Shown in pieces: positions 1-32,781 of a DNA stretch of 32,781 bases. The DNA is from Trueperaceae bacterium (GTDB lineage Bacteria; Deinococcota; Deinococci; Deinococcales; Trueperaceae). Position 1 is the first letter of the stretch. Every line of letters starts with the position of its first letter. Position numbers and translations under genes: made by a program. The stretch lies in assembly GCA_035703635.1 (NCBI GenBank), contig DASSXV010000012.1, forward strand, positions 1 to 32,781, in the 5' to 3' direction. The notes under the pieces were generated by a model. The model searched no databases. It had not been told where the DNA came from and saw only the letters and a list, made by a program, of their open reading frames with translations.

Positions 1-42
1 CCCCGCGATGGTGGCTGCCACGCCGCTGACTACTTGATGACG

Positions 43-1092
43 CTACTGGATGGCAGCGTAGATGCTCGGGTCTACGGCCTCTTCCCAGGTGTAGGCCCTG
101 TTGATGAGGCCGACGTCGACGAGAAGCTTGACGGAGCGCTCGAAGGCCGCCTGGTCGAGGGCGCCGACGGCGGTGTCTGCCGTTGGCTTGACGAGCTTGG
201 CGACCTCTGCCATCTGCCAGGTCTGGTGGATGAGTGGGCTCTGGCGGCTGCCGGAGCCTGCGCAGGTGTCACCGCAGCTGGCGAGCACGATCTGGACGGC
301 CTCCTCCTGGTTGGCGATGGCGTACTCCCAACCGCGGATGGAGGCGCGCAGGAAGCGCTGCGCCACTTCGGCGCCGGAGAGGCCCGAGCCCTTGAAGTTC
401 GTGGTGGCTAGCGTGGCTGGCGTGGCGAAGATGCTGTCCTCGAGGAGGTCGGCGCCGATGTCGGCCGGGTTGAGGATGCTCAAGGTCGAGAGGTCGTAGC
501 CCAAGCCGACGATCTGGTCGAGCTCGTTGTAGGTCATGGCGCTGGCCACGTCCACCTCGTTGGGGAACACGAGCGACGGGTCGAAGGCGTAGACCACGGC
601 GTCGACGTCCGGGTTGGTCACGGTCGGGTCGAGGTTGGAGGTGAGGCCAGCGGCGGAGAACACGGCCTCGGCCGCGAACTCGTTACCGAACGCCCACACG
701 CCCACCTTGCGGCCGGCCATGTCAGCGATGGTCTCGATGCCGCTGCTCTTGAGAGCGACCAGGCGGTAACCGGAGGTCTGGTACATCTGCGCGATGTTCA
801 CGACGTTCAGGCCCTGGTCGCGTTGGGTGAGGATGTTCGCCACCCAGTCCGTGCCGAAGTCTGCGTTACCGGACGCCACCGCCACGGTCGGGTTGACGTT
901 ACCGCCGTCCAGCACGGTCACGACGAGACCTTCCTCGGCGTAGAAGCCCTTATCCTGCGCCACGAAGTAACCCGCGAACTGCGCCTGCGGGAACCACTTG
1001 GATTGGAAGTTGACGGGGATGAGGTTCTGCGCCATCCCGACTGGCACGGCGAGTAGGAGCAGGGCGAATAGGGCATACAGTGTGCGTTTCAT
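43..1092 (-). CDS. ABC transporter substrate-binding protein, NMT1/THI5-like family (probable pyrimidine/nucleobase uptake)
   Basis: Signal peptide MKRTLYALFALLLLAVPVGMA; KWFPQAQFAGYFVAQDKGFYAEEGL is typical of NMT1/THI5 binding proteins; GGAGG RBS upstream; last visible gene of the pyrimidine catabolism cluster. Confidence 0.9.
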   Translation of the reverse strand: MKRTLYALFALLLLAVPVGMAQNLIPVNFQSKWFPQAQFAGYFVAQDKGFYAEEGLVVTVLDGGNVNPTVAVASGNADFGTDWVANILTQRDQGLNVVNIAQMYQTSGYRLVALKSSGIETIADMAGRKVGVWAFGNEFAAEAVFSAAGLTSNLDPTVTNPDVDAVVYAFDPSLVFPNEVDVASAMTYNELDQIVGLGYDLSTLSILNPADIGADLLEDSIFATPATLATTNFKGSGLSGAEVAQRFLRASIRGWEYAIANQEEAVQIVLASCGDTCAGSGSRQSPLIHQTWQMAEVAKLVKPTADTAVGALDQAAFERSVKLLVDVGLINRAYTWEEAVDPSIYAAIQ

Positions 1093-1163
1093 GCGTTACC
1101 TCCGTTGGAGTTACAGCTGAGCTGCTAGTCGTACGCGGGGGCGAGCCTTCAAGGTTCACATAC

Positions 1164-2354
1164 TCATGACCCCCTCGACATCGGGTGCCAAGCGGTGAAC
1201 ATGCGCTCCAGGAAGATGATGACCGCGTACAAGGCCATCGAGATCAGGCTTGAGACCATGATAGCCGCGAACACGATGTCGAACGCGCCGCGGTGCGCAG
1301 AGAGGCTGATGCGCTGCCCTAAGCCTGTCGGCGGGCCGGGAATGAGGAACTCCGCGACGATCACGCTGACCACGCCGACCACCACGGCGACCTTGAGGGC
1401 GTTGAAGAGGTAAGGCAACGCGTTGGGCACGCGCAGGGAGAAGAAGACCTTGAGCGGCCTGGCGGCGTACGACCGCAGTAGCTCGAGCTTCAACGGGTCG
1501 ACGAGGGTGAGGCCCTGCACGGTGTTGAGAACCACGGGGAAGAACGTGACGATTACGACAACGGCCGCCTTCGACTCCCAGTCGACGCCCAGCGCGCGCC
1601 CCAAGACCGGCGCGAGGCCTACGATGGGCACCGCGCCGAAGGCGGTGGCGAGGGGCAGGAAGCCGCGTTGCAGGAAGCGGCTGAACGCGATGGCGCTGCC
1701 AACGAGGAAACCGCCAGTCAGCCCGACGGCGAAACCGAAGAGGACTTCCTTTACGAACGTGAGGTAGGCGTCCGCCAGCAGCACGCGCCACGACCCGAGG
1801 AAGGCGGCCCAGATGTGCGACACGCGCGGGAAGATGCCCTTTGGAACCCGCGAGCCGACCACGAGCCCCTCCCAGGCGAGCAGCACTAGGAACGCTACCG
1901 TCGCCGCTGGCACGCTGCGCTGCATGCGGTGCTGCCAGCGCGGCGCGTCACTCTCGAGTTCGATGACGCTTATGCGTCCGGCGGCGGTAGCTGCCGCGGC
2001 AAGCCCGCCTAGGAGCACGAGCCAGTAGCCCCAACCCGCGCTGCCAGCAAGCGAGCGCTGGGCGTAGATCGCACCGAACGCGGCCACCAGGGCGAGCGGG
2101 GTGGCGGCAGGCACGACCCAAGGGCTGCCCCACACGGTGGGAAGGACGGCCGCCCCGAGCAGGAGCAGGAGCGCCAAGCCGCTGGTCAGCGGGGCAGCGC
2201 CGCCGGCGACCAAGTACGCTTGGCCGCCCGTCTCGAACGGCCCAGCCAGTCCTGCGAGCGCGACCATGAGCAGCGCGAGGGTCGGCCAGTGCGGCCGCCA
2301 CTGCGTGCGGCGCGTAACTTCAGCGGCGCCGAGGGCGTCGACTTCCATGCCCAT
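1164..2354 (-). CDS. ABC transporter permease (SsuC/TauC-like) with extra N-terminal transmembrane region
   Basis: Hydrophobic ORF with BPD_transp_1 core (TFFPVVLNTVQGL...LRVPNALPYLFNALK). ATG at 2354 overlaps the upstream stop (TGATG); ATG at 2348 is an alternative start with better RBS spacing. Confidence 0.88.
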   Translation of the reverse strand: MGMEVDALGAAEVTRRTQWRPHWPTLALLMVALAGLAGPFETGGQAYLVAGGAAPLTSGLALLLLLGAAVLPTVWGSPWVVPAATPLALVAAFGAIYAQRSLAGSAGWGYWLVLLGGLAAAATAAGRISVIELESDAPRWQHRMQRSVPAATVAFLVLLAWEGLVVGSRVPKGIFPRVSHIWAAFLGSWRVLLADAYLTFVKEVLFGFAVGLTGGFLVGSAIAFSRFLQRGFLPLATAFGAVPIVGLAPVLGRALGVDWESKAAVVVIVTFFPVVLNTVQGLTLVDPLKLELLRSYAARPLKVFFSLRVPNALPYLFNALKVAVVVGVVSVIVAEFLIPGPPTGLGQRISLSAHRGAFDIVFAAIMVSSLISMALYAVIIFLERMFTAWHPMSRGS

Positions 2355-4282
2355 CACCTCCGCTCCCACGGCGCGATGAAGCGCTGCAGCAGGCCAACGA
2401 TGGACACGAGGCCGATCCCGAGGATGGCCGAGATGAAGAGCAGAATCCAGACGTCTGACACGTTGCCGGCCTGGACCTGCCCGACGATGGCGTATCCGAG
2501 GCCAAGGCGGTTGTTCGACTCCGTCTCGGCCACCAGGGCGCCAACGAGGGCGGCGGCGGCGCCAAGCTTGAGGCTGACGAAGAGGTAAGGCACGGCCGCC
2601 GGGAACCTCACCTTCCAGAAGAGCTGAACGGGCGAGGCGGCGTAGCTCTTCATGAGGTCGAGCGACAGGGGGTCGACCGAACGCAGCCCAGTCACGGTAC
2701 CGACCGTAACTGGGAAGAACGCGATGTAGGCGCCGATGAGCGCGGCGGGCACGAGGCTCGTCTGCACCGTCACCCCAACGTTACCGAGTAGCAGCAGCAG
2801 CACGGGCACGAGGGCGATGATCGGCACCGTCTGCGAAGCGATGACCCATGGGAGGAGCGCCTGCTCGAGCGGCCTGACGGCCACGAACAGGATGGCGAGC
2901 AGCACGCCGAAGATGCCGCCGAGCAGGAGCGCCGTGAGGGTGCCGCCCGCCGTATAGAGCGTTGCCCGCACCACGTTACGCGAGTCAGAGAGGGCGTACG
3001 CGCCGAAGAACGGCCCCAGCCGCTTGGCGATCCAGTTCGGGAACGGCATGGGGTGCTGCGGCATGCTCAAGAAGCACTCGAGTTCGGTGGCACCGCACGC
3101 GGGATGGTCGTAGTACGTGTAGGTCGGCGCCCACAGGCTGCTGCCCGCTGGCGGCGCGACGGCCAGCGTGATCGTTCCCGTCGTCGAGTCGCTGACCAAG
3201 TAGTCGGCGTACTGCCTGATGGCCGCGTTGCGCACGGGTGGGGTGGCGAAGGTGATGGTGTTGCCGGAGCGCGAGAAGCCGCTCCCCTCCTCCACCTCGG
3301 CGCCGTTGATCGTCACCACGCCGCGCTCGCCAGCGAAGGTGAAGGTCGCGCGCCCACCGTCGACGCGCTCTAGTGGCCGCTCGGCCGCGGCGGATAGCTC
3401 CGTGCCGTCAAGCATGATGCGGCGCTGCGCGTCGGATTCGACGAGCGGCGCATGCTGCAACTGGAACTTGCGGTTGACTCCGTCAACCTCACCGACCAGG
3501 AGCTCGGCGATGGCGAGGCTCGCTGCCGCCGCACGTGGGGCCGCGGAGCTGGCCACGGCCAACGCCACCGTGCCACTCGCCGCGTCGACGACGGCGTAAT
3601 CGCCGCTAACGCGCCGCACTACGGAGTTGAAGGGAGCGGGAGCGCTGAGCGTGACCAGGTGGTCGTCTGCCACGAACCCATCACCTTCGAGCAGGACGGT
3701 CTGACCGACGATCACGGGACCACCGGCGTCGTCAGGGAAGGAGAACACGGTCTGCACGCCGTCTGGCCGCTCAACGGCCTCCGTGGCGCCGGGCAGCAAC
3801 AACCGGCCCGCGAGGTATAGCGCCGCGCCGGGGTCAGTGCCTTCCGGAAGCACGTACACGTGGCCCGCGTCTAGCGGGCCAGTCAACTCAGCGCCCCAGG
3901 CGAACAGCGGGCCAGGGATGGCGCTTCGCAGGACCGCAACGCCGTCCTCCAGCCCGAAGCGTGCAGCTAGCGGTTGGCCGCCGTAGGTGAGCACGGCGCG
4001 CTCGCTACTCAAGTTCGCTGGCGCACCGCCGAACGCCAGGCTCGCACCCGCCGCCGCGCCAGCGGTCGGGTCGGCCGGCGCTTCCGCCAAGGCGTGCGGC
4101 GCCGTCGTCACCGTCACCCAGTTCGCGACGTTGTCCATGCGCAGCTTGGCGAGGGGCAGCCCTAACCACAGGGCGATCGGGTACATGAGCACGAACGCGA
4201 TCGCGAGGACCACGACAACGGGCAGCGCAGCCACCAACCTCCGCTTGAGCGGCACGAGCACGCGGGGCCGCGACGCCGCCAC
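2354..4282 (-). CDS. ABC transporter permease with a large duplicated beta-rich extracytoplasmic insertion
   Basis: C-terminal ~200 aa is a SsuC-type permease (SQTVPIIALVP, FFPVTVGTVTGL, VRFPAAVPYLF). One N-terminal TM helix is followed by ~350 aa of soluble Gly/Thr/Val-rich repeated sequence. Confidence 0.85.
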   Translation of the reverse strand: MAASRPRVLVPLKRRLVAALPVVVVLAIAFVLMYPIALWLGLPLAKLRMDNVANWVTVTTAPHALAEAPADPTAGAAAGASLAFGGAPANLSSERAVLTYGGQPLAARFGLEDGVAVLRSAIPGPLFAWGAELTGPLDAGHVYVLPEGTDPGAALYLAGRLLLPGATEAVERPDGVQTVFSFPDDAGGPVIVGQTVLLEGDGFVADDHLVTLSAPAPFNSVVRRVSGDYAVVDAASGTVALAVASSAAPRAAAASLAIAELLVGEVDGVNRKFQLQHAPLVESDAQRRIMLDGTELSAAAERPLERVDGGRATFTFAGERGVVTINGAEVEEGSGFSRSGNTITFATPPVRNAAIRQYADYLVSDSTTGTITLAVAPPAGSSLWAPTYTYYDHPACGATELECFLSMPQHPMPFPNWIAKRLGPFFGAYALSDSRNVVRATLYTAGGTLTALLLGGIFGVLLAILFVAVRPLEQALLPWVIASQTVPIIALVPVLLLLLGNVGVTVQTSLVPAALIGAYIAFFPVTVGTVTGLRSVDPLSLDLMKSYAASPVQLFWKVRFPAAVPYLFVSLKLGAAAALVGALVAETESNNRLGLGYAIVGQVQAGNVSDVWILLFISAILGIGLVSIVGLLQRFIAPWERR

Positions 4283-5116
4283 TCAGTACCCGACCTTGGC
4301 TAATGGACGCGTGCGTGGTGCGGACGCTGCTGGCCCCTCATCCTTGCCTACGCGCAGCGCCTCGCGCACCCGAGTCGTCAACTCGAAGAACCCTTCCGTC
4401 TCCCGCGTCTCGGAATCGCGTGGGTACGGCAGGTCGACCTCTATGACTTCCCGGATCTTGCCTGGCCGCGCCGTCATGACCACGATGTGAGACGAGAGGA
4501 ACACGGCCTCTGCGATGGAGTGAGTCACGAACACGACCGTCTTGCCCGTCTGGCGCCACAGGCGCAGGAGTTCGAAGTTCATGGTCTCGCGCGTGATCTC
4601 GTCGAGGGCGCCGAACGGTTCGTCCATGAGGAGGAGCTTCGGGTCGAACGCCAAGGCCCTGGCGATGGACACGCGCTGCTGCATGCCGCCGCTCAGTTGC
4701 CATGGGTACGAGCGGTGGAAGTTCTCGAGGCCGACCATCTGCAGCATCTCTTCCGCCCGCGTGCGCCGCTCCGCCTTCGAGTACCCCATGATCTCGAGCG
4801 GCAACATGACGTTGTTGATGACGTTGCGCCAGTCGTAGAGGGCTGGCGCCTGGAAGACGTAACCGTACTCGCGCGCCGCCCGCGCTTCCTTCGGGGTCTT
4901 GCCCGCCACCGTGATGCGGCCGCTCGTCGGCTCGATGAGGTCGGCGACGAGGCGCATGAGGGTGGTCTTGCCGCAGCCGGATGGACCGATGAGGCTGACG
5001 AACTGGCCTTCCGTTACCTGAAGGTTGGCGTCGTGCAACGCGATGGCGTCGGTCTTGCCGACACGGAAAAGCTTCGAGACTCCTTGAACGTCGATGATGA
5101 CGGGGGCATCAGACAC
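4283..5116 (-). CDS. ABC transporter ATP-binding protein (SsuB/TauB-like)
   Basis: Walker A GPSGCGKT, signature LSGGMQQR, Walker B LLMDEPF, H-loop FVTHS. Confidence 0.95.
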   Translation of the reverse strand: MSDAPVIIDVQGVSKLFRVGKTDAIALHDANLQVTEGQFVSLIGPSGCGKTTLMRLVADLIEPTSGRITVAGKTPKEARAAREYGYVFQAPALYDWRNVINNVMLPLEIMGYSKAERRTRAEEMLQMVGLENFHRSYPWQLSGGMQQRVSIARALAFDPKLLLMDEPFGALDEITRETMNFELLRLWRQTGKTVVFVTHSIAEAVFLSSHIVVMTARPGKIREVIEVDLPYPRDSETRETEGFFELTTRVREALRVGKDEGPAASAPRTRPLAKVGY

Positions 5117-5125
5117 TGAGGCCGC

Positions 5126-6505
5126 CTACTCTGCCCGCGTGCGCCTGAGGAGGCGGCCGCGGCCTGGGTCGCCAACGAACTTGCCGTCTCGCACGGCCAC
5201 TTGGCCGCGCACGGTGACGACGGACGGGCGCCCGTCGATCTCTACGCCCTCGAACCCTGAGTAATCGACGTTCATCGCCTGCGTGGTGGCGCTGATGCGA
5301 CCGCGGTAGTTGGGGTCGTAGACCACGAGGTCGGCGTCTGCGCCGACGGCGATGGTGCCCTTGCGTGGGTAAAGCCCGAAGAGTTGCGCCGCGCGCGTGC
5401 TGGCGGCGTTAACGAAGCGCTCTAGCGAGAGGTGGCCGCGGCTGACGCCGTACGTGTAGAGGAGGTTGACGCGGTCCTCGATGGTGGGAATGCCGTTCGG
5501 GATCTTGGTGAAGTCTTCCCTGCCGAGCTCTTTCTGGCCTGTGAAGTCGAACGGCGCGTGATCGGTAGCCACCGTGTCGATGAGCCCGGCGTTAAGCGCG
5601 TCCCACAGCGGCTTCTGGTTGCGCTTGTCGCGCAGCGGCGGCGACATCACGTACTTGGCGCCCTCGAAGTCCGGTCGTTCCGCGTAGCTCTTGTCAAGCA
5701 CCAAGTGCGGCACGACGCACTCGATGGCGAGCTGCACCCCGCGCTCCTTGGCGGCTAGGGCCGCCTCGAGCGCCGGCTCGCAACTCAGGTGCACGACGTA
5801 GCCGCGCGCGCCGGTTATCTCGAGGAAGGTCGCGAAGTGGTTGGTGCCGTCGGCCTCGACGCGTTCCGGCCGCGACGGCTCGTGCCACTCCGGCCCCGTC
5901 TTGCCCGCCGCCAGGAGCTGCGCCTGTAGTTGCGCGACGAGTTCGTCGTTCTCGCAGTGCGCCGCCACGATCACGCCTAGTTCCTTGGCGAGGGTGAGGG
6001 TACGGAAGAGCTCCTCGTCGTTGATGCCGAAGAAGCCCTTGTAAGAGAGGAAGACCTTGAAGGAGGTCATGCCGTCCGCGACGATCTCACGGAGTTGCGC
6101 TTCCGTCTTGGCGTCGAACTTCGAGACCCCGATGTGGAAGGTGTAGTCGCAGGCGCTATTGCCGGCAGCCAGCTCGTTCCAGTGGCGGTAGCCGGCCATG
6201 AGGTCTTCCTGCCGCGCGGGCGCGAGCATCTCGATGTAGGTCGTCGTGCCGCCAACGAGCGCGGCCTGGCTGCCGGTCGTGTGCGTGTCCTTGGTGACGG
6301 TGCCCATGAACGGCAAGTGGATGTGCACGTGCGGGTCGATGAAGCCGGGAAAGACATACTTGCCAGCTGCGTCGACGATCTCGGTGCCAGCGGGCACGTC
6401 CAGGTCGGTGCCAATGCGGGTGATGGTCTCGCCTTCGCAATATATGTCCGCACGCATGCGGGATGCTGCCGTGACTATCTCGCCGTTCTTGATGAGCAGG
6501 CTCAC
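5126..6505 (-). CDS. hydA: dihydropyrimidinase (D-hydantoinase)
   Basis: Amidohydrolase motifs PGFIDPHVH, TSFKVF (carbamylated Lys), AHCEN, YVVHLS, MSPPLR, ATDHAPF. Start moved to GTG 6505, which follows an AAAGGA RBS. Confidence 0.93.
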   Translation of the reverse strand: MSLLIKNGEIVTAASRMRADIYCEGETITRIGTDLDVPAGTEIVDAAGKYVFPGFIDPHVHIHLPFMGTVTKDTHTTGSQAALVGGTTTYIEMLAPARQEDLMAGYRHWNELAAGNSACDYTFHIGVSKFDAKTEAQLREIVADGMTSFKVFLSYKGFFGINDEELFRTLTLAKELGVIVAAHCENDELVAQLQAQLLAAGKTGPEWHEPSRPERVEADGTNHFATFLEITGARGYVVHLSCEPALEAALAAKERGVQLAIECVVPHLVLDKSYAERPDFEGAKYVMSPPLRDKRNQKPLWDALNAGLIDTVATDHAPFDFTGQKELGREDFTKIPNGIPTIEDRVNLLYTYGVSRGHLSLERFVNAASTRAAQLFGLYPRKGTIAVGADADLVVYDPNYRGRISATTQAMNVDYSGFEGVEIDGRPSVVTVRGQVAVRDGKFVGDPGRGRLLRRTRAE

Positions 6506-6565
6506 GTTCGTCCTTTCGCGCATTCGGCATCGGTGGCGGGACCTAGGTCCCGCCACACACGGCCG

Positions 6566-7921
6566 TTAATGGATCTCTATGCCGACTTCCTTGCGGTAGG
6601 CGATCATGGCGTCCCAATCGGTGGTCACCTCTGGGCGCGTGCGTGTCAACTCGTTCCACGTGACGCTTGGCCGCAGGGGCGGGCGCTCCTCCATGACGAT
6701 GCAGGCATCTACCGGGCACACGAGGCTGCAGAGGTCGCAGCCAACGCAGTCTTCCTCGCGCACTTTCGGCTGCAGGGTGGCGCTGCCAGTGTAGGTCTCT
6801 GGGTCGACGCGCAGGCCGTCTGCCGTGAAGTCGATGCACTGGTGCGCGCCCTCGTCGCAAGCGACGTAGCAGAGGTTGCACTGGATGCACTTCTCCTCGT
6901 CGATGACGGCTACTGAGCGGAACGAGAGATCGAAGTCGCCGAAGTTGCCTATCCTGCTTACGGAAGCGCCGACGACCTCGTTGATGGAGGCTGCGCCCTT
7001 CTCGTCTAGCCAGTTCGAGAGCCCGTCGCACAGCTCGTGGATGATGCGGAACCCGTAATGCATGACGGCCGTGCAGACCTGCAGGCTGGTGGCGCCGAGG
7101 AGGAGGAACTCTGCCGCGTCGCGCCACGTCTCGATGCCGCCCATGCCGGAGATGGGGATGCCGGCGCTCTGGTACTTGGGGTCGGCGGCGACTTGCGAGA
7201 GCAGGTGCAGCGCGATTGGCCGCGCGGCTGGCCCCGCGTAACCGCCGTGGCTGCCCTTGCCGCCTACGTTGGGGCGGAGCTCGAAGCTGTCGAGGTCGAC
7301 GCCAGCTATCGAGTTGATGGTGTTGATGAGGGAGATGCCGTTAGCGCGGGCGTTGATGGCCGCGTGCGCTGGCGGGACGATGTTCGTCACGTTCGGCGTC
7401 AGCTTGACGATGACCGGGATGCTGGCGGCCGCCGTCACCCAGTTCGTGATCATCTCGCAGTACTCAGGCACCTGCCCGACAGCGGCGCCCATGCCGCGCT
7501 CGCTCATGCCGTGCGGGCAGCCGTAGTTGAGTTCTATGCCGTCCGCGCCGGTGTCTTCTATCTGCTGCACGACCTGCTTCCAGGCGGCCTCGTTGCTAGA
7601 GACCATGGCGGACACGATGACGGCGCGGTCAGGCCACAGCTTCTTGACTTCGCGGATCTCGCGGAGGTTGACCTCGATGGGCCGGTCGGAGATGAGTTCC
7701 ACGTTGTTGATGGCCACGAGGCGGTTGCCAGCGTACTCGAAGGCGCCGTAGCGGTTGCAAACGTTGAGGACCGGGTCGCCGATGGTCTTCCATACGGCGC
7801 CGCCCCAGCCGTACTCGAACGCCTTGTTGATCTGGTAGGCGGAGTTGGTTGGCGGTGCCGACGCTAGCCAGAACGGGTTCGGGCTCTTGATGCCCGCGAA
7901 GTCGGTGGTTAGGTCAGCCAT
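6566..7921 (-). CDS. preA: NAD-dependent dihydropyrimidine dehydrogenase subunit PreA
   Basis: NPFWLASAPPT, ELNYGCPHGMSERGMGAAVGQ, KLTPN, and two C-terminal CxxCxxCxxxC ferredoxin motifs. Confidence 0.96.
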   Translation of the reverse strand: MADLTTDFAGIKSPNPFWLASAPPTNSAYQINKAFEYGWGGAVWKTIGDPVLNVCNRYGAFEYAGNRLVAINNVELISDRPIEVNLREIREVKKLWPDRAVIVSAMVSSNEAAWKQVVQQIEDTGADGIELNYGCPHGMSERGMGAAVGQVPEYCEMITNWVTAAASIPVIVKLTPNVTNIVPPAHAAINARANGISLINTINSIAGVDLDSFELRPNVGGKGSHGGYAGPAARPIALHLLSQVAADPKYQSAGIPISGMGGIETWRDAAEFLLLGATSLQVCTAVMHYGFRIIHELCDGLSNWLDEKGAASINEVVGASVSRIGNFGDFDLSFRSVAVIDEEKCIQCNLCYVACDEGAHQCIDFTADGLRVDPETYTGSATLQPKVREEDCVGCDLCSLVCPVDACIVMEERPPLRPSVTWNELTRTRPEVTTDWDAMIAYRKEVGIEIH

Positions 7922-9347
7922 GGATCCTCCCGAACTCGTTGACGGTGGTGTGGAGGAAGCGGCCGCGGGTCGTGCCCGGTGCAGGCGCTGGTTCGGCGAC
8001 GCCGAGTTGGTTGGCTATGGCGCGCGCAACGATCTTGCCGTCCTCGGCAGCAGTGACGGTGAGGGCGTGGCCGCTGGCGCGCACGCAGTCGCCCGCGCCG
8101 AACACCTTGGGGTTGCTCGTGCGCAGTTCAGGGTCCGTCGTCACGTAACCGCCTGTGTGTTCGACGCCGATGGCGTCGTAGAGCTGGATGAGCTTCTCCT
8201 GCCCGATGGCCTTGATGACCTGGTCGGCTGGGAGCACGAACTCGCTGCCAGGCACGGGTTCCGGCCGGCGGCGCCCGCCGGCGTCTGGCTCACCGAGGCG
8301 CATGCGCACGCAGCGCACTGCCGTCAGCTTGCCGCCCTCGCCGATGAACTCGACCGGTTGCGTGAGGAGTCGGATGTCAACGCCCTCGCTGCGCACGAAG
8401 TCGACCTCGAAGTCGTAGGCGGTCATCTCGTCGCGCCCGCGGCGGTACAGCATGGTCACGCGTTCTGCGCCGAGTCGCTTGGCGATGGTGGCGGCGTCGA
8501 TGGCCGTGTTGCCGGCTCCGACGACGATGACCTCGTTGCCAACGGGGATCCTGGCTAGGTCGGTTAGGTCGTCCTTGTCCGCCATCTTGGTGGCGGCGAT
8601 GAACGGCAGCGCCTCGACGACGCCCCCTAGGTCCTCCCCCGGGATGCCAAGGTCCGGCACGCGGCCAGTACCTGCGGCTAGCACCACGGCGTCGTAATCG
8701 TTGAGGAGCTGAGCTGGCGTGATGTCGCGCCCGACCTCGACGCCCGTATGCACTTCGACGCCGAGACGCTTGACGAACTCGACCTCTTCAAGCGCGACCC
8801 GCGTCGGTTCGCGGAACACCACGATCCCGTAGGTCGAGAGCCCGCCCGCGAGGTCCTGGCGCTCGAACACGGTCGCCTTCACGCCGCGCTTGGCAAGTTC
8901 GCCGGCTGCGCTGAGCCCAGCCGGACCCGCGCCGATGACGGCCACGCTCTTGCCAGTGGCGGGCGCCGGTTCGAAGACGGGCAGGTCGTTGTCGAACACG
9001 TGATCCGTGGCGTAACGCTGCAGGCGCCCGATGGCGATCGGCCGATGCTCCTTGCCGAGCACGCAGGCGCCGACGCACAACTCGTCTACCGGGCAGACCC
9101 GACCGCACGAGTGACCCATGAGGTTCGACTCGAGGATGGTCGTGGCGGCGCCGAGCAGGTTGTCGTTGGCGATCTGGCGGATGAACGTTGGCACGTCGAT
9201 GCTAGTCGGGCACGCCTTGATGCAGGGTGCGTCGAAGCAGTAAAGGCAGCGATCGGCCTCCACCGTAGCTTCGTTCTTCGTGTAGCGCGGATAGGTCTCG
9301 GAGAAAGAGTCCTGCAGCTGCGCCAGTGACAACTCGTGTTGCTCCAT
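7914..9347 (-). CDS. preT: dihydropyrimidine dehydrogenase subunit PreT (GltD-like FAD/Fe-S oxidoreductase)
   Basis: RCLYCFDAPCIKACPT, CGRVCP, GAGPAG and GAGNTAID dinucleotide-binding motifs; overlaps preA by 8 nt; GGAGGAG RBS. Confidence 0.93.
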   Translation of the reverse strand: MEQHELSLAQLQDSFSETYPRYTKNEATVEADRCLYCFDAPCIKACPTSIDVPTFIRQIANDNLLGAATTILESNLMGHSCGRVCPVDELCVGACVLGKEHRPIAIGRLQRYATDHVFDNDLPVFEPAPATGKSVAVIGAGPAGLSAAGELAKRGVKATVFERQDLAGGLSTYGIVVFREPTRVALEEVEFVKRLGVEVHTGVEVGRDITPAQLLNDYDAVVLAAGTGRVPDLGIPGEDLGGVVEALPFIAATKMADKDDLTDLARIPVGNEVIVVGAGNTAIDAATIAKRLGAERVTMLYRRGRDEMTAYDFEVDFVRSEGVDIRLLTQPVEFIGEGGKLTAVRCVRMRLGEPDAGGRRRPEPVPGSEFVLPADQVIKAIGQEKLIQLYDAIGVEHTGGYVTTDPELRTSNPKVFGAGDCVRASGHALTVTAAEDGKIVARAIANQLGVAEPAPAPGTTRGRFLHTTVNEFGRIHG

Positions 9348-9418
9348 GCTCCTCCTGGGACTCCGCTACTGCGTAGGGGGTTCGCGGGGTGCTGATGGGG
9401 CCGACTATGAGATAACTA

Positions 9419-9455
9419 GCGCTCGCGGCCGCCTCCCTACGGCGACCGCGAGCGC
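9419..9455 (-). terminator. GC-rich stem-loop just after mmsA (terminator or mRNA-stabilising hairpin)
   Basis: Minus strand reads GCGCTCGCGG-T-CGCC-(7-nt loop)-GGCG-G-CCGCGAGCGC followed by TAGTTAT. The internal U-G pair forms only on the minus strand. The U-tract is weak. Confidence 0.55.
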
Positions 9456-9463
9456 GGCCTGGC

Positions 9464-10945
9464 TTAGAAGGTGCGGCTCCAGTTCTGGGGCCAGCGCTCG
9501 ATGACGATCTTGGTCTGCGTGAAGAACTCGATGCCGTGTGCGCCCTGCGCGTGCAGGTCGCCGAAGAAGCTGTCTGACCAGCCGCTGAACGGGAAGAATG
9601 CCATGGGTGCCGCGACGCCCAGGTTGACGCCGATGTTGCCTGCGATCGCCTGGTGGCGGAACTGCCGTGCCGCGCTACCCGAGTTCGTGAAGATCGATGC
9701 CTGGTTGCCGAAGGCGCGGTCGTTGACCCACTCGATGGCCTCCTCGAGGCTCGAAGCGTGCATGAGTGAGAGCACCGGCCCGAAGACTTCGGTCTTGGCG
9801 AGCTCGCTTTTCGGGGCGACGTCATCGATGAGCGTCGGGTGCACGAAGTAGCCGTTACGGAAGCCGTCGACCTCGGCGTCCACGCCACCTGTGAGGACGC
9901 GCGCGCCTTGGCTTACGCCCTTCTCGATGAGCCCGCGGATGCGGTCCTTCGACTCGCCGGAGATGACCGGGCCCATCTCGACGCCCTTGTCAAGGCCGTA
10001 ACCGACCTTGCGCTTGGAGGCGGCGGCGACCATGCGCTCGGTGAACTCGCCGCGCGCGCCACCGACGGTGATGGCTACTGAGGTGGCCAGGCACCGCTGA
10101 CCAGCGCAACCGAACGCTGAGTCCGTGAGGATGCGCGTCGCCATCTCCATGTCGGCGTCAGGCAGGATGACCGCCGGGTTCTTGGCGCCCCCTTGGCACT
10201 GCGCGCGCTTGCCGTTCTGCGCGGCGCGCGAGTAGATGTAACGCGCAACGGGCGTAGAGCCGACGAACGAGATGGCCTTGACGTCCGGGTGATCGAGGAT
10301 GGCGTCGACCGTCTCCTTGCCGCCGTTGATCAAGCCGACCACGCCCGACGGGAAGCCGGCCTCCTCGAGGAGGCGGTAGAGGAGCTGCGTGGTCATCGGC
10401 ACTTTCTCGCTCGGCTTCAGCAGGAAGCAGTTGCCGGTAGCCACGGCGTAAGGCAGGTACCAGAGGGGGATCATGCCTGGGAAGTTGAACGGCGTGATGG
10501 CCGCCACCACCCCGAGCGGCTGCCTGATCATGTGCTCGTCGATGCCGTGCGCGATGTCCTCGTTGTTGGTGCCCTGCATCATGAACGGCGCGCCGCAAGC
10601 TACTTCCACGTTCTCGATGCCGCGCGCCATCTCGGCAGCTGCCTCGCCGTACGTCTTGCCCGCCTCGTTGGTGATGGTCCTGGCAAGTTCGTCGAGGTTC
10701 GCAGTGAGAAGCTCGCGGAGCTTGAACAGCGGCTTGATGCGGTCGACCACCGGCGTCTCGCGCCACTCCTTGAAGGCGGCGACACCGGCCTTCACCGCTT
10801 CGTCCACCTCGTCCTTCACGCTCATGGGCACACGCGCGATGGTCGCGGCAGTAGCGGGGTTGTGCACTTCGTTGTGCACCCCTGAGCGCGAGGGCTGCCA
10901 CTTGCCGCCCACGTAGTTGAGAAGGTCTTGAGCTGTTTCGATCAT
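9464..10945 (-). CDS. mmsA: CoA-acylating (methyl)malonate-semialdehyde dehydrogenase
   Basis: [42 protein letters not shown] catalytic region, EVFGPV. Start moved to ATG 10945 (MIETAQ). Confidence 0.93.
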
Positions 10946-11158
10946 CTTAGGTCCACCGTCCCTGCGAAGTAGATATGAAGGCGCGCGGCTACTTGCCGCG
11001 ACCGATTTTCGGTAGGCGCATTCTACGCCTAAGGCTGACCTGCTGGCAAAGAACGCGTTGCGCATGGGACTTCCTCACCCTTATGAGCCGCACGGCCCGT
11101 GCACTTCTGCACGGAGTACAAGGGCCCACTGCCGCCAACCAGCCTCTAGACTTGGGCC

Positions 11159-12358
11159 ATGGCAGAGAACAAGCTGAGCGGCTTCGCAACTCGCGCGGTG
11201 CGCTCCGGGCAGCAGCACGACCCGGAGACCCTCGCGCACGCCACACCCATCTACCAGACGAGCACGTTCGTGCTTGGCAGCATGGCGCGCGGCGCTGACC
11301 TCTTCGCTGGCGCGGCTAGCGGCAACGTCTACTCGCGCATCGGCAACCCGACCGTCAGGGCCGTCGAGGAGAAGATCGCCGCCCTCGAGGGCACCGAGGA
11401 GGCCGTGGCTTTCGCGTCGGGCATGGGCGGCATCGCGGCCGTGTTCCTCAGCCTCCTGCGGCAGGGCGACGAGGTGCTGATCCTAGGACCGCTTTACGGC
11501 GGCACGCGGGGCCTGCTCGAAGACCTGCTGCCGCGCTTCGGGGTCACGGGGCGGGCCGTGAACGAGGCGGAACTCCCAGCGGCCGTGGGGCCGCGCACGC
11601 GCATGATCTACGTGGAGTCGCCAACCAACCCCGACCTGCGCATACATGACCTCGCCCTAGTTGGCAGGGTGGCGCGGGAGCACGGGATCATCAGCGTGGC
11701 AGACAACACCTTCGCAACGCCCTACCTCAGTAGGCCAAGCGAGTTCGGCATCAGCATCGTGCTGCACTCGGCCACCAAGTACTTGAGTGGTCACGGCGAC
11801 CTCCTGGCTGGCGTCGTCGCCGGCCCAGCCGACCTGCTGCACGAGGTCCGCATGGAGGGCCTGCGGCACCTTGGCGCCAGCCTCGACCCGCATGCTGCTT
11901 ACCTCCTCCTGCGCGGCGTGCGCACGCTCCACCTGCGCATGGAGGCGCACTGCGCCAACGCCAGCGCCGTAGCGCACGCGCTGCGCGGCCAGCCTGGCGT
12001 TGCCAAGGTCCACTACCCTGGCTTCCCCGAGCACGCAGGCCATGCATTGGCGGCCAGCCAGATGAGCGGCTTCGGCGGCATGGTGTCACTTGAACTCGAT
12101 GGCGGGCTGCCGGCAGCAGCAGCTTTCCTAGAAGCGCTGCGCCTCTTCGACCACGCAGTCTCGTTAGGCGACGTGGCGTCGCTCGCCTGCCACCCGGCGT
12201 CAACCACGCACCAGCTCCTCCCCCGCGAGATGTTGGAGGCCGAGGGCGTTACCGACGGGCTCGTGCGGTTGTCAGTCGGCATCGAGGCGGCGGATGACCT
12301 CGTGGCGGACGTGCTGCAGGCGGCCGCAGTGGCGGCGCGGGTGGCCGTGCCTGGCTAG
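11159..12358 (+). CDS. PLP-dependent trans-sulfuration enzyme (methionine gamma-lyase / cystathionine gamma-lyase family)
   Basis: PIYQTSTF, YSRIGNPT, ESPTNP, DNTFATP, HSATKYLSGHGD (PLP Lys), LVRLSVGIE; TAGACT -10 box 6 nt before the ATG. Confidence 0.9.
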   Translation: MAENKLSGFATRAVRSGQQHDPETLAHATPIYQTSTFVLGSMARGADLFAGAASGNVYSRIGNPTVRAVEEKIAALEGTEEAVAFASGMGGIAAVFLSLLRQGDEVLILGPLYGGTRGLLEDLLPRFGVTGRAVNEAELPAAVGPRTRMIYVESPTNPDLRIHDLALVGRVAREHGIISVADNTFATPYLSRPSEFGISIVLHSATKYLSGHGDLLAGVVAGPADLLHEVRMEGLRHLGASLDPHAAYLLLRGVRTLHLRMEAHCANASAVAHALRGQPGVAKVHYPGFPEHAGHALAASQMSGFGGMVSLELDGGLPAAAAFLEALRLFDHAVSLGDVASLACHPASTTHQLLPREMLEAEGVTDGLVRLSVGIEAADDLVADVLQAAAVAARVAVPG

Positions 12359-15300
12359 AGGCTGTACACCGCACCCTGTGGGTCGCGTGCGTACTTGGCC
12401 TCCGCCGCGCTCAGCGCCTCCTCCATCTTCCTAAGGAAAGCGCTCTCGAGTTCCGGGCGGTCCTCGATACGCGCCCAATGGCTGGCGCGCTCGTAAGCCG
12501 CCGCCGCCTCGGCGCTCCTACCGCTGTCCGTGAGGATGTCGCCCATGTTGGCTGCGCCAAGGCGCGCGCCGTACGCGTAACCGATGCGTTCGCTCAGCGA
12601 GACGCACTCGCGCGCCAAGTCAAGCGCCCCGCCTGGCGGCAAGAGCTCGCCTTTGGTTGCCACTTGGGCGAGGCTCGCCAACGTGAGGGCTAGGCCGCTG
12701 TAATGCTTGACTGCCGCGTAGTTGGCGCGCGCTTCCTGCAGCGCCGCGAACGCCTCCTCGTGCCGCTGCTTCGAGGCAAGCACGAGCGCCATGTTGCCGC
12801 GCGCCTGGGCCTCGCCCAGGTGATCGCCCAACTCCGCGCGCATGCTGGCGGACGCCGCAAAGTGCGCCAGGGCAGCGCTATCGCCGTCGTCTCCGCCCAC
12901 CGAGCCAGCCACGATGCCAGCGGTGTTCAACGCCAGTGCGTGCGTTTCGTTCGGCCCTAGAGCAGCGAGCAGCTCGAGCGCTTCCGCGACGCGCGCAGCG
13001 GCCGCCTTGTTCTCACCCCTTTGCCAGTGGAACAAACCAACTGACTCCCTCACCCAAGCGCGCAACTCGAGGTCGGCATGTTCAGAGATGGCCGCGTCTA
13101 CCGCGCGGAAGAGCTCGAGCCCTGGGCGCGCGCGGCCGCGCACGTCGAGGTAGCCGCGCATGAACTTCACGAGGTGCCAGAGCGCTGGCCCGTCGCCACT
13201 ACTTGCCAGCCAACGGAGCGCGACCTCTAGGTTGGCGCGTTCCGCGTCGGCCACCTTGAAGCCGTGCTCGCTGCGTTCGTGGACGGGCAGCTCGTTCAGT
13301 TGCCGCGCAAGGTCGGAGTACGCCCTCGCCACGCGGCCATTCGCGGCGGGCGCGTCGAGCAGGGCGTCACGGAAGCGCTCGGCGACGGACTCGTGGACGG
13401 TGTAGCGCTCACCTTCGCGCCTTAGCAGTGAGCGTTCGAGGAGCGCGAGGAGGAAGAACGGTGAGGCGCTGCTTGCCGCGCGCCCCTCCTCAGCCCTGAA
13501 CCCGCCGCGGATCAGGGCGAGGGTCCCGAGGGCTTCTTGCTCCTCGGCGCTCATGAGTTGCCGCGCGACCTCGATGAAGCGTGTGGTCAGGGGCTGCGAC
13601 CCTGGCACGGCCATCAGTGACTCGGGTTGGCGATCGAGTTGTTCGATCAGCTCATGCAGGGCGAGGATGCGCGTCCAGGCCGCGGCCAACTCCAACGCCA
13701 ACGGCTCGCGGCCGACGCGCGTGAGCACTTCGTCCAGCTCGTCGTCGTCGACGTCCTCGGCGGCGCCCACGCGCTGCATGCCTTGGCGGAAGAGTTCACG
13801 CGCCGCCTCCGCGCTTAGCTCCGGTACGACCAGCACGCGTTCGCGCTCCAAGCGTAGGGGCATGCGGGCCGTGACAAGCAGCCGCAGGCCAGGTGCTCGC
13901 CGCAACAGACCCGTAAGCACGCCAGCCTGCTCGGCACCGGCGTCGGCGTTGTCTAGCACTACCCGCACGCGCCTGGCTCCCAAGCGCTCGACTAAGGCGT
14001 CGACGTCGTCAACGCGGTCGAAGCCGAGGGCCTCGGCGACAAGACCGGGCAGGGAGGCGGCCGAACTCAGGTTGCGCAAGTCGACCCAGTAAGTGCCGTC
14101 GTCGGCTCCGCCATCTTGTGCGTGGGCTAGTTCGAGGGCGAGCTGGGCGGCCAAGCGCGACTTGCCTGTGCCGCCCGCTCCGACAAGGACAACGAGTTGG
14201 CGTTCGCGTACGACTGCGGCGGCCGCCTCAAGCCAGGCGCGGCGCCCAACGAGTGGCCGCTCCCAAGTCGGCAGCACTACGGGCGGCCGCGAGCGCTGTT
14301 CAAGGACCCCGGCGATGCTGCGCTTCACCGCGCCAACGTCCGCGCTCCAGGCGCCGCCTCTGCGCTTCAGCACGCCATCCTCCACGAGCTTCAGCGTCAG
14401 TCGTGAAGTGGGGCCTGGCAGTCCGCCGCCGCTGGCAGCGAGTTCCTCGGCGACCTCGCGCGCTAGCGGGCCTCCGAGCGCGGCGCTCAACCAGGCACCA
14501 ACCTGGGCAGGCGTCAATGGGTCGAGTACGACTTGCTGGTCGGCTGCGAACGCGCCGCCTGCGCCGTCCATCACGACCTCGACGACCTGCGTGCCGCCCT
14601 GTTGAAGGCGCTCGGCGAGGAGTTCAGCGCTGCCCGGGTCGAGGCGATCGCCGCCCGTCAGCAACACGACGAGGCCGTGGGCGTCCGCGTCGTTGCGGAG
14701 GAGGGTGCGCAAGTCGTGCTCGACGGGCTCACCCTCGACGTCGCCCGCGTAAACAGCCCCGAGCGCCCACAGGTGAAGGCCCCTACGAGTCTCCTGCGCC
14801 GTTAGCTGCCTGACGACGCGGCCAGCTTGACGGGCGCGCACCGCGACCTCCGCGAGGAAGCGCGTCACGCCCGCGCCGGGGGCGGCGTTGACGCGCAGCA
14901 CGTTCGCGCCAGCTGCCGCCAGGAACGCGGTGGCGGCGGCGAGGTGCGCGTCGCGCCCCTCCAACCTCACCTCCTGCAGGGTCTTGGAATGCTGCTGCTC
15001 GCTGCGGTCATGAGCCATGACGGCGCTGCGCCCACCGCGTTTGGCGAGGCGCACGCGTTCGTCTGCGCGCTCGAACAGGTCGCGGTCGTCGTCCTCGTCG
15101 GTGGCAGCCACGCCAACGCTGGCGCTGATCGACACCCACACCGCGCCCTCGACGGGGTTGGAGGTGACTTGGTCGTGCACCCGGCGCAAGATGGCCTCCG
15201 CCTCCGCGCGGTTCGTGTCAGGAAGCAGGACAACGAACTCATCGCCGCCGAAGCGGAAGAGCTGGTCGTTGCCGCGCAGGCCCTTGAGGGTGCGCTCGGC

Positions 15301-15495
15301 CACCGCGCGTAGGGCGGCGTCGCCCGTCGCGTGGCCGTAGACGTCGTTAAGTGACTTGAGGTGGTCTACGTCTATCACGGCGAGCGCGTAATGTTCAGCC
15401 GTTTCCTGGCGGTTCCGCGCCAGCGCCTCAAGTGCGGGCGCTAAGTGCGCCCTGGTGCGTGCCCCCGTCAGGTCGTCGAGCAGCCATGACTCCAT
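12355..15495 (-). CDS. diguanylate cyclase fused to tandem P-loop (STAND/NB-ARC-like) domains and TPR repeats
   Basis: N-terminal DDLTG...DVDHLKSLNDVYGHATGD...RFGGDEF; degenerate Walker A AAPGAGVT; second Walker A GAGGTGKS with Walker B VVLDNAD and PLALELAAA; C-terminal helical TPR-like repeats. Confidence 0.88.
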   Translation of the reverse strand: MESWLLDDLTGARTRAHLAPALEALARNRQETAEHYALAVIDVDHLKSLNDVYGHATGDAALRAVAERTLKGLRGNDQLFRFGGDEFVVLLPDTNRAEAEAILRRVHDQVTSNPVEGAVWVSISASVGVAATDEDDDRDLFERADERVRLAKRGGRSAVMAHDRSEQQHSKTLQEVRLEGRDAHLAAATAFLAAAGANVLRVNAAPGAGVTRFLAEVAVRARQAGRVVRQLTAQETRRGLHLWALGAVYAGDVEGEPVEHDLRTLLRNDADAHGLVVLLTGGDRLDPGSAELLAERLQQGGTQVVEVVMDGAGGAFAADQQVVLDPLTPAQVGAWLSAALGGPLAREVAEELAASGGGLPGPTSRLTLKLVEDGVLKRRGGAWSADVGAVKRSIAGVLEQRSRPPVVLPTWERPLVGRRAWLEAAAAVVRERQLVVLVGAGGTGKSRLAAQLALELAHAQDGGADDGTYWVDLRNLSSAASLPGLVAEALGFDRVDDVDALVERLGARRVRVVLDNADAGAEQAGVLTGLLRRAPGLRLLVTARMPLRLERERVLVVPELSAEAARELFRQGMQRVGAAEDVDDDELDEVLTRVGREPLALELAAAWTRILALHELIEQLDRQPESLMAVPGSQPLTTRFIEVARQLMSAEEQEALGTLALIRGGFRAEEGRAASSASPFFLLALLERSLLRREGERYTVHESVAERFRDALLDAPAANGRVARAYSDLARQLNELPVHERSEHGFKVADAERANLEVALRWLASSGDGPALWHLVKFMRGYLDVRGRARPGLELFRAVDAAISEHADLELRAWVRESVGLFHWQRGENKAAAARVAEALELLAALGPNETHALALNTAGIVAGSVGGDDGDSAALAHFAASASMRAELGDHLGEAQARGNMALVLASKQRHEEAFAALQEARANYAAVKHYSGLALTLASLAQVATKGELLPPGGALDLARECVSLSERIGYAYGARLGAANMGDILTDSGRSAEAAAAYERASHWARIEDRPELESAFLRKMEEALSAAEAKYARDPQGAVYSL

Positions 15496-15614
15496 CTAGG
15501 CCAGCTTACCTAGGCCCTCTTACACCGTTATAACGACCCCAACGGCGTTCGCCTCACCTACCGGCCGGTTGGCTCTTGGTGGGCGAGGCGAACGGGATGC
15601 GCTCCAGTCGCGCT

Positions 15615-15950
15615 TCAGACGTGCGACTGATCGTCGTCTTTGACGACGCGGTCGACCGTGATGGTGAGGTTGGCGACCATGGCGGCGATGGCGCCGACGG
15701 CAGCCCACACTGGCAGGAGCACCGTGCCGATCACGCCGAGGGTCAGGGGGATCTCGATGAGGGTCTTGCCGTCGTCGTTCTTGATCGCGATGCGGCGCAC
15801 GTTGCCCTCGCGCACGAGTTCCTTGACCTTGGAAACCACGGCCTCGCCCGAGAGCCTGAACTCCTCGGTGGTGGTGCGGCCGGACTTGGTGTGCGTACTG
15901 GAGTTACTGTTGTGCTGCTCGGCCCCTTGGTTGTTTTCGTTCGCGTCCAC
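15615..15950 (-). CDS. DUF4342 domain-containing protein
   Basis: KVKELVREGNVRRIAIK...LIEIPLTLGVIG...AAVGAIAA is characteristic of DUF4342; GTG 15950 follows an AAGGAGG RBS. Confidence 0.85.
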   Translation of the reverse strand: MDANENNQGAEQHNSNSSTHTKSGRTTTEEFRLSGEAVVSKVKELVREGNVRRIAIKNDDGKTLIEIPLTLGVIGTVLLPVWAAVGAIAAMVANLTITVDRVVKDDDQSHV

Positions 15951-16091
15951 GTTGGCCTCCTTGGCTATTAGGTTAGGCGCTGAGTGGGCGGCGGCACATC
16001 CGCCGTTAGGATGAGGTGGCAAGTGAGTAAGTTTCAAGGCGCCAAGCTAGGCAGGCGCTGGCCGCGGTTCGGGGTGACAGCGCTAAGCAGC

Positions 16092-16140
16092 TGTACACAT
16101 CGCCCCCTTTTTCGCCGCAAGTTCGGGGACGATGTATACA
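16092..16140. repeat. imperfect inverted repeat with TGT...ACA ends
   Basis: TGTACACATCGCCCC ... GGGGACGATGTATACA (one mismatch, one bulge) in an intergenic region. Confidence 0.6.
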
Positions 16141-16303
16141 ACCTTCGTTGCGGCACCGTGATTGGTTCGCTGGGCCACGGGGCTAGGTACGACAGCGCCG
16201 AAGCCGACTTCGTTTAGTGGCACCTCGCAACGGCGTGCCGGTTTTGTGCAAGTGCCTCTTGAGCAATCGCTTGATTTAGCTGGTCTTTACCGCAGGCTCC
16301 AGT

Positions 16304-16388
16304 TTCGGATTGTGAGGATTTGACCCTTCGGATTGTGAGGATCAAGCTTTTCGGATTGTTAGGATCCGATAGTTCGGATTGTGAGGTG
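16304..16388 (+). repeat. four direct repeats of TTCGGATTGTGAGGAT at an exact 23-bp period (probable operator array)
   Basis: Copies start at 16304, 16327, 16350 (one G>T change) and 16373 (last 2 nt differ), with unrelated 7-bp spacers. Confidence 0.92.
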
Positions 16389-16391
16389 AGA

Positions 16392-16400
16392 TGTTATGGT
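16392..16400 (+). promoter_or_regulatory. extended -10 (TGnTATGGT), leaderless promoter of the DUF4143 ATPase gene
   Basis: TG-T-TATGGT lies 6 nt before the in-frame GTG at 16407. Confidence 0.6.
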
Positions 16401-16406
16401 GCCGGA

Positions 16407-17702
16407 GTGGACGGCGCCAACGCACAGTACCCACGCGGGCTGACATCTGTACTAACCCAGCGCATGGCCGAGTACCCAACGGTCATCATCCAAGGCCCCA
16501 GGACCGTTGGAAAAACTACCCTTCTGCATAGTCTTGCGAGCAAAGCTGGCGTCCCAATATTCGACCTCGACAGCCCAGCTACCCGCGACCTAGTGACGGC
16601 GGACCCCGAATTCTTCGCCGCTGGCGCCCGGCCCGTGCTGGTAGACGAGTACCAGAAGGCCCCGATTATCCTTGACGCCATCAAGGCTGAACTAAACCGG
16701 TCCAGCCAGCCCGGGCAGTTCGCCCTCACCGGATCTACTAGCTTCTACGCGCTGCCTCAGGTGGCACAAGCACTGACCGGCAGGCTGCACATTCTGACTT
16801 TGTACCCTTTGGCGCAAGCGGAGCTTGAACGGACTGGCACCAACATCATCACTACTCTCTTCGAGGCCCCAGAAGACCTAAGGGCGGCGCCCACCTCGCC
16901 AACTTCGCGGGAGGATTACGCTCGGCGGCTAGTAAGGGGCGGGTTCCCGCTAGCCCTATCCGTGTCCTCGGCCGCGGCTCGCAACCGCTGGTTTGATGAT
17001 TACGTCAGCCTCACTCTTGAGCGCGACGCAATCGAACTCCGGCAGATCGCCCGGACCGACCGCCTAACCCGCCTCCTCCACCGCTTGGCGGCGCAAACCG
17101 CCCAGGTACTGAACATCGCTAACGCCGCAGAAGCCGTTGGGCTCGATAAGAACACCGCCGGGGAGTATCTAAAGGTACTCGAGGCCCTTTTTCTGCTTTA
17201 CCGCCTGCCTGCCTGGGGAAAAACGCTGACTTCCAGGTCAACTAAGAGCCCAAAACTGCACGTTCTCGACTCTGGAGTTGCTGCGCGTCTATTGCTACTC
17301 TCCGAAGCGAAACTAGCTGCGCGCGATCCCTCCGCCGTCACCGAGTTCGGGCACCTCCTAGAAACCTTCGTGGTAGGCGAGCTTTTCAGGCACTCCGCTT
17401 GGCTCGACGAGCCCTTGACGCTGGGTCACTGGCGCACCCACGACAACGCTGAGGTCGATGTAGTTATCGAACGCGACGACGGCCGGGTGGCCGGGATAGA
17501 GGTGAAGGCCACTGGGCGCATCACCGATGCGTCGTTCAGGTCGTTGAGGGAGTTCCGCAACGCCTTGCCTGGACGTTTCGCAACCGGCGTGATTCTATAC
17601 CTCGGCCAGCACGCCATCCGCACAGCCGACGGGCTCTATGCGGCGCCGGTGGATTCGTTGTGGCGGCTGGGCGGCCAGCGGCACACGAGCACCTCTACCT
17701 GA
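16407..17702 (+). CDS. AAA_14 ATPase with DUF4143 / PD-(D/E)xK-like C-terminus
   Basis: Walker A GPRTVGKT, Walker B VLVDEYQ, LTGS, LVRGGFP, KLHVLDSG, GHLLETFV, EVDVV...GIEVK. Start moved to GTG 16407 because the longer ORF merely translates the repeat array. Confidence 0.9.
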   Translation: MDGANAQYPRGLTSVLTQRMAEYPTVIIQGPRTVGKTTLLHSLASKAGVPIFDLDSPATRDLVTADPEFFAAGARPVLVDEYQKAPIILDAIKAELNRSSQPGQFALTGSTSFYALPQVAQALTGRLHILTLYPLAQAELERTGTNIITTLFEAPEDLRAAPTSPTSREDYARRLVRGGFPLALSVSSAAARNRWFDDYVSLTLERDAIELRQIARTDRLTRLLHRLAAQTAQVLNIANAAEAVGLDKNTAGEYLKVLEALFLLYRLPAWGKTLTSRSTKSPKLHVLDSGVAARLLLLSEAKLAARDPSAVTEFGHLLETFVVGELFRHSAWLDEPLTLGHWRTHDNAEVDVVIERDDGRVAGIEVKATGRITDASFRSLREFRNALPGRFATGVILYLGQHAIRTADGLYAAPVDSLWRLGGQRHTSTST

Positions 17703-17721
17703 GCCCCGGAACCGATGACAT

Positions 17722-18054
17722 ATGCTGGCCGACAACATCGCCGAGTGCCGGGCAAACCTTCTCGACATCTTCGCTGAATACTTGGCGCTGAAGCCGTCCG
17801 ACGACGCCTACCGAGCAGCGATCCACGTGCTGCAAGTGAATCTGGTGCACGGCGACGCGCTAACCTTGCGCAGTAACGACGACCGCGCAATTACGTTTGC
17901 GGAGTGGGGTTACCTCGGCAAGGGCAGGTTCCAACGCCGCGATTTCCGCTACGACAACCTGACGCAAATGTCGGCGCTTGCGGCAGAAGGCTCGCTCTTT
18001 GCCGGCGTGCCCAAGCAGGAGATCTTCAGGCCTATCAAGGCGTGTCCGCCAGTG
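17722..18054 (+). pseudogene. C-terminal remnant of a restriction-modification DNA methyltransferase-like subunit
   Basis: DNIAECRANLL...NLVHGDAL...ITFAEWGYLGKGRFQRRDF resembles the C-terminal half of N6-methylase subunits; no N-terminal SAM-binding part is present. Assigned from recalled family similarity, not a search. Confidence 0.6.
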
Positions 18055-18056
18055 CG

Positions 18057-18182
18057 GGCGAGTTCGACGAGTTCGACCTTAACGAGTTCTTCTCCGCGGC
18101 GGGTCGGGGCAACGACGCGAAGTTCGAGCACAAGAACGACGTGCAGAAGTGGCTCGACATCATACGTGGTTCCTACATGCCG
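18057..18182 (+). pseudogene. short internal remnant of a restriction endonuclease/helicase subunit
   Basis: GEFDEFDLNEFF...AKFEHKNDVQKWLDIIRGSY lies in a different frame with coding-like codon usage and has no start or stop of its own. Resembles helicase-type R-M endonuclease subunits (recalled, not searched). Confidence 0.5.
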
Positions 18183-18526
18183 TGGGCAACGAGCAGGCCT
18201 GCTCCGACGCCATCTTGAGCCTGCGCCGGCGCGGCAGGCACGTTCAGGTCGGGCTTCTACCTCCTGTTGAGGGGCACCCGCGCGTTCCTATGGCGCGAGC
18301 TATCGCCTGGGAACTAGACCTGCTCGGCAGCCACGGCATGGCCACCGTCGATTACCCGCAGATGCTCGATCTCATCGAGCGCGGCGTGCTGCAGCCCCAA
18401 CGGTTGATCGAACGCACCATCGGCCTAGAGGAGGCCGCCGAGCTGTTGCCCACTTTCGACCGCGCCGCTGTGGCCGGAATGACGATGATCAAGCCGACGC
18501 CATCGCGGTCCGACGGCACGAACTAG
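18179..18526 (+). pseudogene. C-terminal remnant of a zinc-dependent alcohol dehydrogenase (MDR family)
   Basis: AVG...SLRRRGRHVQVGL...ELDLLGSHGM...IGLEEAAE is the end of an MDR Rossmann domain. The catalytic N-terminal domain is absent. Confidence 0.75.
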
Positions 18527-18589
18527 CGGCCTAACCCGACCCCTCCCCCATCCCAAGGTGGCAAGATTGGGCATGACCGTGAGCCGCCG

Positions 18590-20764
18590 ATGATCTACTT
18601 CGTGGTGCGCCTGCTCGTCTACACCCTCTCGGCTGCGGTGGTGCTCAACGTCGTGCCTGGCCTCCTAGCTCGCGGCACTGAGGCGCCGGCGGCCACCTTG
18701 CCGCCGATCCTCGCCTACTTGGTCGTGGGCACGGTGTTCGGGATCCTGCACTCCTTCGTGCGGCCTATCATGCTCTTCTTCACCGGCCGCCTTTACATCT
18801 GGTCGCTCGGGCTGGTGGCGCTCCTCGTCGACATCCTCATCTTCTTGGGCCTCAGCTACTTAGCGCAGGAAGGGTGGGCTGACCCCACCAAGCGCCTGCT
18901 CTCGGCGGCAGGCGGCGCCGTGTTGATGGGAGTGCTGGTGTCGGCCATGGACGCCATCGTGGGCTTCGATAGCCCGCGCCTGCCGGGAGAAACTCGCGCC
19001 TCGCCAGCTTACTGGCGTTGGCTGGAGCGCCTCCCGGGGCGGCAGCGCAACCGTTTCGCGGAGAGCCTGCGCACCGTGCAGCTCATCACGATCTTGCGCT
19101 CGTACGTCGTCGACATCGCCCTCGGTTTCACGTTCCTCGCACCCGTGCGCAACTTCATGAAGCGCGCCCTCTACCGCGTGCGGCCGCGACTGGTGGAGGA
19201 GAACCCGGCCGTCAAGCTGCGCCTCATGCTTCAGGAGCTGGGGCCGACGTTCGTGAAGTTCGGGCAGTTGGTGGCGGCGCGCATCGAGGTCCTGCCGGGG
19301 ACGTGGCGCGAGGAGCTAGAGCAACTCCAAGACCACGTGCGGCCGTTCACCTTCGCCGAGGCGTCCGCCCTCGTGGAGCGCGAGTTGAAGCAGCCCCTCA
19401 GCAAGGCGTTCGCGAGCTTCGACCCCGTGCCATTGGCCGCCGCCTCCATGGGCCAGGTGCACGCGGCGACGCTTCCGGACGGCACTCCAGTAGTAGTCAA
19501 GGTCCAGCGCCCCAACATCGACCTGCTCGTGCGCAGCGACCTGAACGTGCTGCGCGACCTGATTGCCACCCTGGAAGCGCGCCTCGCCCGCCTGCGGCGC
19601 TTGGGTCTGTCGCCGCTGTTCGACGAGTTCGCCGACATGGTCGTGGCGGAGCTGGATTTCGACAACGAGGCCTACCAGGCCGAGCAACTCAAGCACAACA
19701 TGCTTGAGTTTCCGTTCGTGCACGTGCCCGCCGTCTTCCCAGACTGGTCTGGGCCGCGCATCCTCACTCTGGAACGCGTCACGGGCGTGAAGATCACCGA
19801 CGTGGACGCGCTTGGCCTTAGCGAGCGTGGGCGGCGCGCGCTGGCGCTGCGTTTCTTTCAGGTGCTCCTGCAGCAGGTCGTGATCGACGGGTTCTTCCAC
19901 GCCGACTTGCACGGCGGCAACGTCTGGTACGACCGCCAGCGACGCCAGATCGTGTTCCTCGACATGGGCCAAGTGGGCCAGCTCTCGCGCGCGGACCGCG
20001 TGCGCCTCGCCCAGCTCATCTGGGCGCTGCACGACCGCGCTGCCGGGCCGACGGCGCAAGTCCTCCTCGCCCTGTGCCAACCGCACCCGCAGGTAGACCG
20101 ACCGGCACTGGAACGCGACGTGCGCCGCCTGCTGAACCGTCACCTCGTGCTACGCAAAGCCGACCCCGACGTCGGCGAGCTGCTCGGCGAGCTGATGACC
20201 TTGCTCATGCGCAGCGGCCTGCGACTGCGGCGCGAGTTCACCTTGGCCTTCAAGTCCATGGGGCAGGGCGAGGCCGTGATGCGCAGCCTCATGGGCGACG
20301 AGGGTGCCGACGAGGTCGTCGACATCGCTTACCGCACCATGCGCGACCTCGTGATCAAGCGCCTCGACCCGCGCAAGTTCGTGCCCGAAGTCGTGGGCCC
20401 GATCACGCGCGAGGGGTTGGGGCGCCTGCCGAACTTGGTGAGCGCCGCCTTCAACATCCTCGAGGACTTCGAGCAGGGCCGCACGGCGCTGCAACTTGAC
20501 GCCAGCTCGCTCTCGCACCGCCTAGCGTCTGTGGAGCGCGGTTTCGAGCACGGCTTCCGGCGCATGGTGCTAAGCATCTCGCTCGTGGGCCTCATGCTCG
20601 CGTCCGCCCTCGTGCTGGTGGCGCCGCTAACGGAGATCGTGGAGCCCACGGAGCGCATCATCATCCGGTTGGCGGCGATCGTTGCCGTGTCCGTCAGCTC
20701 GGCGTCTACGGTGGTGGTGCTGGCTGGCGTCATGCTGCCGCGGCGCAATCAGGACCGCGGCTGA
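18590..20764 (+). CDS. AarF/UbiB (ABC1) family kinase with N-terminal 4-TM YvlD/holin-superfamily-IV-like domain and C-terminal TM helices
   Basis: LGPTFVKFGQ, LAAASMGQVH, VVKVQRP, ELDFDNEA, GFFHADLHGGN, FLDMG; the hydrophobic N-terminus (VVPG...FGILHSFVRPIM...SLGLVALLVD) is YvlD-like. Confidence 0.88.
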   Translation: MIYFVVRLLVYTLSAAVVLNVVPGLLARGTEAPAATLPPILAYLVVGTVFGILHSFVRPIMLFFTGRLYIWSLGLVALLVDILIFLGLSYLAQEGWADPTKRLLSAAGGAVLMGVLVSAMDAIVGFDSPRLPGETRASPAYWRWLERLPGRQRNRFAESLRTVQLITILRSYVVDIALGFTFLAPVRNFMKRALYRVRPRLVEENPAVKLRLMLQELGPTFVKFGQLVAARIEVLPGTWREELEQLQDHVRPFTFAEASALVERELKQPLSKAFASFDPVPLAAASMGQVHAATLPDGTPVVVKVQRPNIDLLVRSDLNVLRDLIATLEARLARLRRLGLSPLFDEFADMVVAELDFDNEAYQAEQLKHNMLEFPFVHVPAVFPDWSGPRILTLERVTGVKITDVDALGLSERGRRALALRFFQVLLQQVVIDGFFHADLHGGNVWYDRQRRQIVFLDMGQVGQLSRADRVRLAQLIWALHDRAAGPTAQVLLALCQPHPQVDRPALERDVRRLLNRHLVLRKADPDVGELLGELMTLLMRSGLRLRREFTLAFKSMGQGEAVMRSLMGDEGADEVVDIAYRTMRDLVIKRLDPRKFVPEVVGPITREGLGRLPNLVSAAFNILEDFEQGRTALQLDASSLSHRLASVERGFEHGFRRMVLSISLVGLMLASALVLVAPLTEIVEPTERIIIRLAAIVAVSVSSASTVVVLAGVMLPRRNQDRG

Positions 20765-20766
20765 AC

Positions 20767-21102
20767 TCAGGCGGCGGGGCTGGCTACCGCCGCCAGGGTG
20801 ATGAGCACGGCAGCTGCCGCGGTCGAGTCGTTCCTCGGGCTGACCATGAGTTCACCGGAGAAGCTGACGAGTTCGTTCTCCTTGAGCGGGTGAGGTACGC
20901 CGTCGAGGAACACCGTGGCTTCACCGACCATGCCCTGGATGGTGACGTTGCAACCAGGGTGGTTGTGCAGCGGCATGCCCTGACCCGACTCCATGGTCAG
21001 GTAGAGCATGGTGAGGCCGGGTTCCTTGACTAGAAAGCGCTTGCTCGGGCCGGAGCTGTCCGGGACGAAGCAGGCGCTGAGGTCGTGACGCGAGAGTGAC
21101 AT
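20767..21102 (-). CDS. cupin domain-containing protein
   Basis: GQGMPLHNHPG...GEATVFLDG...LKENELV matches the cupin motifs. Start at ATG 21102 (21114 is an alternative). Confidence 0.8.
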   Translation of the reverse strand: MSLSRHDLSACFVPDSSGPSKRFLVKEPGLTMLYLTMESGQGMPLHNHPGCNVTIQGMVGEATVFLDGVPHPLKENELVSFSGELMVSPRNDSTAAAAVLITLAAVASPAA

Positions 21103-21162
21103 GCAGGCCAGCATCTCATCTCGGCTGGCGCCGTGCCTTGACTCAGGTTAGGTCTGGTCGGA

Positions 21163-22359
21163 CTAGCCTGCCGAGACCCTGCGCCCCGCCCGCGCAGCGA
21201 AGTCGTCTAGAACGCCTGTGACTTCGTTGGCGACCCACATGCGCGAGCGCGCCTTGCCAGTGAACTCGCGAAGGATGCTCGCCTCCTCGAGTTGGCCAAG
21301 CGCCCTAAGCGCAGCTACGGCCGACACGCCGAAGTTCCGCTCGACGAATGCCGAGTTGACCACCGGTTGACTCGGTAAGGCGTCGAGTAACCGCCAGGCA
21401 ACGGAGTCCCTCCGCGCCACTAGTCGTTCGGTCCAGTTAGCGCGTATGGTCACGAGCTCGCCCAGCAACCACCTTCCGTTGCTCGTGGCGGCAAAGACGG
21501 CATCGCTGAGGGCGAAGACGATCGCGTCGAGGTCTCCGCGGCGGTAGGCGTCTAACGCCGCGAAGTAACCACGCGTATCCGTCAGGAGGCCGGCGGACAC
21601 GGGCACCGTTACTGACCTGACCAAACCGCGGCCTTTCAGCAGCGCGTGGAGGAGTGCTCTGCCCGTTCGGCCGTTACCGTCAGGGAACGGGTGAATCGTC
21701 TCGAACTGAGCGTGCGCAACGGCGGCCTGGACGATGACGGGCAGGTCGTCTCGCGCCATGAACGCCACCAGGTCGCTCATCGCATCTGCAACGCGGTCTG
21801 GGTGCGGCGGCACGAAATCGGCCATGTGCGGTCCGGCTCCGTGCCCACCGATCCAGACCTGCGCGCTCCGCCACGCTCGTACTGCTAGGTCTCCTAGCAG
21901 AGCCTCTTGCACCGCGATCATGGCTGCTGCGTCAAGCGTCTCAGACAGCGCCGAGGCCGCCTCCATGGCGTGCACGTTGGCGGCTATCAAGCCTGCGTTC
22001 TTCGTTGCGCTCTCACCCAACGTTGCGACGGCTACTTGGCGCGCGCCTGACGTCAAGTTCTCGATCTGCGACGACGAAGCCGACTCGCTGCGCAACAAGA
22101 CAGCGGTTAACGGGGCGAGTTCCTTGATAGCGGACTGCTCAGCGTCGAACCGCGCCAACTCCTCTGCCGATTCAGCAGCTGCGAGGCGCGCTTCCTTCGA
22201 TGGCACGGGCTCTAGTCCTGCGATCCGTGGCACGACTGCCGCTTGGTACGGACCGCTGTGCCTGCGTCTTGCCGCTCGACTCTGACCGTACTGCAGCAGG
22301 CCGACGTCCCACTTCCGCTCTTCATACGCAACTTGCGGCCAAGCCGGAAGGTTCGCCAC
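21163..22359 (-). CDS. Fic family protein (class II-like) with C-terminal wHTH-like region
   Basis: Intact HPFPDGNGRTGR motif; N-terminal inhibitory motif SSQIEN; extended -10 TGnTAAGCT 6 nt before the GTG. Confidence 0.92.
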   Translation of the reverse strand: MANLPAWPQVAYEERKWDVGLLQYGQSRAARRRHSGPYQAAVVPRIAGLEPVPSKEARLAAAESAEELARFDAEQSAIKELAPLTAVLLRSESASSSQIENLTSGARQVAVATLGESATKNAGLIAANVHAMEAASALSETLDAAAMIAVQEALLGDLAVRAWRSAQVWIGGHGAGPHMADFVPPHPDRVADAMSDLVAFMARDDLPVIVQAAVAHAQFETIHPFPDGNGRTGRALLHALLKGRGLVRSVTVPVSAGLLTDTRGYFAALDAYRRGDLDAIVFALSDAVFAATSNGRWLLGELVTIRANWTERLVARRDSVAWRLLDALPSQPVVNSAFVERNFGVSAVAALRALGQLEEASILREFTGKARSRMWVANEVTGVLDDFAARAGRRVSAG

Positions 22360-22365
22360 TTCGCC

Positions 22366-22404
22366 AGCTTAACATACGTTAACCTATTAGCGTTAAATAA
22401 CGCT
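22366..22404 (-). promoter_or_regulatory. AT-rich fic promoter with two inverted repeats (candidate operator)
   Basis: -10 box TAAGCT at 22371-22366; TTAAC-ATAC-GTTAA at 22369-22382; AGCGTTA-AA-TAACGCT at 22389-22404. Confidence 0.6.
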
Positions 22405-22429
22405 CCCCGCTATTCAACCTTCCCGGGTC

Positions 22430-24823
22430 CTAACGCTCCCCGACGTACACAGCCAGGTGCTGCCCTGTAAGCGTCGCGTGCTCAGCGACGAGGTCAGCAG
22501 GCGTGCCCTCGAACACCACGCGCCCGCCCTCGTGCCCCGCACCGGGACCGAGGTCGATGATCCAGTCAGCGTGCGCCATCACGGCCTGGTGGTGCTCGAT
22601 GACGATCACCGATTTGCCTGCATCGACGAGGCGGTCGAGTAGTCCGAGGAGTTGCTCGACGTCCGCGAGGTGCAGGCCCGTCGTTGGCTCGTCGAGGACG
22701 TACACGCCGCCCTTCTCGCCCAAGTGAGTGGCTAGCTTGAGGCGCTGACGCTCGCCGCCAGACAAGGTCGTCAGGGGCTGGCCGAGGCTGAGGTAACCGA
22801 GGCCGACGTCGGCAAGGCGCTGCAGGATGGCGTGCGCGGCCGGGAGGCGCGCCTCGCCCGCGCCGAAGAAGGTCTCGGCCTCCGCAACCGGCATAGCGAG
22901 GACCTCGCTGATGTCGCGGCCGCCGAAGTGGTACTCGAGCACCGCGGCCTGGAAGCGCTTGCCGCCGCACTCCTCACAAGTAGTGGCGACGCTGGCCATG
23001 ATGCCCAGGTCGGTGTAGACCACGCCAGCGCCGTTGCACACGGGGCAGGCGCCCTCGGAGTTGGGGCTGAACAGCCCAGGCTTGACGCCGTTGGCCTTGG
23101 CGAACGCCTTGCGGATGGGGTCGAGCAACCCGGTGTAGGTGGCTGGGTTACTCCGCCGCGAGCCCTTGATGGCGCCCTGATCGATAGCGACCACGCCGGG
23201 CAGGCCAGCAACGGAGCCGTGGATGAGCGAACTCTTGCCCGAGCCAGCGACGCCCGTCACGACGACGAGCACGCCTAGCGGGATGTCCACGTCGACGTTC
23301 TGCAAGTTATGGGTGTTAGCGCCGCGCACCTCAAGGGCGCCCTTGGCCTTGCGCACCTTAGGCTTGAGCGCCGCGCGATCGTCTAAGTGCCTGCCAGTCA
23401 GGGTGCCGCTGGTGCGCAGGCCAGCCACCGAACCGGAGAACACGACCTCTCCACCTGCCGTACCCGCGCCCGGGCCAAGGTCAACGACGTGGTCTGCCAC
23501 TTCGATGACCTCCGGCTTATGCTCGACGACCAGCACCGTGTTGCCCTTGTCGCGGAGGCGCAGCAGGAGCTCGTTCATGCGCTCGATGTCGTGGGGGTGC
23601 AGCCCGATGGTCGGCTCGTCGAACACGTACGTGATGTCGGTAAGCGCAGAGCCGAGGTGACGGATCATCTTGGTGCGCTGCGCCTCGCCGCCAGACAGGG
23701 TGCCCGCCGGACGGTCTAGGGAGAGGTAACCGAGTCCGATCTCGACGAACGAGTCGAGCGTGTCGCGCAACGTGTCAAGCAGCGGCTCCAAACCCGGCTC
23801 CTGAATGGTGCGCACCCAGTCGGCCAAGTCGCTAATCTGCATGGCGCAGGCGTCCGCGATGCTCTTGCCCGCGATCTTCGACGAGCGCGCGCCCTCGTTG
23901 AGACGCGTTCCGCCGCACTCTGGGCAGGTCTGGAACGTGATGACGCGCTCGACGAACGCCCTGATGTGCGGCTGCATGGCTTCAGGGTCCTTGTTGAGCA
24001 TCGTCTTCTGGAGCTTGGGTATCAGCCCCTCGTACGTCAAGTTGATGCCCTCGACCTTGATCTTGGTGGGCTCCTTGTAAAGCAGGTCGTTGAGCTCGCG
24101 CTTGTTGAACTTGCCGAGCGGCTTGTCCATGTCGAAGTAGCCAGAGCCAGCGAAGATGCGCCCGTACCAGCCGTCCATGCTGTAACCGGGCACGTTGAGA
24201 GCGCCTTGGCTCAGCGACTTGTCGGCATCGAACAGGGTCGCCAGGTCGAAGTCAGTGACCGTGCCCCTGCCCTCACAGCGGGGGCACATGCCGCCAGTTA
24301 TCGAGAAGCTCCTCGCCTCCGTCACCTGTGAGCCCGCGCGTTCGACGGTCACCGCGCCCTTGCCGCTAACGGAAGCGACGTTGAAGGAGAACGCCTGCGG
24401 CGAGCCGATGTGCGGCTGCCCGAGGCGGCTGAAGAGGATGCGCAAGACGGCGTTAGCGTCTGTGGCCGTGCCCACGGTGGAGCGCACGTTCGCGCCCATC
24501 GGCTCCTGGTCGACGATGATGGCCGTCGTGAGGCCCTCGAGCACGTCGACGTCCGGCCGCGCCAAGTTCGGCATGAAGCCCTGCACGAACGCGCTGTAGG
24601 TCTCGTTGATCATGCGTTGCGACTCGGCGGCGATGGTGTCGAACACGAGCGAGCTCTTGCCCGACCCTGACACGCCCGTGAAGACCGTCAAGCGCCGCTT
24701 CGGCAGCTCGAGCGATACGTTCTTGAGGTTGTTCTCGCGCGCACCCTGAACGCGAATGACATCGTGGCCGTCCGCCGCGTGGCGAGCTAGCTGTTCGGCG
24801 ACCGGTTGTTCTCTCGTGCTCAT
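22430..24823 (-). CDS. uvrA: UvrA-family ATPase, short class II (UvrA2/DrrC-like) paralogue
   Basis: GARENNLKN, two Walker A motifs ([18 protein letters not shown]), LSGGEAQR and LSGGERQR, CxxC zinc motifs. At 797 aa it is shorter than canonical UvrA. Confidence 0.9.
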
Positions 24824-24882
24824 CTAGACTCCGTCGTTTCTAGCGTGGGCGCCAGGGCTCGGCCGCCGCGCCAGCGCGCAGC

Positions 24883-25293
24883 TCAGGGCCGCTCTTGAAT
24901 GCGGAGGAGGTTGCCAGCCGGGTCGCGGACGGCGCAGTCGCGCACGCCGTAGGGCTGCTGCGTTGGTTCCTGCACTACTTCCGCTCCGCTCGCCCTGATG
25001 CGCTCGAAGGCGGCGTCCAGGTCTTTGGTCGCCAATACGATGGTCGCGTAAGTGCCCTTGGCGAGCATCTCGTTGATCATGTTGCGTTCCTCGTCCGTCA
25101 GGCCGGGCGTTGCGGCCGGTGGGTACAGGACGATCGCCGTGCTCGGCTGGTCCGGTGCGCCGACGGTTATCCAGCGCATGCCGCCGTAGCCAACGTCGAG
25201 GCGAACCTCGAAGCCGATGGCGTCACGGTAGAAGGCCAGCGAGGCGTCTGGGTCAAGCTGCGGGAGGAAACTCGAGTAGATGGTGATGTCCAT
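24883..25293 (-). CDS. VOC (glyoxalase/bleomycin resistance) family protein
   Basis: SLAFYRDAIGFEV...QEPTQQPYGVRDCAVRDPAGNLLRI; TAGAAT lies 7 nt before ATG 25293. Confidence 0.92.
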   Translation of the reverse strand: MDITIYSSFLPQLDPDASLAFYRDAIGFEVRLDVGYGGMRWITVGAPDQPSTAIVLYPPAATPGLTDEERNMINEMLAKGTYATIVLATKDLDAAFERIRASGAEVVQEPTQQPYGVRDCAVRDPAGNLLRIQERP

Positions 25294-25303
25294 GGCCGCC
25301 ATT

Positions 25304-25792
25304 CTAGGAGCCTACGTTCTGCAGCGCTTCTCGATTCCTGACCGGTCTCGTCACGTGCTTGGCGACGCACGCTGGCAGCCCGATGGTGGCGAGGGCCTCG
25401 CTGCGTTGGTAGACGCTGGGCGGCACACCGACGAGCTCCTTGAAGCGCGTGCTGAAGGTCCCTAGCGAGGTGCAGCCAACCGCGAAGCACACGTCCGTGA
25501 CGCTGAGGTCGCCGCGGCGCAGGAGCGCCATGGCGCGCTCGATGCGCCGCGTCATCAAGTAGCTGTAAGGCGGCTCGCCGAAAGCGAGGCGGAACTGGCG
25601 GCTAAGGTGCCCGGCCGACATGTGAACCGCGCTCGCGAGCGCTTCCACGTTCAGGGGGAGGACGTAATCGCGGTCGATGCGGTCGCGCACTCGTCTGAGC
25701 CGGCGCAGGTCGTGCAGGCGCTGCTCGTCCAGGACGACCCTTTCGTCCGGCTCCGCGCCCTTGAGCAGCTCGCTTGCCTGGTCGCTTGCCAC
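25304..25792 (-). CDS. AraC family transcriptional regulator (HTH-only)
   Basis: LASAVHMSAGHLSRQFRLAFGEPP...VCFAVGCTSLGTFSTRFKELVGVPPSVY. Confidence 0.92.
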   Translation of the reverse strand: MASDQASELLKGAEPDERVVLDEQRLHDLRRLRRVRDRIDRDYVLPLNVEALASAVHMSAGHLSRQFRLAFGEPPYSYLMTRRIERAMALLRRGDLSVTDVCFAVGCTSLGTFSTRFKELVGVPPSVYQRSEALATIGLPACVAKHVTRPVRNREALQNVGS

Positions 25793-25861
25793 GGTCGCGA
25801 TGATGCCACACTTGCGCGGCGCCAGTAGCTACCGCGGCCACACGCCCGTATGCTGCCGGGC

Positions 25862-26509
25862 GTGAACTGGCTAGCCAGCGTGAACTGGGTTGAGATCCTC
25901 GTCTGGGTTGGCACGCTGACCTTCGCGGCCTCCGGGGCGCTCGTCGCGGTGCGGCAGCGCTTCGACATCATCGGCGTGCTCGTGCTTGCCACCGTCACCG
26001 CCATCGGCGGCGGCTCCATCCGCGACGTCATGGTGGGTGCACTGCCCCCAGCTTCCCTCTCCAACGAGGCGCTGCTCTGGGGCGTCGGCCTCACCGCCAT
26101 GGCGGTGTTCGTCTTCCACCACCGCCTGCGCGAAGATAGCCGCCTTCTCTACGCACTAGACACGTTCGGCCTCGCGCTGTTCGCCGCCCTCGGTGCAGAG
26201 CGCGGCATGGCGTACGGCATGGGGCCGTGGGGCACCGTCTTCGCCGGCGCCGTCTCTGGCGTTGGCGGTGGGGTGCTACGCGACGTGCTCGTCGGGCAGG
26301 TACCCGGCATCTTCTACCGCTTTGGCGACTTCTACGCCTCGGCGGCGGCGCTTGGCGCGCTCGCGTACTTCCTGCTGCACGGCCTCGACTCGCACCTCGC
26401 CCTGGCGGCCGCCGTCGCCGTTACCTTGGTGGTGCGCATCGGCAGCCGCGTGCTGAAGCTCAAGTTGCCGGTGCCGCGCTCGGCGCCGACTGGCCAGCGG
26501 GAAAAGTAG
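25862..26509 (+). CDS. trimeric intracellular cation channel (TRIC, UPF0126/YadS-like) membrane protein
   Basis: FAASGA...FDIIG...TAIGGGSIRD and its repeat SGVGGGVLRD; TATGCT -10 box 7 nt before GTG 25862. Confidence 0.9.
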   Translation: MNWLASVNWVEILVWVGTLTFAASGALVAVRQRFDIIGVLVLATVTAIGGGSIRDVMVGALPPASLSNEALLWGVGLTAMAVFVFHHRLREDSRLLYALDTFGLALFAALGAERGMAYGMGPWGTVFAGAVSGVGGGVLRDVLVGQVPGIFYRFGDFYASAAALGALAYFLLHGLDSHLALAAAVAVTLVVRIGSRVLKLKLPVPRSAPTGQREK

Positions 26510-26514
26510 CGCCG

Positions 26515-26883
26515 CTACAAGAGCCACCACACGAGGCCGTAGGCCGCCGCTCCAGCTAGGGTGGCGCTCGCGACGCCACGCCGCCAGCGGAAGACCAAGG
26601 CGGTGACGACCACGCCAACCAGCGCGGCGCCAGCGGCGCGGACCTCCTCACGACCAACGCCCCCGGCAACGACCTCACGCGCGAACGGCGCGATGTACGG
26701 CGCTAGCGCCGCCGCCAGCAGCGCGGCCACGGCGCCAAGGCCGACGCTCGACAGGAACTTGCCAAGCGGCCCAGCCAGTGCCCCGTTTGAGCGTCCTCGC
26801 CCCCCGAAGTGCGTAGGCAGGTAGCGGAACAAGTAGGTGCCGACGCCGACCGTCACGCACACGAGCACGAACGTGAGGCTCAC
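26515..26883 (-). CDS. azlD: AzlD family branched-chain amino acid exporter small subunit
   Basis: GVGTYLFRYLP motif; small hydrophobic protein; start overlaps the azlC stop. Confidence 0.82.
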   Translation of the reverse strand: MSLTFVLVCVTVGVGTYLFRYLPTHFGGRGRSNGALAGPLGKFLSSVGLGAVAALLAAALAPYIAPFAREVVAGGVGREEVRAAGAALVGVVVTALVFRWRRGVASATLAGAAAYGLVWWLL

Positions 26884-27620
26884 GGGCGCTCCCCAGCGCT
26901 GGTGGGGTCCGCCCTACTCGTGATGAGGACGCCAGCGAGCCCACCACCCAGCATGCCAAGCAAGATCCCGGTGCTGGCGCTGAGGAGCGCAGCTCCGAGC
27001 GCGAAGGCGAGCATGGCGACCACGATCACGGGCCACTGCCGCCGCTCGAACATGGCGAGGAGCAGCGAGAGGAACAGCGCGGGCATGAGGAAGGCGAGGG
27101 CCGCGTCGACAGCCGGCCAGCGCTCGAACGCCCCGCCGCCGAGGAGGGCGCCGACGACCGTGCCGGACACCCAAGCCGCGTAAGCGCCAAGGCCGATGCC
27201 CGCCTGCCACGCCTCACGCCAGTGCAACTGTCGACCAGCAACGCGCGCGGCGGCGCTCGCGAACACCTCGTCAGTCAGGCCGTGCGCCCAGAACCAAGAC
27301 CAGCGGGTGGAGACGGCGCCGGCCCCCGTCCGCCGCACCAACGTCAAGAGCGCGGGGGCGTAAAGGAGGTGGCGTGCGTTCATGGCTAGTAGGGAGGCGA
27401 CGGCAAGCAGTGGGGACGCGTTGCCTGCCAGGAGGGCGACGGCCAGGAACTGGCTGGCGCCAGCGTAGATGACGATCGACATGAAGGCAGCCTCTGCGAA
27501 GCTGAAGCCCGTCTTGGCCGCGGTAACCCCGAACGACACCGCCACGGGAAAGTACGCGAGGGCGATGGGCAGGCTGCCGAGCAGTCCGTTCCCGAAGCGC
27601 CCAGTGGCCTCTCGCTCCAT
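26880..27620 (-). CDS. azlC: AzlC family branched-chain amino acid exporter permease
   Basis: PIALAYFPVAVSFG, YAGASQF, NARHLLY, GLTDEVFA; TACGCT lies 8 nt before ATG 27620. Confidence 0.9.
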   Translation of the reverse strand: MEREATGRFGNGLLGSLPIALAYFPVAVSFGVTAAKTGFSFAEAAFMSIVIYAGASQFLAVALLAGNASPLLAVASLLAMNARHLLYAPALLTLVRRTGAGAVSTRWSWFWAHGLTDEVFASAAARVAGRQLHWREAWQAGIGLGAYAAWVSGTVVGALLGGGAFERWPAVDAALAFLMPALFLSLLLAMFERRQWPVIVVAMLAFALGAALLSASTGILLGMLGGGLAGVLITSRADPTSAGERP

Positions 27621-27725
27621 GAGGGTCCAGCGTACCCGTCCACTGGCCGATGCCACCAGTCCACGCTAGAGCAGGCGAGCCAGTCATGAACGGCCGCTCG
27701 CTGGCCCGTCGAGTAGCATCTCCCA

Positions 27726-29438
27726 GTGCTGCGCCGCTTCTTCTCCTATTACGCTCCTTACAAGAGGCTGTTCGCCATCGACTTCACCAGCGCGGTGGTC
27801 GCTGGCGTGCTCGAGCTTGCCTTCCCGCTCGCCGTGCAGCTCTTCATCGACCGCCTCCTTCCGACCGGTCACTGGGCGTCCATCACCATGGCTGCCGTTG
27901 CGCTCGGGGCGGTCTACCTCCTCAACACGGGCTTGATGGCGGTCGTGACTTACTGGGGGCACATGCTCGGCATCAACATCGAGACGGACATGCGCCGCAA
28001 CGCCTTCGACCACCTCCAGAAGCTCTCGTTCGGTTACTACGACGAGCAGAAGACCGGCCACCTGGTAGCGCGCCTCACGAAGGACTTGGAGGAGATCGGC
28101 GAGGTCGCGCACCACGGCCCGGAGGACCTGTTCATCGCCGTCATGACCCTCCTCGGCGCGTTCGTCCTCATGTTCACCGTCAACGTGCCCCTCGCCCTCA
28201 TCACCTTGGCGGTCGTGCCGTTCACGGGGTGGTTCACGGTGCGTTACGGCGGCCGCATGACGCGCAACTGGCGGGCCATCTACGACCGCGTTGGCGCGTT
28301 CAACGGCCGCATCGAGGAGAACGTCGGCGGCATTCGCGTAGTCCAGGCGTTCGCTAACGAGGACCACGAACGCGGCTTGTTCGCGGCCGATAACGAGGCG
28401 TACCGCACCACCAAGCTCGAGGCCTACCGCATCATGGCGGCAACGCACGCCTTCTCGTACCTCAGCATGCGTTTCACGCAACTGATCGTCATGGTGGCGG
28501 GCAGCTACTTCGTAGTGAGCGGCAACCTGAGCAACGGTGGGTTCGTGGCGTTCATCCTCCTCGTCGGCGTGTTCTTCCGGCCGCTCGAGAAGATCAACTC
28601 GGTCATCGAGACGTACCCGAAGGGCATCGCTGGCTTCAAGCGCTACACGGAGCTGATCGACACCCGCCCAGACATCGAGGATCGCCCTGGCGCCACGGCC
28701 GTATCTCACCTGAGCGGCGACATCGTCTACGAGGACGTTAGCTTCGGTTACGCGTCAGGCAAGACGGTCCTTTCGGGTATCGACCTGCACGTCGCCGCCG
28801 GCGAGACGGTGGCCTTCGTGGGACCGTCTGGCGCTGGCAAGACCACGATCTGCTCGCTCCTGCCGCGCTTCTACGAGCCGACGGCTGGGCGCATAACCAT
28901 CGATGGCCGCGACGTGCGCGACATGACCCTCGCTAGCCTGCGGCGCAACATCGGCATCGTGCAGCAAGACGTTTTCCTCTTCGCTGGCACCATCCGCGCG
29001 AACATCGAGTACGGCAAGCTCGGCGCTTCGGAGGCCGAGATAGTGGAAGCCGCGCGCCGCGCGCGTCTCGATAGCCTGATCGCAGAGCTCCCGCTCGGCC
29101 TAGACACGGTCATCGGGGAGCGCGGCGTGAAGCTCTCAGGTGGGCAGAAGCAGCGCCTCGCCATCGCCCGGATATTCCTCAAGAACCCGCCCATCCTCAT
29201 CCTGGACGAGGCGACCTCGGCGCTGGATACTCAGACCGAGCGCGCCATCCAACAATCGCTGCTCGAGTTGGCCGAGGGCCGCACCACGCTCGTGATCGCG
29301 CATAGGCTGGCCACCATCCAGGGCGCGGACCGCATCGTCGTAGTCGACGAGAGCGGCATCGCGGAGCAGGGCAACCACAGCGAACTGCTGGCGCAGGACG
29401 GCCTTTACAGCTTGCTGCACCGCGCGCAGAGCGTCTGA
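27726..29438 (+). CDS. ABC exporter, fused permease/ATP-binding protein (type IV, multidrug-like)
   Basis: N-terminal TM domain, GPSGAGKT, LSGGQKQR, ILDEATSALD, IAHRL; TAGCAT lies 6 nt before the GTG. Confidence 0.95.
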   Translation: MLRRFFSYYAPYKRLFAIDFTSAVVAGVLELAFPLAVQLFIDRLLPTGHWASITMAAVALGAVYLLNTGLMAVVTYWGHMLGINIETDMRRNAFDHLQKLSFGYYDEQKTGHLVARLTKDLEEIGEVAHHGPEDLFIAVMTLLGAFVLMFTVNVPLALITLAVVPFTGWFTVRYGGRMTRNWRAIYDRVGAFNGRIEENVGGIRVVQAFANEDHERGLFAADNEAYRTTKLEAYRIMAATHAFSYLSMRFTQLIVMVAGSYFVVSGNLSNGGFVAFILLVGVFFRPLEKINSVIETYPKGIAGFKRYTELIDTRPDIEDRPGATAVSHLSGDIVYEDVSFGYASGKTVLSGIDLHVAAGETVAFVGPSGAGKTTICSLLPRFYEPTAGRITIDGRDVRDMTLASLRRNIGIVQQDVFLFAGTIRANIEYGKLGASEAEIVEAARRARLDSLIAELPLGLDTVIGERGVKLSGGQKQRLAIARIFLKNPPILILDEATSALDTQTERAIQQSLLELAEGRTTLVIAHRLATIQGADRIVVVDESGIAEQGNHSELLAQDGLYSLLHRAQSV

Positions 29439-29463
29439 GGCAGGGGCGCGTGAGCTGAGTGCG

Positions 29464-31917
29464 TCAGGCGCTCTCCCGGTAGTCGTCGCGTAGGCGCCTG
29501 ACGCGCGCTCTTGCCACCGTCAGGCGCGGGTCGCCAGGCAGCAGCGCGGCGGCGGCCGCCTCCCAGCACTCGAGGTCGTCGGTCAAGCGTTCGGCTAGGT
29601 CGAAGAGCGCGTCGCCGTCGCCCGCCCCGAGCGCCGCCTGGCGCAGCAACTCCTCGAGGTCGAGGCGTTCACCTACCACCCCTGGCGCCTCGCTGCGCGG
29701 CAGCAGCGCGCTGCGGTAGAGCGCCACGGCCTGCCGCACCTCGCCCTTGGCGAGGTGGGCGCGCAGGTCGAGCACGTCGGACGAGAAGGGAACGAGGAAG
29801 CGGTACGGCGCATCGCTAATGGGCAGGGTCTTGCGTAGGCGGGTGAGCATGGCGCGCATGCCGCTCTTGGTGAAGGGCGTCTGGCCGTCGGGCACCAGGT
29901 AGTCGTTGAGCTCCTCGAGGTCGATGCCGTCGACGTTGTGCACGAGCGCAGTCGTCACTTCCGCCATGCGCTGAGGCAGCGGTTGGCTCTTGCCGTTGTA
30001 GCGCGCTGCCGGGGTTCCGAGCAGGCTAAGGCGGAGGTTGGCCTGCGGCACAGCCACGCGGTTCCATACGGGCGCGAGGAGCTCCTCCGGCCCGCTGACG
30101 ATGCGCAGCGCGATCGGCGCCGCCCCAGCCACGAGCGCAACGGCGTCGGGCGGTAGGTTCACCGCCGCGCCTTCGCTTGCGTACAGGTAGTAGAGGATGG
30201 CGCTGAGTCGATGCTCGGCGGCCAACTCTCGGTCCAAAGCCGCGGTTAGTAGGTCCGGGGCGGCGTCCTCGTCCCCCGCCACCGCGGCGACCATGCCGCG
30301 CGTGAGTTGGGCGACGGTCCACTCGTAACCGCGGGCGGCCTCCGCGAGCCCAACGACGTCCTCCGCTACCCGTCGCGCCTCGCCGACCCTGCCGAGCTCG
30401 AGCAGCACCCGCGCGAGGAGGTGACCGTGCACCGCCCGCGAGCGCCGCGGGCTCGCCTGGTAGTTGGCGAGGGCCAGCTCAAGCGCGGCCTCCGGTTGGC
30501 CCTCCGCTAGGTCGAGGAACGCGAGCGTGCCCCTCAATAAGGCCGCTAGTTGCGGGAGGTTGCCCTCCGCAATCACTTGCGCGTTCTCCAGCACGCCACG
30601 CGTGCCGACGAGGTCGCCGGTCATGATGTTGGCCATGGCGAGGTCGTTGACGAGCTGGAGCCGCCTTGCGCCGTCCCGCACGTCGCCGCGATCGAAGACG
30701 TCGAGGGTCCAGCGCGCCCAGCCTGCGGCTTGAGCGTAGTCGCCCATGCGTGAGAGGCGCGCTACGAGCATGCCCGCGTTGCGCACTAGGTCGAACGGCC
30801 CACCTATGTCGTCTGCCAGCTGCACTGACTCTCGCAGCAGTTGAAGGGCTTGATCTGGGTCTGGGTGCAGCCTGCCGTACTGCCAGAGGGTGAGGGGTGT
30901 GCGGCGCGCCTCGACGGCTTGTTTGGCTAGCGCGAAACCGCGTTCAGGTGGCAACGCTCCAGCGCGCCGCGCCCTGAGTTCGGGGGCGAGGTGCACGGTG
31001 AGGTGATAGTCGACGTCTGGCAAGACCGTTGCCACGTCACCGACGGCGAAACCCGCCACGAGGCGCCACTCGAGCACGCGTTCGCTTACCGAATACTCTG
31101 CCGGCAGGGCCGAGAGGATGAGGTGGAGGCGGGCTAGGAGCCCTTCTTCCTGATAGCGCGGCCCGGCTTGCTTGAGCAGGTCCTCTACGAGTTCCGGCGC
31201 CTTGAGGCTGGCGAGCTCGAGCGCGGCAACTAGCTCACCCTCACGCCTGAGGGCCTGGACGGCAACGGAAGCGTCGACGAGTTGCGCTTCTTGGTAATCG
31301 ACGAGGGCGCCGTCTGGGCTCGGGATGGTGATGGCGGGGATACCCGCCAGGCGGCTGCCACGCTGCAACAGCTCGGTGAAGCGCCCGCCTACCGCGTGCC
31401 ATAGCTCGTCTATTTGCGGGGTGGTGACCGCGCGCGGCAGGAGGAGTTCCGCCTCGTCGAGCGGCACGCGCAGCTCGTCCGGGCCTAACAAGGTGGACCC
31501 TGCCGTGACCGCGGCGGGGGGCGTTAGGCCCCCGCGCAGGTCGAGCAGCACGCGGAAACCGTCGTGCTGCATGGCGAGTACGGCCGGGAGCAGCGGCTCG
31601 TTCACGAGTTCCGTTGTCAGAGCAAGCCACAGCGGGCGCACGTCTGCGCCGTAATGGCTCAGTGCAGCTAGCTGGGCTTGGTAAGGGAGCGCCGAACCGA
31701 GCAGGCGCGTGCCGATGGCGTCATTGACGGCGCGCGCGAGGGCGTTGCCTTGCGCCACGGCGTCCCCAGCTGCCCCGCGCCCGACCTCGAACCAGGCCAC
31801 GGTGGCCTTGTCCTTGAGTCCTTCTAGGAGGAACGGGGCACCGTACGGCTCACCGCCCGTGAGGACCACGGGTCTGCTCGCCCCCGTGATGGCGGTGAGT
31901 TGGCGTTGGAGCCACAT
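29464..31917 (-). CDS. large transcriptional regulator: degenerate MalT/STAND-like N-terminus, TPR-like helical region, C-terminal SARP-type wHTH + BTAD
   Basis: N-terminal VVLTGGEPYGAP..VAWFEV (decayed P-loop); Ala/Leu helical repeats; C-terminal LRLSLLGTP...LTRLRKTL...SDVLDL...AVALYRSALLP..E; TATCCT lies 6 nt before the ATG. Confidence 0.78.
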   Translation of the reverse strand: MWLQRQLTAITGASRPVVLTGGEPYGAPFLLEGLKDKATVAWFEVGRGAAGDAVAQGNALARAVNDAIGTRLLGSALPYQAQLAALSHYGADVRPLWLALTTELVNEPLLPAVLAMQHDGFRVLLDLRGGLTPPAAVTAGSTLLGPDELRVPLDEAELLLPRAVTTPQIDELWHAVGGRFTELLQRGSRLAGIPAITIPSPDGALVDYQEAQLVDASVAVQALRREGELVAALELASLKAPELVEDLLKQAGPRYQEEGLLARLHLILSALPAEYSVSERVLEWRLVAGFAVGDVATVLPDVDYHLTVHLAPELRARRAGALPPERGFALAKQAVEARRTPLTLWQYGRLHPDPDQALQLLRESVQLADDIGGPFDLVRNAGMLVARLSRMGDYAQAAGWARWTLDVFDRGDVRDGARRLQLVNDLAMANIMTGDLVGTRGVLENAQVIAEGNLPQLAALLRGTLAFLDLAEGQPEAALELALANYQASPRRSRAVHGHLLARVLLELGRVGEARRVAEDVVGLAEAARGYEWTVAQLTRGMVAAVAGDEDAAPDLLTAALDRELAAEHRLSAILYYLYASEGAAVNLPPDAVALVAGAAPIALRIVSGPEELLAPVWNRVAVPQANLRLSLLGTPAARYNGKSQPLPQRMAEVTTALVHNVDGIDLEELNDYLVPDGQTPFTKSGMRAMLTRLRKTLPISDAPYRFLVPFSSDVLDLRAHLAKGEVRQAVALYRSALLPRSEAPGVVGERLDLEELLRQAALGAGDGDALFDLAERLTDDLECWEAAAAALLPGDPRLTVARARVRRLRDDYRESA

Positions 31918-32018
31918 CGTCTCAGGATAGCCGCCGCGTTAGCTGGCGGCTGCGGTGTTACGGGATTCATGTTGAGAGCAAGTGGTCTTTTGTCGGCAGT
32001 GCCTGCCCCTGGTGGTTG

Positions 32019-32213
32019 TCAGGCGCTCCGCAACTGGTGGCCGTACGCGGCCACGGCAGCGCGGTCGCTTGGGGCGTTGGTGGCGTACGTGAGTTGGCGT
32101 TCGATCTCGGCGGCCGCTTGCAGAACGCGTGCCTGACGCAGCAGGACTTTGTCTCCTACGAACGTGAACGTCGTGGTTGCCTGCAGCTTACGGAGCGCTT
32201 CTTCTCTGTCCAT
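32019..32213 (-). CDS. small hypothetical protein (64 aa)
   Basis: ATG 32213 follows a GAAGAGGGTG RBS-like tract and a TACCCT -10 box with upstream heptamer repeats; no recognisable family. Confidence 0.6.
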   Translation of the reverse strand: MDREEALRKLQATTTFTFVGDKVLLRQARVLQAAAEIERQLTYATNAPSDRAAVAAYGHQLRSA

Positions 32214-32245
32214 GGTCGAACTCACCCTCTTCCGATGTGAGAGTA

Positions 32246-32279
32246 AGGGTAGGCGCTAATGCGCTTCAGTGTCGCTTCA
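32246..32279 (-). promoter_or_regulatory. leftward activator-type promoter TGAAGCG-acac-TGAAGCG-N10-TACCCT
   Basis: Heptamers at 32279-32273 and 32268-32262 (11-bp period); -10 box at 32251-32246. Confidence 0.75.
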
Positions 32280-32297
32280 GATGAGATGCGCAGGCGG

Positions 32298-32331
32298 TGA
32301 AGCGCCTTTGAAGCGGGTCGCGGATTACCTT
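32298..32331 (+). promoter_or_regulatory. rightward activator-type promoter TGAAGCG-cctt-TGAAGCG-N10-TACCTT
   Basis: Heptamers at 32298-32304 and 32309-32315 (11-bp period); -10 box at 32326-32331. Confidence 0.75.
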
Positions 32332-32364
32332 CTGGTCACTACGCCACGGAGGTACTCCCCCATC

Positions 32365-32511
32365 ATGCGCAACCTCAAGAACATCTTCACCGCCCTGATC
32401 GTCACCCTCGCCGTATCCGGTCTCGCCGTTGGCAGCGTCGCCGCCTACAGCCCTGCCAATGCCGTCTTCGCTGGCACAAGCAACCTTCCAGGCGAGTGGG
32501 ACGTCGGCTAA
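32365..32511 (+). CDS. 48-aa secreted peptide precursor (candidate signalling peptide)
   Basis: MRNLKNIFTALIVTLAVSGLAVGSVAA-YSPANAVFAGTSNLPGEWDVG has a basic n-region, hydrophobic h-region and VAA cleavage site; GGAGG at 32348-32352; GC-ending codon bias. Confidence 0.8.
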   Translation: MRNLKNIFTALIVTLAVSGLAVGSVAAYSPANAVFAGTSNLPGEWDVG

Positions 32512-32614
32512 GTCACCCCGCGGAGTCTTGGGCTGGCGGTTCAACTTGCCGCAGCTCAGCGCGCCCATGGCCTAGGCCCAACTAAGCCCTGAACTAAAGA
32601 GCCACTTCCCCCGA

Positions 32615-32781
32615 ATGCCCTCACCATTAGAAGACCTGACATTCATGTTTCAGCCCATCGCCAGCCTGGCGAGTGAGCGAGACGACTGGTCAGAAGCGTT
32701 AGTTCGCTGGCAGATGCCAGACGGCACCGTTCGCGGTCCGCTCGATATCTTGCCGCGCTGGTTGGCTCCAGCACGGATCGA
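32615..32781 (+). CDS. EAL domain protein (5' part; runs off the window)
   Basis: Manual translation: MPSPLEDLTFMFQPIASLASERDDWSEALVRWQMPDGTVRGPLDILPRWLAPARI. FQPI...EALVRW..PDG is the EAL domain N-terminal signature. Not in the supplied ORF track. Confidence 0.8.
   Translation, partial: MPSPLEDLTFMFQPIASLASERDDWSEALVRWQMPDGTVRGPLDILPRWLAPARI

Follow-up and report, generated by a model that had tools for sequence, protein, structure and literature searches.

Near one end of the window, by which is meant the whole 32,781-nucleotide stretch of Trueperaceae DNA analysed here, two promoter-like elements face away from each other and follow the same plan. What binds to these elements, and what would the binding control?

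Anatomy and uniqueness of the promoter sites

The peptide-side site (32298-32315, plus strand) consists of two direct copies of the heptad TGAAGCG (32298-32304 and 32309-32315) separated by cctt. The spacer ggtcgcggat joins its proximal heptad to a -10-like hexamer, TACCTT (32326-32331). The regulator-side site (32279-32262, minus strand) likewise consists of direct TGAAGCG heptads with an 11-bp period (32279-32273 and 32268-32262), separated by acac, and the spacer cattagcgcc leads to the -10-like hexamer TACCCT (32251-32246). The gap from the proximal heptad to the -10 hexamer is 10 nt in both promoters. A first-pass annotation of this DNA had described mirror-image promoters of the form TGAAGCG-N4-TGAAGCG-N10-TACCYT, with four perfect heptamers, matching spacings and differing spacers, and the sequence agrees with that description to the base on both strands. 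A sigma-70 scan that required a -35 element found no promoters in 31900-32781, and the peptide-side TACCTT was without a -35-like hexamer in that scan. No terminator-like sites were found by scanning the same interval, including the stretch from the peptide gene to the EAL gene.

Perfect heptad pairs occur only twice in the 2,895,446-base genome, both at 32262-32315; base-composition arithmetic (~66% G+C) gives an expectation of ~0.02 perfect pairs per genome. When up to one mismatch was allowed, the whole-genome pattern scan returned five matches and the reversed control pattern none. A scan of the window with up to two mismatches returned three matches against 0.48 expected from 100 shuffles, a number reached in 2 of the 100 shuffles, and both promoter-site matches were perfect. 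A one-mismatch match at 15600-15617 (minus strand) runs across the end of a small ORF, including its stop codon, and lacks a correctly spaced TAnnnT; it was therefore put down to chance. Two further one-mismatch matches in the genome lie on C39 and C86. Across 18 genomes of the genus, the exact pattern YGAAGCG-N4-TGAAGCG gave 29 matches in 14 genomes and its reversed control gave none. The matches fall at the regulator locus in 26 of the 29 cases, among which the pair in G010:C111 was scored by its identity to the window pair. The earlier proposal that the sites define the regulon of the neighbouring regulator holds only trivially, because the genome scans place the motif almost nowhere but at the regulator's own locus. 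In other words, the regulon appears, from these scans, to be the two divergent operons themselves.

Conservation and co-variation of the sites

Both sites, with divergent spacers, are present in all 14 readable orthologous loci of the genus; loci at contig ends (L007, L022, and L025) and the N-masked L018 were left out as unreadable. The peptide-side pair is perfect in these 14 loci and in 14 further loci of the family, and the peptide-side layout 7-N4-7-N10-TAnnnT is found in 21 of 40 further family loci. The regulator-side pair in relatives of the genus is usually YGAAGCG-N4-TGAAGCG with 0-2 mismatches. On the peptide side, every readable genus locus (14/14) has 10 nt between heptad and -10; the regulator-side distance shrinks to 9 nt in L010-L013, and values of 9-11 nt occur elsewhere in the family. 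The gap between the two sites falls into two classes that differ by about one helical turn: 17-18 or 27-29 bp in the genus, and 16-19 or 27 bp in the family. The site arrangement persists in loci whose regulators are as little as 46% identical, and an altered form of it occurs at 37%. Judged by this comparison, the promoter layout is a phylogenetic footprint. Conservation of the layout across relatives whose spacers diverge also bears out the earlier view that a protein-binding pattern is under selection, as opposed to a recent duplication.

The heptad sequence changes together with the DNA-reading part of the regulator. All four half-sites of L045 read TGGAGCG in the same geometry, which is also kept by the altered heptads of L023 (TTCAACG), L058 (TTTCAGY), and L059 (TTRCAGA). 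A recognition helix of the form G[MVLI]R.[ML].TR.R goes with TGAAGCG or TGGAGCG heptads, TLRSHVSHLR goes with TTCAACG-type heptads, and TLYAHI[KR]RLR goes with TT[TR]CAG heptads. L024 carries three 12-bp repeats in place of heptad pairs.

Regulator homologs were found in 97 of 128 genomes of the family, a tally that takes in the unpublished genome G107. A filtered search of 16 fetched family loci whose regulators show at most 40% identity found neither the repeats nor a peptide gene. Likewise, neither a heptad pair nor an upstream peptide gene accompanies a paralog in the same genome (C14, 816 aa, 30% identity); the gene beside it encodes a 455-aa protein that, by eye, we take to be an NhaA-type antiporter. 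Because neither feature accompanies these distant regulators and the paralog, the coupling of sites and peptide is best assigned, by sequence comparison, to one orthologous group and not to the whole protein family.

Domains of the 817-aa regulator

The regulator (P0001; 29464..31917, minus strand) is an 817-aa protein with three predicted parts: a STAND-like nucleotide-binding module (residues 1 to ~210), a TPR or helical-repeat sensor (~215-620), and a SARP-type winged helix with a BTAD (~625-817). An AlphaFold model of the C-terminal 210 aa (29467..30096, minus strand) shows an OmpR-type winged helix-turn-helix and a BTAD helical bundle at a pLDDT of 92.3. All four Foldseek matches of this segment at E <= 0.001 are chains of the AfsR SARP or EmbR (8hvr_I of AfsR at E 1.4e-5 and TMq 0.61; 8k60_J and 8k60_I; 2ff4_B of EmbR), with TMq up to 0.62, and the EmbR structure 2fez was matched as well. 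A profile of 19 regulator relatives searched against PDB sequences matched AfsR weakly (E 0.008) and then OmpR/PhoB domains. The Pfam models Trans_reg_C and BTAD gave no match at E <= 10 to the whole regulator or its last 198 aa, and the weak matches that Pfam did return for the regulator were to TPR models only. Because Trans_reg_C and BTAD miss the regulator, the SARP assignment draws on the fold and the weak profile match. The C-terminal domain is, as modelled, of the SARP-type fold, and the earlier placement of a SARP/OmpR-type winged helix in the C-terminal ~190 aa gains support from a pLDDT 92 model that matches AfsR and EmbR. Regulator homologs bear the precomputed label PF27103.1.

The model of residues 1-625 (pLDDT 91.7) has as its best Foldseek match 6mfv_A, a STAND protein with a TPR sensor (E 4.3e-7, 677 columns, TMq 0.49). 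The nucleotide-binding loop is degenerate. The first strand is followed by a loop of sequence TGGEPYGAP, which departs from the Walker A pattern GxxxxGK[ST]; within this loop, the GGEPYGAP segment has no Lys. Of this P-loop region, G26 and P28 are invariant in 18 aligned relatives, and the Lys is absent from all of them. Since the P-loop has no Lys, STAND-type nucleotide switching may not operate in this protein.

A putative secreted-peptide precursor and a predicted receptor groove

The ORF list and comparison with relatives place a 48-aa precursor gene downstream of the peptide-side promoter (32365..32511, plus strand), preceded by a Shine-Dalgarno sequence GGAGG (32348-32352, plus strand). 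The precursor has a signal-peptide-like N-terminus that runs to ...ANA, after which VFAGTSNLPGEWDVG follows to the stop; its C-terminus is ..SNLPGEWDVG. The precursors of relatives also have a signal-like N-terminus; their core is present in 1-4 tandem copies, and D-x-G invariably precedes the stop.

Does the regulator sense this peptide? Models of the complex of peptide and regulator scored 0.64, 0.64, and 0.67 in three runs, against 0.00 for the best of three controls, and passed a mark that 116 of 157 solved complexes also reach, as do 2 of 215 mismatched pairs. The runs had at least 42% of their contacts in common, with a partner pLDDT of at least 37. The complex was modelled on our own alignments, and the fold of the partner is uncertain at this pLDDT (37-40). 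Since TPR-peptide complexes are among the solved structures, likeness to these may account for the pass. In the modelled interface, peptide residues 39-43 and 45-48 lie in the TPR groove. The groove residues R317, R318, W345, Q346, R349, and R379 are identical in 14 of 14 orthologs and R387 in 13 of 14, and this basic pocket, as modelled, fits an acidic C-terminal peptide. Conservation of the interface (0.82) is not significantly above that of the rest of the TPR region (0.75; permutation p 0.11). The model thus supports peptide binding in the TPR groove and does not show it. The most likely ligand of the sensor would be the C-terminal peptide after processing.

Flanking genes and putative transcription units

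The first gene of the putative regulator-side operon is a conserved 64-aa ORF (32019..32213, minus strand) that begins with MDREEALRKLQATTTFTFVGDKVLLRQ. Its N-terminal ~45 aa are conserved in orthologous loci and also in L023, and its product matched no known family in Pfam, NCBIfam, or Atlas. On the other side, the 5' part of a stand-alone EAL-domain gene (32615..32781, plus strand) is cut by the contig end. The 55-aa fragment in the window matches Pfam EAL at E 6.9e-4 and scores only 19.5 bits because of this cut; the full ortholog in G003 (287 aa) reaches E 3.9e-20 and 72.7 bits against a gathering cut-off of 31.3. Of the 19 loci examined, 15 have an EAL gene 3' of the peptide gene. The downstream gene is predicted to encode an EAL-domain c-di-GMP phosphodiesterase, most likely in one operon with the peptide gene. 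As RNA, the peptide-EAL spacer is predicted to fold no better than shuffled sequences (z 0.55).

Transcript data came from Logan contigs of RNA-library runs, from which starts, strands, and levels cannot be read and in which DNA carry-over is possible. Run X15 has no contig over 32222-32357, the intergenic stretch that holds the promoters, and its flanking contigs stop at 32221 and 32358 and run into adapter letters. Contigs of run X19 end at 32242 and restart at 32281, and single contigs of runs X17 and X18 span the whole intergenic region, which counts against the reading proposed below. Because of possible DNA carry-over, these contigs neither confirm nor refute transcription starts near 32338 and 32239. 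The run labels indicate that the family is common in sludge, soil, and sediment metagenomes.

A model for the locus and its alternatives

With a probability of roughly 70%, the locus is a self-contained, peptide-sensing autoregulatory switch of Trueperaceae that controls a c-di-GMP phosphodiesterase and whose regulator docks on the heptads. The neighbouring 817-aa regulator would bind the four heptads, with its SARP-type domain sitting on each direct-repeat pair as two adjacent protomers that share one face of the helix. The proximal heptad ends 10 bp before the TAnnnT -10, so the protein would occupy the place of the missing -35 and recruit RNA polymerase, like AfsR at the afs box. From the regulator-side promoter, the 64-aa ORF would be expressed together with the regulator, which would in this way be autoregulated. 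The peptide-side promoter would express the Sec-type peptide precursor and the stand-alone EAL phosphodiesterase. The STAND-like/TPR part would sense the peptide ..SNLPGEWDVG after its export, processing, and re-import. With its own exported C-terminal peptide as ligand, the locus would therefore form a self-contained autoinduction loop with c-di-GMP turnover as its output. A bolder version is tentative, and we would put it slightly short of even odds: a family of peptide-pheromone quorum-sensing systems would exist outside Bacillota, namely in Trueperaceae, where a STAND/TPR-SARP receptor would sense its own Sec-exported D-x-G peptide (encoded in 1-4 tandem copies), bind the four heptads as one oligomer, and switch on itself and the EAL gene. 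Cell density would in this way be coupled to c-di-GMP, and the heptads, helices, and peptide cores of different lineages would be orthogonal "dialects".

How would the regulator act at these sites? The same protein might bind the heptads as a repressor or operator protein on both -35 regions and be released by the peptide or another ligand. In an AimR-like variant, which is possible, it would be active without the peptide and switched off by it, giving negative feedback. The sites do overlap the core promoter, and the sequence is compatible with either sign of regulation. In RRNPP systems, peptide binding may either activate or inactivate the receptor. Repression is nevertheless doubtful, because there is no -35-like hexamer for activator-independent transcription, the BTAD activation module is kept, and direct repeats of 11-bp period that abut the -10 have the geometry of SARP activators, as described in PMC10936776 and PMC10972967. 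Another candidate for the heptads is a different factor, such as the product of the 64-aa ORF or a response regulator of the OmpR/PhoB type whose gene lies elsewhere, in which case the 817-aa protein would have other targets. Direct repeats spaced by about one helical turn are bound by OmpR-family proteins as well, and the 64-aa ORF is linked to the sites as tightly as the regulator is. However, the motif occurs essentially only beside the 817-aa regulator in 14 of the 18 genus genomes, the heptads change along with its recognition helix, and no DNA-binding family is recognisable in the 64-aa ORF, which makes a different factor very improbable. That the mirror arrangement is an inverted repeat without function, due to chance or recent duplication, can hardly be entertained: nothing beyond the symmetry speaks for it, and it is contradicted by the rarity of perfect pairs, the empty reversed control, and the comparative data, in which the layout outlives its spacers among regulators of widely differing identity.

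What the regulator senses is a separate matter. The peptide might be a secreted product (bacteriocin-like, RiPP-like, or of the envelope) that the regulator controls through another ligand of its TPR domain. No processing protease, exporter, or Opp-type importer was linked with the locus, RiPP precursors can have tandem core repeats too, and a predicted complex is no measurement. On the other hand, no modifying enzyme adjoins the peptide gene, whose next gene is the EAL gene in most loci, and the conserved core forms the very C-terminal end of the precursor, a placement shared by Phr, PapR, and AimP propeptides. Furthermore, tandem duplication is described for Phr (PMC11343458), and the modelled interface coincides exactly with the conserved core. 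These points make a secreted product unlikely, although it deserves to be kept in mind, and argue for the peptide as the signal of the proposed switch.

Comparison with known systems

SARPs recognise heptameric direct repeats with a period of 11 or 22 bp, which overlap the -35 element and are bound by a side-by-side dimer (PMC10936776, PMC10972967). The anatomy of the window sites is similar, with two direct repeats of 11-bp period over the -35 region of a promoter whose -35 is poor or absent. AfsR and other large SARPs (SARP-NOD/NB-ARC-TPR; 8HVR, 8K60) likewise combine an OmpR-type winged helix and BTAD with a STAND module and TPRs. Unlike AfsR, the regulator has the predicted order NOD-TPR-SARP instead of SARP-NOD-TPR and has no Walker A lysine. 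Unlike AfsR-type SARPs, it is missed by the Pfam SARP models, and its apparent target is its own locus and not a biosynthetic cluster. In Streptomyces SARPs, the 3' repeat lies 8 bp from the -10 element (PMC10936776), whereas the proximal heptad here lies 10 nt from it and 9-11 nt in a few relatives. The first-pass annotation had already set 10 nt here against about 8 in Streptomyces, and its count holds. Because of this difference, the register of contacts may differ from that of SARPs. The host also differs: it belongs to Deinococcota (Trueperaceae), whereas a review places SARPs exclusively in actinobacteria (PMC10972967).

The plan of the regulator is also like that of MalT-type STAND activators and PH0952 (6MFV), which consist of a nucleotide-binding module, a helical-repeat sensor, and a C-terminal DNA-binding effector. 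In STAND transcription activators of this family, the repeat domain is the part that senses the ligand. Unlike the MalT type, the regulator has a SARP-type effector instead of a LuxR-type HTH, a degenerate P-loop, and, as proposed, a genetically encoded peptide as its ligand.

A third likeness is to RRNPP(A) systems, and especially to the PlcR-PapR pair, in which a cytoplasmic TPR receptor that is also a transcription factor adjoins the gene for a propeptide; here, the ~48-aa propeptide has a predicted signal peptide. As in RRNPP(A) systems, the conserved part of the peptide is its extreme C-terminus and the locus is apparently autoregulated, and tandemly duplicated pheromone units are known from some Phr propeptides (PMC11343458). 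RRNPP systems have been described in Bacillota and in the mobile elements of these bacteria (PMC10075063). Unlike RRNPP, the host phylum is Deinococcota, the peptides end in D-x-G, and the effector is a C-terminal SARP domain instead of an N-terminal XRE-type HTH or a Rap-type effector. No RRNPP receptor (Rap, Rgg, NprR, PlcR, or PrgX) was among the Foldseek matches listed or the Pfam matches of the regulator. A search of the literature on Truepera peptide quorum sensing, conducted with most subscription journals outside its reach, gave no account of such a system among the papers listed, judged by title and the opening of the abstract. Nor did a search on SARP/BTAD, in which Deinococcota went unmentioned among the matches listed, or one on c-di-GMP in Trueperaceae, which brought up an unrelated paper.

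Implications

The secreted peptide, the EAL gene, and the STAND/TPR sensor were absent from the first-pass annotation, and they alter the purpose that the system would serve. If the proposed reading is true, SARP-type "sigma adaptation" at promoters without a -35 is not confined to actinobacteria, and a SARP domain can function as the C-terminal effector of a MalT-like sensor. Likewise, signalling by encoded peptides with a cytoplasmic TPR receptor, deemed typical of Bacillota, would exist in Deinococcota. The switch would be compact and apparently orthogonal, with one regulator, two promoters, one peptide, and sites that are unique in the genome. The natural variants TGAAGCG, TGGAGCG, TTCAACG, TTTCAGY, and TTRCAGA, together with their matching helices, would form a test set for how SARPs read DNA, and specificity variants of the regulator and heptads could possibly serve as parts for synthetic circuits. 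For the organism itself, the EAL output would tie the switch to c-di-GMP and therefore probably to the passage of cells between an attached and a free-living state.

Two divergent heptad-pair sites upstream of the regulator

The region upstream of the regulator gene (817-aa ORF, 31917-29464, minus strand) carries two divergent sites, each a pair of 7-bp half-sites (heptads) followed 10 nt later by a putative -10 box. The peptide-side site on the plus strand reads TGAAGCG-cctt-TGAAGCG-ggtcgcggat-TACCTT (32298-32304, 32309-32315, and 32326-32331), and the regulator-side site on the minus strand reads TGAAGCG-acac-TGAAGCG-cattagcgcc-TACCCT (32279-32273, 32268-32262, and 32251-32246). The first-pass annotation had described a mirror-image geometry with four perfect heptads and equal spacings, and the sequence matches this description exactly on both strands. 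A scan of the whole 2,895,446-base assembly (the window is its complete contig C76) returned five matches to the heptad pair at ≤1 mismatch, and the only perfect ones were these two. The reversed control had 0 matches at ≤1 mismatch in the same 2,895,446-base assembly, and ~0.02 perfect pairs are expected per genome by our own arithmetic from base composition. In the window, the 18-nt pattern with ≤2 mismatches matched three times versus 0.48 expected. The paired-heptad arrangement is real, and chance is ruled out. Neither a sigma-70 promoter with a -35 box nor a terminator-like hairpin was found in 31900-32781.

A one-mismatch pair at 15600-15617 on the minus strand (TGAAGCGcgacTGGAGCG) was judged to be a chance match because no TAnnnT is present at the right distance. 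The pair runs over the stop codon of a short ORF that precedes the gene (12355-15495, minus strand) for a 1046-aa protein. This protein joins an N-terminal GGDEF domain to a NACHT/STAND NTPase and TPR repeats, so that the contig encodes a second STAND-TPR signalling protein with a link to c-di-GMP. Elsewhere in the window, a 797-aa UvrA-like ABC ATPase with partial UvrA DNA-binding and zinc-finger-like matches (22430-24823, minus strand) adjoins a Fic/DOC protein with a C-terminal HTH (21163-22359, minus strand). A stretch of lower G+C (0.60 at 16001-18000 versus about 0.66-0.69 elsewhere) surrounds a DUF4143/AAA_14 ATPase gene (16320-17702) and a 182-aa ORF without a family, and may be acquired DNA.

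Conservation of the sites and co-variation with the regulator

All 17 of the other genus genomes yielded a regulator ortholog at E <= 0.001; in one (G017) the match is weak and partial (E 8.9e-10) and is lost at 1e-40, leaving 16 of 17. Both heptad-pair sites are present in 14/14 readable genus loci, whose regulators are 52-100% identical; this count leaves out four other loci that are cut by contig ends or masked. On the peptide side, all 14 loci match TGAAGCG-N4-TGAAGCG-N10-TA[ACG]C[TG]T perfectly. On the regulator side, the usual sequence is CGAAGCG-N4-TGAAGCG, with TAnnnT after 10 nt (9 nt in L010-L013). The spacers between heptads, already noted to differ between the two sites, vary freely across the genus loci. 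The exact pattern YGAAGCG-N4-TGAAGCG has 29 matches in 14 of the 18 genus genomes, and its reversed control has none in the 18. Since 26 of the 29 matches are at the regulator locus and only 3 are elsewhere, the motif marks that locus and essentially nothing else.

Across the family, 97 of 128 genomes have a regulator homolog at E <= 1e-40, a tally that includes the unpublished G107. The 7-N4-7-N10-TAnnnT layout is present on the peptide side in 21 of 40 further upstream regions, with perfect TGAAGCG heptads in 14 of the 21, perfect TGGAGCG in two, mixed heptads in L043, three TGAAGCG units in L049, TTTCAGY in L058, TTRCAGA in L059, and xTCAAC in L061. Three regions (L060, L062, L065) were unclear, and the 16 of 40 in which neither paired repeats nor a peptide gene was found all adjoin regulators of <=40% identity. 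A locus of another genus (L023), whose regulator is 37% identical, reads TTCAACG-ggaa-TTCAACG-N10-TAAGCT. At L024 (G020:C1; regulator 39% identical), three tandem 12-bp units lie upstream (ATTTGCAGTGAA twice and ATTTACAGTGAA once), with no peptide gene or paired heptads seen in that upstream region; these repeats may represent a different site type of a sister subfamily. The genome under study also encodes an 816-aa paralog (L040; G000:C14:6875-9130, minus strand) with 30% identity and, by alignment, the same C-terminal domain. It has neither a heptad pair nor a peptide gene upstream, and its neighbour is a 455-aa ORF that looks by eye like an NhaA-type antiporter.

The heptads change together with the regulator helix that corresponds, by alignment, to the recognition helix of SARPs. 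This helix reads G[MVLI]R.[ML].TR.R at TGAAGCG/TGGAGCG loci (16 sequences; at L045 all four half-sites are TGGAGCG), TLRSHVSHLR at TTCAACG-type loci (L023, L061/L086, L065/L095), and TLYAHI[KR]RLR at TT[TR]CAG loci (L084, L085), in a comparison that covers 12 of 16 newly fetched regulator sequences. Although these classes correspond to lineages and not to independent events, four half-sites changing in concert with the neighbouring protein's reading head are what one expects of a cognate protein-DNA pair.

The gap between the inner heptads is also constrained. In genus loci it is 17, 18, 27, 28, or 29 bp and never between, and in family loci where both sites were found it is 16-19 or 27 bp. 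Overall (L006-L021, L041-L080), the gap is bimodal (16-19 or 27-29 bp), with modes one helical turn apart, except for L049 (24 bp), L050 (40 bp), and L051 (35 bp), in all of which the regulator-side site is doubtful. Because the helical phase between the two pairs appears to be fixed, the bimodality points to a single oligomer across both sites.

Domain organization of the regulator

Pfam finds weak TPR matches and nothing else in the 817-aa ORF, and its own models have no match to the C-terminal domain; many regulator homologs carry the label PF27103.1. The last 210 aa, modelled by AlphaFold with 19 relatives (pLDDT 92.3), combine a winged helix-turn-helix with a three-stranded sheet and a helical bundle. 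The PDB yields four matches at E <= 0.001, all to the SARP domain of AfsR or to EmbR: 8hvr_I (AfsR; the best, E 1.4e-5, TMq 0.61), 8k60_J and 8k60_I (AfsR), and 2ff4_B (EmbR). Two more EmbR chains have E values of 1.6e-3 and 2.7e-3. A sequence profile finds AfsR at E 0.008, then OmpR/PhoB domains. The SARP/OmpR-type C-terminal domain suggested in the first-pass annotation is supported by the fold and, weakly, by the profile. For residues 1-625, modelled at pLDDT 91.7, the top structural match is 6mfv_A, a STAND ATPase that carries a TPR sensor (E 4.3e-7 over 677 aligned columns); numerous TPR proteins come next. At the P-loop the sequence is TGGEPYGAP, which lacks the Walker lysine, and all 18 relatives compared keep G26 and P28. 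The regulator therefore contains all three modules of a "large SARP" such as AfsR, arranged as in MalT (NOD-sensor-effector).

The peptide gene and its neighbours

A 48-aa ORF (MRNLKNIFTALIVTLAVSGLAVGSVAAYSPANAVFAGTSNLPGEWDVG) at 32365-32511 on the plus strand, with a GGAGG Shine-Dalgarno sequence ahead, follows the peptide-side site. Its N-terminus, read by eye, resembles a Sec signal peptide (basic N-terminus, hydrophobic core, A-x-A motif). A small ORF is present in every readable orthologous locus, 22-37 nt past the -10 box, and its product begins with a signal-like segment and ends, right at the stop codon, in a core such as A[GQD]TSN[LQ]PGE[WY]DVG. L012, L015, L019, and L020 encode 2-4 tandem copies of this core, copy numbers that exclude L016, L017, and L018, where N runs lie inside the tandem-repeat part. 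Peptides in the family end in ..GEIDVG, ..GDWDAG, ..GDYDPG, ..SNLDVG, ..DDVDPG, and ..VIPDVG (the last in 4 copies). An EAL-domain gene begins 103 nt after the 48-aa ORF on the plus strand, and the contig ends within it, leaving its 5' part. A stand-alone EAL gene lies 3' of the peptide gene in 15 of 19 loci examined, and its G003 ortholog matches EAL at E 3.9e-20. Past the EAL gene in G003 (L037; G003:C1:203000-220000) is an SbcCD-like pair (Metallophos and AAA_27/AAA_23), with lipid or sugar genes further on and nothing suggestive of peptide modification or dedicated export. On the other side, a 64-aa ORF of no known family (32213-32019, minus strand) always lies between the regulator-side promoter and the regulator, distant L023 included. 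Its N-terminal ~45 aa are conserved (M.REEALR.L..T..F.FVG..V.LR), and its product may act with the regulator as a partner or modulate it.

Does the TPR sensor bind the peptide? Residues 1-625 (alignment of 18) were modelled with the 48-aa precursor (alignment of 7), using our own alignments. Three runs scored 0.64, 0.64, and 0.67, and the best of three controls scored 0.00; 116 of 157 solved complexes attain the pass mark, against 2 of 215 mismatched pairs. At least 42% of contacts are shared between the runs, and the precursor's own fold is uncertain because of its pLDDT (at least 37). The confident contacts involve peptide residues 39-43 and 45-48, exactly the conserved core, and TPR residues 286-390, 460, 496, 531, and 564-566. 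R317, R318, W345, Q346, R349, and R379 are identical in 14/14 orthologs and R387 in 13/14, and the basic pocket that these residues make up in the modelled groove suits the invariant Asp and free carboxylate of the peptide. Conservation across the whole modelled interface does not significantly exceed that of the remaining sensor (p 0.11), and the pass may reflect likeness because TPR-peptide complexes exist in the PDB. The model supports peptide binding by the sensor without showing it.

A model for the locus and comparison with known systems

Beyond the observed anatomy, conservation, uniqueness, folds, and co-variation, we infer the following promoter mechanism and signal loop. On each heptad pair, two SARP domains would bind next to each other, the proximal one abutting the -10 and standing in for the -35 contact, as the SARP does in AfsR complexes (PMC10936776). 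One oligomer, as a STAND protein would form, would occupy all four heptads and fire both promoters, the left giving more regulator and the 64-aa protein and the right giving the peptide precursor and the EAL enzyme. The peptide would be exported, trimmed, taken up, and then bound in the TPR groove. It would more likely activate the regulator (autoinduction) than inactivate it, although sequence leaves the sign undecided. The 10-nt spacing, versus 8 bp in known SARP promoters, may mean that the conserved bases sit in another register of the 11-bp unit or that the polymerase contact differs slightly.

At the promoter level, the locus would work like a SARP locus. The regulator has the same three modules as AfsR but orders them as in MalT, and it is built like a MalT-type STAND protein but without the Walker lysine. 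According to a review, SARPs occur exclusively in actinobacteria, and only N-terminal SARP domains are described there (PMC10972967); the regulator differs in its C-terminal SARP position, its non-actinobacterial host (Trueperaceae), the 10-nt spacing, and the missing Pfam SARP signature. The locus would also share the logic of an RRNPP pair, but no RRNPP receptor is among the listed fold matches or the Pfam hits of the regulator. The hallmark of RRNPP systems in Bacillota is a C-terminal mature peptide behind a signal peptide, beside a TPR transcription factor (PMC10075063), and tandemly duplicated pheromone units are described in such systems (PMC11343458). No prior description of the system was found in the literature searched, mostly outside subscription journals. 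If peptide sensing is true, the locus would represent a new peptide quorum-sensing family outside Bacillota.
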